A stretch of DNA of 64,000 nt from a virus, in IMG/VR virus record IMGVR_UViG_3300044878_000082, positions 32,001-96,000 of that record. One strand, 5' to 3'. A model generated the notes under the pieces. It ran no database searches. It saw only the letters and a list, made by a program, of their open reading frames with translations, and was not told where the DNA came from. The position numbers and the translations under genes are program-made. Positions 1 to 64,000 of this stretch are shown piece by piece (the first letter of the stretch is position 1; every line of letters begins with the position of its first letter).

Positions 1-2
1 AA

Positions 3-695
3 GCCATGAACATTGACGGGGTGGGTACGTCTACTATTGATAACCTGATCGAGGCTGAGAAGATTGCATACCCTCAGGACTTGTACAAGGTCACTGTAGC
101 CGACTTCTTGGAACTGCCTGGCTATGCCGGGGCTTCGGCTCGGTATGACTACGCAGCGATTCAGGAAAGCCGTACACGGCGTCTGCACAACTTCCTGTTT
201 GCCATCGGTATCCCGGAAGTGGGTGAGGGTACGTCGAAACGGTTGGCTCGTTCATTCGAGACACTGGCTGAGATCCGTGTGGCTGACTTTGCTCGGTTCA
301 AGTCCATCAAGGACATCGGTGACGAAACGGCTGAGTCTCTGGTCTCGTGGTTCAAAGACCCGACCAACCTGAACATGCTCGATGAACTCCTGAGCTTTGT
401 AACTCTGGAGAACCCGCTGTTCGATAAGTCTGGTCAAGTCCTACTGGGGCAGAACTGGGCAATCACGGGAACCATCGGTAATCACCACCGAGATGACCTG
501 AAAGAGTTACTGTCAGGTTTGGGGGCAACTGTAGGGGACGTTAGCAAGAAGACGACCGTACTGGTGGCAGGTGAAGGGGCTGGCAGTAAGCTGGCTAAGG
601 CTGAGAAGCTGGGTATCCGGGTGATGACCCCAGTGGACTTCGATAACTTCGTGGCTGAGATCACAGCTAAAGCTGAGGATGACTCCGATGAATGA
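3..695 (+). CDS. ligA: NAD-dependent DNA ligase, C-terminal part (5' truncated by window edge)
   Basis: HhH motifs (MNIDGVG; AIGIPEVGEGTSKRLA; IKDIGDETA) followed by a BRCT domain (AITGT...VSKKTTVLVAGEGAGSKLAKAEKLGIRVM); frame open to the window edge. Confidence 0.95.
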   Translation, partial: AMNIDGVGTSTIDNLIEAEKIAYPQDLYKVTVADFLELPGYAGASARYDYAAIQESRTRRLHNFLFAIGIPEVGEGTSKRLARSFETLAEIRVADFARFKSIKDIGDETAESLVSWFKDPTNLNMLDELLSFVTLENPLFDKSGQVLLGQNWAITGTIGNHHRDDLKELLSGLGATVGDVSKKTTVLVAGEGAGSKLAKAEKLGIRVMTPVDFDNFVAEITAKAEDDSDE

Positions 696-1056
696 GAAAT
701 ACACTCCGAGCATCCACACGTTACTGACCAACCTGATGGACCATGTGGTGATTCCGCATGTCTTCAATGGTCCGGCTGTGGATCGCCCTAACTACTCGGG
801 TTCGGTTGAAGTGGAGGGTAAGTTGTACGCCCTTTACTTCCGCCGTAACAGTAACTCTGAAGTAGAGGTTAGCATCACCCGCAATGCGAACGTAGTTAAG
901 TGGACGTACCACAAAGACATGTTCACCAAGACCCTACAGGTATCCCACACTCCGTCAGCGGGTGCCTGTGGTCATGCGGCCTACTTGAATGATCCGTGGT
1001 TGTTGATGCGGATCTTCGCTACCTACGTCGACATCAGTGCACTGCGTGACTACTAA
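688..1056 (+). CDS. hypothetical protein
   Basis: ORF overlapping the ligase stop, with a GAGGA SD; no recognised motif. Confidence 0.7.
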   Translation: MNEKYTPSIHTLLTNLMDHVVIPHVFNGPAVDRPNYSGSVEVEGKLYALYFRRNSNSEVEVSITRNANVVKWTYHKDMFTKTLQVSHTPSAGACGHAAYLNDPWLLMRIFATYVDISALRDY

Positions 1057-1065
1057 GGAGTAGAT

Positions 1066-1509
1066 GTGAGAAAGGTTAAAGGTTTCTTTGGTGCTCGCCG
1101 TCGTTGGCCTGACAGTCCACGTCTGCAAAAGCTTCAAGTCACATGGGACATCGAAGCCATGTCTGGTCTCGGTAACGACAGTTTCGGCATCTACGAACAC
1201 ATCCAGAGTTTGGAGTGTGACTTGATGGTGGGGTTGTCGAAGATGACCATCCCGATGACTGAGCATATCGTTGGGAGGCTCAACGGTGGGTTCCGTGTTG
1301 GGGAGTTCTGGCACTTTGCGGTACCTAACCCTCGTCCACACATGCACCTCGCCCATCGGCTCCAGGAGATGCTCAATAATGGTTTACAGGGTAAGGTTAT
1401 GATCTGTCTAGAAGACTCATATACCCACCCTCACTACGTACCTTACCATGAATTCGATAAACTCCGCTTGGAGACACCCGATGCTGACGTATGTGCGCCA
1501 AACTGGTGA
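1066..1509 (+). CDS. hypothetical protein
   Basis: TAAGGAG SD before GTG; tight operon packing. Confidence 0.7.
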   Translation: MRKVKGFFGARRRWPDSPRLQKLQVTWDIEAMSGLGNDSFGIYEHIQSLECDLMVGLSKMTIPMTEHIVGRLNGGFRVGEFWHFAVPNPRPHMHLAHRLQEMLNNGLQGKVMICLEDSYTHPHYVPYHEFDKLRLETPDADVCAPNW

Positions 1510-1942
1510 ACCCCATGAAACTCGTGAAGCAGCTCTGGACACACTGGCTGGAGCTTTGTCAATCGAGAACATTCATTTTGGTTTTGTGGATAGTCTACAC
1601 CGTGCTGTATTGTTCGCCGACTGTGGCGATTACACTCAGGGACTATCTAAAGACCAAATGCTGGTGGATGGGGTACTGGGTAAAGGCTTTGATCGTACCG
1701 CTCCTTGTGAACGGGTTGTAATGGTTGAAGTCCAGCGTTATGCTCAGATCCAGCGTATGACTACGTTGGAGATGATGGCTGAGCGTAGTCCATGGCTGTT
1801 GTTTGGCCACGATCACCCCAGCGACACCAAGTTGTGCATCATGTACCTGACTGCCGATCACGAGATCAGCGGTCTGACCAACACCCCGGTAGACTTCGAG
1901 TTACCTCGTGTCTGTCGGGAACCGAGTAAGAAAGTAAGCTGA
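1481..1942 (+). CDS. hypothetical protein
   Basis: GGAG SD before ATG 1481; overlaps upstream ORF. Confidence 0.65.
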   Translation: MLTYVRQTGEPHETREAALDTLAGALSIENIHFGFVDSLHRAVLFADCGDYTQGLSKDQMLVDGVLGKGFDRTAPCERVVMVEVQRYAQIQRMTTLEMMAERSPWLLFGHDHPSDTKLCIMYLTADHEISGLTNTPVDFELPRVCREPSKKVS

Positions 1943-1995
1943 TACAACGGGGGTTCACTAGAGCCCCTTACCTAATCAATGTACTCTGAGAAGAG

Positions 1996-2646
1996 TTGGA
2001 GAGTTTTACCGTGGACGAGATTCAAGTAGAGATCGCAGAAGAGAAGGAAGTACTGTTTCACGATCTGGACGTACTGTTGCGTTTAGCGCTAGTGCGCAAG
2101 TTCCATGGCAAAGCTAACAAGCGTGCCGTCAAGGAAATGGTCAAAGAGCTGTGGGACCGTACCCAACCGGTCGTACAGCAAGGCGTCCTGAGAGGGATGA
2201 TGTACATGAAGACCGATGAACTGGATCGTAATCTGAACTGGTTCATCTCGGACTACCTGTATTACTCGGTACCCGCTACACAGTTGGGTGCTCAAGGTTA
2301 CGACGGTTACGCTATCCACCAGAAGGTAGTGTACCCAGTAGAGATCTGGTACGAGACTGAAGACGACTACCATTGGGCTCGTAAGAACCAGTCTGAACTC
2401 TGGACTGGGGTTTGCCGTGACCTGCTCTACGAATTCCGTGATGCTCCTCGTGCTGAGGGTGAACCACGTAAAGCCACAGCCGAAGTGTTGCTGTTCCAGA
2501 ACCGTGGCTACAACGGCTTGATCAAACACTGGGGCGTTGAGATGAACGACGATCTACCTTTCTACCTGAATGGGTTGGTGGCTGAAGATCGTAGCGCAAC
2601 CGTACATCGCATCGGTCCTAAAACACTTAAAGGGGGTCAGCAATGA
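1996..2646 (+). CDS. hypothetical protein
   Basis: 216-aa ORF coupled to DHFR by an ATGA overlap; start uncertain. Confidence 0.75.
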   Translation: MESFTVDEIQVEIAEEKEVLFHDLDVLLRLALVRKFHGKANKRAVKEMVKELWDRTQPVVQQGVLRGMMYMKTDELDRNLNWFISDYLYYSVPATQLGAQGYDGYAIHQKVVYPVEIWYETEDDYHWARKNQSELWTGVCRDLLYEFRDAPRAEGEPRKATAEVLLFQNRGYNGLIKHWGVEMNDDLPFYLNGLVAEDRSATVHRIGPKTLKGGQQ

Positions 2647-3239
2647 GTGCTGAAGTTGAAGTTGTTAAAGTTGGTCTGATTGCTGCTGTTGAAGCAAACT
2701 GGGGAATTGGGCTTAAAGGGGGAATGCCTTGGCATAACCCGCGCGAGCTGCGTCACTTCAAAACAGTAACCATGGACCGTGTGTTGATTATCGGTAGCCG
2801 CACTGCGGACAGCCTGATCAACCTCCAAGGGGATTTCGAAGGCAAGGTTTACTCGCCTGAGGAGAACATTGTTCTCAAAGGGCGTAAGATCATTGTCGTG
2901 ACCAGTAAGGAGCATGTTCGAGATTACGTCCGACTGGGATTGTATGTCGAGCGTAGTCTGGAAGAAGCCATTGCTAAAGCCAGAGAGCTTGAACCAGACG
3001 TCACCAAGTGCGTGTACATCGCCGGCGGTGGGAAGCTATATAAAGAAGCGTTGGACAAAGACCTGGTCGACAGTATGTTGATCTCGTTCATTGTCGATGG
3101 ACACTCCTGTGACACGGTGTTCCCTGAATTCGATAAGTCGAAATGGGATTGCCACTTCATGGGAGATGAAGGCACTTTTACCGTTGAACTGTATATCAAA
3201 AGGAAAGACTCAAATGAGCCTGCTCTCTACTCGTCGTGA
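2643..3239 (+). CDS. folA: dihydrofolate reductase
   Basis: LIAAVEANWGIGLKGGMPWH, ELRHFKTVT, IIGSRTADSL, LKGRKIIVVT, YIAGGGKLY and CDTVFPEFD match DHFR motifs. Confidence 0.93.
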   Translation: MSAEVEVVKVGLIAAVEANWGIGLKGGMPWHNPRELRHFKTVTMDRVLIIGSRTADSLINLQGDFEGKVYSPEENIVLKGRKIIVVTSKEHVRDYVRLGLYVERSLEEAIAKARELEPDVTKCVYIAGGGKLYKEALDKDLVDSMLISFIVDGHSCDTVFPEFDKSKWDCHFMGDEGTFTVELYIKRKDSNEPALYSS

Positions 3240-3612
3240 AGTTGCTGTCCCGGTGGGCATTGACACCGAGGCATTCAATCCTGAGAAACCCCACGTAGCC
3301 GTTAAGAAGGCTTCCGGCGGGTTCGTCTACTTCAACATCCTGTTCAAGACCCTGGGTCTGATTGACCAAATGTTCACTCCGCGTGAACTCAAAGACCGAA
3401 AGAAAGTCTCGTTGGACGTACTGAACGATCCGACCTTGGTCAAAGCCTTGCAACCTTACGGCAACCCAATGGCAATCCACAAGAAACGCGAAGGCCTGCT
3501 GGATTCCTCCAAGCCTGGCAACGTGATTCCATGGAAGCGTCTCTACCTACAAGAGTACCACATCGGTGATCAGGTGTTCTACGCACCTACCACACCGACC
3601 ACGGTGCATTAA
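3214..3612 (+). CDS. hypothetical protein
   Basis: AGGA SD before ATG 3214; ends just before a terminator. Confidence 0.7.
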   Translation: MSLLSTRREVAVPVGIDTEAFNPEKPHVAVKKASGGFVYFNILFKTLGLIDQMFTPRELKDRKKVSLDVLNDPTLVKALQPYGNPMAIHKKREGLLDSSKPGNVIPWKRLYLQEYHIGDQVFYAPTTPTTVH

Positions 3613-3621
3613 GGGGAAGGG

Positions 3622-3656
3622 AAAGAATGGGGGCTTCGGTCCCCTTCTTTTTTTTT
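3622..3656 (+). terminator. intrinsic terminator
   Basis: GGGGGC-TTCG-GTCCCC hairpin followed by a long T tract. Confidence 0.85.
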
Positions 3657-3704
3657 GGCCTACTCTATGACATTATGATCTTTTTGCTAGGGTGGGTAAA
3701 GGGA

Positions 3705-3935
3705 ATGAACTTGATTGTGATCGCGTTGATGTATGGATTGCTCCTGTACGTGGTTCTGGGAGGCTTTCTGTTGACAGTCTGTACTGACTATCCAGAGTTC
3801 CTCAAACGCTACCGCTTGGACCTCATGCAGGTCTACGGACAGAACTACCTGAAGACAGTACTAGTGCTGCTCTACTGGTACGTCATCGGGATCGCAATCT
3901 GGTGGTACTGGGTCATCAAGCACCGTTCGGAATAG
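3705..3935 (+). CDS. small membrane protein (two predicted TM helices)
   Basis: two hydrophobic stretches (LIVIALMYGLLLYVVLGGFLLTV; VLVLLYWYVIGIAIWWYWVI). Confidence 0.65.
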   Translation: MNLIVIALMYGLLLYVVLGGFLLTVCTDYPEFLKRYRLDLMQVYGQNYLKTVLVLLYWYVIGIAIWWYWVIKHRSE

Positions 3936-4016
3936 CCTGTAAACATAACTGGGAACTTCGGTTCCCTTTTATGCCGTCACGATATGAGGGATGTCCCTCT
4001 CGTAAGGAGTACCGTG

Positions 4017-4511
4017 ATGGCTGACATTGTTAGTTTCAGAAAGTTTGATGCGGAGCTGATGGTGGCCTACGACACCAAGGCCAGTAAGCTCCTAGGGAAA
4101 GACTACTGGCGCGTCCAGAAAGGCTTCCACTACTACCTCGGTGAGAAGGGGTCTAACCGTTGGGTGTTCATCCCTGCGGGTTACTTGACCGATGGTGCTT
4201 CGGTACCACAGATCTTCTGGTCGGTGATCCCACAATGGGGTGCGTACGGACAAGCCGCTGTAGTCCACGACTACCTGTGTGAATACCTGTCGATCACCGT
4301 CGACGGCAAACCACAGAGCATCACCCGCTCAGAGGCCGATGACATCCTCTTGGAGGCGATGCGTGTTCTGGAGGTACCTGAGTTCACCGCGCAGACGATC
4401 GAGGCTGCTGTGGACTTCTACCGCGTTATAACGCAAACCTCAACACCAAGCAACAAACCGTTGAAACGTCAACTCGAAGCTGAGTGGGCGAAAGGGGAAT
4501 TGACGGTTTAA
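4017..4511 (+). CDS. DUF1353-family phage protein
   Basis: IPAGYLTDGASVP...W...YGQAAVVHDYLC...RSEADDILLEAM signature; TAAGGAG SD. Confidence 0.85.
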   Translation: MADIVSFRKFDAELMVAYDTKASKLLGKDYWRVQKGFHYYLGEKGSNRWVFIPAGYLTDGASVPQIFWSVIPQWGAYGQAAVVHDYLCEYLSITVDGKPQSITRSEADDILLEAMRVLEVPEFTAQTIEAAVDFYRVITQTSTPSNKPLKRQLEAEWAKGELTV

Positions 4512-4651
4512 CCTACCTATTAGATGACGGGTTGCCAAAAGGCACATCGCCCGGTGGAGCCTCAAACATAATCTGGCCCACACCAACACTTAACACAGCA
4601 CCACATGTATCTCCACAAGTTTTTGTGTCATCACCTAAAGGAGTATCTGCG

Positions 4652-5038
4652 ATGGCTACAATTAAAGCTGCGGTGGAGTGTAGGGAAGCATTGAATTTCT
4701 TACCAGACACCAAAATCTACCTGATCACGGATGTGAAGGATAACTTGCCTCAATCGCACATTGGGTACTTTACCTATGGTACGAAAGCTGGGTTCACAAC
4801 CCAGAAGCAACGTTTCTACATGGAAGTCGGCGGGGACTCACACTCCTCGTGTCAGCATAAAGAAATTGATTTCATCGCCTCGTTCGGCGCGTACCTTGAG
4901 CGTAAGTTTAAGGAATGTGGTGTTCAAGTCTTCGAAGTTAACCTTCCTAAGTCTCACGGTTACAGTGGTAACACTTACGGGTACTTCACCACCCTGCGGC
5001 TGTTCCCACACGCTGGTATTAAAAAGCAAGCGGCATAA
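4652..5038 (+). CDS. hypothetical protein
   Basis: AAGGAG SD before ATG 4652. Confidence 0.7.
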   Translation: MATIKAAVECREALNFLPDTKIYLITDVKDNLPQSHIGYFTYGTKAGFTTQKQRFYMEVGGDSHSSCQHKEIDFIASFGAYLERKFKECGVQVFEVNLPKSHGYSGNTYGYFTTLRLFPHAGIKKQAA

Positions 5039-5096
5039 TACTGTGACTGCTCTAGTAGCCCTCCGAAGAAGGCTACTAGAGCATTAGGGCTTTTAT

Positions 5097-5630
5097 GCCC
5101 CTTGGCCACAGGAACAGCGGTTGTGGAGACATGTGTGATTATCTCATACTATCATTGTTCAGGTATGGGAGTGAATTTGCAGGCTTGGCAACAGACGACT
5201 CGAACCCGAAAAGAAATTCCTTAAGTGCTACTCTGTGAAGGTCTACGACTCTACCGACAAAGCTAAACAACTTAGGGGTTAGCTCACAACACCACTGTCG
5301 CACTAACTGAACGTTCAACGGATGACAAAACCGATACATGGTAATCGCGTTTGTTACCGATGGAACTTCTTGTGAGGGCAAAACAGAGAAACCCGATTGG
5401 GTCAGTGGATGGATTGATTGAGTGTAACACCTAGTACCATTACGAGACACCACACCAATACCCCCTTCCGTGGGTTTTGGCACGTTGGTTCTCGTGCGAC
5501 TGCTTTCCATTGGTACTTCCCTTTTAAGATTATTGTTGCTATTAAGAACGTGCATCATTGCTCGTTCATTACATCTATCAGTTCTGTAAGACTTTACTTC
5601 TGCCGGGAGTATACCGGTGGATGTAGAATT
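5097..5630 (+). ncRNA. candidate large structured non-coding RNA
   Basis: no convincing + strand ORF; many helices of 6-10 bp with G-U pairs that work on the + strand; begins at a TATG motif. Folded by eye only. Confidence 0.4.
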
Positions 5631-5640
5631 AAACATATTA

Positions 5641-5670
5641 CAGACCTATATTACCTAGTTGAATAGGATA
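5641..5670 (+). promoter_or_regulatory. phiKZ-type early promoter (TATATTAC, extended)
   Basis: TATATTAC at 5647-5654 inside CAGAnnTATATTACnnnnnTGAATAGGATA, also found at 58631-58660. Confidence 0.8.
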
Positions 5671-5704
5671 ACCTCTTCAATCCATCTACTAATGCTGGTG
5701 CATT

Positions 5705-5968
5705 ATGGCAAAGACAAAAGCAGCACAATGGGTAACTCTGACTGAGAGCGACCATCATACCACCTCGGCTTGTTCCGCTGGCTTTGGCGCACTGGTGAAG
5801 AACCAGAGCTTCGAGCAGCGTAAGATCGACGGTATGAACATCACGGTGCAGGTTAGCGAAAGTATGACCTACGTGCCGAACGTGCTGGTTGAGCAAAACA
5901 ACAACGGCTGGGTTCTGACCCCGCACTTCCCCGGTCACACCGGTACACGCAAAGCTCTAAACATCTAA
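5705..5968 (+). CDS. hypothetical early protein
   Basis: first ORF downstream of the early promoter. Confidence 0.7.
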   Translation: MAKTKAAQWVTLTESDHHTTSACSAGFGALVKNQSFEQRKIDGMNITVQVSESMTYVPNVLVEQNNNGWVLTPHFPGHTGTRKALNI

Positions 5969-5997
5969 TCACATCCCTCCTAAGTAAGGAAAAGAAA

Positions 5998-6345
5998 ATG
6001 GCACCTGTAACTACCTCCGGCTTGGCTGACTTCGTAAACCGCTGCATCACCCGTCGTCTGGAAATCAACCTGCGGCTGGAATGTCACAAAGACATCGTGG
6101 TCGAGTTCACCCGGACAGAGCTTCGTGAGAAGCACACCAAGGGCGATCGCATCAAGGACGTCTCCATCGAGCGCATGATCAAAGGTCTGCGCGCTTACGG
6201 CTACGAAGTCAAGGGCGAGCCGAACTCCGAGAACTTCCGCGTCACCTTCAACGTTGAACGTTATCTCTCCCAAGCATTCAGCTTGGAAGAGCTGAACGAC
6301 TCCTCCGACTACCTGGCAACCATCTTGGTTAAAGACGAGGAGTAA
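5998..6345 (+). CDS. hypothetical early protein
   Basis: TAAGGA SD; operon context. Confidence 0.75.
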   Translation: MAPVTTSGLADFVNRCITRRLEINLRLECHKDIVVEFTRTELREKHTKGDRIKDVSIERMIKGLRAYGYEVKGEPNSENFRVTFNVERYLSQAFSLEELNDSSDYLATILVKDEE

Positions 6346-6348
6346 GCC

Positions 6349-6660
6349 ATGGCCGATCTACCTGATGACGAACTGACACACGACGTGATGTTGGCCGAAA
6401 TCCAAAAGATGGCCAAACGCAGTGTGACCATTACGATCAACGAGCACCTCGATGAGAACCAAACCATCGAAGAGGCTGTAGACCGCATGGTGGCCTCTGG
6501 GTTGATTGATGATGACCAAGCGCCTGAGTACATCGCCTCAGGTACGATCGTTCAACTCACGGCCAATGGCGAGACCGAAGAAGAGACCATTGACATCATT
6601 GGGCCAACGCTCAACGATGCCATCGGTAATATGTACTTCTACTTGAAAGCCGAAGAGTAA
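6349..6660 (+). CDS. hypothetical acidic early protein
   Basis: GAGGAG SD; D/E-rich 103-aa protein. Confidence 0.75.
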   Translation: MADLPDDELTHDVMLAEIQKMAKRSVTITINEHLDENQTIEEAVDRMVASGLIDDDQAPEYIASGTIVQLTANGETEEETIDIIGPTLNDAIGNMYFYLKAEE

Positions 6661-6671
6661 GGGCATAAAGG

Positions 6672-6728
6672 GGAGAGAGCCGTATTGGCTCTCTCCTCAC
6701 AAGTCCGGGCGTGGACTCTTTTTTTTTT
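6672..6728 (+). terminator. tandem hairpins plus T tract between convergent genes
   Basis: GGAGAGAGCC-GTATT-GGCTCTCTCC, then AGTCC-GGGCGT-GGACT followed by a long T run. Confidence 0.8.
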
Positions 6729-6733
6729 GGCTG

Positions 6734-8278
6734 TTAAGCGGCTTCTTGGGTTTCCCACCAAACGTTTGCACTGCCACCCTCAGTTTCAGGGCGACCACCA
6801 ACCTTACGCATCGAACGGTCTGCACCGTTAATGTCGTCAGGGATGCTACCAATCTTCTCGAACTTCAGTACAGTGAACAGATCCTTCTCAGGAGTGATCG
6901 AAATCTTACGGTGCTTACCGCGCATACAAGTCAGGTAAGACTCACCTTGGAACTTCTCAATGTGAATCGAGATCTCCATGTCCACTTCTTGGTCTACGGT
7001 ACGGCACGAGTCGTAGTAGCCTTTGTTAGCAATCTCTTGCACGAAGTTTTCAATCTGCGAACGAACCAGTTCTTTAGCCTGAGTCGAAAGCTGATGCGGG
7101 GTAATGAACGTGATGCCGCGAGGAGCAGTGAAGTTACGCACACGACGGAACAAGTCACGAGTCTCGAAACCGTGTGGGCCTTGCTGACAACCACGCTTGG
7201 ACAACATGTTGAGGTAGTCGAGTACACAGAAGTGGACTTCGTAACCCTCGGATTCGTATTTCTGAACCAGGTCGAACAGGTCACGGTAGCCGAACAGGGA
7301 TGGGTCAACCCGCAACATACGGACGTGGTACCCATTCTCCATCAGACGACGCTTAACGTACGCAGAGGCCTCAGTAGTGTCCACCCCACGGATAGATACT
7401 GCTTGACCGGTTTCGTTCTCTTTAAGCGACACGTAGAGCTGCATAACGTTGTCGATCAAGTTGTTCTCGGCGGAGACGTGCAGTGCCAGAGGTTTCTTGA
7501 GCGGATCACGCAGGTACGGTTTGTTATAGATGCACATCTGTTTAAACAAGCTGAGGGTGAAGCCTGTTTTAAAGTTGTGTTGCAGTGCACCGAGCAGAAC
7601 GAACTCCCCACGACGGAAGCCACCCTGATCACCACACATTCTATTAATAGCCTGCCAGCCCGTACGAAGCACGCCATCAGCCGACAGTTCATCCTGGGCC
7701 TGTTCCATCAACGCCATGACCGCATCGTCGTCATTGATGTCTACAGAGCCTACAATGGCCGGGTTGGACTCAATGGTCTGCACCGTAGCCAAAGGTTCCA
7801 AGTCACCGATGACATCTTTAACGAAGTTCTTCCAGTCGATGGTGTGTGGATTGAACAGAGCCTTCTGAGACGCTTGCTTGAAAATCTCAGTGATCTGGTT
7901 CTGGTTCAGGTACGCTTGTAGCTCAGAACGGTACTCGAGCACCATGCGCTTGATGAGGTTGAGGTCACTGACATCCTCAGTAGCCCCTTCGAACGCTTGG
8001 TATAGACTGTCCTCGTCCGCTACGTTTACACGTATTCTTTGAAGTAGGATAGTCCTATCGTAATCCTGGTTGACCGGGTTACCAGCCATCCACATCGCTG
8101 TAGCCCGAAGACCCACCAGAGTCTCACGACCACGGTCTGTCTCCATCGAGGTTTCTGGGATACGAATACTGGCCACAATCTGACCGACCAGTTCGGCAGA
8201 GTTCGCTGTCCGGTTGTCCAGTTGACTTTCCCGATACAGGAGAGTGATCACCTGTACCAACAGTAGTTTATAATCCAT
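6734..8278 (-). CDS. dnaB: DnaB-like replicative helicase (phiKZ gp118-like)
   Basis: LRTGWQAINRMCG...GGFRRGEFVLLGALQHNFKT (Walker A variant), VLDYLNML (Walker B), ITPHQLS, RGKHR; lies next to the capsid gene as in phiKZ-like phages. Confidence 0.9.
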   Translation of the reverse strand: MDYKLLLVQVITLLYRESQLDNRTANSAELVGQIVASIRIPETSMETDRGRETLVGLRATAMWMAGNPVNQDYDRTILLQRIRVNVADEDSLYQAFEGATEDVSDLNLIKRMVLEYRSELQAYLNQNQITEIFKQASQKALFNPHTIDWKNFVKDVIGDLEPLATVQTIESNPAIVGSVDINDDDAVMALMEQAQDELSADGVLRTGWQAINRMCGDQGGFRRGEFVLLGALQHNFKTGFTLSLFKQMCIYNKPYLRDPLKKPLALHVSAENNLIDNVMQLYVSLKENETGQAVSIRGVDTTEASAYVKRRLMENGYHVRMLRVDPSLFGYRDLFDLVQKYESEGYEVHFCVLDYLNMLSKRGCQQGPHGFETRDLFRRVRNFTAPRGITFITPHQLSTQAKELVRSQIENFVQEIANKGYYDSCRTVDQEVDMEISIHIEKFQGESYLTCMRGKHRKISITPEKDLFTVLKFEKIGSIPDDINGADRSMRKVGGRPETEGGSANVWWETQEAA

Positions 8279-8307
8279 TTCTCTGATACCCAGCCCGGAG
8301 TGTTTAA

Positions 8308-8838
8308 ATGAAAGTAATCTTGGTACCCCAGTGGCTGAAGAAAGCACTGGAACACGCTAATCTGAATTTGTCAACGGTTGCGGATCTCAAAACCTTGACG
8401 ACTATACTATCGACCGAGGACGTAGCTAAATACCTACTGCTCAATGAGGACCGTGCTACTTACCTCACCAAGGGTATCGCTTCGAGCTTCGACGGTATCA
8501 GTCTGTACGGTTCTGATAGTGGCGTTGCATCAGATAAGTTAGACAAAATTGCCAATCAGTTACAGTACCTGAGAATCAAGGACAAGCCTACTTTGGAGGA
8601 GGCTTGGATCGGTCGTGATGTCGCCGAAGCGTCTGGCTACAGCCTCACAGCACAACTGGTTGGTAGCGATACGTTAATTATTACACCTATCTTAGGACAA
8701 GCTGCCGCAGACGCAAAAGCTGATGCCGCTCGGTTCATGGACCAATTGATTGGCCTGTGGATCTCAGTCTCGTCTCTAGAGCTGGTTGCTACCACTCCGA
8801 TTTTCAAAGAGTATTTGAGCCTCGTTAAGAGTGTTTAA
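8308..8838 (+). CDS. hypothetical protein (phiKZ gp119 position)
   Basis: 176-aa ORF between helicase and major capsid protein. Confidence 0.7.
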   Translation: MKVILVPQWLKKALEHANLNLSTVADLKTLTTILSTEDVAKYLLLNEDRATYLTKGIASSFDGISLYGSDSGVASDKLDKIANQLQYLRIKDKPTLEEAWIGRDVAEASGYSLTAQLVGSDTLIITPILGQAAADAKADAARFMDQLIGLWISVSSLELVATTPIFKEYLSLVKSV

Positions 8839-8991
8839 ATATATTCTATGTTTCAATGACCTTTTCAATAGTTTTGTGAAATCTGTTTAATTATATAGCA
8901 GCTATAACAAAATACGTTGTGGTCGCAATTGGTAAAGGCAGAATGCCGATTCCACCCCACTTATACTTATCCGATAAGTAAGGACTCAAAC

Positions 8992-11202
8992 ATGTCACTT
9001 CTGAAATACAAAGGTTCCGCTGGCTCGGCGCTGGCTAACGTGGTTTCTGCGCTGAAGCAAACCGTTGCTACCCAAGGTAGCGAGTTCTCCTCAAAAGGCA
9101 CTACCGGCAACCTGGTCTCGATGGAGAGCCTGGACGAAGCCGGCCACGCCGAACTGCATCGCGTCTGTAAAGACCTGTCTTCGGAAATCCGTGACGCGTT
9201 CAAAGCCCTGCGTCCTTCGATGGAAGACGGCGAAGAAGGCGGCGAAGAGCTGACCGAAGTACAACTGGAAGCTGGTGCCATCGCAGCCATGGCCGCAGGC
9301 GACCCTGCTGCTTACGCCGACGTAGCAATGCGTTCCCAGGCCGAACAAGGCGCTGGCATCGACGGCGTTGTTGACATCGGTTCGAGCGGTGCTGCTGGTT
9401 CCGTCGACACCCGCGACACTCCTTCGCTGGAATCGTTCGACGAACGTGAACTGGCCAAGTTCCTGCCTTACTCGATCGCCTTCAACGTGAAAGCGTCGGT
9501 TCAGGACAGCTTCTCGGAAATGTTCTACCCTACTACCGTTGTTCCGCCAGAACAAGGCGGCCTGGACATCACCGTTCGTCGTACCCTGGTACACAACGCC
9601 ATCCAGCACAGCAACACCGGTAAGGCCACCAACTGGAATCGTAAGAACCTGGTTGACGCCGCAATGGACCACACCATCTTGGCTGACGAGAGCACTGCTC
9701 TGGTTCCAGTGGTTCTGGCCAACGGCACCAACGCCGACATGTTCATCGACGAAAGCCTGCTGGCTCGCGAAGTTCGCCGCATCAGCAACGTTGACGTGAC
9801 CACCGCTCCACTCGCTATCAACCAGGAACTGAACCTGCTCGGCCTGTCCCAGCACCCTGGCCTGATCGGCGCTGGCGTGATCGACCACACCGACGCAATC
9901 GACAACAGCATTGGCCTGGACAAGATCTACGTTCAGATCGACGCTGCTGGTCCTCTGACCGATGGCGCTGACGTTATCGCTTTCACCACTCGTCGTCTGG
10001 CTCGCAGCCACTTCGTCAAGTCGGTTGAAGGTGCAAACCGTGAGATGAACCTGAACTTCCGTACTTCGGATCTGGTTCTCGACGCCAACACCAAGAACGT
10101 TGCCGGCGTTACTCCGGACGTACTGGCTGCCGTCGTATCGGGCGAACTGACTGTTCGTCTGGCCGTGAACCTGAACGGTGAGTTCGATACCCAACTGGGT
10201 AACGGTCGCGTTTACAGCTCGCCTGTAGTCGTTGACAGCATCGTGAACAAAGACGGTGTTGACATCTCCCTGACCGCTGGTGCTGGTGCAGCTATCGTTG
10301 CCTCCTTGGCCGGTTCGAAGGTTATTGCTTACGAGCTGAAAGCTGCTCGTACCAACAGCAACCGTCGTACCCGTGGTCTCCTGCTGGATACCAACGATCG
10401 TACCTTCCGTTTCCACATCCCACTGGGCGCTCCGATCTCGGCTCCTTCGCCAGCCGGTAGCAACCGTGACGCACGTGACCTGGAAGCACTGATCAGCGCT
10501 GCTCGCGTTCGTAACACCAACAACGCTGTGACCCGCCTGCTGAACTACGCAGAAACCCTGCGTGCTTACGCTGTCAGCGTCAAGCGTAACGACACCATTC
10601 CAGAAGTGGAAGGCGTCGGTCGTTTCCTGGTCAAGCCTTTCTTCGAAGAGAAAGAAATCGACCTGGAAGCTCAGGTATCGTCGATCCGTGACATGGACCG
10701 TGCCGAAGACATCAACGCGATCCTGGTTAACGCCATTCGTGACGTGTCGTACCGCATGTACCGTGACTCGGGCTACCAGCCAGCTCTGAACGCTGCCGTT
10801 GGTGGTTCCCAGCAGCCAAAACTGCTGATCGGTACCGACGTAGTTCTGCAACGTCACCTGATGGTCGTTGGCGACAGCCGCACCTTCGGTATCGCGTTCC
10901 CTGAATACCAAATCGAAAGTTCTTTCGACAGCCGTATGAAGGACACCATCGTCATCGCCCTGACCCGTACCGGTCAAGTCGAAGGCATCGACCCGCTCAC
11001 CTTCGGCGTTCACGCCTGGATTCCTGAGCTGGCTTCGAGCATGATGGTTCAGCGCGACGGTGGTACCTATCCAGAGGCCATGGTTCAACCACGTAACCTC
11101 CAGATCAACCACCTGCCGATGATGGCGATCATCAAAGTGAAAGGCCTGGACAAGGTCCTCACCTCCAAGGTGCCTGTATCTACCCAAGAGGTGCAGCCCT
11201 AA
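8992..11202 (+). CDS. major capsid protein precursor (phiKZ gp120-like)
   Basis: ~736 aa; N-terminal propeptide with SME/SLE protease motifs; FSEMFYPTTVV, ARTNSNRRTRG, GTD...HL and C-terminal VQPRNLQINHLP; strongest codon bias in the window. Confidence 0.9.
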   Translation: MSLLKYKGSAGSALANVVSALKQTVATQGSEFSSKGTTGNLVSMESLDEAGHAELHRVCKDLSSEIRDAFKALRPSMEDGEEGGEELTEVQLEAGAIAAMAAGDPAAYADVAMRSQAEQGAGIDGVVDIGSSGAAGSVDTRDTPSLESFDERELAKFLPYSIAFNVKASVQDSFSEMFYPTTVVPPEQGGLDITVRRTLVHNAIQHSNTGKATNWNRKNLVDAAMDHTILADESTALVPVVLANGTNADMFIDESLLAREVRRISNVDVTTAPLAINQELNLLGLSQHPGLIGAGVIDHTDAIDNSIGLDKIYVQIDAAGPLTDGADVIAFTTRRLARSHFVKSVEGANREMNLNFRTSDLVLDANTKNVAGVTPDVLAAVVSGELTVRLAVNLNGEFDTQLGNGRVYSSPVVVDSIVNKDGVDISLTAGAGAAIVASLAGSKVIAYELKAARTNSNRRTRGLLLDTNDRTFRFHIPLGAPISAPSPAGSNRDARDLEALISAARVRNTNNAVTRLLNYAETLRAYAVSVKRNDTIPEVEGVGRFLVKPFFEEKEIDLEAQVSSIRDMDRAEDINAILVNAIRDVSYRMYRDSGYQPALNAAVGGSQQPKLLIGTDVVLQRHLMVVGDSRTFGIAFPEYQIESSFDSRMKDTIVIALTRTGQVEGIDPLTFGVHAWIPELASSMMVQRDGGTYPEAMVQPRNLQINHLPMMAIIKVKGLDKVLTSKVPVSTQEVQP

Positions 11203-11207
11203 GCTGC

Positions 11208-11312
11208 TTCCAGGGATGGTACAAATCACTAGACTTCCGGGTCTGGTGTTCGCTCCACACCCTTGATGATTCGTCGTCAGGGGTGAGTCCTTTAAGTGGG
11301 GACACACTGGAA
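11208..11312 (+). ncRNA. candidate structured RNA (four-way junction) in capsid 3' UTR
   Basis: three hairpins closed by TTCCAG/CTGGAA; several G-U pairs. Confidence 0.5.
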
Positions 11313-11355
11313 CTCTCCCTGACCTTCGGGTCAGGGAGGGATTCCTTTTATGCCG
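11313..11355 (+). terminator. terminator hairpin followed by TTTTATGCCG
   Basis: CTCTCCCTGACC-TTCG-GGTCAGGGAGGG. Confidence 0.8.
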
Positions 11356-11375
11356 TCTGTGATTCAAAGCGATTT

Positions 11376-11400
11376 CAAGTGTATATTATCAAAGTGTACT
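11376..11400 (+). promoter_or_regulatory. probable early promoter variant (TATATTAT)
   Basis: TATATTAT at 11382-11389 with TG five nt downstream, as in the two full copies; lies upstream of the nvRNAP-subunit operon. Confidence 0.55.
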
Positions 11401-11447
11401 AAGAAGAGGATTATCAAGGGATAATACCTGATTGAGTGGAAATACCG

Positions 11448-12620
11448 ATGAGCCAGTACATCCCCAATAACCAACTCATTAACCATGAAGCGCCATTGAT
11501 CGAAGTGCCATCAATGTTGGCCCTTGGTCCTGGTTCCCAGCTTTCTATCGAGAAGGAGTTCTTTAACGGCTTCCGCAAGGCCGTTACAATGGTTGATCGC
11601 TCTGGTATGCCCCTCTGTATTCAGCCTATGAATGTACGAGGCCTGAGCAAGTTCATAGTACGCTACACGATCAAGTATCGAGCCGGTGTAAATATTGACG
11701 TAGAACGACTATCCAATGCAACGTCTGAAGGCATGAGAGCATTACGCGACGCAGTACTCAGCGGTAGTGTCAGACAGCGTATGGGGCAGTGTTTTGCCCA
11801 AGTGGATTATGGGGTAGATGAGGACGAGGTACAACGTAATGGAGGCTCCCTTTACTTAGTCAACCTAGACGTCGTGGTTTCCACGATGATCGGGGGTTAT
11901 GTCCCGCATCACCCATTCAGTCAAGACGGCGTCCGTAACCGCCTCGTGGCCGACAACGAAACTATCAATACAGCAGGAGTGGTGGGCTACAGTCTACAAA
12001 TCGTTGACAACGAAGACATCTTTGGGCCACGTTACATCAACATCAATAAGGAGATCTACCTAGTCCAACCTACCAAAGATCCAGGCAGGCTCAGTGGCGT
12101 GTATCGCGCTTCGACTTGTCCGGTGAGTGAGAGTGGTGGTGTTGGGAAGCCTCGGGCGGAGTACTTCGCATTCCCTGAAGCAGAAGCGTTACTTGGCATG
12201 TTCAAGTCTTACGAAGAAGCTACAGTGATGGGAGACATCGCAGCAGAGAAGAAACGCGAACTCGAAGCATTGTCGCTAGAGCTTAAACACCAGGAGCATC
12301 GGAATAAGCTGGAACGACTCGAGCGAGAGGAAGAGTTTGAAACATGGAGAAGAGATCTCGAGCAGAGACGTTTAGCGGAGGAAAGTGAACGCAAAGCACA
12401 GGACCATCGGTGGAAACTTGAGGAGGCTCGTATTAACGAAGCCGGAGCAAGACTCAAGGAGGAACAAACGCGAGTGGAGCACCTGCGAGCAATTGCAGCA
12501 CTAGAGCGTAAAGACCACTATGAAGAACGGAGCCACGTACGGAAGGACGCTTCGGAGTTTCTTAAATGGGTTCCAGCCATTGCCACTGGCATTGCGGCTC
12601 TCTTTCTAGCTTTCAAGTAG
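11448..12620 (+). CDS. conserved hypothetical protein with C-terminal coiled coil and hydrophobic tail (phiKZ gp122 position)
   Basis: E/R/K-rich coiled coil followed by LKWVPAIATGIAALFLAFK; synteny. Confidence 0.75.
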   Translation: MSQYIPNNQLINHEAPLIEVPSMLALGPGSQLSIEKEFFNGFRKAVTMVDRSGMPLCIQPMNVRGLSKFIVRYTIKYRAGVNIDVERLSNATSEGMRALRDAVLSGSVRQRMGQCFAQVDYGVDEDEVQRNGGSLYLVNLDVVVSTMIGGYVPHHPFSQDGVRNRLVADNETINTAGVVGYSLQIVDNEDIFGPRYININKEIYLVQPTKDPGRLSGVYRASTCPVSESGGVGKPRAEYFAFPEAEALLGMFKSYEEATVMGDIAAEKKRELEALSLELKHQEHRNKLERLEREEEFETWRRDLEQRRLAEESERKAQDHRWKLEEARINEAGARLKEEQTRVEHLRAIAALERKDHYEERSHVRKDASEFLKWVPAIATGIAALFLAFK

Positions 12621-12645
12621 TCGTTAGGTAAGGGTCGGATCAGAG

Positions 12646-14298
12646 ATGGACAACCACTTCTTCAACTTGGTCGAACGGGCTATCCCGCGCTTTAACGACA
12701 AGATCATGTCTGGTCTTGCGGTAGAGCAGATGCGTGGCGTTGAACGCTACGTGGATGGTTTGTTCAGGAGTATTTCGAAAAGCTTCCCAGAGGGCTTGAA
12801 ATACGAAGGCTGTCGTCGTTGCACTCCTCAGGAAGAGTTCAACGAGATTACACCGAAGCGTACCGGTAAGCCAGTGTTCGACATTGCGCGATCCGATTTG
12901 TTTCTGGTGGAGTACAACTTCAGCTATAATGGGGAACCACTGCTGAAGCGCTACATGTATCTTCCCTTTGTCCGCCAGGCGGGGTTGATCACAATTCGTG
13001 GCAGTACATTTAGTATCAGTCCAGTTTTGGCTGATCGGGCTATTAGCTATGGGGTTAACACGATATTCATTCCGTTGCAGGTGACGAAACTCACCTTTGA
13101 ACGGCTTGACCATACGTTCCGGATGTTCGACGTGGCTGACAACGGCGGAGAGACGGCATGGAATGAAACTGCAAACGTGGCGTGGGCCACTGTTTACAAT
13201 CGTAGCCCTGAGAAGGGTGCAAACTCGAAAAACCGTATCACCGCAAAACACACAATGGCGCACTACCTGTTCAGCAAGTATGGCGTTACCCAGACATTCA
13301 AGATGGTGTCTAACACAGACGTCCACGTCGGCTACCCGGATGAAGTCAACTATGACCTCTACCCGAAATCCGAATGGGTGATCTGTGGCTCGAAACAGAT
13401 GTGTCCACGAACCCTACGGGGGATGCGTCGGATTGGATATGTCGCAAGCAACTTGCGCATGGCCATTCCTCGTGCTTCGTGGAATACCAAGAATGTGGGT
13501 CTAGTTGCTGGCTTCTTCTACGTAGTGGATCATTTCCCGCAGCGCGTAGAACCAGAGTTCATCAACAGCACGCGTCTTTGGCGTATTCTGCTAGGTCACT
13601 TGATCTTTGGTTCAAACCAGAGTGAAGGTAAGTTGGCGGAAGAGGTCGAAAACCACATCGAGTCTTTGGACGAGTCCTTAGATGAACGATCGCGGTTGGA
13701 CCTACGAAGTGAGAATATCCTGGTAAACGACGTGTACGAGCTGTTTGCGTTTATCATTGGAGCACTGTCTGAGATGGTGATCCAGTCGGACAACGTGGAA
13801 TCCACGATGTACGATAAAGAGTTGATGGTCTTGCGCTATGCGCTGTTCGACATCAACAAGGCTATCTCCCACTTCAAGTTTGCACTGCAAAAGGCCGCAC
13901 GGAAACCAAAGATCAAAGAGGAAATCAATCTGGCACTGCGCCGGAACCTCACTTTGGATGCTATTACCAAGATCAACCGCCAACACGGTGAGGTGGCAGG
14001 TATCTCCAGCCCTGGGGATAACATGTACTTCAAGATCACGTCCAACCTCGTGCCTCAGACAAGCGCCACTGGTACTGGACGTAATAGCGGGAAGTCGGCT
14101 GCGACTGACGCCTCCAAATTGCTACACTCGTCTATCGTGGAGATCGGCTCGTATAACAACCTGCCGAAAGCAAGCCCAGATGGTCGGACACGTATCGGTA
14201 CGTGCGTGCAGTATGACTCGAACTATCGGGTTGTGCGTAGTGAGAAGTTCAGACCGTTGATCGACGAAGTTCAACGTAAAATCCAATTTACCAAGTAA
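12646..14298 (+). CDS. non-virion RNA polymerase beta-like subunit, N-terminal part (phiKZ gp123-like)
   Basis: GLKYEGCRRCTPQEEF, YLPFVRQAGLITIRGSTFSISPVLAD and LHSSIVEIGS...LPKASPDGRTRI (beta region with H-S motif); synteny after the capsid gene. Confidence 0.85.
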   Translation: MDNHFFNLVERAIPRFNDKIMSGLAVEQMRGVERYVDGLFRSISKSFPEGLKYEGCRRCTPQEEFNEITPKRTGKPVFDIARSDLFLVEYNFSYNGEPLLKRYMYLPFVRQAGLITIRGSTFSISPVLADRAISYGVNTIFIPLQVTKLTFERLDHTFRMFDVADNGGETAWNETANVAWATVYNRSPEKGANSKNRITAKHTMAHYLFSKYGVTQTFKMVSNTDVHVGYPDEVNYDLYPKSEWVICGSKQMCPRTLRGMRRIGYVASNLRMAIPRASWNTKNVGLVAGFFYVVDHFPQRVEPEFINSTRLWRILLGHLIFGSNQSEGKLAEEVENHIESLDESLDERSRLDLRSENILVNDVYELFAFIIGALSEMVIQSDNVESTMYDKELMVLRYALFDINKAISHFKFALQKAARKPKIKEEINLALRRNLTLDAITKINRQHGEVAGISSPGDNMYFKITSNLVPQTSATGTGRNSGKSAATDASKLLHSSIVEIGSYNNLPKASPDGRTRIGTCVQYDSNYRVVRSEKFRPLIDEVQRKIQFTK

Positions 14299-14309
14299 GG
14301 AGTGTGACC

Positions 14310-14411
14310 ATGAGTCTCGCACTTGAGGAAGTAGAGAGCTGTACTGCAAAGCCCAAATCAGCAGTAGCAGAGCATGGTCACATCAAATCCCCACTCGGTC
14401 AGTCTAAGTAA
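14310..14411 (+). CDS. 33-aa micro-ORF
   Basis: TAAGGAG SD overlapping the RNAP stop; fills the gap between genes; MSLALEEVESCTAKPKSAVAEHGHIKSPLGQSK. Confidence 0.5.
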   Translation: MSLALEEVESCTAKPKSAVAEHGHIKSPLGQSK

Positions 14412-14424
14412 ACGGAGCAACAAG

Positions 14425-16659
14425 ATGTTTTCCACCTTTAACCAGCCCAACGTGAATCAACTGCCGGTCTCGGCAACTGAAGTTAACCAGCAGTACTACT
14501 GTGCCGGTGCTCCGTATCAGGTTCCTTTCAAGAACGCGTTCCCTGACATCGTCAACGGCTACGTGATCAAGATGTTGCAGGACAGCGCTTTCAAGAACCC
14601 ACTGCGGATCTTCTTGTTCAACATGGCCAGCGCCAATGGCTATCAGAACGAGCTGTACCAGATGTTGGTAGCTTCGACTACCGCGCTGGCAGAAGCTCTC
14701 GCAGTTACGACCCAGGGGAACTCCCAGGAGCAACTCGTACTCAACGCTTCAAACGAAGTCGTTGCTTGTGCCACCGCAATGATGGCAAATCAATATCCCT
14801 CCCTGAAGAACATGATGGGTCAGGGTATTGAAGTTGAGATCAACCGTCTGATGTCTCGTCACCAGCAGATCGGGCAACTGATCGCGCAGGTGCAGCAACA
14901 GCAACAAAGCTTCGCCCAACCACAACCGCAAGGTCAGTGGGGCGGTGGCCACAACCAGTTCTCCCAACCGCAACAAGGTAGCTGGCCTCAGCAAGCTCAA
15001 GGTGCTTGGCCACAGAACCGTGCTCCAGCGCCAGCAGCAAACCCTAACATCAACTGGGGTCGCTTCGCTGGTGGTGCAGTTAACGCTCCACCTGCTGCAA
15101 GTACGTTCAACCCTAATGCGGGTGGTTACCAAGGTCGTGGGGGTCTGAGTGCAGCTCCGGCCCTCCCAGCACCTACACCAGCACCACAGGCAGCACCAGC
15201 AGCGTCTTCGGATTCCTTCGGGGGCGGTCAGTGGGGTGGTCGTAGCAGTTCCGATTGGCCAAAGCGTGCTGCTCCGGCAGCTCAGCCGAGTGCCATCGTT
15301 GAGGAAATGTTCCAGGACATGGGGACTCCAGCCATGCAACCGATCGAAAATGCTCAACAGAAGGCTTTCGCCGAAAGCGTACAGCGCCAACAGCAGAAGC
15401 CAGTACCTGAACCTTACATCGAGCCTACTCAGGCACCGGTGGCCACTCAAAGCCCTGGCGGTGTAACCAACCACGATACGATTGACGAATCCCGTCCTTA
15501 CGATCTGGTGCAACTGGACAGCGGTGTTGAAATCCGTCCTGCGCATCTCAGCCCGTGGAAACGTACCTGGACTATCGAGGCACCATGGGATATGGCCTTC
15601 GATCCAAACACCCACATGAAGTTCCACGTTCGTACTCCGGATGGCGTGGTGAAAGAAGTTGTCAAGGCAATCGCGCCTCAGGAAGCTGAGAAAATGGAAT
15701 ACCTGCAACACGAAATCAAGCAACGTACCCCGTACGTCCTGGACCCATCCAAGAAAGTCGTTCCAGTAGACTGGGATGAAGTAGCGACTCTGGATGCTCC
15801 ACAAGTAGTAATGGCGGACGATGGGGAAACCACTCCTGTGGAGAACCCTGAAGTGAAGATCATTCCGACCGAGCTGGGGGCACACTCGTTCGATGAGGCT
15901 GAGATCAAATACCTCAATGAAGTCATTGCGGTGGGATCTGAGCACTTCGACGGCAAAGTGCGTGAGTACTACTACCGGGACATGAAGCCAGTCAACGTTG
16001 ATGGCAACATGATCGGTGTGATGGTAGAGCTGAGCAAGAAACAAACGCTGAGCGCTGCTGCCAAGTTCCTGCGTGAACACCAAGAGAACGACGAGATCAC
16101 TCCTCGTCTGTACAACATCCTGAACAAGGAGCTGACTGCACGGGTGAACCAAGCCCTGAGCGTGAACCTGGGTTATGGCAACCAGTGCGTGATCGAGGAT
16201 TTCGTCCTCGACATCGACGATCTGGGCAACGAGCTGCACAACGATGCAATGGGTCTGCTGTGGTCTCTGCTGAACACAGAGCGCGCGTCGGACATCCTCA
16301 ACTCTGTAACCAACATCCTCAAAGGTGAGGAGTACTGGGACTACCTGGACAAACTGGGCAAGAACCTCAACAAGGAACACAAGGCAGACGTGATGCAAGT
16401 GCTGGCTCGTTATGAGCTGAACTCGGTCACTCACCTGCCATGGTCGCTGGAACTATACGCTGGTAAAACAGCAGAAGTCCTGAAGGCCAGCGAAAACCCT
16501 GCGGTACACAAAGCAATGATCGGTCTGTTGACTCGTACTGGGAAGAAACCTACCAAGTTCTCCCACCACTACGTTGTTGACATCAATGGTCGTGTAATGG
16601 AAATCCTGCCAGGCTACCTAGGTTCGAATTCCGTGCTGGTGCGTGCTGCTTCGGTGTAA
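14425..16659 (+). CDS. large hypothetical protein with a Q/P/G/A-rich low-complexity region
   Basis: GGAG SD; ~744 aa; central disordered segment. Confidence 0.85.
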   Translation: MFSTFNQPNVNQLPVSATEVNQQYYCAGAPYQVPFKNAFPDIVNGYVIKMLQDSAFKNPLRIFLFNMASANGYQNELYQMLVASTTALAEALAVTTQGNSQEQLVLNASNEVVACATAMMANQYPSLKNMMGQGIEVEINRLMSRHQQIGQLIAQVQQQQQSFAQPQPQGQWGGGHNQFSQPQQGSWPQQAQGAWPQNRAPAPAANPNINWGRFAGGAVNAPPAASTFNPNAGGYQGRGGLSAAPALPAPTPAPQAAPAASSDSFGGGQWGGRSSSDWPKRAAPAAQPSAIVEEMFQDMGTPAMQPIENAQQKAFAESVQRQQQKPVPEPYIEPTQAPVATQSPGGVTNHDTIDESRPYDLVQLDSGVEIRPAHLSPWKRTWTIEAPWDMAFDPNTHMKFHVRTPDGVVKEVVKAIAPQEAEKMEYLQHEIKQRTPYVLDPSKKVVPVDWDEVATLDAPQVVMADDGETTPVENPEVKIIPTELGAHSFDEAEIKYLNEVIAVGSEHFDGKVREYYYRDMKPVNVDGNMIGVMVELSKKQTLSAAAKFLREHQENDEITPRLYNILNKELTARVNQALSVNLGYGNQCVIEDFVLDIDDLGNELHNDAMGLLWSLLNTERASDILNSVTNILKGEEYWDYLDKLGKNLNKEHKADVMQVLARYELNSVTHLPWSLELYAGKTAEVLKASENPAVHKAMIGLLTRTGKKPTKFSHHYVVDINGRVMEILPGYLGSNSVLVRAASV

Positions 16660-16671
16660 GTGAAACGGTGA

Positions 16672-16700
16672 GGGGGACTTCGGTCCCCTTTACTATGCCC
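16672..16700 (+). terminator. hairpin followed by TATGCCC
   Basis: GGGGAC-TTCG-GTCCCC-TTT. Confidence 0.7.
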
Positions 16701-16723
16701 ACCACCTTCTATATAGGAACCGT

Positions 16724-17017
16724 ATGGATAACATGCGCCGTCGTGACTTTGTTAAGGTCATGAAATGCGAAAAGATGTTGTTAGGGCAACCTGTACTGAG
16801 CTACTGTGATAACTACGTCACCGTGGCTTTTGACTTCTACCCACGCGCACATGACTATGAGCGCTTTGAGCAGGCTGGCTGGGTAGTACACGGACACCTA
16901 GGTCACAATGACCTGTGTCTGAACATCCACAACCGTAAGTTCTTCGAAGTGACCTTCCGCCGAGTGGCCCGTGATACCTATATCGGTGCTAGCCCGGTTT
17001 CAATCGAATACCAGTAA
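16724..17017 (+). CDS. hypothetical protein
   Basis: AGGA SD; 97 aa. Confidence 0.65.
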   Translation: MDNMRRRDFVKVMKCEKMLLGQPVLSYCDNYVTVAFDFYPRAHDYERFEQAGWVVHGHLGHNDLCLNIHNRKFFEVTFRRVARDTYIGASPVSIEYQ

Positions 17018-17044
17018 TGCAACCTTTATTTAGGAAACGTGCGA

Positions 17045-17488
17045 ATGGCCGTTGAAAACGATGTAACTGATGTAGCTTTCCAACACGAGACTATCGTGAA
17101 GAACATGTATCAACTCAGTGCTGGTCCTTTACTGAGCTTTCTCTCCAAGGTGTACAGTATCGACAAGGCACCGTTCACCGAGGAAACTGAAGCCGTCAAG
17201 ACCCACATCTACTGGGGCTTTGATCGTACCTTCAACATCCATCTTAAGAAATCCGATGGTCACGAGTGTATCTTCAAGATCATTCCAAGCCCTCGGTCGA
17301 ATGATCGCATTCGCATTCAGTGTTCGGTCCCGATGTCGGTCCTGAGTTCGAAACGTAAGAATAGTCAGGCAATTGGCCTACCGTACTGGTTCCACCGTTT
17401 GATCCTGTTGTACTCGAAGACTATTCGAACCAACAGACCCGCAGAAGGCACCATGTTGCCACACTGCTCCTTCCCAACTTTCTTCTAA
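17045..17488 (+). CDS. hypothetical protein
   Basis: AGGA SD; operon context. Confidence 0.65.
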   Translation: MAVENDVTDVAFQHETIVKNMYQLSAGPLLSFLSKVYSIDKAPFTEETEAVKTHIYWGFDRTFNIHLKKSDGHECIFKIIPSPRSNDRIRIQCSVPMSVLSSKRKNSQAIGLPYWFHRLILLYSKTIRTNRPAEGTMLPHCSFPTFF

Positions 17489-17509
17489 TCCCTAACCTGA
17501 GTAGGTTTT

Positions 17510-17914
17510 ATGGCTCTCACAATTCTGCTTTTCAAAGACACCCCGTTCGAAGACGTACACAGCCAAACCGAACATTTCCTGAGTCTGCTCAGCATCTGCG
17601 ACGGCAAACACATCCGTGGCACCTGTAAGCACACCACGTTCGACGTTGACGGGATTGTGCAACATGGTTACATCCTCGACATCGAAGACGAGGTCATCCA
17701 CACCGACGACCTGTGGGTTATCTACGTGGGTCTCGAAAACGCGGTCGATCCCAAGTTCCGTGAACTGGGTACGGAAGTGTCGAACATGGTTGGTGCACCT
17801 ATGCTGATCGGCTACGTAGTGGCTGGTAACGGCGTGCTTCAATACAGTGGCGGCGCTAAGTACATCCGCGATCTCCACGCTACACATCGGCGGGCTGACA
17901 TAGCCGCTGTCTAA
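17510..17914 (+). CDS. hypothetical protein
   Basis: 134-aa ORF ending at a terminator. Confidence 0.7.
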   Translation: MALTILLFKDTPFEDVHSQTEHFLSLLSICDGKHIRGTCKHTTFDVDGIVQHGYILDIEDEVIHTDDLWVIYVGLENAVDPKFRELGTEVSNMVGAPMLIGYVVAGNGVLQYSGGAKYIRDLHATHRRADIAAV

Positions 17915-17917
17915 CAC

Positions 17918-17973
17918 ACGGCATAAAAGCAGGGGCTCGCACCCCTGCTTTTTTTTTTTGGCTTTTATGCCGT
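17918..17973. terminator. bidirectional terminator inside a 13-bp inverted repeat
   Basis: ACGGCATAAAAGC ... GCTTTTATGCCGT enclosing the GCAGGGG/CCCCTGC hairpin and a T run. Confidence 0.8.
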
Positions 17974-17974
17974 C

Positions 17975-20866
17975 TTAATGGTTGTCTTTCCGAGGACGCT
18001 TGCTGCGTTCCAAGAAGTCTGCCAGTGCACCACCACCGCCATTGGATTGACCCAAGTCGGCTTCTTCACTTACATCCTCCTCTTCTTCCTCAGCATCCGG
18101 TTCAGGCTCTTCTTCCTCTTCCTCAGAAGCGTCAGGTTCCTCCTCCCCTTCGGTGTCGTCTCCAGCGTCGGCATCATCACCGCCTCCTTCGTCGTCACCC
18201 ATATCCCCTAGATCGTCATCTCCACCTAGGTCATCGTCGCCCATGTCATCATCGTCACCACCCATTCCGTCGTCATCGCCGGAAGAGTCGTCGCTGTAGT
18301 CATCACCGCCACTCGAACCACCACCTACTTCGATGTCCTTGTCAGCTTCCACAGCTTCAGTCAACTCGTTGCGTTTCTTTTGAGCTTCCGCAACTTGAAT
18401 CATGTAACCTTGGATACTTGCCGCAATGGCATCAACGTGTTCGGTGTGAGTCGTGAGCAAGTCGATCATCGGGTGCTTCTCTTCCGTGAAGGTCACCAGA
18501 TCAGCCAACTCAGGCATGACGTTGTTGTCACGCAACCACTTACGTTTGAAGTGCGCCAACATGGCCGCCTTCACAACCTCTACCGAATCAGCTTGATCGC
18601 CCAACGAGGTACCATCGAGGAAGTCAGCGTTGAAGTATGCTTCGAGGCACTTCTCCAGACCTTCGATGTACTTGTCGTAAGCTTCCATCTGACGTTCCAG
18701 CGTAATGCTGTCTGGACGTGGTAAGGTTACGGTCAACGAGTTGATGAACTCTGCTACGATGGCATCAACATCCACGTTAACGTCGGTTGGGTCGTTGTCG
18801 TCAGCTTTCGCTGCGTCATCGGCCTTCTGCAACATCTTCTTGTTGGCTTCCACGGTCTTGCGGAGCTTGTCCATCAAGTTACCGGAGTTCAGCACGTACT
18901 TACGGATAAACTCACCCAACAGCGCGGTGAACTTGTCTTGGTACAACATCACTCGTTTGGTCAGCAACAGGTTCGAGGTCACAATAGAAGTAGCGAACTC
19001 AACGTTGTAGCCGTTGTCCACAGTCTCAGGCGACAAGCCCAAGGACATCAGGAACTGCTTCTTCAGGTTGTCTTCGAGGTCAGTGTTCGGTGCAGCTACT
19101 GAACGTTGACGGTCTTCAACTTCCATCCGAGTCTCAGGATACGCAGGAGAACCCTGGACGTTCAAGTCAACGCCTGCGTTTTGCAGGAAGTTAACAATGT
19201 CCACAGGAGAAGACGCACCCAGTGGGTACGACGCCTGACGAGTCTGAGTGTAGTTGTGGACGAGCTTCTCGACAGTACCAGACGGATCTGGGTCAGCCGG
19301 ATCGAGTGTAATGTTCAGACCCGTGTGAGGGGTCGAGTTCTTGATAGCCGCCATGGTGTTGGACAGCATCATCATTACACGCAACGAAGCGAGGATCTTG
19401 TTGTCTTCGAGCAGCGACTTACCCACGCCGTAGCGGTTGTAGTCAAAGGCGAAGTACGTAACCAGTTCCGCAGGCACGAACAGCAACTGAGTGGACATGT
19501 TGGCAAAGGTACGCGCCAGCATGATACGGTACACTTCCAACGGACGAGAGATCTCGATGTTGTCGGCGTAGATACCGTTTCGCAGACGAGCGATCAGGTC
19601 TTCCTCTACGAGCTGTGCGTAGATCCGTGTGGCTTCTTCGGTGTCGATGTCCGAACGTTGTTGGTAGCCTTCAACCGTACGTTGACCTTGGGAGATCAAC
19701 TGACTGGCCATGTCCTTGTTGATGGACATGTTCATGTTCAGATCGTTGTAGTACTCAGACCGGTTAGCCTTCACCACTGGGTTGCCTTGTGGATCGAGAA
19801 TCACAAAGTAGCCGATGTGTTCATCAGGCGAGCCTGGAACGTGTACGGGGATGATCGACTCTGACGGCAGACGCATGACCAGTGGGTGACCCACGGTAGC
19901 ACGTTTGATCTGCTCACCAGTCTTCACACCTACAACTGGACGAGCCGCTTGCAGACGGGGACGGTAGAACGACATTTCGATGTCATCACGAGACACCTCA
20001 TTGTTGGACTCCATACCAAAGCCTTGACGCTTAAAGGTAGCCGCCAAATGCTTACGACGTTGCAGCTCGTGGACGAACGGAGCCTTCAACAGATCCGGGT
20101 TGTCCGAGACCGAGATCTTGGTGTCAAACCCTTTCTTCGCCAGACGTGGACGCAGCATCCGGAAGTTCTGGGTGTAGTACTGGTTCATGTCCTCCATGGA
20201 CACTTTCATGCGGTTCTTCGGTACGGACTTACCGTCTTCGAAGGTGGAGTCACCCAAAACGCCGATGGAGAAGTTGAACAGACCACTGGTGTCAACCCGG
20301 CCTTCCATACCTACACCGGCACGTTCCCCGTTGATGATTTCATCCACAGATGACTCTGGAATGATCATTACAGGGTAGGAGCCCTTCTTAAACAGGACGT
20401 CTGACAAAATACCCGGCAGTTGGGGATCTATTTTATAGACTTTGGTGAAAAATTCTTCGACTACACTGAGGAGTACACCAGTGATCTCCCCCTTCAAAGA
20501 AGACTCGTTACAGACGTAGTTCAACTCCGTCGTAACCATGTCTTTCGGCGAAAGGATACTGCTGACCAGAATCTGTTCTGCCAGCTCGGTATCTGGGAGC
20601 ATCTGGTAAAGGTTTTCTGCATCGGTCACGTTACCGGCGGTAATGTCCGAGACTTTATTCAGATAACCAGTTGTGGGGATGTCGACGCCTCGTGAGGGAC
20701 TGACGGAGTTGCTGTTCCCCAGTGACTCATTGTTCCTTACAAGTTTGCTAACAACAGCGGTGGCTAGGGGCTTCTTCTTGAGCAGCCCGAGTTTCTCGAA
20801 ACGCCGCTTTTGACTATCCAGCCCCAGCATTTGTAGCTGGTTAGAGTCAGAATCAGAACCAGACAT
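17975..20866 (-). CDS. probable portal protein (phiKZ gp129-like) with acidic C-terminal tail
   Basis: LPDTELAEQILVSSILSPKDM, LPSESIIPVHVPGSPDEHIGYFVILD, YGVGKSLLE and LGLSPETVD recalled from phiKZ-like portal homologues; size and synteny fit. Confidence 0.7.
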   Translation of the reverse strand: MSGSDSDSNQLQMLGLDSQKRRFEKLGLLKKKPLATAVVSKLVRNNESLGNSNSVSPSRGVDIPTTGYLNKVSDITAGNVTDAENLYQMLPDTELAEQILVSSILSPKDMVTTELNYVCNESSLKGEITGVLLSVVEEFFTKVYKIDPQLPGILSDVLFKKGSYPVMIIPESSVDEIINGERAGVGMEGRVDTSGLFNFSIGVLGDSTFEDGKSVPKNRMKVSMEDMNQYYTQNFRMLRPRLAKKGFDTKISVSDNPDLLKAPFVHELQRRKHLAATFKRQGFGMESNNEVSRDDIEMSFYRPRLQAARPVVGVKTGEQIKRATVGHPLVMRLPSESIIPVHVPGSPDEHIGYFVILDPQGNPVVKANRSEYYNDLNMNMSINKDMASQLISQGQRTVEGYQQRSDIDTEEATRIYAQLVEEDLIARLRNGIYADNIEISRPLEVYRIMLARTFANMSTQLLFVPAELVTYFAFDYNRYGVGKSLLEDNKILASLRVMMMLSNTMAAIKNSTPHTGLNITLDPADPDPSGTVEKLVHNYTQTRQASYPLGASSPVDIVNFLQNAGVDLNVQGSPAYPETRMEVEDRQRSVAAPNTDLEDNLKKQFLMSLGLSPETVDNGYNVEFATSIVTSNLLLTKRVMLYQDKFTALLGEFIRKYVLNSGNLMDKLRKTVEANKKMLQKADDAAKADDNDPTDVNVDVDAIVAEFINSLTVTLPRPDSITLERQMEAYDKYIEGLEKCLEAYFNADFLDGTSLGDQADSVEVVKAAMLAHFKRKWLRDNNVMPELADLVTFTEEKHPMIDLLTTHTEHVDAIAASIQGYMIQVAEAQKKRNELTEAVEADKDIEVGGGSSGGDDYSDDSSGDDDGMGGDDDDMGDDDLGGDDDLGDMGDDEGGGDDADAGDDTEGEEEPDASEEEEEEPEPDAEEEEEDVSEEADLGQSNGGGGALADFLERSKRPRKDNH

Positions 20867-20913
20867 TATACAACTCCCAGTGACGTTTTAAAAGTTGATT
20901 GGAGGACCTAGAC

Positions 20914-23745
20914 GTGTCCAACGCTTACTATAGACTCTACGTTGACTCCATGATTCTCATGGCGAAAACGATTGTCATCAAGAGTGAAGCGACTGCTAAC
21001 GCGATGAACGTTGGGTTGAACGAACGGGGACTGGACGTTGATGAAAACGATCCAACCACCTGGAAGTACTACCTCAACCTGTCGGGACGTTATCATTCGA
21101 CTGACACACCGATGACAGTGACGTCGTTGGATACTCGTGAAGAGATTCCATTCGATGTCCAAACGCTTTCAGTACATCGCAGAACTTTGCGGGACTACGC
21201 TTTCGGTACACGTTTCTATGAGCAATTGGTTAACCGGTACCCTGAGCAGAGAGATCTGATTCACGGTATCTTGAATCCGGTGGACATTGACGTAGCGATA
21301 GCCGCACCAGATGGTAAGATCCTCTACATCGACCAGTTCCTGATCGAAGAGAACGAAACCAACTTGGTGAGCCAGATCCAAGACCGCATCGACGCATTCA
21401 TGCTACGGTACAACGTGGCTGAGTTCGTTATGGTTGACGACCTCTATCCAGCCGCTCACTTGGCGCTACTGTTCTTAAATTTACCCCTGTTCATTGAGGA
21501 CGCACGACTCACGAACTGTCATACGGAACAGGTTCACAGTTTCCATATTCGACAGTACCTGGCCAGTCACGGGAGACTGGACACGTATATCTCCCACCTC
21601 GACAAAGAGCAGATGCTCTTCCTTTATAGGAACATTCTGTACATCCAGCGCAACGCTGGTAAACAGGATACCTTCGAGTGGTTGATCGACAAAATCATGA
21701 CACACCGCATGTTACCGGTGGCTGAGTTCAATTTACATCATAACGTAAGTGAGCAGCCGGACAACTTGTACCCGACGGTGGAAGTAAAGCGTGTTGACCT
21801 GACGCGCTTTAAGAGTGGCAACCCGATCGACACGTTCTCTGTGGAAGAGATCTGTAACCGAGCAGCGTTTGTAGCGCCCGGTAACTACGATCAACTCGAC
21901 GCTACGATTGCTAAAGTCACCGACCAGATGACCCACAGCTCTAGTAACAAACTCAAGACCAAAATGCTTGAGTCTTCCGTCGTCGACCGCAGTAACGATT
22001 ACGCCCTCACGTTCTCAGACGTGTTGCTGAACCACTGGCTGTACTTTGCTCAAGAAGGTTGGTACAAGACGATCATCTCGTTTGACAACCCCCTGACTGG
22101 CGATCAGTTGTGGTACAGCGCGAAAGATGCGTTCATCTTGTGGATCTACGCCCTCAACCGTTCTCTGGGTCAAGACCTGACTTGGGTTCCAAATCCTGAC
22201 GCGGTGATGGTGCGTAAACAGTTCCTCCCGACCCGTGCTGACCTACGTAAGATCACCGAGTCCAAGCGTGTCCCTGACTCTGTACTGGATGCTTTGCTGA
22301 AAGACCAACCCGTCTTGAATGACTTGGTCTCGGTGGAAGCGTTCTACGACAAGTGTGTTCAGATCCACCATGCGTGGAAAGAGCACAACTGGATCTACAC
22401 CAGTCAGGAACATTACGAGGCCCGTGGTCAAGCCGAAGCGGCTGCACTACACCTGTACCAGAACAAGAACTGTCAGCTCGATAACGGCACGCCGATTACC
22501 TACGACCAATGGTTGCGGGAACATCAGCTTGACGTCACCAACTTCTCTAAAGCGGAGTTTGAGCTGTTAGCGGCTAACCTGCTGGCACTATCCACCGGTA
22601 CCAACTTACACGTCACAGTGAGCTTAGAAGAGCTTCAGGCCGCAATGATTCGCCTGATGACTCAACTGAGCAGTTACTCGGTGCAATTCCTTCGGGAGCT
22701 GCGCGGTACTAACATGATCTCACTGAACTGGTCGGCTATTCGACAAGGTGACGATGACGGTCAGGGTGAGGGTCACATGTACGTGCACGAGGCTAACGTC
22801 TACGTGCAAAACATGGATGGTAAGGGTAGCCACTATCAAGCCGAGACGCTGGACAACGCTACGTTTGAAATCACGAACAGCGCTGGCGAACACGGCGACA
22901 GTGGCAAGTACGACAACACGGTTAACTTCGCGTCTGACGGTTACTCCAAGTTCAAGATGCGTTTGACAATCCCGACCATCTACTGTTCGGTACCGGATGT
23001 CAAACCGCTAGAGCTGGACGACGTCATCAACCAGCAAGCTATTCCGGAATACCTGTACCTGCGGATGGCACCACCGAACATCGGTAACTACATCCACATC
23101 AACACGGTTCTGACTGAAACTGACCTTGACGGGTTTGTGTACTCACCGACTCCGGTGATTCCATGGGCCGACGTAACGTTGAATGGTTTCGACTACCCAC
23201 TGTTCGATGAGACCGCACTCAACCTGAAAGACTTGACCGGTTTCGACTACGACGTGATCCCTGTGGATAAGTTGTTGTTGGCTAACCAACTGAGTGGGTT
23301 CGAGTACGAGGTGTTGGGTGTTAAGCTGGCGCTGACCAACTACCTAGGTGGGTTTGAATACGCCACCATCGACGGCAGACTGTCACTCTCGACGAACCAG
23401 TCTGGGTTTGACTACCGTGAGACACCGGTTCCTCCACTGGATCTGAACCTAGAGCTGAGTGGACTGGAATACAACCCGGTTGTGTTGGAGTTGGATCTGT
23501 TGGACGGCTTGGCGGGCTTGGAATATGAAGTTCCAGCCAAACGTCTGAACCTGAACACCAACCTCAACGGTTATGACTACCCAGTTGCTGATGATCCACT
23601 GTTCATCAACTTGGGCGACTTCGATTACATCCCTGATCTGTCTAACCTGATACTACGCACCCGCTTGCCGGGCTTGGTGTTGAGGCAGGATGATGTTCCG
23701 AAGATGCGTCTTAACGGCTTGGTGTTGAATCCGCCACTCGAGTAA
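20914..23745 (+). CDS. virion structural protein, probable baseplate component (phiKZ gp128-like)
   Basis: GGAGG SD before GTG; WKYYLNLSGRYH, VHSFHIRQYLASHG and FLYRNILYIQRNAGKQDTF; repetitive C-terminus. Confidence 0.8.
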   Translation: MSNAYYRLYVDSMILMAKTIVIKSEATANAMNVGLNERGLDVDENDPTTWKYYLNLSGRYHSTDTPMTVTSLDTREEIPFDVQTLSVHRRTLRDYAFGTRFYEQLVNRYPEQRDLIHGILNPVDIDVAIAAPDGKILYIDQFLIEENETNLVSQIQDRIDAFMLRYNVAEFVMVDDLYPAAHLALLFLNLPLFIEDARLTNCHTEQVHSFHIRQYLASHGRLDTYISHLDKEQMLFLYRNILYIQRNAGKQDTFEWLIDKIMTHRMLPVAEFNLHHNVSEQPDNLYPTVEVKRVDLTRFKSGNPIDTFSVEEICNRAAFVAPGNYDQLDATIAKVTDQMTHSSSNKLKTKMLESSVVDRSNDYALTFSDVLLNHWLYFAQEGWYKTIISFDNPLTGDQLWYSAKDAFILWIYALNRSLGQDLTWVPNPDAVMVRKQFLPTRADLRKITESKRVPDSVLDALLKDQPVLNDLVSVEAFYDKCVQIHHAWKEHNWIYTSQEHYEARGQAEAAALHLYQNKNCQLDNGTPITYDQWLREHQLDVTNFSKAEFELLAANLLALSTGTNLHVTVSLEELQAAMIRLMTQLSSYSVQFLRELRGTNMISLNWSAIRQGDDDGQGEGHMYVHEANVYVQNMDGKGSHYQAETLDNATFEITNSAGEHGDSGKYDNTVNFASDGYSKFKMRLTIPTIYCSVPDVKPLELDDVINQQAIPEYLYLRMAPPNIGNYIHINTVLTETDLDGFVYSPTPVIPWADVTLNGFDYPLFDETALNLKDLTGFDYDVIPVDKLLLANQLSGFEYEVLGVKLALTNYLGGFEYATIDGRLSLSTNQSGFDYRETPVPPLDLNLELSGLEYNPVVLELDLLDGLAGLEYEVPAKRLNLNTNLNGYDYPVADDPLFINLGDFDYIPDLSNLILRTRLPGLVLRQDDVPKMRLNGLVLNPPLE
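23116..23742 (+). repeat. about 12 degenerate ~18-aa LxG[FLY]xY protein repeats
   Basis: LDGFVY, LNGFDY, LTGFDY, LSGFEY, LGGFEY, QSGFDY, LSGLEY, LAGLEY, LNGYDY, LGDFDY, LPGLVL, LNGLVL. Confidence 0.9.
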
Positions 23746-23753
23746 CTTACCGT

Positions 23754-23805
23754 GGACTCTCACACATCCTTTTAACCGAGGGTGTGTGGAGTCCTTTCTT
23801 TTTTT
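23754..23805 (+). terminator. intrinsic terminator
   Basis: GGACTC-TCACACATCCT ... AGGGTGTGTG-GAGTCC followed by TTTCTTTTTTT. Confidence 0.75.
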
Positions 23806-23823
23806 GTCTGAGGAGTGAAGATA

Positions 23824-25074
23824 GTGCTTGACACAATCGGTTTGCTCACCTTATCTCCTCGAGCGGCTTTGCTGGAACTGATCAACTCGCGGAATGACGT
23901 ACAGTTACAGGATGACTGGATTGCCATCTTGAACCCTACGGTTGTCTCGGGTCGTGAAACCGAAGTGACGCTCAAGGTGCGAAAGAGCTTTGATCCGTTC
24001 GCCCCCGTTCCGTTTCAAGGGGAGACCAAATTCACCTATAACCGTTTGGACATCACAGAGTTCTTCATGGGTGCGAAGATCAACCTGACGATGCCCTTAC
24101 CGACGACTACCAGTGCGTTCTTGGAGGTGTTGACCAACGAGTACGGCTACGTGTTTGATTCGGATGATTTCTATGAAGACATCATTACTGTGGCCAATGC
24201 TCATGGCTATCGGTTGCGTGCTACTCCTCGTTCTCTACGGTGGATTGGGGAGTACGCTGTAAACCTGATGCCTCGGGAAGACCTCGAACTGATGGCTAAG
24301 GTAACGGACTTGGGTTCCTTGAATCCAGTGCTGCACCAAGGGCGTCCGTTTGTCACCCACAACAAACCGTTCACTGACGGTCTCTACTACGGTAGTTACC
24401 TCAAGAACATCCGTAAAGGGGTGATCGTTGACGGTGTGTACCTCGCCAGCATCATGGGGAGCATCTATTCCGGCCTCAACGTGGGCGTAGGGAAGACTTG
24501 GACGTACAGTCCTACTGCTGGGCCTAAGAACCTTTACGGTGCTCAGGTGAAGTATAACGGACATGTGGAGGACATTGGGGCTGTTCCGTACAACAAGAAC
24601 GCCACCAAGGTTTTGATCATCGAGCTGAACCCGACGCTCTGTACAGACGTCGCCGGTACACTCGTCATCTATTACAACTCCCGCATCAACGTGGTGATTC
24701 CAGAGTTCCCGATTGTCTACAAGCAACCGGCTGAACTGTTGGGTCTGGGTCAAGTCCACGGGCACAGCTACCCTGCACAGATTGTCCAGTATCCATCGGA
24801 CTACGAGTTCAAAACTGACGGGTTGAACATCGACTTCTTGAACACGATTTATCGTCAAGAGAATGCGGTGGGCGAAGATCGCTTTAAGTGTGTGAAGCGT
24901 CCGTCGCTGAATAACCTCTACGGGGCGAAGGTGTTGTTCAACGGGTACAACCGGAAGTGGCCTGAAGCATACAACGTGTACTTCGGTTACATCTGGGTGA
25001 TCCAACTCAACGAGCAGTACTGTACGAACCTACGGGGCAACCTGTTGATCCACTATAACCTGTCGAAGCTGTAA
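23824..25074 (+). CDS. virion structural protein with duplicated C-terminal domain (phiKZ gp130/131-type)
   Basis: N-terminal FTYNRLDI...LRATPRSLRWIG; two copies of NLYGAxVxxNG...LNxxxCTxxxGxLxIxYN. Confidence 0.75.
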   Translation: MLDTIGLLTLSPRAALLELINSRNDVQLQDDWIAILNPTVVSGRETEVTLKVRKSFDPFAPVPFQGETKFTYNRLDITEFFMGAKINLTMPLPTTTSAFLEVLTNEYGYVFDSDDFYEDIITVANAHGYRLRATPRSLRWIGEYAVNLMPREDLELMAKVTDLGSLNPVLHQGRPFVTHNKPFTDGLYYGSYLKNIRKGVIVDGVYLASIMGSIYSGLNVGVGKTWTYSPTAGPKNLYGAQVKYNGHVEDIGAVPYNKNATKVLIIELNPTLCTDVAGTLVIYYNSRINVVIPEFPIVYKQPAELLGLGQVHGHSYPAQIVQYPSDYEFKTDGLNIDFLNTIYRQENAVGEDRFKCVKRPSLNNLYGAKVLFNGYNRKWPEAYNVYFGYIWVIQLNEQYCTNLRGNLLIHYNLSKL

Positions 25075-25085
25075 GGAGTCTCACT

Positions 25086-25658
25086 GTGTTGGAATTAGCA
25101 ACTGTTTTAAAGAGCACGGGCAATGAGACTCTGGTCGCGTTGTTCCAAGACTCGAATGACGTCTATCTGGACATGGGTCACTTAGACCTGACTTACTCCA
25201 GTGCTGCGGACACGATCAACGTCGTCGCTACGGCTCGTGTGACGGCTCTGGATGGTACGGCGGGTAAGTACAAAGGGGCGTTCACCGTGAAGTATAAACG
25301 CGGTAACGTGACGGCACTGATGAACGGTGTGGTGCAACTCCCTTTCCCTGCGGTGTTCCCATTCACCTTCGCTACCCTCAAGGCGGGTCTCAAAGCCCAG
25401 TACGGTTTGGTTATCGAGGCACAGGACGTGTTGATCCCCAATACGACCACGGTGATGACTGACGCTACTTCGATCACGGCTGGTATGGCGGTGTCGGGTG
25501 TGGTGGAACTGAAGGTGGCTGATAAGTCTCCTCGGTTCATTCCGAAGTCGGCGAATGGTGGTAGCTTCTTCATTAAAGTGGTTGACCCTGCGGGCGGTCA
25601 ATTGGATTACTTGGCGGGCACTACGACGCTGGGTTCTGTCACTACGATGGACGCTTAA
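25086..25658 (+). CDS. probable virion structural protein
   Basis: TAAGGAG SD; resembles the N-terminal module of the upstream gene (KYKGAFTVKYKR; VELKVADKSPRF). Confidence 0.7.
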   Translation: MLELATVLKSTGNETLVALFQDSNDVYLDMGHLDLTYSSAADTINVVATARVTALDGTAGKYKGAFTVKYKRGNVTALMNGVVQLPFPAVFPFTFATLKAGLKAQYGLVIEAQDVLIPNTTTVMTDATSITAGMAVSGVVELKVADKSPRFIPKSANGGSFFIKVVDPAGGQLDYLAGTTTLGSVTTMDA

Positions 25659-25775
25659 AGTAGAGGGAGGCTTCGGCCTCCTTCTATGCCGTTATGTACA
25701 GTTATACTGTGAACCAGATTAATTTAGTTGGCCCTGTGTCGACTCTGTCACTCCTTGTTGATAAAGGTTTTTCAA

Positions 25776-26642
25776 ATGAAAACGATTACCCGTAGTGTCT
25801 GGGGTTCATCCCTTCAGACCTCTTTGCTTCTGGGTCAACGCCCAACGATTCTGGACCACACCACGCTTAACGAGAAGTTCAATGTCTTCCCAGACGAAGA
25901 ACTCAGCCTAACTGAGCGACCGGCCATGCAGTACTACTGTATCGGCAACGGTGGCCACAAGAACATGGTAGGCGCCGATGGGGTTCCTTACACATCTCCT
26001 TTGCCACACCGAGCTTCCGACGCTGCTCTGTATCGTCACTTGCCTTTTGTACTGCGCCGTGTCGATAATGACCTAGACGTCATTGCGCGTGGTCGTTACG
26101 CACTGCGTGTCCTGCTGACCATCGGTGGCGTGAACTACTGGGCTTACTACCTCAAGCGCATCAGCTTGTCGAACACCGCCCCGGCCATCAACCACACCAT
26201 CGTCGACGGTGACCAGAAGTCCACCGAACCGTACGTGCCGAACCTGGCCAACCTGAACCCGACGCCACCTGTGATGTCGAACACCGGTGTGATCAGTTCG
26301 TCTGGCGACTACCTGTCGACCTCGAGCATCCTGACGCTGATCTTCAGCGAAGCCGACGTGAAAGAACTGATCGACGCTTGCCGCATCATGTTCGACAACG
26401 AAGCCTACGCTGTGATCTCCGAGATCGGCCTGTGCTCCGGTATGGATCGCACCCTGACCGTGCCGGGTCCTGGTAACACGCAATTCAACATGAAAGAAGT
26501 GATCGCCTGTCAGATCAACTCCTTCATCACCACTCACCACTCCGTAGCCTTCACCAACAAAGGCTTCACTCAGGACATCGAACTGGGTGCTACCGAGCCG
26601 TTGCTGTCTGACGCCGACTACGTGAGTGCTAACAACGGTTAA
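25776..26642 (+). CDS. virion structural protein (phiKZ gp139-like)
   Basis: TTLNEKF, YYCIGNGGH, HLPFVLR, YYLKRI and AVISEIGLCSGMD. Confidence 0.8.
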   Translation: MKTITRSVWGSSLQTSLLLGQRPTILDHTTLNEKFNVFPDEELSLTERPAMQYYCIGNGGHKNMVGADGVPYTSPLPHRASDAALYRHLPFVLRRVDNDLDVIARGRYALRVLLTIGGVNYWAYYLKRISLSNTAPAINHTIVDGDQKSTEPYVPNLANLNPTPPVMSNTGVISSSGDYLSTSSILTLIFSEADVKELIDACRIMFDNEAYAVISEIGLCSGMDRTLTVPGPGNTQFNMKEVIACQINSFITTHHSVAFTNKGFTQDIELGATEPLLSDADYVSANNG

Positions 26643-26648
26643 TCGCTT

Positions 26649-27239
26649 ATGTTGTTTATCCCAGAACACAGTCGTTACTTTCGTGTAGGCGCGATCGACC
26701 CCGGTACAGACACGTTGGGGACTAGCATCCTCGACGTGGATCTTTTCACTGGCGAGATTATCCTTCGGGACGTCAACACCCTACACGGGAGCCGTAACAT
26801 GCGTCGGTATCCCGGCGTAGAAGAAGTACATGGCAGTCGATGGGCTAAACTCCATTCCCATGGCGTGGAGCTGTTGAACTGGATGCGATACTTTGGTATC
26901 CATTCCTTGATCTGCGAATCGCCCTTTCTAGGGCGGTTTCCACAGGCATTCGAAGCACTGGTTGAATGTAAAACTGCTATTCGCCGGGCACTGTACGAAT
27001 ACGATTTGTGTATGCCATTGGAAACAGTCGATCCCCCGTCTGCAAAGATGGCGGTAGGGGTGTCGGGCAAGAGCAAGAACAAGGACGATGTCAAGTGGGC
27101 CATTCTGAAGTTACCTAACTTCCGAAATGAGTCTGGGAAGCGCATCGAAGATCTCGATGAGCACTCCACTGACAGCATCGCGGTGGGTTACTTCAAATGC
27201 TTAGCGTTAATCAATTTCGTTAAGGGTGCGGGGATATGA
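26649..27239 (+). CDS. ruvC: RuvC-like Holliday junction resolvase
   Basis: VGAIDPGTDTLG, ICESPF, PPSAKMAVG, KNKDDV and DEHSTDSIAVG catalytic acidic motifs. Confidence 0.9.
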   Translation: MLFIPEHSRYFRVGAIDPGTDTLGTSILDVDLFTGEIILRDVNTLHGSRNMRRYPGVEEVHGSRWAKLHSHGVELLNWMRYFGIHSLICESPFLGRFPQAFEALVECKTAIRRALYEYDLCMPLETVDPPSAKMAVGVSGKSKNKDDVKWAILKLPNFRNESGKRIEDLDEHSTDSIAVGYFKCLALINFVKGAGI

Positions 27240-27478
27240 ATTCACGGATGGCGTTAATTTTTAAGGGGACAGGAAAACACAGTCTCCGACTACTTCTTAT
27301 TACCGGTCTGTTCTACGGACTGTACTGGTACTACGATGACACTGCTAAAGCTTTAGCCGAAGCTGCTCAAAAGGCAGAGAGCTTGGAAGGAACCAATCAG
27401 CAGTTGGAACTAGAGGCAAAAGGATTGAAGACTCAAACCAGGGTCCAGATTATCCAGAGACACCAGATGGATGGTTGA
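27236..27478 (+). CDS. small membrane-anchored coiled-coil protein
   Basis: one TM helix followed by a coiled coil; ATGA overlap with ruvC. Confidence 0.6.
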   Translation: MNSRMALIFKGTGKHSLRLLLITGLFYGLYWYYDDTAKALAEAAQKAESLEGTNQQLELEAKGLKTQTRVQIIQRHQMDG

Positions 27479-27511
27479 TACATAGCACGCATAGCGAGCA
27501 AGGGGAGCAAT

Positions 27512-27928
27512 ATGAACATCGGAGGCGCGCTAGGGGTTCTCGGCTCTGAGGCTATCGGCACTAAGTCATGGGGAGGAATGATCGTCAAGATCTGCAACTT
27601 CCATCTGCCAGACGACAAGCTGGTAACTCTGACCGACACTGGTGACGAAGTCATGGGTAAGGTTGTGGCCATGGATGATAAAGTCCAAGTCACGATTCTG
27701 ACCATGGACATCGGTAACCTGGACGGCTTCGATCCAAGCTCATCCCGTGGGGTGAATGTGATGAAAGCCGGTGCGGTAATCATTGCGTTGGCTATGGTGG
27801 TGATTGGAGCGATGTCGACCTTTATGTACTCCAATGAAGAAGGTGGGATGGACGTCCAAGTCCTGAACTCAATCTTCAGTACCGGCATGGAGCTGGTGAA
27901 GTTGTTGCTCGGGGTACAAGGGGCATAA
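27512..27928 (+). CDS. membrane protein
   Basis: GGGGAG SD; TM segment AVIIALAMVVIGAMSTFMY and an amphipathic C-terminus. Confidence 0.7.
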   Translation: MNIGGALGVLGSEAIGTKSWGGMIVKICNFHLPDDKLVTLTDTGDEVMGKVVAMDDKVQVTILTMDIGNLDGFDPSSSRGVNVMKAGAVIIALAMVVIGAMSTFMYSNEEGGMDVQVLNSIFSTGMELVKLLLGVQGA

Positions 27929-27964
27929 CGAGAGAGGGCTCACGCCCTCTCTCTATGCCGCCTG

Positions 27965-29512
27965 TTAGGCGAGTTCAGACATCATCTTCTTGGAGTCAGC
28001 CAGTTTACTGAGAGGGTGGGTGATGTGATCGCCCCACTCCATCACGGTTGTTTCCATGATACCCACCGCACGAATGTACGAGGTAAAGTACTTCACGGGT
28101 TCGTCGTTCATCCACCGAATCACCGCCGCCACTTGACGCTGTACCGAAGGACTAGCCTTCGAGCTGATCGCCCACGCTTGAATACGTTCGTAAACTTCCA
28201 GTACTTTATCGAACTTAGTCAGCGCGTCATCAATCGAACCGTTGAAGTTACTCAGCAGCGTAACTGTAACGATACCAGCCGACGCCTTGGATACTTCCCC
28301 GTACTGTGGGAAACGGATCTTCAATTGTTTGCTGATCTGACTACTGGAGACTGGAATCGAGCTGAACGCAGCGAGTTGCATCAGGTTTGGATTGTGCTCA
28401 CCCACCTTTACCAGAGCCGAACCACACGGCATCGTGTCATCGGTACCAACGAAGCTACGGAAGATCTTGTAGACTTCTGCCCGTTCGGTTTTCGTCTGTT
28501 CCGCTAGATGACGAATCGCGTTGGACTTGGTGCCATCGTACGCAACCCCACTGGTAAATACTTTCTCAGCCTTCAGTGCGATCTTCATCAGCTCAGCCGC
28601 CAACAACTTACCTTGGGAGCGACCTTCTTTACCACGGAAGGCAGTGTCCCAGACCATCTCGTTGACGTCATCATGAGAGATCAGAACGTGGTCTTTGGCG
28701 GTATCGCGGAAGGTTCGTTGACCGTTAGCCGCCATGGCTGTGATCAGTGCGTGTTTAGCGTGACCGATCTGTAACTCGGAGACCGCTTTCACGTCCTTCT
28801 TGCGCATGGCAACAATGTCTTGACCATCGACAGTCATCGGTCGGGACGAGTCCACCGGACCATCGCTGGAACGCACCACAACGTGTGCTGCCGCTGGAGT
28901 GAGCAGTACCAGTTGTTCTGGCTTCTCTTTCCCCAATGGCGTGGTTGCGAGGTTGTCTAGGACGCGTTGTACCGAGGAGACGTCCTTCAGGTGCTTGAGG
29001 AGGTTCTTCTCAGCCAACTTAGAGATCGCCGCATCGTTACCGCCTTCCTTGGCTTTCTCCAGTTGGAACTTGATCTTCTTCTCTTTGCGTTTACCGAACC
29101 CAAAGATCAGGAGAAAGAAGTCACGGATACCACGCAGGATCTTACGGATCAGGGCAACCATCCCTTCCCAGATCTTGGCTATCCCTTGGGCCAGCCCTTC
29201 CATTGAAATCTGGCGACCGTCTTCGTCATTCGCTTCCATCGACGGCGTGCGAATAACCAAACCGATACGCTGGTGTACCGACTGAAACGAGTGACCGATA
29301 AACACGCGGTCCATTCGAGTCAGTTGGCTCGTACCTTCAATGTCGTCGAGGATACTTTCCAGCGTGGCTACAATTTCAGCAGTGGTATCGTGGTCGGCGA
29401 TGGATTGACCAACTTCAATACCTGCAACGGTTACGTCATACTGCGTGTGTTCGACTGAGTCGTCGTGATCAGCGAAGTGTTCCTGATCGAAGTGCTGTGC
29501 GAGGTTGCTCAT
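27965..29512 (-). CDS. probable internal head (ejection) protein precursor
   Basis: acidic N-terminal propeptide, PSME/ISME cleavage motifs, then the amphipathic helix GLAQGIAKIWEGMVALIRKILRGIRDFF typical of phiKZ inner-head paralogues. Confidence 0.75.
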   Translation of the reverse strand: MSNLAQHFDQEHFADHDDSVEHTQYDVTVAGIEVGQSIADHDTTAEIVATLESILDDIEGTSQLTRMDRVFIGHSFQSVHQRIGLVIRTPSMEANDEDGRQISMEGLAQGIAKIWEGMVALIRKILRGIRDFFLLIFGFGKRKEKKIKFQLEKAKEGGNDAAISKLAEKNLLKHLKDVSSVQRVLDNLATTPLGKEKPEQLVLLTPAAAHVVVRSSDGPVDSSRPMTVDGQDIVAMRKKDVKAVSELQIGHAKHALITAMAANGQRTFRDTAKDHVLISHDDVNEMVWDTAFRGKEGRSQGKLLAAELMKIALKAEKVFTSGVAYDGTKSNAIRHLAEQTKTERAEVYKIFRSFVGTDDTMPCGSALVKVGEHNPNLMQLAAFSSIPVSSSQISKQLKIRFPQYGEVSKASAGIVTVTLLSNFNGSIDDALTKFDKVLEVYERIQAWAISSKASPSVQRQVAAVIRWMNDEPVKYFTSYIRAVGIMETTVMEWGDHITHPLSKLADSKKMMSELA

Positions 29513-29524
29513 GTCTAGATTCCA

Positions 29525-30202
29525 TTAGGCGATGAACTTCTGTCCACGCACGTATTTTTCTTGTACCTTCGCCGCACATTCTGCTTTGGTGACGAGGCCG
29601 TCCTTGTTGATGTCAAGACCCTTGTTCTGAACGTACGCAGTAGGGCGCACTTTCTGATCAAAGATCACGAATTCTTCTGGCTTACCCACAGCCGCTGGCC
29701 AGAGGATACGCATGTACACGTCGCTGAGGGTCTTCAGCTTACCCTTGTACGGTTTGAAGAAGTTGTACACGTACTCGAGCTGCTCCAACGCGGTCATCTT
29801 GAGCAGAGCCTCGACCGTAGTGCCTGCATCTTTGGCTGCGGCGTCACCGAACTGGATCAAACCATAGTAAGGGGCGCCAGCGCCGTTCTTGATCGTCGGT
29901 GAGAAGGTTTCACCGGTTTCGAAGGCCATACTCGCCATCAACCAGTTAGGCCCCTCAGGAGGCATCTCAAGAGCTTTGGCGATAGTCCGTACTCGGAGTA
30001 CGAATTCTTTCGGGACTTTGGTAGCCCAGATAATGCGGGTGGCGTCAAATTCAGGATACACGACTTTATCTCCTTGTGACTTGTCCCAAGCCGCTTGACT
30101 CTGAGGTCCCCAGATACCGTCGATGATCCCTTCATACAGACCCAGTTCTTTCAGTTTGCGCTGCTTCTCTTTAATAGCGCCTTTGTCTACGACTTGAAAC
30201 AT
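29525..30202 (-). CDS. modular endolysin (PG-binding domain plus lysozyme/SLT-like domain)
   Basis: QRKLKELGLYEGIIDGIWGPQS (PG-binding); LMASMAFETG...YYGLIQF; LDINKDGLVTKAE. Confidence 0.9.
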   Translation of the reverse strand: MFQVVDKGAIKEKQRKLKELGLYEGIIDGIWGPQSQAAWDKSQGDKVVYPEFDATRIIWATKVPKEFVLRVRTIAKALEMPPEGPNWLMASMAFETGETFSPTIKNGAGAPYYGLIQFGDAAAKDAGTTVEALLKMTALEQLEYVYNFFKPYKGKLKTLSDVYMRILWPAAVGKPEEFVIFDQKVRPTAYVQNKGLDINKDGLVTKAECAAKVQEKYVRGQKFIA

Positions 30203-30277
30203 TGTGGTCACCTTGATGGGGTATTTAGAACTTACATAACATGGCCGCATAAGAGGAGGACCGAAGTCCTCCTCCTT

Positions 30278-30733
30278 TTATGCCGTTGGACCGAGTAGTC
30301 GACCGGGTACCAAACCAGTACTGGCGATGAGGTAACCCACGTTGACGATGGACCGACCGGGTGCAGCACCTGGACCGTAGAAGTTTTGGGAGCTACCAAT
30401 AGAGCCCCCAGATGCACCGGGTTGACCGAGGTCACCACCTTTACCTTGGTAGGGGTTGTCGTAACTGGTGAGACCACCAGCCGTCTCCGTACCATTGTAA
30501 CCTACGTATCGGTAGTTCGCTGACCACGTAACGTCCCCGCCGGCCCCTGGGTTGATGCCAGCACCTCCGCCGCCAGGACAGTTGTTACTGTTACTACCAC
30601 CGGTCTCACCAGAACCCCCACCTCCGCCACCACCACCACCGATGTAACCGTTGTTGGTGATCGTCGTAGGGAACTCGAGCAACAAAGCATCGCTCCCAGG
30701 TTGAGCTGGCACAACTGTAAACTGATAACCCAT
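30278..30733 (-). CDS. glycine-rich adhesin, C-terminal half (T-even gp38-like polyglycine region)
   Basis: DALLLEFPTTITNNGYIGGGGGGGGG...GGGAG...GKGGDLGQPG; strong GGAGGAGG SD. Confidence 0.7.
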   Translation of the reverse strand: MGYQFTVVPAQPGSDALLLEFPTTITNNGYIGGGGGGGGGSGETGGSNSNNCPGGGGAGINPGAGGDVTWSANYRYVGYNGTETAGGLTSYDNPYQGKGGDLGQPGASGGSIGSSQNFYGPGAAPGRSIVNVGYLIASTGLVPGRLLGPTA

Positions 30734-30747
30734 TACAACCTCCTCCC

Positions 30748-31164
30748 TTAGTGAGTACCACGGTCAGGTTCGTGTGGTGTACCTGTCCGGGTCACGTTAC
30801 CACCCTTACCACCAGCACCTTCAATGTAACCGTTGTTGATGATGGTTAGGGTAGAACCGGCTGGGAAGCCACCAGTCCGCAATGCAAAGTTACCCGGCGT
30901 CCCACCAATCTTACCGTTGTTGATAAAGATAAAATTGCTAGGTGACTGTGGATAACCAAAGCACGCAGCGATGTTCATGTTGTATCCGTACCCAACGTGG
31001 GTATAGATCTGTGCACCTGGCCAGACTTCTTTCCAAGTAGACGCATCAACCTTGACCATCACACGCTTGGCTTTGTACCAGTTGTTGTCACCCAGTTTAA
31101 TGAACGGAGTTTTGACTGGAGTGAAGACCCCTGGGGATAACTTGACCGCAATTTTCTGTGTCAT
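30748..31164 (-). CDS. tail-fibre tip/adhesin, N-terminal half
   Basis: WYKAKRVMVKVDASTWKEVW attachment-like motif; TLTIINNGYIEGAGGKGG. Confidence 0.7.
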   Translation of the reverse strand: MTQKIAVKLSPGVFTPVKTPFIKLGDNNWYKAKRVMVKVDASTWKEVWPGAQIYTHVGYGYNMNIAACFGYPQSPSNFIFINNGKIGGTPGNFALRTGGFPAGSTLTIINNGYIEGAGGKGGNVTRTGTPHEPDRGTH

Positions 31165-31179
31165 CGGACAGGCCTTTTA

Positions 31180-32796
31180 TCAGTAGGTGAACCAGACATC
31201 ACCTACAGCACCCCAGGCGCCGTTAGGGTCAGCCGTGGAGATCAGGAGGGCACGTTTACCCATGGTGCCGACTTGGTTATACGCAGCAGCCAAGATCGAC
31301 GCAGTGGTGTTACCTTCCAGTGCAGCAGCGTTCACTGCGGTACCGTTAGCAGGCAGACGCAGACCCACGAGATAGTTCACGTCAGCCACCGTATACGCAC
31401 CCACCATCGCAGCGGTTGTCCCGTGTGGGTTACCGGATACAATCTTGGCGTGAGCATCCATAGCAGCAGTCTGGAACGCAATGGCCTGAGCAGTGAGCAA
31501 CGGCGTCATGTACTTGGTGTTGATCGTGCCCGCTTGTGCTTCAGCAGTCGATGCTACACCGTAGTCCAACACGTTACCCAACCCTACTTGCGCCTTGGTA
31601 GTTGCGTGCGGGTTGTTGGTGTTGGTGATGTGGTTGTTCAACGGAACCAAGGCTTGTTGAGCAATCGCCTGAGCAGTCCGCAGTGGAGTCATATACTTCA
31701 GGTTCGAAGTACCGGCCTCCGCTTCAGCTTGCACCGCGAGATCGTAGTTCTGCACGCTACCGAGTCCCACTTGCGCTTTAGTCGTGTTGTGGGGGTTGGT
31801 CTGGTCGTTGATGTGCGTGTTCAGCGGCACGACTGCTTGAGCCGTAATCGCTTGCTTCGTGGTCAACGGCGTGAGGTAACGATCGGAACGAGTCCCTGCT
31901 TCCGCTTCAGCTTGGGTGGCTGGCTGGTAGTTTTCTACCAAGCTCAGACCAACCTGTGCTTTAGTCGTAGCGTGAGGGTTCGTCTTGTCCGCGATGTGTG
32001 CGTTGAGTGGTGCCAGTGCTTGAGTGGCGATCGCTTGTGCTGTGAGCAGCGGAGTCATGTACTTATTGTTAACAGTACCGGCCTGTGCTTCAGCAGTGGT
32101 AGCAATCGCGTAGTTCTGTACCAACCCCAAGCCTACTTGCGCCTGCGTTACCGCGTGCGGGTTAGCCTTGTTGTTCTCGTGCGCTTCGAAGTCAGCCCGT
32201 TGCTCAGTGATCTGTGCTTGGAGCAAACCGTCCTGGTAGTTGATGAACTGACGCAATTCATCGTGAGCAGCTTCGTCGCCGATCAGGATAGCGTTACGCA
32301 GTGCATCCAACGCTTCCACGAGGTATTCGAAACCGTACAGGTCACCGATGTCGTGGAGGTGAGGAGCAGGAGGGAAAGCGGTGGGTTTACCGAGAATGGA
32401 ACCCCACTCCACTGCACGCTCGTCGATGTCGAGGTTCTCGATCATCTTCGCCAAGGCCGAAGCCGAGGTACTGAACACACCACCAACTACTTGGTAAGTG
32501 AACAGCAAGCTATCCCGGACAGCAGGATCAGTGACCACAACGACGGCACAAATCTCTTTGTCCATCGCCAGTGTGGCATCTTGTTGCAGTTGTGCTGCGA
32601 TGTAGTGAACACCCTTGGTGAGCACCCGACCGGTCGCCGCCTCAGTGACAATCATCGACTCTGTGAAGTAAGAGCCGTAGTTGGGAACGAATGCCCGGTT
32701 ACGAGCAGGTCCCAAGTCATGAGGTTCGTTGATGACCAGGTTGTTCGGGTTGATCCCGGTAGGGTCTTCTGGGTACTTGAGAATGATTGTGCCCAT
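31180..32796 (-). CDS. tail fibre protein with NPH repeats (phiKZ gp146-like)
   Basis: YPEDPTGINPNN N-terminus; four ~59-aa HxxxxxNPHxxTKAQVGLGxVxNY...KYMTPL repeats; ends GDVWFTY. Confidence 0.85.
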   Translation of the reverse strand: MGTIILKYPEDPTGINPNNLVINEPHDLGPARNRAFVPNYGSYFTESMIVTEAATGRVLTKGVHYIAAQLQQDATLAMDKEICAVVVVTDPAVRDSLLFTYQVVGGVFSTSASALAKMIENLDIDERAVEWGSILGKPTAFPPAPHLHDIGDLYGFEYLVEALDALRNAILIGDEAAHDELRQFINYQDGLLQAQITEQRADFEAHENNKANPHAVTQAQVGLGLVQNYAIATTAEAQAGTVNNKYMTPLLTAQAIATQALAPLNAHIADKTNPHATTKAQVGLSLVENYQPATQAEAEAGTRSDRYLTPLTTKQAITAQAVVPLNTHINDQTNPHNTTKAQVGLGSVQNYDLAVQAEAEAGTSNLKYMTPLRTAQAIAQQALVPLNNHITNTNNPHATTKAQVGLGNVLDYGVASTAEAQAGTINTKYMTPLLTAQAIAFQTAAMDAHAKIVSGNPHGTTAAMVGAYTVADVNYLVGLRLPANGTAVNAAALEGNTTASILAAAYNQVGTMGKRALLISTADPNGAWGAVGDVWFTY

Positions 32797-32817
32797 GATT
32801 ACCTATTCCTTAATTGT

Positions 32818-35259
32818 TCAAAGAGCGGTGATCGTTCCGTCGGCATTCAGGTAGAACCTAGCCCCGGTTTCCGCATTCACCATGGTACGTGGAGCACCAA
32901 ACACGTCCTGAGCTTTCAACCCAGGAAGCAACGCCCACACCCCGTTTGAGTAACGGTAAACTTTGTTCGATGCCACGTCGACCACGATGTCAAACAACGT
33001 ACCACCCTTGAAGGATCGCAGGTTGAAGTAAGACGCCGGTTGCGAGATGTTCAAGAACCCCCATGGCTTGGCACCACGGAACTGAGCAGCTAACCCTGTT
33101 TGTGGCAAGGTGTAGTTGATCGTTGTAGCCGGATCTAACAACAGCGAGTTCCACTGACTGGTGGTGATCTTGAAGTTGTCGCCGTTCCGAATAGCCTTCA
33201 CTCGAATCGAGCGACCGCGCCAACCACCATCGGTTGGGAAGTTCGGGTTCGAGTACCACGGGATCGCACTGTTCTGTGCCACCACACCCGCAGCCGCAGA
33301 GAACGTTTGGATCGTCAACGGAGCCACCACAGCGGGGAACCCACCCATGCTCACGTTGAAGGTCAGCCGGTTGTTCACCCCACCAGATCGGTTAAAGGCC
33401 AACACCAAACCGTTCATGTCATCGTCAGCGTTATCTGACTTAATGACCACGTCGATCTCGTAGTTGTCTACCGATTCTGGAGAGACGAAACCTACCCAGT
33501 TAGCCGTGTTCAATGGCATCACCGCAGCCTGCTTAGCGTCGTCCCAAACCCACGCCGCAGCTTCACCCGTAGCACCCACCCCTTGCGGGAAGTACTCGTT
33601 GTTGGAGAAGCGGTCCCAGGTATTGAAGACCGTGGCTTGTGATGGCGGCACCAGACGACTCATCGCATCCGCAGCCAAAGGCCCCGAAGGATAGATGTAG
33701 GCATTCATGGTGGGGAGATCCAACTTGTCCGTCAACCACTGACGCAACGTAATCAAGTTCCGAGCCGAGTCACCCGAGAGGTAGTTCTGAAGGTGTGAGT
33801 AGTCCAAGTTCATCTGACCCACTGCAACCTTCATCACGTCTCGAGCAGGGATCGAACCAAAGCCGTCAGCTTGGAGTTTCTTGATCAACGTCGGGAGTTG
33901 CACCGAACCTGTAGGATCAGGTTGGTAACGGTTCACCGGAAGCTGACGAGAGAACTGGAACGGACTGGTGATGCGTACGTTAAACACGTCACCTTTCTTC
34001 ACGGGGACAAACTGACTACCACCAGCGTACCACGATTCCGAAGAACCCAGTGCGTCAGTGAAATCCAGTTCAGCCACTCGTGTCGAGTTGAGCAACACGT
34101 CCCCTTCAATCGTCCCCAGTCCAGCGCCCACAACCTCAACCGAGAACGTACGAGAGTTACTGAAGCCCGCAGGCAACGAGTTGATCTCTACCCCGTTACC
34201 GTCCAAGATCTTGAGCAACTGTCCCGTGGCGATCACGTAGACAAAGCTGTACAGCTCGATCGCACCATTCTTGAGTACCGCAATCGCCTTAACAGTGTTG
34301 ACACCGTTGTTAGCAATCGACACTCCGGGAATGTCTGCCGCTGTCCATTTCTGGAACGTTGGTAGAATCACCTTAGACTCCGAACCACCCGCAGCAATGT
34401 TCTCTGCGTTGGTCATCCCAGCGTACAGTGGATGGTCGCCATAGTTAGCACGAATGAAACCCACGTTCACTGGAGTGCGGTCGTAGTTACCGTTGAAGAA
34501 CGCACCGAAGTTCGCAGCAATCCGGTTAGCCGTGGCGTAGAAGCCCGTACCGTCTGGATGTACCCGAACCTTGTTGATGTCGGTGAACGCTGTCGAACCG
34601 TGGTCGGTGATGAACGCAATCCCATTGCCATTCTGACGATAGGTTGCAAAGTCAGTGATCGCCGAGTTCGTGATCAAGTCAGCGTTGGTGGCTTGGTAAG
34701 CCGTGGAGAAGAACACCACACAGCAGTACTGATCCAGTTCCGCCAGCGTCGGGTTCAACTGACCACCCGCGTAGTCACTCACGTCTTTGAAGGTCGGGGT
34801 GTAACCAGCGATCGCACAGATGTTGGTCATGGAAGTGAAGAAGCCGTTAGCAGCCGTACTCTTCACTGGGTAAGGACCTGTGGAGATGATGTCACCCATC
34901 ACCAACACCTTCTTGTTACCAGCCGCTACTTTCGCAGGGTTGGCACAGAAGTTCAGTGCGTTGTACATGTACTTCCACTGGGCAGCCAAACTCGCAAACG
35001 GAGTACCCGGAGCTGGACCTACGTTGTTGTAGAACTTTGGAAACCCGCCGTCGTAAACAACGTTCCCTGTCCCGTCTTGCGTCACCGCAATAAAAGGATT
35101 AGGAGGCACCAAGGTGTCGTAAGCGATGTACTTCGAGATCGCCGGAGCTGGACCATTCTGGTTGAAGCTAACGAAGTCGACGTCAGACGACAGCACCCAG
35201 CCCGCGTTCTGTGCTTCGAGGTAATACCCAGGAGGAACGCTTAGTGCTAAGTTAGCCAT
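32818..35259 (-). CDS. tail-associated protein (phiKZ gp145-like) with putative C-terminal lectin-like domain
   Basis: VVYDGGFPKFYN, FITDHG and YGDHPLY; C-terminal NYEIDVVIKSDNADDDMNGLVLAF. Confidence 0.75.
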   Translation of the reverse strand: MANLALSVPPGYYLEAQNAGWVLSSDVDFVSFNQNGPAPAISKYIAYDTLVPPNPFIAVTQDGTGNVVYDGGFPKFYNNVGPAPGTPFASLAAQWKYMYNALNFCANPAKVAAGNKKVLVMGDIISTGPYPVKSTAANGFFTSMTNICAIAGYTPTFKDVSDYAGGQLNPTLAELDQYCCVVFFSTAYQATNADLITNSAITDFATYRQNGNGIAFITDHGSTAFTDINKVRVHPDGTGFYATANRIAANFGAFFNGNYDRTPVNVGFIRANYGDHPLYAGMTNAENIAAGGSESKVILPTFQKWTAADIPGVSIANNGVNTVKAIAVLKNGAIELYSFVYVIATGQLLKILDGNGVEINSLPAGFSNSRTFSVEVVGAGLGTIEGDVLLNSTRVAELDFTDALGSSESWYAGGSQFVPVKKGDVFNVRITSPFQFSRQLPVNRYQPDPTGSVQLPTLIKKLQADGFGSIPARDVMKVAVGQMNLDYSHLQNYLSGDSARNLITLRQWLTDKLDLPTMNAYIYPSGPLAADAMSRLVPPSQATVFNTWDRFSNNEYFPQGVGATGEAAAWVWDDAKQAAVMPLNTANWVGFVSPESVDNYEIDVVIKSDNADDDMNGLVLAFNRSGGVNNRLTFNVSMGGFPAVVAPLTIQTFSAAAGVVAQNSAIPWYSNPNFPTDGGWRGRSIRVKAIRNGDNFKITTSQWNSLLLDPATTINYTLPQTGLAAQFRGAKPWGFLNISQPASYFNLRSFKGGTLFDIVVDVASNKVYRYSNGVWALLPGLKAQDVFGAPRTMVNAETGARFYLNADGTITAL

Positions 35260-35269
35260 GGCTTACTCC

Positions 35270-35644
35270 TCAGGGCAGTCTCGGGACGTCAATTCGAACG
35301 TGTACGTCAATCGACACGTCGCTGATATTCACCACGCGAATGTATCGGTTAGCTCGGACCGCGTGAACCACCGTGGTCTCAGAGTTGATGTACATGTTCA
35401 GTGTAGAAGAAGCCGGCACCACGTCCTTGATACGCACCGTGACTTGAGCAGCGTCTTTATCAAACACTGCGTGCTTGGTACCCAAAAGGGTTTGCAAGTC
35501 GTACTCTTTGTTGGCCCCAGCGGCAATGGTTACAAACTCAGACACCGTACGTTTGTGAACGTGGTGAACCAAGTCAGTCACTACCGATAGGGCCGTATCA
35601 ACGCTGTTCTTCAACCCGTTGAGTAAAGCCGCTGTAATTGTCAT
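35270..35644 (-). CDS. small tail-associated protein
   Basis: 124-aa ORF inside the tail-fibre operon. Confidence 0.7.
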   Translation of the reverse strand: MTITAALLNGLKNSVDTALSVVTDLVHHVHKRTVSEFVTIAAGANKEYDLQTLLGTKHAVFDKDAAQVTVRIKDVVPASSTLNMYINSETTVVHAVRANRYIRVVNISDVSIDVHVRIDVPRLP

Positions 35645-35696
35645 GGGTTTATCCTATCGTGCGTATTTTTTTACAGCTCATCACAGGATAAGTCTC

Positions 35697-38555
35697 TTAA
35701 GTCCAACTCAGGGAGTCAGGGTCTGTCGGAGAACCCGTGGAGACCGGAATGGCGGAACCGACCGGCAGATTCGACACACGGTAGTTATCCAAACGGGTCA
35801 CTTTGTTCACGTTGATCGAGGTGATCTTCGTGGCGTCAGTGATCACTTTACCGATGTACATGCACACACTTGATTCAGCTTGAACGGTCTGACTGATCTC
35901 GTATTGCGCAACCCCACCGATCAACTTAACGTAGATGTAGAACGTCTTGTTGGCGTAGGCTCCGAACATGGTGGACAAGTTCAGAGAGGTCGGTAGGAGG
36001 GTGAACGCTTGACCACTGAGCACCACCGGAGTGGCTTCCGTGAAGTACACCACCCAACCCTGTGACACGTCTTGCGACACCAACACCTTAAAGGAGGACT
36101 GTGGTGGGTTACCCGCCCACGCATCGAACTGGGCTTCTGTGGTACCAATCGGAGCAAACACTGACTTGGTCAAGTCGTCCGAGAAGTCCGTAGCCTCAAC
36201 CCCACGCATCTGACCAAACCCGAGAGTCGGCGAAGCGTAGTAGTGATACGTACTGTGGCGCAGGGTGAAGCTGTTCGCCCCGAAGCCTTGGTTGAAGACG
36301 AACTGACCAGAGGTCTTGTTGTACTTAAACCGAAGGGAGAAGTTTGGCGAACTACCCGTCACCGACGTTTGTGGTAATGGGGTCAGACCGATCAAGAACG
36401 CGTTGGCAACCTCGTAGATGATCACACCACCCAACAACGGGATGTCGTTCTGGATGGTAGGAATCCCCGTACCGTAACCAGCGCCGACAATCACAAACTG
36501 TGGAGAGATCGTCCCTAGACTCAAGTCTGTAACCGCTTGGGCGTTACCACCGGTGATGGTGAACGGAACCACCCAAATACACGCCGTGTTATCCGCCAAC
36601 AAAGCTGTCAGCAAACCGAACGGTTTCACCACGGTGTTCTGTGGTACGACCGCTTCGATGTACGTCGCTTTGGCACTACCGATACCCAATGCGGCAATAG
36701 CCAGCGTCTTGAGTTTCGTCAAGGCGGCTTGACTGATCGACACAGCCCCTGAGGACGTGAAGTCGGGGTTTAGAACCTGTTTCCCCGATAACCGGTAGCC
36801 ATCCATGAAACGTGCCCCAGAGAGCTTCACAGTGGCTCCTGAGACCTCCACCACTGGAGCATTAAAGATGTTGGGATCAACACCTTGGTCAGCCACAGTG
36901 CCCCGGACAGCAGAAGGACGGTAGCCAGAGAACGAACCATTGTAGATCGACTGGTACGTGTAGGTCGGTGCAGCCTCGAGATCGGAGAATGCCAAACCTT
37001 CAGCAATCAGACCAGCCTTGTTCAGACCCACGGCACTGATCATCATCCGGGTATCAGACATCGGAATCGGCCCCACCAACTGACCGCCAATCGCAGAACC
37101 GAAGTTGGCGGTCACGTTAACAGAAGCCATGTTCGCCACCGTGTTCTGGAACGACTTCAGGGCTTCGTACTTGTTCGTCCAGTTGGTGATGTCCACTCGA
37201 GTCAGGGTCTGTTGACCAGCAATCTGACCCACTCGGAATTGGAACAACTTCGGCCCACCTTGATAGCAGTTCGAGGCGTAACTGTTCCAAGGGAATGCTG
37301 TACCGTCAGCATAGTTCGCGGTGTTGAATACTGGGCCAGACGGCACAATAGTAGTGCCGTTGTCGTTCACCTTGGATTGGGTGGTGAAGCCTGGGTCCAG
37401 TGAAGCCGTTTTAGTCGCAGGGTCAAACACCCAACTGAACGTGATGTTCGTGTAGCACGCACGGGTGGCGTTGTTGAAGTACGTCATCCCGATTGCTTTC
37501 GTACGGATCTTCCCATCGGGTGCCACCGCAGAAACCAGATAAGGAATCTCGTAGTGGAAAACGTTGGTTGCGAGGTACGTACCGGTCTCCATCAACACGA
37601 GGGGTTTGTCCGCCGCCACGTAGCTGGACAGCTTGTTAGCGAGGCGAATGGTCGCCTGTCCAGTAACCGTCCCGCTGAAACCGTTGACCGTAATACCAGT
37701 CACTTGAGTGTAAGTGACGTTACCGCCCGCTTGAATAGCCGCCACTGGAATCGTGTACACGGCGATGTCAAATGGGTCTTGGTTGGCACCGGCTGGGATA
37801 AACAGGTAGACGAAGGCTCCGGCCACCATGGCCTCACCGCGCCCAAGGTTGTTCCACGCCGCAACAGTGATAATCGCCCCAACATGTTCCCTGTCATCCA
37901 GTGTCCCGTTGGTCAACGAGATGAAGTAATCACCCAGCACACCGTTGGCATCCTGAAGACGACCCATCACCACACTGTCACTACAGTTGATGATGTAAGC
38001 TGCTGTGGTACCGGCTGGGAAATACGTCGGTTGGTAACGACGGTTGGTCTTGATCGGTTGGAGGTTCGCAGTGGTCAGGGCGTCCTTCAAGTAGGCATAG
38101 AAAGCACCGCGAGTAGAACCGTTACCACCGTTACGCAGGTACACCAACGTACCGTCATCCTCCAGCGCCATCGCTGTGTCTTTTGGAGACAGCAACGTAG
38201 TCCCGGATTCAAAGGAACCCGCAACACCAGCCGGCAGATACGACAGTGCCCCGTACCGACTGAGGGGTAGTAAACCCACCGGGATCAACGAGTTCACTTT
38301 GTCAGTGATCTCTGTCTGGCTGTACGCACCAGCCTGTGCGGCTGTAACCGTGTGAGGGTTATTGGTTAAACCGGCGTGGGCAGTCACCACACCTTTTGCT
38401 TGAGCCGATACCTCAGCAAAGGTCTTACCCTCCAGCTTCTGACTGTCATCCGCCAACAGGGTCGGAACTACTCGGCTGACAATCTTGTCTTTCGTGGTTG
38501 CCAAGAAAGCATCTAACGACGCCTTTAGGTCCAAGAGTTGTTGAGTCAGGCTCAT
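35697..38555 (-). CDS. tail fibre/appendage protein, paralogue 1 (long)
   Basis: NPH motif; GLLPLSRYG; C-terminal KVTRLDNYRVSNLPVGSAIPVSTG. Confidence 0.8.
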   Translation of the reverse strand: MSLTQQLLDLKASLDAFLATTKDKIVSRVVPTLLADDSQKLEGKTFAEVSAQAKGVVTAHAGLTNNPHTVTAAQAGAYSQTEITDKVNSLIPVGLLPLSRYGALSYLPAGVAGSFESGTTLLSPKDTAMALEDDGTLVYLRNGGNGSTRGAFYAYLKDALTTANLQPIKTNRRYQPTYFPAGTTAAYIINCSDSVVMGRLQDANGVLGDYFISLTNGTLDDREHVGAIITVAAWNNLGRGEAMVAGAFVYLFIPAGANQDPFDIAVYTIPVAAIQAGGNVTYTQVTGITVNGFSGTVTGQATIRLANKLSSYVAADKPLVLMETGTYLATNVFHYEIPYLVSAVAPDGKIRTKAIGMTYFNNATRACYTNITFSWVFDPATKTASLDPGFTTQSKVNDNGTTIVPSGPVFNTANYADGTAFPWNSYASNCYQGGPKLFQFRVGQIAGQQTLTRVDITNWTNKYEALKSFQNTVANMASVNVTANFGSAIGGQLVGPIPMSDTRMMISAVGLNKAGLIAEGLAFSDLEAAPTYTYQSIYNGSFSGYRPSAVRGTVADQGVDPNIFNAPVVEVSGATVKLSGARFMDGYRLSGKQVLNPDFTSSGAVSISQAALTKLKTLAIAALGIGSAKATYIEAVVPQNTVVKPFGLLTALLADNTACIWVVPFTITGGNAQAVTDLSLGTISPQFVIVGAGYGTGIPTIQNDIPLLGGVIIYEVANAFLIGLTPLPQTSVTGSSPNFSLRFKYNKTSGQFVFNQGFGANSFTLRHSTYHYYASPTLGFGQMRGVEATDFSDDLTKSVFAPIGTTEAQFDAWAGNPPQSSFKVLVSQDVSQGWVVYFTEATPVVLSGQAFTLLPTSLNLSTMFGAYANKTFYIYVKLIGGVAQYEISQTVQAESSVCMYIGKVITDATKITSINVNKVTRLDNYRVSNLPVGSAIPVSTGSPTDPDSLSWT

Positions 38556-38572
38556 TTCGAAATCCTTGTAAG

Positions 38573-38592
38573 AAAAGGGGCCCGAAGGCCCC
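38573..38592 (-). terminator. intrinsic terminator/attenuator
   Basis: GGGGCC-TTCG-GGCCCC-TTTT on the minus strand. Confidence 0.7.
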
Positions 38593-38597
38593 AGTCG

Positions 38598-41480
38598 TTA
38601 AGACCAGCTCAGGGTAGCGGCTGCACTTGGTAGACCACTGCTGACTGGGATCGCTGAACCGCGCGATACGTTACTGAGACGGTAGGTGTCGAGACGAGTT
38701 ACTTTGTCGATGTCGATCTCGGTAATGGCCGATGCACTGGTCTTGATGGTACCGATCCACATCACCGATTCCGACTCGTTCAACTTGGTGAGTGACAATC
38801 GGTACTGGGCGACACCCACCTGCACCGAGACGTACACGTAGAACGTCTTGTTGGTGTAGTTACCGGGGAACAACACCGACAGGTCGAACGAGGTGTTACT
38901 CAAGGTGAAACTACGCCCTGAGATAATCACCGGGACCGTGTCTGTGAAGTACACGATCCACCCTTCTGCCACGTCTTGGGAGACAATCACCACGGAGGTG
39001 TTCTCTGCTGCTGAGACCCAAGTCAAGAACTCGGCTTTGGTTTTAGCAACCTTACGCCAGATCAACTTGGTGTAATAGTCAGTGGCGTAAACGTTCCCCA
39101 GACCCAACAGAGGCATCGCCCCATAGCGAGTACCAACCTGCGACGTCCCTGCCGTACCACCACCTGCACCTTGGGTGCTGCCGTCACGGTTCACGAAGAA
39201 ACGATAGGCCATGTAGTTGGAGCCGCTGGTCAGCGCATGGAGGTTCAGAGTTTCCCCTGCCACCATGAAACCTTCCGGCACTTCGTACATGTGGATGGAA
39301 GACGACCGGATGTTATCGGTGCTGTAACTAACGGACGAACCGACGTTGATCCCGATGCTGTAGTTCAGGATCAACCCACCGTCAGTCATCGAGGCGATCG
39401 TACCCGTACGAGACGACAGGTTGACTTTGGTGATGAAGAACCGACGGTTGTAGTCTTCCTCAACCACCATCGTTACAGCGTAAGGAATGGTTCCGGCTTT
39501 CTGTGGGATTACCAGCTCGATCGAAGACGTCTTGACTGTCTGTAACCCGTAAGTCGCAATGATCGTCGCCTTCAACGCCTGCAACTGCGCCAGCGTACAG
39601 TCCACCGTCCCCACTGTCGTGAAGTCAGCGTTGATATTGATGGGACGAGACTGACGGAAGCTCTCAGACAGTACTGAACCCAAACAGGTGGTACCGTTGT
39701 CATCCACCTCGTTGATGCACCCACGGAACAGATCGTGTTCAGCAAGGTTCGGATAGGCTACCCGTTCAGTCCGAGGTTTGTACCCAGACAGTGTGCCGAA
39801 CTTTACCGACTTGTAGGTCGAGTTGGGAGCCGCTGGCGCACCTGACGGAGCGTAGCGGATCTTCACCAAGGATTGACCACCAGTCGAACGACGGCAGTAA
39901 ACCATGGCTTGATTATCACCGAGTAGACGGAGGCTGTCAAACGAGTCCCCACACTCCGAACCGTACGACACCGGTATGCTGATACGTAGCGAAGACGATC
40001 GTGACACCAGCGGCACCTGAAGGGCATCAAAGACACTGGTGAACGACGACAACTGAGCACGGTGTAGGGTATCCAGATTCGCCGCACTGTAACTGACCGT
40101 ACCGGTGAAGAACAACCCCGATTCAGTGAAATACGTCCGGTAGGAGTAGTCGAAGAGACTCGCCCCTTCCAAAATCCCCGTGGTGTCCCGAATGCCACCA
40201 GTAGACATCGCAATCGTACCGTCACCAGCCAACGTAAACTCAAGCGGTTGACGACACGCTGGGTCGAGTGCAGCTTCTCCAGTCAGGATGTTGAAGGTAA
40301 AGCTGAGCAGGAACTTCATCGACTGAAGTCCTTTACCGGGAGCGCTGTAACGACCGTCCCAGTAACACAGCGTCCGCATGATGGTTTTGTCAGCGTTGAA
40401 AGCCGACTGGGTCATCATACGACCACTACCGGTCATGATCCGCCCACCTTGGAAGTACGCGGTACCGTTGTTGTGGTAGACCAGTGCTGGTGTTCCCGGA
40501 GCGTTGGTGTCCGACACGTCGGCAAAACGAATCATCGCTGGGTCGTTGAACACAGCGTCCAAGAAGCCAGTGGACTGTCCGATGGTTACAGCTTCTGGTA
40601 CCACGGTTTTACCCAGACCGAAGTCAGCGAGTTTCACGCGATACAACGTGTACGCAACTGGGTTCGAGAAGGCTGCCGATTCAGGACTTGGGGTGGCGAG
40701 CAAGTAAACGTAATCTTTACCGATCACACACTCACTGACGTTCAGCTTGGCTTCTTCAGTAGCAGCCAAGAACACACCGGTATGTCCGGCAGCGTCCAGT
40801 GAACCATTGGTCAGAGCGATGAAGGCTTGACCTAAGGTGTCATTGGACTCCATGATACGTCCGGCCACCACACCCGTACCACCTTGGTAGATGTAGGCGA
40901 CTTCCTGACCGATAGCTAAGAACGGAGGACGATAACGAGTACCCGTCACCACAATCTTCGCACCCACAAAGGTGCTGGCTGCTTTGGCGATGTAACCGTA
41001 GTATGCCCCGAGGACGGAACCGTTCGTACCGTTACGCAAGAAGACGAGTGTGCCGTTGTCTTCGAGTTGGAAGCTGTATTGCTCCCGTTGGTTGATCGCA
41101 CCAGTACCAGTGTCTTTAACAGTCGTGGCACCTTCGAAGGAACCTGACACACCCACCGGCAGGTAATCCAGTGAACCAAAGCGAGAGATTGGGAGAATCC
41201 CCTGAGGGATAATCTTGTTCAGCAACGCGTCCGATTCGGCAATGGTGAACGTGCCGATACTGGCAGCCGTTTCACCGTGCGGGTTGTCTTTACGACCGGT
41301 GTGTCCCGTAACAGTGGGAGCAACATCAGCGTTAAGCTCTGCGGGAGTCTTACCTCCCAACTTTGTGGCGTTGTCTGCCAGCGAGGACAGATTGGTCTTC
41401 TTCTTAATAGCAGTCACCAGCACCGGGTAGTACGTGTTGATTGACGTGCTCAGAGACGCAATGAGGGAGGCGATAGACAT
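38598..41480 (-). CDS. tail fibre/appendage protein, paralogue 2 (long)
   Basis: same N- and C-terminal modules as 35697-38555. Confidence 0.8.
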   Translation of the reverse strand: MSIASLIASLSTSINTYYPVLVTAIKKKTNLSSLADNATKLGGKTPAELNADVAPTVTGHTGRKDNPHGETAASIGTFTIAESDALLNKIIPQGILPISRFGSLDYLPVGVSGSFEGATTVKDTGTGAINQREQYSFQLEDNGTLVFLRNGTNGSVLGAYYGYIAKAASTFVGAKIVVTGTRYRPPFLAIGQEVAYIYQGGTGVVAGRIMESNDTLGQAFIALTNGSLDAAGHTGVFLAATEEAKLNVSECVIGKDYVYLLATPSPESAAFSNPVAYTLYRVKLADFGLGKTVVPEAVTIGQSTGFLDAVFNDPAMIRFADVSDTNAPGTPALVYHNNGTAYFQGGRIMTGSGRMMTQSAFNADKTIMRTLCYWDGRYSAPGKGLQSMKFLLSFTFNILTGEAALDPACRQPLEFTLAGDGTIAMSTGGIRDTTGILEGASLFDYSYRTYFTESGLFFTGTVSYSAANLDTLHRAQLSSFTSVFDALQVPLVSRSSSLRISIPVSYGSECGDSFDSLRLLGDNQAMVYCRRSTGGQSLVKIRYAPSGAPAAPNSTYKSVKFGTLSGYKPRTERVAYPNLAEHDLFRGCINEVDDNGTTCLGSVLSESFRQSRPININADFTTVGTVDCTLAQLQALKATIIATYGLQTVKTSSIELVIPQKAGTIPYAVTMVVEEDYNRRFFITKVNLSSRTGTIASMTDGGLILNYSIGINVGSSVSYSTDNIRSSSIHMYEVPEGFMVAGETLNLHALTSGSNYMAYRFFVNRDGSTQGAGGGTAGTSQVGTRYGAMPLLGLGNVYATDYYTKLIWRKVAKTKAEFLTWVSAAENTSVVIVSQDVAEGWIVYFTDTVPVIISGRSFTLSNTSFDLSVLFPGNYTNKTFYVYVSVQVGVAQYRLSLTKLNESESVMWIGTIKTSASAITEIDIDKVTRLDTYRLSNVSRGSAIPVSSGLPSAAATLSWS

Positions 41481-41499
41481 GAGGAGATTCCTAAATAAA

Positions 41500-42210
41500 C
41501 TACGTAGACCATGCCAAGGTGGCAGGTGCATCCGGTGTACCGTTGGAGACTGGGATGGCCGAACCAATCGGTAGGTTGGAGACACGGAAGGTATCCAAGC
41601 GCGTCACCTTTTTCAGAGTGACCGTCGCAATGGTACTGGTGCCCGTTGTGAGGGTCCCGAGGTACATGTTGGTGATCGTCTCAGCAATCTGCGAGGCCGA
41701 GATCAACAGACTTGGCACCCCACCGATCAGACGAACGTAAACATAGAACGTACGGTTAGCGTACGCTCCAGGGAACAGAGTAGACATGTCGACCGAGATT
41801 ACCGGTAGGGTGTATGCACCACCAGCCATGATCAACGGGATAGCTGCCGTTGTACTGAACACCCACCCTAAGAAAGAGGTGGGGACGGGAGCAGTGTCTA
41901 GCGTTCCGAAACGACTGATCGGAAGAATCCCTGAAGGGAGCAGGAGATTGAATACAGCGTCGAACCCAGCTTGATCGTAAGCGCCCACTTGGGCTGCGGT
42001 TACGGTGTGGGGGTTCGCTTTGTTGCTAGCGTGAGTGGCCAGTGCGGTAGTGGCATCACTAACAGCTTGAGCTAATGTACGACCATTGAGCTTTGAGGAA
42101 TTCTGCGACTGGAAGGACGCGGCGGTCTTCTTACCCAAGGCAGTCACAATCTCCGCATAGAACTGGTTAATCTGGTTGGTCAACGCGTTGAGTACGGTTG
42201 CGAGGCTCAT
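41500..42210 (-). CDS. tail fibre/appendage protein, paralogue 3 (short, no central domain)
   Basis: GILPISRFG followed almost directly by the shared C-terminal module. Confidence 0.8.
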   Translation of the reverse strand: MSLATVLNALTNQINQFYAEIVTALGKKTAASFQSQNSSKLNGRTLAQAVSDATTALATHASNKANPHTVTAAQVGAYDQAGFDAVFNLLLPSGILPISRFGTLDTAPVPTSFLGWVFSTTAAIPLIMAGGAYTLPVISVDMSTLFPGAYANRTFYVYVRLIGGVPSLLISASQIAETITNMYLGTLTTGTSTIATVTLKKVTRLDTFRVSNLPIGSAIPVSNGTPDAPATLAWST

Positions 42211-42251
42211 GGGAGAGTCCTTGTGTAGAGTGGAACATAAAAACAACTATC

Positions 42252-42281
42252 AGGGTTATCGGGGTTTCGCCCGATAACCCT
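42252..42281 (-). terminator. gene-end hairpin
   Basis: AGGGTTATCGGG/CCCGATAACCCT 12-bp stem. Confidence 0.65.
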
Positions 42282-42286
42282 TTAAG

Positions 42287-44623
42287 TTATCCGATTGCTT
42301 GAAGTGCTGCGGTTGCTGAGGTAAACGAGGTGGTCAGAGTGGTCACCAGAGTTTCGATGTCAGCAGTGTTACCCGCTACCGGAATGACTACAGAGCCAGC
42401 CGGTTGAGTGGTCATCACAGTCGCCGTTTTGTCGATAGTGATGTAGTCTTTACCTGACACTACAGTCAGGGTGGTCGTAGCGAACTTAGCGTTCGTTTTG
42501 TACCACAGACGGAACACGCCAGCCACTTTGGTGTACATCAGTTCCAAGTTGCTCACGTTACCCGACAGGATCGTTACCGACGCACCGAGGTCGACTGGGT
42601 CGATGTTGATGATACCGGTCACGCTCTGGTTGTTTGCACTCACCAGACCGTTGAACATCACCGTCATGTCTTCGGTGTCACCGGCTTGCGGCGACGCCAT
42701 CATGATTGGAACCCACTTGTACGTGGCATCGTTTGCCAGCACGTAGTTAGGCACCAGCAACTGACGGGTGTACGGAATCAAAATCTCAGCGTAGCTAACA
42801 ACCTGATCCAGCGAACGACCTTCCAGTTGGTTGGCGTTATCCACACCGGCAATCTGAATCGACTGCACGATTTCGTCCAACGTCTTACCAGCCAGCTTGA
42901 ACGAGTTGGCTACACCGGCAGCGTCAATCTCGGCGTAGATCTGGGCAAGCGAACGACCTTCGAGCTTGAAGCTGTCAGCCGCTTTCTGCGCTTGTGCAGC
43001 AGTCAGGGTTTGCTGGTAGGTGTGACCTTCCAACAGAGCCGAGTCCGCAGCTTGAGCAGTCTTGTCCAACTTGGCCAAGAACTTGGTGTCCAGTGTCCCC
43101 GAGGTGTACGTACCAACTTGAGCAGCCGTCACTGCGTGCGGGTTGTTCTTATCACCAACGTGGGCGGTGAAGTCCGTCAGAACCCATTCGTCGATGGCAG
43201 ACTTAACCAACAGTGGGGTCATATAACGAATGTTACTGGTACCCGCTTGTGCTTCAGCGACGCTGGCAATCGAGTAGTTCTGAACGACGCTCAACCCAAC
43301 CTGTGCTTTCGTCACAGCGTGCGGGTTGTTGTTGTCGGACAAGTGAGCCCCGATAGAACCACTGGCCAACGCCTCGATCGCTTTACGGGTCATCAACGCC
43401 GTCATGTAGACCGTGTTGCTCAGACCTGCTTCTGCTTCGGTTTGTGTGGCGATCAGATAGTTCTGAACGTTACCCAAACCTACCTGAGCCTTGGTGGTCA
43501 AGTGAGGGTTGTTGGTCGCATTGATGTGCAAGTCCATCGAGTCTTTTACCAAGACCTGAATCTGCTTTGCAGTCATCAACGGGGTCATGTAACGGTCGTT
43601 ACGAGAAGCAGCTTCTGCTTCCGCCACGTTCGCCAACGGCCAGTTCTCCACAGACCCCAAACCAACTTGTGCTTTGGTAGTGCTGTGTGGGTTGTTCAAG
43701 TCCGCCAAGTGCGTCGCCAACCCAGCATTCGCCAACGCAACAATTGCTTGCTTGGTTTGCAATGGGGTCATGTACTTGTTGGAGACGGCACCCGCTTCGG
43801 CTTCGGCTTGGGTAGCCACACCGTAGTTCAGAACTGAACCCAACCCGACCTGCGCCTTAGTTACGGCGTGTGGGTTGTTCAAGTCGTTGCGGTGTGTGTC
43901 CAGCAACGGAACCATGTAGGAGTCAACGAAGTTCTTGGTGCGAACAGGCGTCATGTAGCGAGTGTTCAGAGAACCCGCTTGGGCCTCGGAAATGTTCGCC
44001 AACGGGAAGTTCTGAACTTGGTCAAGACCGACTTGGTCTTTCGTTACCGAGTGAGGGTTGGCTTTGTCTGCAATGTGCTGGGCAAAGTTGCTGCCTGCCG
44101 AATCGCGGATAGCCACCGTCATGTCGTTCAGGATGGGGATCAGATCATCCACACCTCTGAGGTCATCGAGGTCCCACTGGTGGTCGATCGGGGGGAACTG
44201 GTATGGAACATCAACCACTTCTTCCCACGTCGTGATTCGAGGGTTCGTTTGGGTATTCGTCAGACGGGTGAGGTCAGACGAGGTATCCAGAATCCAATCA
44301 CCACCGATGGTTTGATAGCTGATCTCGAGAACGCCCGTGAGGGTTTTGTCGAGCATCGTAATCGAACCGTACACTCGCCGAGCCACGCCGTGTGAAGCTG
44401 CGTGGAAGTAGTGAGTGCAATGGTAATCCTTACCTTCGACGAGGAGCTTACCCGATGGACGATGGATAACGCGCAACGAGTCCCGGAAGTAAGGGGCTTG
44501 CTTAGGGACTATGAAGTAAAAGTCCTTCCATGCCGGTGGAGACAGGACGTGTCGCTCGTTAGCAACAGCGTTCGATGTCGCCGAACCGGTAGGGTCAAAA
44601 GGGTAAGTATAGGTTTGCGCCAT
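42287..44623 (-). CDS. tail fibre protein with NPH repeats (phiKZ gp146-like paralogue)
   Basis: YPFDPTGSATSN N-terminus; five ~59-aa NPH repeats plus a partial sixth; short KLEGRSL repeats. Confidence 0.85.
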   Translation of the reverse strand: MAQTYTYPFDPTGSATSNAVANERHVLSPPAWKDFYFIVPKQAPYFRDSLRVIHRPSGKLLVEGKDYHCTHYFHAASHGVARRVYGSITMLDKTLTGVLEISYQTIGGDWILDTSSDLTRLTNTQTNPRITTWEEVVDVPYQFPPIDHQWDLDDLRGVDDLIPILNDMTVAIRDSAGSNFAQHIADKANPHSVTKDQVGLDQVQNFPLANISEAQAGSLNTRYMTPVRTKNFVDSYMVPLLDTHRNDLNNPHAVTKAQVGLGSVLNYGVATQAEAEAGAVSNKYMTPLQTKQAIVALANAGLATHLADLNNPHSTTKAQVGLGSVENWPLANVAEAEAASRNDRYMTPLMTAKQIQVLVKDSMDLHINATNNPHLTTKAQVGLGNVQNYLIATQTEAEAGLSNTVYMTALMTRKAIEALASGSIGAHLSDNNNPHAVTKAQVGLSVVQNYSIASVAEAQAGTSNIRYMTPLLVKSAIDEWVLTDFTAHVGDKNNPHAVTAAQVGTYTSGTLDTKFLAKLDKTAQAADSALLEGHTYQQTLTAAQAQKAADSFKLEGRSLAQIYAEIDAAGVANSFKLAGKTLDEIVQSIQIAGVDNANQLEGRSLDQVVSYAEILIPYTRQLLVPNYVLANDATYKWVPIMMASPQAGDTEDMTVMFNGLVSANNQSVTGIINIDPVDLGASVTILSGNVSNLELMYTKVAGVFRLWYKTNAKFATTTLTVVSGKDYITIDKTATVMTTQPAGSVVIPVAGNTADIETLVTTLTTSFTSATAALQAIG

Positions 44624-44726
44624 ACCGTTGACTCCTGTTAAAACAGCGAATGTTATAGTTGCCTGTAAAAGAATACGCACCATACTATTACCCGGCTCGT
44701 GTTCCGCCCTTCAAGAGAATTTAGCC

Positions 44727-45971
44727 ATGTACTCACTCGTAAAATCGTTAGCCAGAACGCGTGGTCGTACTGGTAGTTGGTCAGAAGTTGATCTTTCAGA
44801 GATGGATGTCTTCAAGCTCTGGACAGATTACTCTCGGATCTACTTGATCTTGACCAACCCAGTGGTTGTTGGACAGGTGTCGTTGGACTTGGATGAAGTC
44901 CGCAGTCGCATCACTCTGGTACGTCCGGGCACTACGGTAACGCAATGGTTGGCCGGGTTGGGGAATCAATCTCTTCCCACTTCCAATGTGATCCCAGCGA
45001 TCAAACCGAAGTACGTTCAGTACCGTGACGCAGTGCAAGCTGGTTACAGCCTGATGCCGATTCACCGCACTATTGCTCCGGGTAACGACGTTGCACCGAT
45101 TGACCGGACTGACTTGCTGTTGACCAAACCAGAGCTGGACTACCAAGAGTTCTTCGAGAACTGTGTAGTGGACGTTAACGGTCTACTCCACTACTCGGAC
45201 TACGACTCCCACGGTATCCACGTTTACGGGGCGGGTTCGACTGGCCGGATCAGTAATGACAACCACGTTGGTGTACTGAACTTCAAAGCCCTCGGTGGGG
45301 TGCGGTGTATTCCAATCACGGAAGACATGATCACTGCGGGCGGTACGGTAGCCGAACTCAACATCAACGCCATTATCTCCACGGAAGAATCATTCGTGGG
45401 TAAGACGGTGATGTTCAGCTTCATGGGTTACTTGCTCCCGATGGAGCGTGCGTTCCGTCGGATTGGGGACTCGAGCTTCAGTCTGGACTTGCGCAACCAG
45501 ATTGTGGCTGACTGGTTCTTTGACGCTAAGCGTTCACTCGACCTGACCACTGTGGAAAACCACCTGACCTACAAGAACGGTGGTTACGACCAAATCGGAC
45601 TGGATGAGTTCTCCAGTGACGCAGTGGTGAAAGCGTTGTTGACTCTGCCACAGTCTTTCCTGATTGTGATCAACAACAACGACGTCTACGTCGACCGTGA
45701 ACAGTTGGGTGTGACACAGACACCTGATCGTTACTTCACTCAGACCAAACCTATCTGGCCAGTGATCTTCGGTAAAGGTCGGATCTTCGACTACTGGTCG
45801 ATCCGGGAAGGGGACACTTACGTTCTGGCTGGTGCTGACAACCAACGCCCAGAGTACAACTTTGAAACCACGGACTGGGGACTGGGGACTTCGATTGACA
45901 ACACGCAGTCGACAATCAATCCTTTCCGGTTCTCCAAGGCGTACTTCCTGAAGATCGGTTCTGACATGTGA
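44727..45971 (+). CDS. probable virion/baseplate structural protein
   Basis: NCVVDVNGLLH, VGVLNF and LLTLPQSFLIV; lies between fibre and spike genes. Confidence 0.65.
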   Translation: MYSLVKSLARTRGRTGSWSEVDLSEMDVFKLWTDYSRIYLILTNPVVVGQVSLDLDEVRSRITLVRPGTTVTQWLAGLGNQSLPTSNVIPAIKPKYVQYRDAVQAGYSLMPIHRTIAPGNDVAPIDRTDLLLTKPELDYQEFFENCVVDVNGLLHYSDYDSHGIHVYGAGSTGRISNDNHVGVLNFKALGGVRCIPITEDMITAGGTVAELNINAIISTEESFVGKTVMFSFMGYLLPMERAFRRIGDSSFSLDLRNQIVADWFFDAKRSLDLTTVENHLTYKNGGYDQIGLDEFSSDAVVKALLTLPQSFLIVINNNDVYVDREQLGVTQTPDRYFTQTKPIWPVIFGKGRIFDYWSIREGDTYVLAGADNQRPEYNFETTDWGLGTSIDNTQSTINPFRFSKAYFLKIGSDM

Positions 45972-46010
45972 CGGCATACAGCGGGAGGCTTTCGGGCCTC
46001 CCGCTATGCG

Positions 46011-46274
46011 CTATTCAATCGACCACGTACCGTGACCTGTTGCTGAGTCACCACAACTGGCGTGATTACCGGCTCTAACCACCGGGATACCGTTCCAAGT
46101 CATCCACCCCGAACCCTCAACCATCTTAGGGCCTGCGTGAGCGCCTGTACCGTGTCCTGCGACGTCATCACCTAACAGGGATACCTTTGCACCATCTAAG
46201 GTGAAGTTGGCTGCTCCCGGCCCTGTGATCACTCCGCCTGCGGTGGCGATACCTACTTGAGAAATACCTGGCAT
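46011..46274 (-). CDS. PAAR-like spike tip protein
   Basis: GDDVAGHG..AH....VEGS...WNGIPVVRAGNHASCG with His/Cys metal ligands; coupled to the spike gene. Confidence 0.85.
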   Translation of the reverse strand: MPGISQVGIATAGGVITGPGAANFTLDGAKVSLLGDDVAGHGTGAHAGPKMVEGSGWMTWNGIPVVRAGNHASCGDSATGHGTWSIE

Positions 46275-47038
46275 CAACTACCCCCTTCGAACTTCGGAGT
46301 TTTCCAGACTGTACCACCCGGTGTCAGAGAGACTTGTGTCCCACCTACATCGAAGGCCAACTCGTCGATGGCTTTGATGTTAACCCGAGTCTTGTCCAAG
46401 ATAACGTGGCAACCGTCTTGGTTAGCAATCAGGATCTTGTGTTCGTCCGAGTCAATCTGAACGATCTGCCCTACGTCATCTTGTAGCGTAAGGGTGGACT
46501 CCGCCGCATTGATCTGCGCGAGGTAGGCAAACTTCTCACCGTTGGCTGTACTGGTCTCCACCGTGATGGTTTTCTGGTGGGTCGACACTTCCATGTAGTA
46601 GCAGCTATTAATGTCGATACCGGAAGTACCTTCATCTTTAGTCGCACTGAATGCAAAGACCACGGTCTCCAGCTTTCGCAAGTGTCCGTCGAGTCCAGCA
46701 ATTGTCCAGTAGTACTTGTCGTCATCCGCAGCTTGCCACAGGTAAACCCGTTCACCCCGTCGAACGTCTGGTGAGGTAACCCGGTTACTCCCGAGAGGTA
46801 GCCACGTAGCGGTCACCGTGCTGTCTACAATCGCTTTAGAGGAGAAACTCTGTCCCGACCCATCTACCCCTGACACTTCAACCGGAGTAGGGTTAGACTT
46901 CAGCTCACCGTTGAGCATGGACTGACTTTCAATCGGTGTAGCGTGAATCTCATTACACCAACTGCCGTCGGCGTTCTGCATGGGTTTGTTTTCAGCAACA
47001 ATGCCCAAGGAGACAATCTTAAAACACGTACCGTCCAT
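46274..47038 (-). CDS. baseplate central spike / injection needle (phiKZ gp164-like)
   Basis: ATWLPLGSNRVTSPDVRRGERVYLW OB-fold followed by a beta-strand repeat C-terminus; adjacent PAAR gene. Confidence 0.85.
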   Translation of the reverse strand: MDGTCFKIVSLGIVAENKPMQNADGSWCNEIHATPIESQSMLNGELKSNPTPVEVSGVDGSGQSFSSKAIVDSTVTATWLPLGSNRVTSPDVRRGERVYLWQAADDDKYYWTIAGLDGHLRKLETVVFAFSATKDEGTSGIDINSCYYMEVSTHQKTITVETSTANGEKFAYLAQINAAESTLTLQDDVGQIVQIDSDEHKILIANQDGCHVILDKTRVNIKAIDELAFDVGGTQVSLTPGGTVWKTPKFEGGS

Positions 47039-47132
47039 TGAGGGACTCCTTAATAAAGGGCTTTCAAATCATACGTTAATTATTATCCACGCTCTGTACT
47101 CTATGTTAGTAACATTGGGGAAGCTATTTATA

Positions 47133-49589
47133 ATGCAAATGCTAGAGATGTTAATGGAAGGCAGTCGTAGACTGATGCTGAATAACATCAAGCGCCTTCA
47201 CTATAAGCCAACCGCACTGTACCAAATCATCTTAGGCACTAACGGTAGTGGCAAGAGTTCTGTAGTCAACGATGCAACCCCGTTACCAGCCGACCCCAAG
47301 GATTACATCAAGGGTGGGATGAAGATGACGAAGTGGGAGCACGAAGGACACGAGTACGTTCTCACTTCTACCTTTAAGGGTAGCGCTAAGCATTCCTTCT
47401 TGAAGAACGGGGTAGAACTGAACCCTGGGGGCACCATCTCAGTCCAGAAAGAACTGGTCTGGCAAGAATTCCGTATCACCGACATGATCCACGAATTGAT
47501 TACGGGTCAAGTCCTGTTCTCCGATATGTCCACTGCTGATCGTCGTAAGTGGCTGACTATGCTCAGCGACACTGACTTCACCTTCGCACTGAACATGTTC
47601 AAGAAATACAGCAGCTCTGCCCGAGACGCACAGGGTACGTTCAAAGAGCTGTCTGAGCGTTTGGTTAACGAACAGAAGAAACTCAAAGCGTTGGGTGACA
47701 CTGACGAGTGGGCAGCAGAAGCCGAACACCTCCAGAAAGAATTGGAGATCCTGTTCCTCAGTCGTTCCAACCGTAACCTCTCCGGTGGTGAGCAACGCAT
47801 TGCCAAGATGATTGACTGGGAATGTCAGATGGCTGACCGTATGCTCGCAATGGGTAATCCCATTAAAGGCAAGTTCAGTTCCATGGAAGAACTCAACGAC
47901 CGGATCAACACGCTGGATAAAGAAGCGAACCTCGTCAAAGGTTTGCGGGAGTGGACGACTGAAGCCCTCGAAGACTTACACCAGTTGCAGAAAACAGTGG
48001 AAGGTGGGGGTGTTGAGTCCCTAGAGGAAGCTGAGGCCGAGCTAGTGCGCTTACAAGCCACCGTAGACGAGCTACAGACGCATCTGGTGAAGTGGAAAGA
48101 GTTCGGGGAGGCTGACCCACGCGCTATGCTCAATTCGATTGAGAGCGTACAGGAGGAGCTGTCAGACGTTCTGCGTAACATTCCGAACAACTCCGACAAA
48201 CACTTCAATAAACAGACGGTACAAGAAGCTCGGGACTCTCGACTGGATTTCAAGAAGAATGTCGAACTCTTCGCTAACCGTGTGGCTAAAGAAGAAGCAA
48301 CCCTCGAGCACATTGCTGGCGCTTGCAAGACCGAGTGTCCACAGTGTTCTTACGCATGGCTACCGGGTATCTCGGTGGGTCGACAGCAAGCGGCTGAAGA
48401 TGCGGTCATCGAGTTCCGTCAGAAATGGCAGGATGCGACCGACAACCTCCAAGCCGTAGAGAAGTACCTCGAGGAAGCCAGTGAGTTCTCTGGTTACTTC
48501 ATGCGCTTCCGTGCTCTGGTCTCGAACAACCCGTCGCTGGAACTGTTCTGGAATGCGATGCTGGACGTCGATGCGGTCAACAACGATCCCAAGTCGTGGT
48601 TAGCCGAGTTCAGTGGCTTCTCTAAGGACGCTCGTGTCTGGTTGGAGATCCATACCGCGATGCAACGAATCGACAAGCTGGAGCTGACTGTAGACGCTCT
48701 ACGCAAGTCCAACGGTTCAGAACAACTGTCGGTGCGGATTGAACAGAACAACCAGAAGATCTCTGCTCTGACTGAACAGATGATCGAACTGGAAACCAGT
48801 CGTGGTGAGCTGGTGGTGATGCGTCAGAAGGCTGAGCAACTGGTACAGATGGATGTTCAACTGCGTCAGGGTTATGACAAGTCTCAGGCGGCGTTCGATG
48901 ACTACGTGGTCGAGATGCGTGATGACTCGATCGCTGAGGTGACACGTTCGTATCAGTCCCGTCTGGCTTTCCTGAACGGTAAGTTGAACGAGAAGAAAAC
49001 CATCCAGTCGCTGTTGGAAGACATGGAGCGGTTCCGTTCTGAGGTTGAGTTGAAGCAAAAGGCCAACAAGCTGATTGCTGACATCCTCTCGCCGAAAGAC
49101 GGTTTCATTGCTGAGCAGATGTCTGGCTTTATCGCAGGCTTCACTGAGCACTTGAATGCGATCATCGAGAACGTGTGGACGTACCAGATGGAAGTGCAGG
49201 CCTGTGGGATTGAGTCGGGTGAACTCAACTACCGTTTCCCTGTTCGGATTGATGGTGATCCCAATGGTCCTGACGATGTCTACCGGACTTCCAAGGGTCA
49301 GAAAGAAATGATCAACTTCTCATTCGTATTGTTGGTGATGTTCTATCTACGTCTGACGAACTACCCGTTGTACCTAGATGAACTGGGCGCTACCTTCGAT
49401 GAAACCCATCGCCTGAACGTGATGAACTTCATTAAAGACTTGGTGGAATCGAAAGGTTTCTCTCAAGTGTTCATGATCTCTCACTACGCTTCTTCTCACG
49501 GTGCATTCACCCAAGCAGAAGTGATGGTGATGGATTCGAGTAACATCTCTGTCCCGGTGAAACACAACCAACACGTTACAATGGTCTGA
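47133..49589 (+). CDS. sbcC: SbcC/Rad50-like SMC ATPase (phiKZ gp165-like)
   Basis: Walker A GTNGSGKSS, coiled coils, CPQC zinc hook, TSKGQ signature, LYLDE Walker B, ISH switch. Confidence 0.92.
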   Translation: MQMLEMLMEGSRRLMLNNIKRLHYKPTALYQIILGTNGSGKSSVVNDATPLPADPKDYIKGGMKMTKWEHEGHEYVLTSTFKGSAKHSFLKNGVELNPGGTISVQKELVWQEFRITDMIHELITGQVLFSDMSTADRRKWLTMLSDTDFTFALNMFKKYSSSARDAQGTFKELSERLVNEQKKLKALGDTDEWAAEAEHLQKELEILFLSRSNRNLSGGEQRIAKMIDWECQMADRMLAMGNPIKGKFSSMEELNDRINTLDKEANLVKGLREWTTEALEDLHQLQKTVEGGGVESLEEAEAELVRLQATVDELQTHLVKWKEFGEADPRAMLNSIESVQEELSDVLRNIPNNSDKHFNKQTVQEARDSRLDFKKNVELFANRVAKEEATLEHIAGACKTECPQCSYAWLPGISVGRQQAAEDAVIEFRQKWQDATDNLQAVEKYLEEASEFSGYFMRFRALVSNNPSLELFWNAMLDVDAVNNDPKSWLAEFSGFSKDARVWLEIHTAMQRIDKLELTVDALRKSNGSEQLSVRIEQNNQKISALTEQMIELETSRGELVVMRQKAEQLVQMDVQLRQGYDKSQAAFDDYVVEMRDDSIAEVTRSYQSRLAFLNGKLNEKKTIQSLLEDMERFRSEVELKQKANKLIADILSPKDGFIAEQMSGFIAGFTEHLNAIIENVWTYQMEVQACGIESGELNYRFPVRIDGDPNGPDDVYRTSKGQKEMINFSFVLLVMFYLRLTNYPLYLDELGATFDETHRLNVMNFIKDLVESKGFSQVFMISHYASSHGAFTQAEVMVMDSSNISVPVKHNQHVTMV

Positions 49590-49590
49590 T

Positions 49591-49694
49591 TACCGCACTA
49601 ATGGTTTGATAACTCCACCTTCACGTATAAGGTGAAAGGAGCGTCAACCACCGCTCAGTCACCACCCTAACGCTGGGCGGTGCGGTACTCTTTT
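49591..49694 (+). ncRNA. candidate three-way-junction RNA element
   Basis: P1 TACCGCA/TGCGGTA, long P2, P3 CCGCTCAG/CTGGGCGG, followed by CTCTTTT. Confidence 0.5.
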
Positions 49695-49718
49695 AAACCC
49701 ACTGTAAAGGTAATACGC

Positions 49719-50402
49719 ATGAACCTTATTGAAACTCTGGTCAGCAAGGCCGCTGAGGAAGCTTGCGAGTTGGGTAAAGCTCTCTTGAAGCTGAACTCTG
49801 CTGGCATCAAAGCCACTGACTCCGAATCGGGTGAGCCGCTGGTCCTCGATGCGATCAAGCAGCTCAACGAAATCCTGGCCTGTGTGGAACTGCTGCGTGA
49901 CCGTGGTATTCCTCTGGCTGGTATCGGTGATCCGGTAGCCATCGGTGAAGCCAAAGGTGCAATCGTTCAGGATATGGAAGAGGCCATGAAGAATGGTACT
50001 CTGGTTCTGTCCGAAGACGACCAAAACCCACGCCCTGAAGGGGTGAACGACGCTAGCAACGGTATGCCAGAAGATGGCGCCGGTGGCGACGGAGACCAAG
50101 GCAATGGCGACGATCAAAACCTGGGTGCTGATGGCACTGACCCAAGTGGTGCTGACGGTACTGCTGACGACACCGGCACTGGCGATGGTTCCGACGACCT
50201 CGGCGACAACGCTGGTGGTGGAGACGATTCGGGTGACGAGGAAGGCTCCGGCGACGATACTTCCGGTGATGACACCGGCACCGGGGACGATGTCGGAGAC
50301 GACGACCTGGAAGAGGAAGAGTCAGAAGATGACGAATCCGAAGAAGACGACGACTCTTCTGAAGAAGAAGAGGAAGAAGAACCTGGTACTAACGACGTGT
50401 AA
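49719..50402 (+). CDS. MazG-like all-helical domain protein with long acidic tail
   Basis: KAAEEACELGKALLK...LNEILACVELL resembles phage MazG-like NTP pyrophosphatases; ~130-aa D/E/G tail. Confidence 0.6.
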   Translation: MNLIETLVSKAAEEACELGKALLKLNSAGIKATDSESGEPLVLDAIKQLNEILACVELLRDRGIPLAGIGDPVAIGEAKGAIVQDMEEAMKNGTLVLSEDDQNPRPEGVNDASNGMPEDGAGGDGDQGNGDDQNLGADGTDPSGADGTADDTGTGDGSDDLGDNAGGGDDSGDEEGSGDDTSGDDTGTGDDVGDDDLEEEESEDDESEEDDDSSEEEEEEEPGTNDV

Positions 50403-50414
50403 TAAGGCGGCTTA

Positions 50415-50780
50415 ATGATGAGTGATCTCGATTCGCTGGGTGTAGTGGAAAAGGTTGAAGACTTCTTACTGGAGCAGCACGAGCTGATCTCTGGGGTACC
50501 GATCTTCTACATCCCAAAACGTGATGGTGTCCCGTGTGCCATTGGTGACTGCGAAGTACTCGAAGCGTATAACTACTGCTTCTCTCCGGTTGCTATGGAC
50601 ATTCAGGTAACACCATGTATGGAAGTGGCGTGGGATCACTACGCAGTCTGCCTGTACCGTGGGGTGATGGGTCGAGCTACAGCAGCTTTCGGTTTCTCAG
50701 GTTCCGACCTGAACGCCAACAAGCTGGGGTGGTTCTCTCGTTACCCTGACCAAGATCTTCGTTGGGAGTACTCCGTGTGA
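50415..50780 (+). CDS. hypothetical protein
   Basis: TAAGG SD; operon context. Confidence 0.65.
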   Translation: MMSDLDSLGVVEKVEDFLLEQHELISGVPIFYIPKRDGVPCAIGDCEVLEAYNYCFSPVAMDIQVTPCMEVAWDHYAVCLYRGVMGRATAAFGFSGSDLNANKLGWFSRYPDQDLRWEYSV

Positions 50781-51289
50781 GTAGAGCCTTCGTTCATGGT
50801 TACATTCCCCAGTCTGCGCTGTTCCAGTACCACCCGGCTTACGCACGCATGCGTGATGGGTTGTTCAAGGACCACCGCGACATGACCTTCAACCGAACCT
50901 TTGATGGTGAAAACCAACTTACGTTCGAGATGACCGTGAACGCCCTGCTCCACATGTTTACTGAAGCGGGAGTTGTACTCCTGTTCAGTCAGCCGGAGAT
51001 AGTGGCGGAGCAACTGCAACGTGCTAACGAATTCGCTTACGAGCTTTGTATTGATCGTGGGCGTAATCAGTTTGACCTTCAAGTCACACTGGCCGTGCTG
51101 TACGTGCAGTTACTGTTCCCAGTGACGAACAACCGTCGTCAGGCTCGCCAGAAAGCCATGGAACGTTTCTTGACTCGAGACCTGCACGGTGTCTGGTCGG
51201 ATGCTTTCATTGCCTGGTTGGTCGAGTTGCTATTCGTTCAAGAGTACGCCAACTCCCGTGGAATCACGTACTTCCGTTTCGTCGCATAA
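50777..51289 (+). CDS. hypothetical protein
   Basis: GTGA overlap with upstream stop; GGGAG SD. Confidence 0.65.
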   Translation: MSRAFVHGYIPQSALFQYHPAYARMRDGLFKDHRDMTFNRTFDGENQLTFEMTVNALLHMFTEAGVVLLFSQPEIVAEQLQRANEFAYELCIDRGRNQFDLQVTLAVLYVQLLFPVTNNRRQARQKAMERFLTRDLHGVWSDAFIAWLVELLFVQEYANSRGITYFRFVA

Positions 51290-51321
51290 AAGGAGAGGGC
51301 GCGAGCCCTCTCCCTATGCCG

Positions 51322-51936
51322 TCACAAAATGTTGTGTGCCTTCAACAGATCCACCAACACTTGGTTCTGTTCAGTCAACGTCGTCACCTGTGCCCGGAGT
51401 GCAATGTTCTCAGCCCGATAGGTGGTGCGTCGATTGATTGCCGCCAAGCGTGCTACTTCAGCCACTTCGTGTTGCGCTGGAGTGATCAGCCCTGAAGAAG
51501 CAGCCCGATGGATTTTCACCACAGGTTCTTTCCCCACGACGTCAGAAGCCAACCCAGCGATCTCCAGTTGCAAGTTCGCCAGATTCATGAAGTCCGGCAA
51601 AGCACCGAAGTCCAATGAGCACACGATGTGGTTGTAGGTTACTGCGTCGAAGTTGGGGAACGACTCGATGTAAGAATCCGGTACGTAGATCGGAGACTCA
51701 GTATCGGACATCAGGGTGACAATCTTCTTGCCAGCCTTATAGTCACGGTCGTATTCCACCTTGGTCAGGCCAGCGTGGATATAGATGTTGTTGAGGACAT
51801 CCACGTCACCAGCCAAACACTCGTCAAACGTACGCAGAGCCGAGCACGTATAAAGGACGGTAGGTAATGCGGTGAAAGGTTCAACTAACGTGTAGCGACC
51901 TCTCGTTAACAGCGGAGGAGTGATACCAGCCATCAT
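51322..51936 (-). CDS. conserved phiKZ-like hypothetical/virion protein
   Basis: GRYTLVEPF...IYVPDSYIESFP...LDFGALPD; C-terminal coiled coil. Confidence 0.7.
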   Translation of the reverse strand: MMAGITPPLLTRGRYTLVEPFTALPTVLYTCSALRTFDECLAGDVDVLNNIYIHAGLTKVEYDRDYKAGKKIVTLMSDTESPIYVPDSYIESFPNFDAVTYNHIVCSLDFGALPDFMNLANLQLEIAGLASDVVGKEPVVKIHRAASSGLITPAQHEVAEVARLAAINRRTTYRAENIALRAQVTTLTEQNQVLVDLLKAHNIL

Positions 51937-51941
51937 TCACC

Positions 51942-53261
51942 TCAGATGTCGAGCATTGAGTACTTGGTCACGACCAGATACAGAATGTCATTCATGGACG
52001 CCGCAATGTAAACGATACCATTACGAGTAACCCGAGACATGCCGAGTGGAATGTCGGAGAACAGCGTAGCCTTTTCCGCAACGATCAGCATCGAGTACAG
52101 CAGGTTGACGAAGTCTTGCGTCGCCAATTGCATCCGGTTGAAGTCTGGGGAGTTGGTCGACACGTTGATGTAGTCAGGCCACTGGTCGTTGAACTTGCTC
52201 ACGCCACCACGGTTGTACGGACCACCAACAACAGACATAGCCAACGAACCGTACAGCACGCTCGAGACACACAGGTTCTCGTCGATGTGGAGTTGGGTGT
52301 AGTTCTTGCCCTTGATGGTCAGGTTCGAAACCGAGATGACGTCTTTAGCCCGAACAGTTGGCGAGTACACACCGTTGATGATCGTCTTTTGTTCGATCGC
52401 TACTTCGTCCCAGAACGGGGTAACAATGAACTCAGTCGACGTGAAGATGTCTGGAAAGATGTCCATCCATTCTTCTTCGGTATGTTGTGAGTTAGCCAGA
52501 ATCCATTTGGCCAGTTCTTGCTTGATGATGTCTGGGTTATTACCCGCCGGACCCCAGATGATGATGGTCCAGTTGGTGTCCAGAGAAATGAATGGCGCGA
52601 GCTGAGCGAAGTACTTGTAGACCTTGTTCATCATCACGGTTTCAGGCTTACGGTTTTTCAACACGTCAGCCTTTTCCAGAGCAGAGGTCAGAGACCACGC
52701 TTCAACCGCCGCCTTCACGATCAGGGGGTCTTTGAAGAAGTCGTCCAGCACGGCGATGGGTGGAACGAAACCAATTTCGTACTCATCGTACTGACGACGG
52801 AAAGAGTCATCGGCATACCACAGACGTACACGGTTGTCCTCAGCATCGTTCAGCTTGTAGCTGACCCACTCAGGCATCCAGCGCACACCGTCACCGACGA
52901 TCTCACCGAAAGCCAACTCCAAGTGAGTCTGGCCGAAACTGGCGATCATCGCTGAAGCGAAGGCATCACGATCTTCGGAGATCTCTTGTGCCAAGGACTT
53001 GGTGTAGATCCATTGGCTGAGATTCAGTGCAGCGTTCTGGTGGATTACCGGAGTAGTGATCTGAGTTTCAGCACCATCGACCGCAGTACGTTGACTCAGG
53101 AAACTAACTAGTTTAGAATCAGCGTACAGTGGGTTGGTGTATTGTCCCTTCTCCTTAGAGAAGGTTGCACAATGGGTTGAGAGTTCCCCAAGAGGTGCAA
53201 TTACGTCGAATGAGTTGTTAGCCAATGGCGCGAAGACCATAAACCCTTTAAGATTATACAT
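51942..53261 (-). CDS. virion structural protein (phiKZ gp157-like)
   Basis: MYNLKGF...PLGELS, WGPAGNNPD, FPDIFTSTEFIVTPFW and DFNRMQLATQ. Confidence 0.75.
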   Translation of the reverse strand: MYNLKGFMVFAPLANNSFDVIAPLGELSTHCATFSKEKGQYTNPLYADSKLVSFLSQRTAVDGAETQITTPVIHQNAALNLSQWIYTKSLAQEISEDRDAFASAMIASFGQTHLELAFGEIVGDGVRWMPEWVSYKLNDAEDNRVRLWYADDSFRRQYDEYEIGFVPPIAVLDDFFKDPLIVKAAVEAWSLTSALEKADVLKNRKPETVMMNKVYKYFAQLAPFISLDTNWTIIIWGPAGNNPDIIKQELAKWILANSQHTEEEWMDIFPDIFTSTEFIVTPFWDEVAIEQKTIINGVYSPTVRAKDVISVSNLTIKGKNYTQLHIDENLCVSSVLYGSLAMSVVGGPYNRGGVSKFNDQWPDYINVSTNSPDFNRMQLATQDFVNLLYSMLIVAEKATLFSDIPLGMSRVTRNGIVYIAASMNDILYLVVTKYSMLDI

Positions 53262-53341
53262 GTAAGGACCTCGAGGGTGGGTAGGGTTCAGTAAGAATTT
53301 ACCTATACCATTCTTGAGCATTAGACGGAGCAAAGTTTACC

Positions 53342-53764
53342 ATGATCGCCAATGCTGTTCTTTTGTTCAAGTTTCTTTTGAAGCTGTGGCCATTTGTGAA
53401 GGAAGTGTTCTTCAAGAACAAAGACTTCCAAGCGGCTATCGTCAGCAACAAAAGTATCGTAATGCTGCTCTGCTCATCGTTGGTGCTCCTGTTGTTGACT
53501 GTAGGTAACGCTAAGAGTTCTCATGAGTATGCTCGGTTGTACGATCGAGTGTTGAGAGAGAGTCGAGAGACTACTACGAAGTACCAGAGTCTGATTACTG
53601 ACCACGCCGATCTGGCTGGTAAGTGCGAAGCCCTGCGTGATGAACACCACTCGCAAGAGATAGATCATGCTGCCGTGAAGGCTGAAAAGATCTGGCTGGA
53701 GAAACGTGTTGCTGATTTGGAGTTGAGTCTCGAGTACGAACGTAACCGAGGCAAGCGCAAGTAA
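53342..53764 (+). CDS. membrane-anchored coiled-coil protein
   Basis: hydrophobic SIVMLLCSSLVLLLLTVG followed by a heptad-rich region. Confidence 0.7.
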   Translation: MIANAVLLFKFLLKLWPFVKEVFFKNKDFQAAIVSNKSIVMLLCSSLVLLLLTVGNAKSSHEYARLYDRVLRESRETTTKYQSLITDHADLAGKCEALRDEHHSQEIDHAAVKAEKIWLEKRVADLELSLEYERNRGKRK

Positions 53765-53819
53765 GTAATTACGGTCACCACGAATCTCTTGAGAAGAACT
53801 AACTTTTAGGAACAACCCG

Positions 53820-55352
53820 ATGAGCAAAGAGGAAGCAAGCCTTCACGCCGTGATCTACACCGACGGTGGCTGTAAGCCGTCTCGCGGCGTTGGTGGCTGG
53901 GGTATCCACGGATACATCTATACTACCGAGAAAGGGAAACAAGGTACTGGGTGTCCCCAACAAGTCACCAACTTTGGGTACATCGAGCCAGCGGAGGGAG
54001 CAGCCGGTAGCTCCTTCTTTAACTACAAGTCTGCGGATCGTGATCCTGAGGTCGAGCGTTTTACCGACCCACAGATCAGACTCGTTACTCCACTGCGTTA
54101 TGTGGATGGGTACGGTTCGCAAATCCCGGAGTCGACCAACAACATTGCCGAAGTCACTGGTTTGCTGGAAGCCTTACAGGTTGCCATCGAAGAGAAAGTG
54201 GAAACGGTGATGCTGGTGATCGACAGCAAATATGCCCTGAATGGCCTGATGAACTGGTCGGGTAAGTGGGCAGCCAACGGTTGGGTTCGTCCTGACACCA
54301 CACCAGTGGCAAACGCTGAGCTGTGGAAACTCGTTGTGGAAGCCAAACGTATCCTCGTAGAACGGGGTACAGAGATCTTCACGCGTTGGGTACGGGGTCA
54401 CAGTGGCGATCTCGGTAACGATGCGGTTGACCTGTTGGCTACGTCGGCAGTGATTGCCGGCAAGAAAGGTTTGTCGATTCGTTCTGTTGAACTGGTTGAA
54501 GCAAAAGGTTACTGGAGCTTCAAGGCCGATTACAACCGCATGATCTCGCATCCATACTGGTACTTCAATACCAACGTGGGCGGCACTCAGAAGAGTCCGG
54601 ACGGTCGTGTGGTCTACTACCTCGGTGAACACGGTGCAGAAGACGATTTCGTAGGCAAGCCTGTCAGCTCGGCTTCCTTCTCGGTGCTGTTCCTCAAAGA
54701 GCGCAACCCTGTACTGGAGATGATCACCGCACACCAGGATTCTCTGGACACCGGTGGCTTCAACAGCATGGTCATCGGTCGACTCAGCAACATTACCTCG
54801 GCTAAAGTCTACACCGAGTTGGAGAAGTATGGGGCTCAGTTCCTCCACAACGCCAACTACGGGAAGATGGATCTGTTCACGCCGAATGACTTGCTCCTGA
54901 CGAAAGAACTCCGTCCGCCTCGTATCGCCTTCCGTGTGATGCAGCAGATGGGCGTCATGGAAAGCATGTTGATCGACTATATCAGCAACCCTACTGCGAA
55001 GGGGGTCGTTGTTAACGACATTACAGGTCTACTCTATGAGGTGAATACCGCCAAGAAGAAACCTGTTACGAAGTTGCTCCCTGCAATCAACAGTACGGTC
55101 AAACGTCTGGAGATTGAAGCGGCGTATGACACAGGCGCGAAGGCGGGTGTGTTTAAGCTCCCGGTTACGATCGGGATCGACATTGCAAACCGTAATACGC
55201 TGTCGGCGTTGGCGGCCTTGAATCCCAAAGTCCATTTGATCACATGGCGTGAGAGCGATACGGCCTTCCGTTACGCTACCATCATTCAGACGGACGATGA
55301 CATTGGTATTTGGGCTGGTATTTATTCCAACATTTGTCTATTGACCAGTTGA
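53820..55352 (+). CDS. rnhA: ribonuclease HI with long C-terminal extension (phiKZ gp155-like)
   Basis: IYTDGGC, TNNIAE, IDSKY, NAELW and WVRGHSGDLGNDAVDLLA. Confidence 0.92.
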   Translation: MSKEEASLHAVIYTDGGCKPSRGVGGWGIHGYIYTTEKGKQGTGCPQQVTNFGYIEPAEGAAGSSFFNYKSADRDPEVERFTDPQIRLVTPLRYVDGYGSQIPESTNNIAEVTGLLEALQVAIEEKVETVMLVIDSKYALNGLMNWSGKWAANGWVRPDTTPVANAELWKLVVEAKRILVERGTEIFTRWVRGHSGDLGNDAVDLLATSAVIAGKKGLSIRSVELVEAKGYWSFKADYNRMISHPYWYFNTNVGGTQKSPDGRVVYYLGEHGAEDDFVGKPVSSASFSVLFLKERNPVLEMITAHQDSLDTGGFNSMVIGRLSNITSAKVYTELEKYGAQFLHNANYGKMDLFTPNDLLLTKELRPPRIAFRVMQQMGVMESMLIDYISNPTAKGVVVNDITGLLYEVNTAKKKPVTKLLPAINSTVKRLEIEAAYDTGAKAGVFKLPVTIGIDIANRNTLSALAALNPKVHLITWRESDTAFRYATIIQTDDDIGIWAGIYSNICLLTS

Positions 55353-55366
55353 ACTGAGAACGCCCT

Positions 55367-55774
55367 ATGAACCCTATTACCTCCATCACGGAGCGGGTAA
55401 GTCGTCTTAACCACAGACTGCTAACTCGTCTCTTGCGGGTAGGGTTGCCACGGTATGGCAAAAGACTGTTCTTTGTAGTCAGTCTTTTCGCCGGCTTGAA
55501 GCAACTCTCCCACACCGAGTTGAAAGATCTTGAACTGCTGAATGAGAAGATGGGTTTGGCTTCTTGTGCTGAAGCTCTTGAGATTCCAGCTCTATTCTCC
55601 AAACGGATTTGGCAGAACTGTGACTTGGACAAAGCTGTTGCCTGTGGTTCGCTTAAAGCGGGTGCTGATCAGGTAGTGCAAGCGATGCCCTCATGGATGC
55701 AATACGGCGACACTGCCAAAATGGTAGAAGATGCCCGAACTGTCATTCAAACGGCACGGTTGGGGTTGGCCTAA
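55367..55774 (+). CDS. hypothetical protein
   Basis: 135-aa ORF after rnhA, ending at a gene-end hairpin. Confidence 0.7.
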   Translation: MNPITSITERVSRLNHRLLTRLLRVGLPRYGKRLFFVVSLFAGLKQLSHTELKDLELLNEKMGLASCAEALEIPALFSKRIWQNCDLDKAVACGSLKAGADQVVQAMPSWMQYGDTAKMVEDARTVIQTARLGLA

Positions 55775-55834
55775 TAAAGCCAGCATAGCAGACTGACTAC
55801 CTAGCCTCAGCCGGGTAGTCAGTCTTTATGACGC

Positions 55835-56647
55835 TTACAAGCGCTTCAATGCATCAACCGACGCCTGAACCGTACTGGCCAGTTCAGTCATCAGGTAGCC
55901 GGTGATCGAGTAGAATTCCACCGAGCGAGCAACAATCAGGCAACGCTTAGCCAGTTCCGAGATGGTGATACCGGAAGCCTTGTAGACTTCTGGTTCTTCC
56001 TGGATGCGCTGAGCCAGCTTGAGCAGTTGTTCGTTCAGGGTGTCCACTTCGTTCAGTACCGCAGTGCGGTTAACGGTTTGGTAGCCCACGACCAGTTGGT
56101 TGGTCTTCGTCAGGATCTCGTCCCATTCAGCGTTTTGCTTCACGAGCTTACCGTACTCGTGTTTGGTCTGGGAGCTGGCGCGGTTAACGCACTTCTCCAG
56201 AGCCTTCTTGCACTTGTCGATGTCGGAGTCGTCAAACTTCAACACGTCCTGCTTGACAGCGATGGTGCTGAGCGACTCAGGGTCGCCCAAGAGGCTTCCG
56301 ATCCACGCGTTGAACGGTACCAGTTGTTCGGCGTAGACTTCCTTAGCGAGCGCTACAGAGCCTTCTACGGCGTTCAGGTAATTGAGGTACGTGGTTTGCA
56401 AACCAGCGGGACCGTAGATCGCTGTCTTACGATGGGCTGAGTAGTCCACCGATTTAGCGATGCTGGTTTTCTTGTCGCACTTAACCAACGGGATCAACAT
56501 CTGATCGTTGGCGAGGTACGAACTGATAGTGTCGCCAATGCCACGAGCGTACGCAGGGAAGACTTTGGTCAGTGCAGTCAGAGAAGCACGTAGGTTAAAC
56601 GCCTCCATTGACAGGACACTGGCCTGTTGTTCTAAAGAGATTTGCAT
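55835..56647 (-). CDS. probable head protein precursor (phiKZ gp153-like)
   Basis: N-terminal ISLE and LSME protease motifs; synteny with uvsX and rnhA. Confidence 0.65.
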   Translation of the reverse strand: MQISLEQQASVLSMEAFNLRASLTALTKVFPAYARGIGDTISSYLANDQMLIPLVKCDKKTSIAKSVDYSAHRKTAIYGPAGLQTTYLNYLNAVEGSVALAKEVYAEQLVPFNAWIGSLLGDPESLSTIAVKQDVLKFDDSDIDKCKKALEKCVNRASSQTKHEYGKLVKQNAEWDEILTKTNQLVVGYQTVNRTAVLNEVDTLNEQLLKLAQRIQEEPEVYKASGITISELAKRCLIVARSVEFYSITGYLMTELASTVQASVDALKRL

Positions 56648-56761
56648 GGGGTCACCTTAAGTGGGAAAGCTCGGTTGAGCAAAGACACATAAAATTAAAC
56701 TCACGGGACGTATCAAATGAGTTTAAACAATACTTTTCCATTCCACATCAGTGAGTAAAGC

Positions 56762-58183
56762 ATGGAATTAGATGATTTCTTCGAACAGGCTCCACGCCTT
56801 CGCCCAATCTTTAACTTGGGCTGCCTGTTTGACATTCCGACAGGACGTTACTACAAGGGCAAACATGGGGAGATGATTCTCTGTGGTGGTCTGGCGTCGT
56901 TCACCGGCATTGCTGGTCGCGGCAACATGGGTAAGTCGCTGATTGCCCACTTCATGATTCTTCGGATCATGGCCCGTTACATGGCTAAGGCTAACTTCTA
57001 CGATACCGAGACGTCCATGACTCTCGAACGTCTGTACCAGTTGGCTATGCAGTTCCCTGAGCTGATGGGTGAAGATCTGGCTGAGCTGAAGAAGCTCGTC
57101 CTGACCGACTCCACCATGGTCTCGGGTAACAAGTGGTTCGACAAGTTCCGTGACATGTCCAACCTCAAGAAGAAAGAGCAGAAGTCGTTGTACAAGACCA
57201 TGCCTTTCATCGACAACAAAGGCGAGTTCATCAAAGCGATCATGCCGCACTTGTTCGAGATCGACTCCCTCAGTATGTTCATCACGGACTCTGTGGAAGG
57301 CATCTACGACAAGAACGAGATCGGTGACTCCGGTGCCAACACCGACGCCTTGCGTTCTGCTGCGGCTAAAACGCAGATGCTGATGCAGATGCCAAACCTG
57401 ACCGCTGGTGCGAACAACCTCGTGATTGCTACTGCTCACGTTGGCGACAAGCATCAACTCGATCAGTACGCACCTGATCCGAAGAAGCTGGCCTTCCTCA
57501 AAGGGAAGAACGTCTTCAAGAACGTTCCTGAGAAGTTTACGTTCCTCACGAACAACCTGTGGTACTGCAACTCGGTCACTGTCCTTCAGAACAAGGCTAC
57601 CAAAGCTCCTGAGTTCCCTGCTGGACCAGAAGACAACCTTGAAGGCGACACTGACCTGAACTTGCTCGTATTGCAGAACCTGCGAGCTAAGAGCGGCCCT
57701 ACAGGGATGCCGTTCGAAGTTATCTACTCTCAGCGTGAAGGCTTGCTGGTGGGGATGACTGAGTTCAACTACTGCAAGTTCTTCAAGTACGGTATCGGCG
57801 GTCATGACCGTGCCTACTACATCGAGCTGTGTCCGGAAGTCACCATGCAGCGTACAACCGTGCGTGGCAAGATCCGTGACACCCCGCGCCTGCAACGTGC
57901 GCTGGAGATCCAGTCGGAAATGTGCCAGATGGAAAACCTCGGCTTTGTACAAGCCCGTGGTTACCTGATGGAGCCGAAGGAACTCTACGAGAAGATCAAG
58001 GCGATGGGCTACAACTGGGATGAGCTGCTGGATACTCGTGGCTACTGGGACTTCGAAGAGAACAAGAACCCGAAGAACTTCTTGTCGACCTTCGACCTCC
58101 TGCGTATGGCTAAGGGTGAGTACGTTCCTTACTGGTACAAAGGTAAGGTCAACATCTCGGAACTCAAAGCGGCAGCAGCGTGA
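56762..58183 (+). CDS. uvsX: UvsX/RecA-like recombinase (phiKZ gp152-like)
   Basis: Walker A GIAGRGNMGKS, YDTE, IDSLS (Walker B) and LRAKSGPTG. Confidence 0.88.
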   Translation: MELDDFFEQAPRLRPIFNLGCLFDIPTGRYYKGKHGEMILCGGLASFTGIAGRGNMGKSLIAHFMILRIMARYMAKANFYDTETSMTLERLYQLAMQFPELMGEDLAELKKLVLTDSTMVSGNKWFDKFRDMSNLKKKEQKSLYKTMPFIDNKGEFIKAIMPHLFEIDSLSMFITDSVEGIYDKNEIGDSGANTDALRSAAAKTQMLMQMPNLTAGANNLVIATAHVGDKHQLDQYAPDPKKLAFLKGKNVFKNVPEKFTFLTNNLWYCNSVTVLQNKATKAPEFPAGPEDNLEGDTDLNLLVLQNLRAKSGPTGMPFEVIYSQREGLLVGMTEFNYCKFFKYGIGGHDRAYYIELCPEVTMQRTTVRGKIRDTPRLQRALEIQSEMCQMENLGFVQARGYLMEPKELYEKIKAMGYNWDELLDTRGYWDFEENKNPKNFLSTFDLLRMAKGEYVPYWYKGKVNISELKAAAA

Positions 58184-58353
58184 TGGAAAGAACCATCGGT
58201 GGTCTGAAACGATACGACCTCGTCCAGAAGTGCTACGCTCTGGTCACTGAGGATCGAATGTCCTTCTGGGAATCCACAAAGCGGCGCTTGGAACTTCGAA
58301 AGATTTCTCTAGGCGGCGTCTTGAGGATGTGTACCGCGCAAGCAAAACAATAA
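58183..58353 (+). CDS. 56-aa small ORF coupled to uvsX
   Basis: TGATG overlap with the uvsX stop; fills the gap. Confidence 0.45.
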   Translation: MERTIGGLKRYDLVQKCYALVTEDRMSFWESTKRRLELRKISLGGVLRMCTAQAKQ

Positions 58354-58367
58354 AATGGAGCTTACAG

Positions 58368-58571
58368 ATGGAATGGCTGATACTGGCGTTGGTTGTTGGG
58401 GTACTCCTCTTTGGTGCATGGTTGTCGTGTAGCAATGAGATTGATGAATGGAACGAAGGCATCTGTCCTGAATCGGGTGAGCCTTGGGTTTTGATCGACA
58501 ACAGTGAAGCCGGACGTCTGTACAGCGACGGGCGTGGTAATACGATCTGGATGTCGTGGTTCTACCCTTAA
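58368..58571 (+). CDS. small membrane-anchored phage protein
   Basis: GGAG SD; N-terminal TM followed by WNEGICP..GEPW. Confidence 0.7.
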   Translation: MEWLILALVVGVLLFGAWLSCSNEIDEWNEGICPESGEPWVLIDNSEAGRLYSDGRGNTIWMSWFYP

Positions 58572-58630
58572 GCATAGCGGCCTAACCTTCGGGTTAGGCT
58601 TTTATGCCGTTTCCTCAAATAAAAAAATCT

Positions 58631-58660
58631 CAGATATATATTACTCCAGTGAATAGGATA
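58631..58660 (+). promoter_or_regulatory. phiKZ-type early promoter (TATATTAC, extended)
   Basis: CAGATATATATTACTCCAGTGAATAGGATA; matches 5641-5670. Confidence 0.8.
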
Positions 58661-58705
58661 GCAATATCGTGTTCATTAATCTCAATCCTTAGAAGGAATG
58701 TAACA

Positions 58706-58984
58706 ATGCAACCTACTGATCTCGGTAACGAACCTACCAACGTCTGGGCTTTGATGAGCGCAGCCGATCACCAAGGTATTGAAACCATCACTACGGGGAT
58801 GGCGATTACCGGTGGGGTGTTGGTGAAGAACGTCACCATCGTTCGTGAGAGCAAAGGTTTCGCCTGTGATAAGAACACTGTTGGCACTTCGGAGTCGACT
58901 GTCTTTATCCCAGGTGTGGAGTTGGTTCGTGGTTCCCGTGCTGGGTTCTACGAAATCAACTACATGCCAGGCAACCGTAACTAA
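58706..58984 (+). CDS. hypothetical early protein
   Basis: AAGGA SD in module A. Confidence 0.75.
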   Translation: MQPTDLGNEPTNVWALMSAADHQGIETITTGMAITGGVLVKNVTIVRESKGFACDKNTVGTSESTVFIPGVELVRGSRAGFYEINYMPGNRN

Positions 58985-59040
58985 ACAACCCCGCCCTCTT
59001 CGGAGGGCAACCCAATCTAAAGTTCTATGGAGAACTAGCT

Positions 59041-59628
59041 ATGTCCGCACTGCTGAAACTGAAACCTGCTATGGATTTCCTCCGTAAGCAAACCTCCATC
59101 GTGGTTGATGGTCAGGTGATCGAACACTGTCACTTCGGTGTGGTGGAATCGCCGACTGGTAATCCTGGTCTGGTGATGCTGCCTCGCACCGATGGTCAAC
59201 TGCGTGTTCTGGAACTGGTGAACGACCAAGTCGTCCCATCGGTCTGGATCACCAAACTGATTCCTCACCACTTCCGTGGGTCGCTTGGTAAGGATCTCGA
59301 CGAAGCTGTGGCGGTGTTCAACCGTCAGATGCAGTTCAAGATCCTGCTGGTGGTGACCTTCGGCCAAGTGGCTGAGGAAGTCTTTGAAGTGAACCCAACG
59401 GTGGTTCGCGAACTGGAGCTGGCTTTGTTGGCCGGTCGTGTTGAGGCTTCCCGCTTCTACATCTATCTGGATGAAGAAGGCGGCACCAAGATGTTGGTGA
59501 TGACGCCAGACAACGAGTACGAAGTGCTGGGTAAATCCAAGCACAGTGCTACGTTGATCGTCAGGACTCCGATCACGGCGTTGGTGGCGGAGAAGATCCG
59601 CAACAACGAACCATGGACTGAGTGCTAA
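59041..59628 (+). CDS. hypothetical early protein
   Basis: GGAG SD in module C. Confidence 0.8.
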   Translation: MSALLKLKPAMDFLRKQTSIVVDGQVIEHCHFGVVESPTGNPGLVMLPRTDGQLRVLELVNDQVVPSVWITKLIPHHFRGSLGKDLDEAVAVFNRQMQFKILLVVTFGQVAEEVFEVNPTVVRELELALLAGRVEASRFYIYLDEEGGTKMLVMTPDNEYEVLGKSKHSATLIVRTPITALVAEKIRNNEPWTEC

Positions 59629-59694
59629 GTCCTCCGTAACACCGCCCTCTTCGGAGGGCAACCCTAATCCTAAATCCTTAGAAGGAATTACACC

Positions 59695-60000
59695 ATGTGC
59701 ACATTTACCTCGATCCTGACTCGCGCTCTGCAAATCAACTCCTTGGCAATGGTTGAAGAAGCTATGGCTGAACACAACCGCCTGACCGAAGCCGAGAACA
59801 TCGTTTACTGGAAACGGTTCGATGAGATCCGTCGTACCCGTAAAGAAATGCAAGACAACTCCATCACAGCGATCTACATTGACTCGCTGAAGTACGACAT
59901 GAACGTGATCAATCGCGATCAAGGTCGTCGTACGATTGCTCTGAAGCGTTACACCGACATGATCATGGCTAATGTTTCCCCTGTTAAAAACGCAGCATAA
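59695..60000 (+). CDS. hypothetical early protein
   Basis: AAGGA SD in module A. Confidence 0.75.
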   Translation: MCTFTSILTRALQINSLAMVEEAMAEHNRLTEAENIVYWKRFDEIRRTRKEMQDNSITAIYIDSLKYDMNVINRDQGRRTIALKRYTDMIMANVSPVKNAA

Positions 60001-60027
60001 ATCTAAAGTTCTGTGGAGAACGAAACT

Positions 60028-60240
60028 ATGTGGTACAAAAGAAAGAATCTGGCTGGTGGCGTTATGGTTATCAGCGGTGAGATTGTAAACCTGTGCACTC
60101 TGGACTTCTCGGAAGACGGTTGCGTACAGAACACAGTCGGTGATCGACTGGACCCAGTAGACTTCCCAGTGGAAGAGTTGTCCTACGCCATGCGCGATTG
60201 GGAAAACACTTCGCTGTGGAGTGAAGGTCGGGTTTGGTAA
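60028..60240 (+). CDS. hypothetical early protein
   Basis: GGAG SD in module C. Confidence 0.7.
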   Translation: MWYKRKNLAGGVMVISGEIVNLCTLDFSEDGCVQNTVGDRLDPVDFPVEELSYAMRDWENTSLWSEGRVW

Positions 60241-60276
60241 GACGCAACAATAATCTTAGGTTCTGTGGAGAACGAT

Positions 60277-60672
60277 ATGAATACTGCAAAAGTCAATGCT
60301 GGTCGGGTGTTGATCCAGTCCAAGCAAATCGAATTGAAAAACCTCATGACTAAGTTCAGGCGCTCTGCCGAACTCTACAGTCGGTGGGTAGCGCAACACA
60401 AAAAGGAACAACCCGCGTACACCGAAGAGAACATGGAGACTCTGGCTCTCCATGTGATCCACGCGGTGCTGGTGGGTGACCTGTATATGGTCCAGTTCTG
60501 GGCTGCCTGTTGCACCCATGTCAAGAATGATCTTGACACTGCGATCAAACGCGAAATCCGCTTTCGTCATCAGGTCGACCGTGTCGTGAAAATCGTCGAG
60601 GCGTATCGAGATCTGATCTCAGCCAAAGGTGCAGAAATCCAAGAACTCTACCGCTCGCTCGAGCAGGGTTGA
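60277..60672 (+). CDS. hypothetical early protein
   Basis: GGAG SD in a variant module C. Confidence 0.75.
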   Translation: MNTAKVNAGRVLIQSKQIELKNLMTKFRRSAELYSRWVAQHKKEQPAYTEENMETLALHVIHAVLVGDLYMVQFWAACCTHVKNDLDTAIKREIRFRHQVDRVVKIVEAYRDLISAKGAEIQELYRSLEQG

Positions 60673-60686
60673 GTTTAACCGATAAC

Positions 60687-60720
60687 AAATAGCCCTGCTT
60701 GTACAGAGGGTTATTTTTTT
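60687..60720 (+). terminator. intrinsic terminator closing the early operon
   Basis: AAATAGCCCT...AGGGTTATTT followed by a T run. Confidence 0.7.
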
Positions 60721-60795
60721 GTCTCCAGTAATTCTTAATATAACGAGGTAACTATATAGGTGGTGTCCCCTTAACTAACTTTCGAGGCTTAAAGA

Positions 60796-61074
60796 ATGAA
60801 TTCCTTTTTCGATTCAGTCGTACAATGCTTGAGTAAACACAGTCGTGATGCGGCGACCAAGCTCCACCATCACACGCCGAGTGCGGCACTGAACGTTAGT
60901 CCCATTGCTCACATCAACAACTACCTGCGGGTTCAGTTGGGTATGTTGCCGTGCTCCACGGTTGCCGAACGTGAGTGCCTGATGGACGATGTCTCCGAAC
61001 GCGAATGGCTACGCTTGTTCAACAAACACGTAGCTCCAACGATTGCAGCTTACGGGTTGCCTGCCTGGAAATAA
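60796..61074 (+). CDS. hypothetical protein
   Basis: GAGG SD; 92 aa. Confidence 0.65.
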   Translation: MNSFFDSVVQCLSKHSRDAATKLHHHTPSAALNVSPIAHINNYLRVQLGMLPCSTVAERECLMDDVSEREWLRLFNKHVAPTIAAYGLPAWK

Positions 61075-61078
61075 GATC

Positions 61079-61678
61079 ATGAACACTGGTTCCCTGAGTC
61101 GTTTCTTTTTACCCAATGGTGGCGTTGACGTGTTTGCTTTGGCTGTCGAGTCTACCAGACTTTCTCAGAGGGGAATCGAGATGCCTGTTGGGTTTGACCA
61201 GACCTTGATGAACAGCGTCAGCAGTAACAGAGAATGTACCGATGCAATGCCTTCGTTTGAAGTGCGGCATCAAACCCGTGGTCTTTACGACGTCGTACAC
61301 TTGCTGGTGTATTGCCCAGACTTCGTAGGGGACATGGTGTCGATTGAGAACACCGTACTGGCTTTACTGAAAGACCTTGGCTGGGACCCAGAACTACCGC
61401 GTGTCGGTGCTGTTGTCCACATGGCCGGAGGAGACGGTTTCGTCAACGCAATGACGTACGTAGTTGCACGCCAGCGCTTACCCCACCACAGCGTATGGTT
61501 ATCGAAGGATAATGGAGAAGCCCAAGAGGCGCTAGATCACGAGTTGAAGCAATGTACCCACGCAGTCGAATTCACTTCACGACGTATGGCTACACAGTGC
61601 TACTCGCAGCAGTCTCACTTCGGTAATCTGGCCTACAACCACGGACTGTCTTACCTTAAGTTCGTTTTGAATGAGTGA
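61079..61678 (+). CDS. hypothetical protein
   Basis: ~199-aa ORF in an operon upstream of the RNAP subunit. Confidence 0.65.
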   Translation: MNTGSLSRFFLPNGGVDVFALAVESTRLSQRGIEMPVGFDQTLMNSVSSNRECTDAMPSFEVRHQTRGLYDVVHLLVYCPDFVGDMVSIENTVLALLKDLGWDPELPRVGAVVHMAGGDGFVNAMTYVVARQRLPHHSVWLSKDNGEAQEALDHELKQCTHAVEFTSRRMATQCYSQQSHFGNLAYNHGLSYLKFVLNE

Positions 61679-61709
61679 TCCTATAGGGAACTAATTAGGA
61701 TCACTTACC

Positions 61710-62381
61710 ATGGGCAATCGTAAAGCTGCTACCGATATGATCTTGAAGTACATCGAGAAGATCTTACCCGGTAGCCCGAATACCGCGTTCTACGTGAAAC
61801 GTTTGGCAGAGATGTCAGACGCAGAGTTCGCCAAGTTCATGAAGAATCTGGAGGACGGGACTGAGATCCTGACCATCAAGACTCCGAACCTGTCGAAACA
61901 GAAGTTGGACTTACAACGCAACTTGGGAATCGCCAAGGAGCTGGGTCACGACTTCTTCCAATACCTGATCCTGACGGACCCGACTACCGGTGAGGTCTAC
62001 AAGACTCCTGTGAAGTATCTGGTCATTGACGTTCCACTACGGCGTCAGGTTCAATTGTTGCAGAGTAAAGCGACCATCCCTGAGAACAACAAGCACATCG
62101 ACGAACTGTCTGGCCAATCCACCGGCCCCTCCAAAGGTTCGAAGATCTCCTTCCCTGAACTTCAGGTGTTGTTTGCTCAGGGTCTGGATTCAACGATCAC
62201 CGAGCTGATCAAGTTCCGTGGTGGTGACGCCAAGGCCTTTAACGCCATGAACCGTGCCATCATCGAGAACGGTGGGGTGAGTATTGAATACCTCGCTCAG
62301 TTTGGTACCAAGGTTAAGTCGGTGACTACCCTGTCGACCCTGCTTAAAACCATCCACCTCGATAACACACTGGACAAGTAA
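61710..62381 (+). CDS. virion RNA polymerase beta-like subunit, C-terminal fragment (phiKZ gp149-like)
   Basis: PLRRQVQLL..K...IDELSGQSTGPSKGSKISFPELQVL...ELIKFRGGD corresponds to the beta C-terminal region. Confidence 0.88.
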   Translation: MGNRKAATDMILKYIEKILPGSPNTAFYVKRLAEMSDAEFAKFMKNLEDGTEILTIKTPNLSKQKLDLQRNLGIAKELGHDFFQYLILTDPTTGEVYKTPVKYLVIDVPLRRQVQLLQSKATIPENNKHIDELSGQSTGPSKGSKISFPELQVLFAQGLDSTITELIKFRGGDAKAFNAMNRAIIENGGVSIEYLAQFGTKVKSVTTLSTLLKTIHLDNTLDK

Positions 62382-62857
62382 TGAAAGAATTGCTGAATGA
62401 CATTACCGCCGCTCTGCGTCGTCGCTTCAATGCGATGCTGGATGACGAAGGTAAGGTGCATGTGGTGGAGTTTCTTTTTTTCCTCCAGAATGACATCCGT
62501 CTGAATCAGTTGGCCACCGAGACCCAGATCGAAGAACTGTGGGAACACATCCGTGACAAAGAGGCACTGGTTGACTTTGTCCACGGTGGTAGCCAACAAA
62601 TGCGTTTCATCTTGGGTGACGAAGAGTGGAGTGCTCTGGTTGCTCGGTTGGCTGACGCATTCACGGTTAACTACGAGGCCAGTATCGAACTGTCCGAAGA
62701 GCAGACCATCGGTGAAGACCTGCTGGAGCGTATGGTTTCCAAACCTAACCTCACTGTCTTCTTGACTCACTATCCGTGGCTGGTGCTGGTACTACTGATC
62801 GACTTGTTGGATCTCGACGTTGTACTAGCCGGCCAGCGACCTGAAGAGGCTGCGTAA
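62381..62857 (+). CDS. hypothetical protein
   Basis: TAATG overlap with the RNAP subunit gene. Confidence 0.75.
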   Translation: MKELLNDITAALRRRFNAMLDDEGKVHVVEFLFFLQNDIRLNQLATETQIEELWEHIRDKEALVDFVHGGSQQMRFILGDEEWSALVARLADAFTVNYEASIELSEEQTIGEDLLERMVSKPNLTVFLTHYPWLVLVLLIDLLDLDVVLAGQRPEEAA

Positions 62858-63561
62858 TGGATCAACACATCCTCTGTGAGATTGATGCCCTGATTGACAC
62901 CCGACTACCTTCCATAGCTCGGGTTAATCCAGACGCTGCGGCCAAGATGGTGAACGACTACTACTGGTTGCGTCTGTCTGACGACTTCGAGAAGTACACG
63001 GGTGGGTTGGTGACGAACGAGGCTTACAAAGCTCAGTACGCCAAACGGGACGTTGACACACTACGGGGTGGGTTGGGCACAGAGATGTGTTTGTCTCTGA
63101 CCAGCATCTTTGCAAACCTGTGTGACCAGCGGATCAACACGCCTCTGGTAACAGACGTTAAGCTGACCATCAACTTCTATCCGTACATCTTGGCGGAAGA
63201 AGAGATCGAGGCTTTCCTCACCAGCATTGCCGTGTTCACCAACAACGAAGTCAAGTTGGGCCATGTGTGGTTGTCGCCTGATGAAATCACTCCAGCGTTC
63301 TTGGATGCAGACTACTCAGCCTACATCCTCTACGACTTCAACAACTGGATGCGGTTTCAAGAGCAACGGTTTATCGACAAGGTAATTCCCAGCATCACCG
63401 TGTTTGCTCCGGCAATCTCTGCGGTGGGGGATTTCACTGAGGAAGACATTACAGTGGCTAACGTGGGTGTGGTGTCTCCCTTTGAGATGCTGGAGTTCAC
63501 GAGCAAACTGTACATGAACCTTCAGTTGGTTGCGGTTGACCAGTTCTGTCCTGTTCGGTAA
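62857..63561 (+). CDS. conserved phiKZ-like hypothetical protein
   Basis: TAATG overlap; EIDALIDTRL, TINFYPY and YILYDFNNW. Confidence 0.75.
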   Translation: MDQHILCEIDALIDTRLPSIARVNPDAAAKMVNDYYWLRLSDDFEKYTGGLVTNEAYKAQYAKRDVDTLRGGLGTEMCLSLTSIFANLCDQRINTPLVTDVKLTINFYPYILAEEEIEAFLTSIAVFTNNEVKLGHVWLSPDEITPAFLDADYSAYILYDFNNWMRFQEQRFIDKVIPSITVFAPAISAVGDFTEEDITVANVGVVSPFEMLEFTSKLYMNLQLVAVDQFCPVR

Positions 63562-63636
63562 CGGCATAAGGAGAGGCCACAAGGCCTCTCTCTATGACCG
63601 TATTTAAAATTACGGTGTATGACGATACTATGTCGT

Positions 63637-63999
63637 TCACTCGTCTTCGAAGTCTTTTACGAATTCGCCGAAGTTCATGTTCGCTGTACCGATGCTCATT
63701 TCCCCAGGAACTGGCTCTACCTTGGGTAGCTTGTGGAGTTCGCCGTCAACGTACTGCTCAATCAGCAACCCACCACCCACGGTGGAGTTACCGTTCTCGT
63801 ACGGAATGTTCGAGCCGAACTTACGCACAACGTCAGCGATTACACTGGCCACGTACTTATCAGAGTCAGCCAGTTTCTCTGCCGCACCGATTCGCTTGTT
63901 GCCCAAGGCCTGACGGTCCATGTCATTCCACAGGGTCATTAACTGCCCTTGTGTATCAGTATCACTGGGCCAACCATTTTTCAACAACTCTGCCTCAAG
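63637..63999 (-). CDS. hypothetical protein (5' end beyond the window)
   Basis: frame open to the window edge; LWNDMDRQALGNKRI. Confidence 0.7.
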   Translation of the reverse strand, partial: LEAELLKNGWPSDTDTQGQLMTLWNDMDRQALGNKRIGAAEKLADSDKYVASVIADVVRKFGSNIPYENGNSTVGGGLLIEQYVDGELHKLPKVEPVPGEMSIGTANMNFGEFVKDFEDE

Positions 64000-64000
64000 A

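Follow-up and report, generated by a model that had tools for sequence, protein, structure and literature searches.

The genes from 2643 to 6660 of the 64-kb window (the whole stretch of DNA that was analysed) are all on the + strand. Two of them, P0001, which ends at 5038, and P0002, which starts at 5705, enclose a gap at 5039-5704 where coding-like codon usage is absent from every frame. The earlier note had described a stretch without a convincing gene, and this gap is real. P0001 (4652-5038, + strand) encodes a protein of 128 residues from a family that was not recognised. Searches with P0001 in Pfam, PHROG and the PDB gave no match. Its AlphaFold model (pLDDT 62.6) had no PDB match at E ≤ 0.1, and nothing in it suggested a fold that binds or processes RNA. 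The element described here begins 3 nt past the P0001 stop codon, and P0001 is always directly upstream of it. Further downstream, a promoter-like block on the + strand (5641-5670; TATATTAC ... TGAATAGGATA) precedes P0002 and is near-invariant in 13 homologues. This is the block previously read as an early promoter just past the region, and a second copy of it is found at 58631-58660, also ahead of a + strand gene. Scans for sigma-70 promoters and for terminators gave chance-level results, and no tRNA genes are present in the window. The order DHFR-DUF1353-P0001-element-P0002-...-DnaB, with DnaB 1.1 kb away from the element, is kept between the clades described below, the proteins encoded around the element having 31-66% identity from one clade to another.

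Twelve homologous loci were found and distributed into three clades. The region comes after the same small gene, P0001, in all of them, and at each locus with downstream sequence the element directly follows the P0001 homologue. It is present in one copy per genome, including a complete genome of 243.7 kb. The region is strongly conserved, with nhmmer E-values of 1e-70 to 1e-249, also at loci where P0001 identity is only 62%, and it can be aligned over its full length between clades in which accessory proteins share 31-48% identity. Long blocks such as 5085-5127 are invariant regardless of the reading frame. Comparisons of structure and frame rest on 13 sequences, the intermediate relatives P0005-P0013 and P0016-P0018 being left out. 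Relatives about 85-95% alike were also found in Logan contigs from RNA-labelled libraries (wastewater, "whole organism" and "liver"). These contigs span P0001 and the region; they carry information neither on strand nor on transcript ends, and possibly derive from DNA. The data support the assignment of the element to phiKZ-like jumbo phages of one uncultured lineage, whose sources so far are soil, rhizosphere and wastewater.

Searches for relatives outside this lineage were negative. In cultured phages, blastn with the region and with its most conserved block found no match, and tblastn with P0001 and with the minus-strand reading frame found no meaningful one. A P0001 profile scan of genome contigs gave no match. 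Scanning for the DNA pattern GTGAAGGTCTAYGACTCT returned three loci (L009, L011 and L012) that are chance matches, and about 90 matches to the pattern TTGGCCACAGGAACA are mostly due to chance. The helicase neighbourhood of Xanthomonas phage RTH11 has an unannotated gap of 783 nt, in which nhmmer and the covariance model R1 show no similarity. Rfam families, among them GOLLD, ROOL, tmRNA, RNase P, group I/II introns and OLE, were considered using cmscan. Nothing reached the gathering threshold in the 64-kb window, region 4900-5800 gave only chance matches with E > 4 (TD-2, bxd_4 and MIR6217), and the clade B and C homologues had no match for the element at E up to 1. In line with the earlier failure to match the region to tmRNA, RNase P or intron cores, it matches no Rfam family, nor any of the cultured phages searched. 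The element would be a new family, so far seen in a single lineage of phiKZ-like jumbo phages, all uncultured.

The 5' part of the element is organised around a predicted three-way junction. Just before it, the heptamer GGCATAA, complement of the terminator tag TTATGCC discussed below, lies at 5032-5038 (minus-strand tag), overlapping the final Ala codon of P0001 and its stop codon. It is kept in all homologues despite variation of the P0001 C-terminus just upstream. The junction is closed by helix H1 (5041-5045/5107-5111) around H2 and H3. H1 was predicted independently in each clade and contains a U-A to C-G change in clade C, amid otherwise invariant blocks. H2 (5048-5063/5068-5083) is a terminator-type hairpin of 15 bp. 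It shows double changes at 4 pairs, every cell remaining paired, and on the minus strand its loop reads C(UUCG)G and one of its pairs is G-U. H3 (5087-5100, + strand) pairs GGGC with GCCC around TTTTAT and holds the + tag TATGCC (5094-5099); because it is invariant, there is no covariation evidence for it. H4 is a long-range helix of 11 pairs (5114-5126/5284-5298) with one compensatory change, G-C to C-G. It competes with a local pairing, 5106-11/5121-26, that had been proposed from the single sequence. That pairing stands as one of two mutually exclusive arrangements, while the alternatives, H1 and H4, are compensated once each. H5 is an irregular hairpin within 5162-5206 (5162-64/5204-06 and 5169-80/5188-5201), predicted independently in each clade, with double changes at 5 pairs and at most three pair types.

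Several hairpins follow. A small one at 5240-5250 (4 bp, 3-nt loop) has 2 doubly changed pairs, for example GGUC/GACU versus GCCC/GGGC. The next (5328-30/5350-52 and 5332-35/5344-47) has alternative registers and an apical part that is replaced in clade C; it shows A-U to G-C at 5330/5350 and, in locus L111, C-G to U-A at 5332/5347. At 5391-5402, a hairpin of 4 bp of the ACCC/GGGU type has AU in 5, UG in 5 and CG in 3 sequences at pair 5391/5402, as well as one more double change. A long branched hairpin occupies 5434-5516. Its outer stem (5434-39/5511-16) is invariant, double changes occur at 4 inner pairs (inner stems 5442-48/5489-95 and 5450-51/5487-88), and its apical stem of 4 bp is clade-specific (ACCC/GGGU, CCAG/CUGG, GCCA/UGGC or CACC/GGUG) below an apical loop with UUCC or CUCC; a small side hairpin is located near 5496-5503. 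Finally, the hairpin 5546-5567 keeps an AUCAU loop on a stem that differs between clades (A, GAACG/CGUUC; B, GAGU/ACUC; C, GAG+GCGAU/AUCGC+CUC), with 4 pair types at 5549/5564. The segment beyond (5571-5633) is variable: deleted in clade B, unpaired in L005 and of different sequence in clade C, it includes a hairpin specific to clade A at about 5598-5622.

Among the helices listed in the earlier note, the 13 homologues uphold 5434-39/5511-16, with its irregular hairpin inside, and 5546-67. Six others (5142-50/5162-70, 5173-78/5214-19, 5231-36/5383-88, 5261-66/5279-84, 5283-89/5370-76 and 5340-45/5353-58) find no support in the consensus fold, and the 10-bp stem 5570-79/5616-25 falls in the variable segment, which clade B lacks and which is unpaired in L005. 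The idea that the region is dense in helices was not borne out for the single sequence either. The minimum free energy on the + strand is -148.3 kcal/mol versus -143.7 ± 6.4 for shuffled sequences (z = -0.72), and z is -0.16 on the minus strand. This z-score, which the earlier note had set beforehand as a refutation test, is therefore insignificant on both strands, and structural support comes from comparative data only.

Of the 78 pairs in the consensus fold, 21 carry double changes. In the 5' domain, 99% of the cells are paired, versus 91.6% after shuffling (0 of 500 shuffles reach 99%) and 32-46% in slid controls; 13 pairs carry double changes and slid controls have at most 4. The 3' domain gives 91% paired cells, versus 82% shuffled and 32-43% slid, and 12 double-change pairs, again with at most 4 in slid controls. 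The same hairpins were recovered by independent single-sequence folds of each clade. A cross-clade test, in which helices are predicted in one clade and pairing is checked in another, left 112 of 171 doubly changed pairs canonical on the + strand and 120 of 178 on the minus strand (65-67%), versus 37/86 and 53/106 (43-50%) in a coding control matched in size. On a coding control, the same alifold pipeline still gave 6-14 pairs with double changes, at an SCI of 0.24-0.32. The element has 21 such pairs and an SCI of 0.47, so that its excess is moderate, and three clades provide few independent events. Within these bounds, sequence comparison supports the presence here of a conserved, base-paired element of about 530 nt at the RNA level.

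Could the region be a functionless spacer, made of a terminator, some filler and a promoter, with an apparent structure inherited through shared ancestry? The insignificant z-score and the apparent covariation partly seen in coding controls would agree with this. However, divergence in the region is 2-4 times below that of synonymous sites of every neighbouring gene, alignment covers the full region even between clades with widely diverged accessory proteins, and pairing in the cross-clade test is above control. We disfavour this explanation and consider it extremely improbable.

The minus strand of the element contains a reading frame (5139-5510; ATG at 5510-5508, stop at 5141-5139) of 123 codons here, 141 codons in clade B and 122-124 in clade C. 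The frame is maintained: it is open in 13/13 sequences, and three further clusters at 50% identity also retain it. Between clades B and C, all seven indels within it are multiples of three. Clade A has indels of 5+1 and 2+5 nt that compensate each other within 28-59 nt. Outside the frame, indels are of 8, 2, 1 and 37 nt. With permuted substitutions, the probability that the frame stays open between clades B and C is 0.07-0.11. The proposal of a large structured non-coding RNA therefore survives as regards a conserved base-paired RNA-level element, but the term non-coding does not apply cleanly.

An ordinary minus-strand gene would account for this frame. It would encode a fast-evolving accessory protein of 122-141 residues, and the hairpins would be elements of mRNA stability or translation control, or partly due to chance. 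Consistent with such a gene, in addition to the open frame and the frame-preserving indels, ORF length is constant per clade, Shine-Dalgarno-like purine runs occur 6-11 nt before the ATG in each clade, and a terminator bearing the minus-strand tag is located right past the stop. Moreover, pN is 0.09-0.18, within the range of accessory neighbours, and third-position changes are weakly in excess between clades B and C. On the other hand, the frame evolves unlike a protein gene. Its dN/dS is 0.63-1.10, versus 0.02-0.08 for P0001, and its pS is 0.09-0.23, versus 0.22-0.72 in all neighbours. Substitutions per codon position are 23/15/18 and 43/40/47, versus 7/9/48 in P0001. No frame shows extra amino-acid similarity, that of the ORF being no better than the others. 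The codon-usage score is -0.18 here and -0.18 to -0.29 across clades, versus +0.29 to +0.60 in real genes, all small neighbouring ones included (training genes average +0.43), and GC3 (0.42-0.48) is non-coding-like in all clades. Clade A reads H5 (5158-5216) and 5403-5432 in another frame than clades B and C, yet the nucleotides are conserved. Likewise, the stretch that forms the last 23 codons of the frame in clades B and C is just as invariant in clade A, whose frame stops before it. AlphaFold gave a pLDDT of 46 and a pTM of 0.26 (13 sequences), Pfam and PHROG searches had no match, and a profile search found homologues in the same lineage only, plus two spurious matches, P0019 and P0020, leucine-rich repeat proteins that match the profile through low complexity. 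A genuine protein gene appears unlikely to us. The frame, whose conservation and translation had been named earlier as what would speak against an RNA, is open in all homologues without behaving as a protein gene. Gene callers already annotate it as a hypothetical protein, which calls for caution in annotation.

Which strand would be transcribed was addressed from the sequence signals around H2. The earlier note had read TATG at 5094-5097 as the start of a late + strand transcript. The motif is there, but the covarying pairing 5041-45/5107-11 spans the supposed start. TATG belongs to a tag, (G/C)CTTTTATGCC, observed genome-wide after terminator hairpins (8 sites versus 0.45 expected). The TATGCC tag always comes after a hairpin, and convergent junctions have it on both strands, which makes it resemble a terminator feature more than a promoter. 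H2 (5048-5083) has the features of an intrinsic terminator, being a GC-rich, covarying hairpin with a U-rich tract behind it, like those at other gene ends of this genome, and is followed by the tag on each strand (TTTTATGCC on the + strand and TATTATGCC on the minus strand). Elsewhere in the window, the two-sided TATGCC/GGCATA tag is found only at two convergent junctions, and +/+ junctions have the + tag only (5/5). Tagging of H2 on both sides, as at convergent junctions, is therefore a hint of a minus-strand transcript, and the loop and G-U pair that H2 has on that strand are another.

G-U pairs had also been taken as favouring the + strand. This argument is not decisive, as G-U and A-C counts and consensus energies are split between strands. 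The H1-H3 block folds at -49.2 kcal/mol on the minus strand versus -40.3 on the plus strand, and the 5' domain has a consensus energy of -74 versus -60 kcal/mol; the 3' domain favours the plus strand (-20.5 versus -14.8 kcal/mol). Neither G-U versus A-C counts nor consensus energy nor SCI discriminates the strand. Overall, we lean slightly towards a minus-strand transcript, and give a plus-strand transcript a substantial chance, somewhat short of even.

A + strand non-coding RNA of about 530 nt, started by the late RNA polymerase at TATG or processed from P0001 read-through, with an accidental minus frame, would match the orientation of all surrounding genes and the better + strand folding of the 3' domain. 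It would also explain G-U pairs that form on the plus strand only (5240/5250, 5391/5402, 5439/5511, 5126/5284 and 5121/5289), the constant linkage to P0001 at 3 nt from its stop, and the joining of P0001 and the region in the RNA-library contigs, strandless and possibly DNA-derived as these are. Against it, the covarying pair 5042/5110 could not form in a transcript started at 5097, the TATGCC tag looks to be of terminator type, helix positions contain equally many A-C cells (G-U if read on the minus strand), and neither the frame-preserving indels nor the open minus frame in every lineage is explained. We regard this explanation as doubtful.

Another explanation is a DNA-level element whose hairpins would form in single-stranded DNA, for instance an origin of replication, a site of single-strand initiation or a region close to the helicase gene that is bound by protein. 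It is suggested by the conserved synteny with nearby DnaB, by the frame-independent invariant blocks and by the strand symmetry of the pairing signal. However, there are no iterons or repeats (a search of the element against its own genome returns the self match and the hairpin only), helices tolerate G-U-type cells, the maintained reading frame is unexplained, and the region is bounded by terminator-type and promoter-type signals. A role as DNA is therefore quite improbable in our view.

Our main reading, with a probability of about 0.55, is that the region is a functional single-copy RNA-level element, probably transcribed from the minus strand, in which a frame is kept open and the peptide is unconstrained. 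The core, about 5041-5570, would consist of the strong terminator-type hairpin and at least five more compensated hairpins or helices, with invariant unpaired blocks between them. Selection would act on nucleotides and pairing, not on the peptide. The minus-strand transcript, of some 530-600 nt, would be convergent with P0001 and would end at the two-sided terminator 5048-5083. Ribosomes probably translate the frame of 122-141 codons, since it is held open while the peptide drifts. The RNA fold would be the functional product, its loops and unpaired blocks possibly serving as binding surfaces for a partner. Translation would then benefit the RNA, which it might for example protect or remodel, and would not be a means of making a useful protein. 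The comparisons show conservation, covariation, single copy, frame maintenance and a lack of protein-type evolution; strand, transcription, translation and any binding partner are proposed on this basis. Frame maintenance would equally fit a real fast-evolving protein, and the invariant blocks could act as DNA.

Small RNAs have been reported in phiKZ-type phages, from dRNA-seq of phiKZ (PMC8244752) and from ONT-cappable-seq of 201phi2-1 (PMC11512511). As would be the case for the element, these are transcripts of Chimalliviridae-type phages; they are non-coding and some are intergenic. Those of 201phi2-1 were picked from transcription units shorter than 250 bp and mostly derive from 5'UTRs (PMC11512511). 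In the literature searched on phiKZ-type phages, only small RNAs are described, and no structured element of about 500 nt. ROOL (RF03087) and GOLLD (RF01998) are large phage-associated structured RNAs of unknown function. Like the element, they are several hundred nt long, are found in phage genomes, have many conserved helices and unpaired blocks, and cannot be linked by sequence to a protein partner or a function. In contrast with ROOL and GOLLD, the element is unmatched in cmscan up to E = 10, is not beside tRNA genes, has an insignificant folding z-score, carries a frame-conserved ORF and is so far limited to one jumbo phage lineage.

Dual-function RNAs such as RNAIII/hld, SgrS/SgrT and SR1/SR1P combine a conserved fold and a translated frame in one transcript. 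In these cases the ORF is short, the peptide is conserved and the fold is mostly outside the ORF, whereas the frame of the element covers most of the structure and its peptide is unconstrained. The template non-coding RNA of DRT2 leads to a stop-free "neo" ORF, and both the absence of stops and the length modulo 3 are selected; an adjacent reverse transcriptase is needed. The element resembles it as a structured RNA with frame and stop absence under selection. However, reverse transcriptase PF00078 was absent from G000, G001 and the complete genome G002, control genomes being positive, so this reading was dropped; the element also lacks a DRT2-type repeat or junction signature. Spurious conserved ORFs are known inside rRNA genes, where they stay open because the sequence hardly changes, and they are predicted by gene callers. 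Here also an open frame persists in a conserved, putatively structural RNA gene, but about 37% of the ORF columns differ between clades and still 7/7 indels are multiples of three.

In the literature searched, functional work on phiKZ-type jumbo phages has centred on proteins. A single-copy RNA-level element of about 530 nt that is conserved better than most neighbouring accessory proteins points to a role for RNA in this lineage. It shows an unusual mix of signals, with covarying helices, strongly constrained "synonymous" sites and a frame that is maintained although its peptide is unconstrained. With it, one can ask in a concrete case whether selection may favour translation for the benefit of an RNA. 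More speculatively, and with little confidence, the element may represent a new class of phage RNAs whose fold is the functional product and for which the transit of ribosomes is obligatory, a frame of about 125-140 codons being kept open and in register and the peptide ignored. If obligatory transit is true, translation could for example set the timing of the RNA, unfold or protect it, or keep it localised outside the phage nucleus.

The window belongs to a 113-kb IMG/VR contig from a phiKZ-like jumbo phage. The DnaB helicase, encoded on the minus strand at 6734-8347, shares about 50% identity with the helicases of Xanthomonas phage RTH11, Ralstonia phage RP12 and Erwinia RAY-like phages. The element is located in a 666-nt gap separating two plus-strand genes, P0001 (4652-5038; 128 aa, without known family) and P0002 (5705-5968), which bounds the gap on the right. 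Using the flanking proteins as queries, we retrieved related contigs from IMG/VR and metagenomes. A homologous region of ~650 nt is present at every locus having a P0001 homologue plus downstream sequence; nhmmer E-values lie between 1e-249 and 1e-70, including loci whose P0001 shares just 62% identity. The order DHFR, DUF1353, P0001, element, P0002, two small ORFs and DnaB is common to all loci. Thirteen sequences were aligned and form three clades: A (the window, L003, L004, L108 and L005), B (L007, L110 and L111) and C (L106, L115, L112, L107 and L105). Neighbouring proteins of clades A and C are just 31-66% identical. L005 (4385-5400) keeps the element with the P0002 homologue absent downstream; the element is therefore not tied to P0002. 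One P0001 homologue, P0012, is recorded at NCBI on a 241.7-kb contig assigned to a Streptomyces isolate. The contig size suggests a whole jumbo-phage genome within a bacterial assembly, whose Streptomyces label need not name the host.

The earlier note had proposed, from helices seen in the one sequence, a possibly undescribed plus-strand non-coding RNA at 5097-5630. As to novelty, no Rfam family matched the window or the clade B and C homologues: nothing reached the gathering score in the whole window, and relaxing E up to 10 over 4900-5800 gave chance matches only. Searches of 50,697 cultured-phage records with blastn and tblastn gave no match either. A covariance model built from the most conserved block of the element (R1) found exactly one copy per genome in three genomes, including one complete 243.7-kb genome, and no copy in Xanthomonas phage RTH11. 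The latter phage, a cultured relative, has a 783-nt unannotated stretch near DnaB (L117:2185-2967, corresponding to OQ790161.1 177705-178487), without similarity to the element. Transcriptome papers on phiKZ and 201phi2-1 report only small RNAs (PMC8244752, PMC11512511). In a 2026 review, phiKZ non-coding RNAs receive just a passing mention, and a recent preprint that maps non-coding sequence in prokaryotes contains no mention of phages.

The unusual helix density that had drawn attention to the region is not above chance when the region is taken from this one sequence alone. The plus-strand minimum free energy is -148.3 kcal/mol versus -143.7 +/- 6.4 in dinucleotide shuffles (z = -0.72), and z is -0.16 for the minus strand. 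Most of the pairings listed then are not conserved among homologues, and a supposed 10-bp stem (5570-79/5616-25) lies within a non-conserved segment, 5571-5633. Comparison of the 13 sequences gives a different basis for pairing. RNAalifold predicted 78 pairs, 21 of them changed on both sides. With fixed structures, paired cells reach 99% over the 52 pairs of the 5' domain, compared with 91.6% in shuffles (0/500 reach 99%) and 32-46% when partners are slid; double changes occur in 13 pairs, versus at most 4 when slid. The corresponding values for the 35 pairs of the 3' domain are 91% paired, 82% shuffled and 32-43% slid, with double changes in 12 pairs versus at most 4.

Because shuffling and sliding are biased toward a structure taken from the same alignment, two harder controls were added. 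In the first, coding sequence lying upstream in the same genomes (530 nt) went through the same pipeline. It gave consensus energies of -49 and -37 kcal/mol (-81 in the element), SCI values of 0.32 and 0.24 (0.47) and 6 and 14 double-change pairs (21). The excess in the element is real but moderate. In the second, helices predicted in one clade alone were scored in another. Doubly changed pairs were still canonical in 112/171 (plus) and 120/178 (minus) cases in the element, versus 37/86 and 53/106 in the coding control, close to the chance expectation of 0.44. The ratio of doubly to singly changed pairs was 0.76 versus 0.28.

Independent minimum-free-energy folds of each clade yield the same hairpins. 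The best supported are H2 (5048-5083; 4 covarying pairs), H5 (5162-5206; 5 covarying pairs, up to three pair types), a branched hairpin at 5434-5516 with a UUCC/CUCC loop on a 4-bp apical stem whose sequence changes from clade to clade, a hairpin with an AUCAU loop at 5546-5567 (four pair types at one position) and three small hairpins (5240-50, 5328-52 and 5391-5402). Support for two long-range helices, H1 (5041-45/5107-11) and H4 (5114-26/5284-98), comes from a single compensatory change each. Comparative evidence indicates that the region probably represents a new family of conserved, base-paired elements acting at the RNA level. The inference of the earlier note was largely right, for reasons other than its evidence.

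Its description as non-coding is not established. A minus-strand frame (5139-5510) is open in 13/13 sequences and spans 123 (clade A), 141 (clade B) or 122-124 (clade C) codons, with constant length inside each clade and a purine-rich run ahead of each start. Between clades B and C, 7/7 indels within the frame are multiples of three (9, 3, 6, 3, 3 and two 3-nt indels specific to L106). Clade A has indels of 5+1 and 2+5 nt, after which the frame is restored within 59 and 28 nt. Beyond the frame, indels are of 8, 2, 1 and 37 nt. Only 7-11% of permutations of the substitutions observed between B and C kept the frame open. Three further clusters (50% identity) with ORFs of 119-127 aa, all from the same lineage, emerged when 1.8 billion representatives were searched with a profile.

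The evolution of this ORF is not protein-like. In each clade and each segment, substitutions fall evenly on all three codon positions; P0001 shows the usual third-position excess (e.g. 7/9/48). The dN/dS ratio is 0.63-1.10, versus 0.02-0.08 for P0001. Non-synonymous divergence (0.09-0.18) is ordinary among accessory genes here, and 'synonymous' divergence (0.09-0.23) is 2-4 times below that of every neighbouring gene (0.22-0.72). The ORF frame does not exceed the other five in amino-acid identity. With 20 long genes of the window as training set, a codon-usage log-odds score is +0.29 to +0.60 in 7/7 small neighbouring genes, with negative off-frames; for the ORF it is -0.18 to -0.29 in all three clades and equals that of its own off-frames. 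AlphaFold, run with the 13-sequence alignment, gave a pLDDT of 46. The clade A frame departs from that of B and C exactly over H5 and 5403-5432, where nucleotides and pairing are conserved. Equal invariance is seen in clade A over the last 23 codons of B and C, which there fall beyond the stop. The frame is open with frame-keeping indels, yet nucleotides are conserved across frame shifts, which argues that the frame is selected and the peptide is not. A DRT2-like explanation was dropped because no reverse transcriptase was found in three phage genomes of this lineage.

The plus-strand assignment is likewise not established, as G-U and A-C cells and domain energies divide between strands. For the plus strand count the G-U pairs 5240/5250, 5391/5402, 5439/5511 and 5126/5284, the energy of the 3' domain (-20.5 versus -14.8 kcal/mol on minus) and the fact that all neighbouring genes run in the plus direction. 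In favour of minus are several helix positions with A-C cells that turn into G-U on that strand, the C(UUCG)G loop of H2 and the energy of the 5' domain (-74 versus -60 kcal/mol on plus). Maintenance of the frame likewise favours minus. Contigs of relatives from RNA-labelled libraries span P0001 and the element; they are strandless, do not mark transcript ends and may be DNA. In sequencing runs X19, X22 and X24, compared with window 4600-6000, relatives ~85-95% alike occur in small RNA-labelled libraries from samples named 'whole organism', 'organism A' and 'liver', at contig k-mer depth 6-12. Such contigs may reflect either contamination or a transcript of unexpected abundance.

The RNA had been proposed to start at a TATG motif. 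The motif is present (5094-5097), but a start there is not established; the motif is part of an 11-nt tag, (G/C)CTTTTATGCC, that occurs at 8 sites in the window versus 0.45 expected, always right after a GC-rich hairpin. Sites at 3965, 5089, 11344, 17920 (minus), 17961, 30274 and 58598 follow terminator hairpins. The tag has the look of a phage-specific signal for termination or processing, not of a promoter. The sequence CAGA..TATATTAC...AG.TGAATAGGATA forms a promoter-like block on the plus strand at 5641-5670 and 58631-58660, and more weakly near 11376-11400; these copies follow terminators and precede plus-strand genes. In 13 related phages the first copy, 5641-5670, hardly varies. P0001 always ends in G-GCA-TAA (Ala-stop; 5030-5038 in the window), here and in homologues, despite variable C-terminal residues before it, and these final codons serve also as a minus-strand terminator tag, GGCATAA. 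H2 is thereby tagged on both sides (5032 and 5094), the left tag being preserved within the last P0001 codons. At plus/plus junctions of the window, 5/5 are tagged on the plus side only, and the only other hairpins tagged on both sides (17920/17966 and 27922/27954) lie between convergent genes. A two-sided tag otherwise confined to convergent junctions is a hint of minus-strand transcription. We favour a minus-strand transcript that would end at a bidirectional terminator, its frame kept open and its peptide not conserved.
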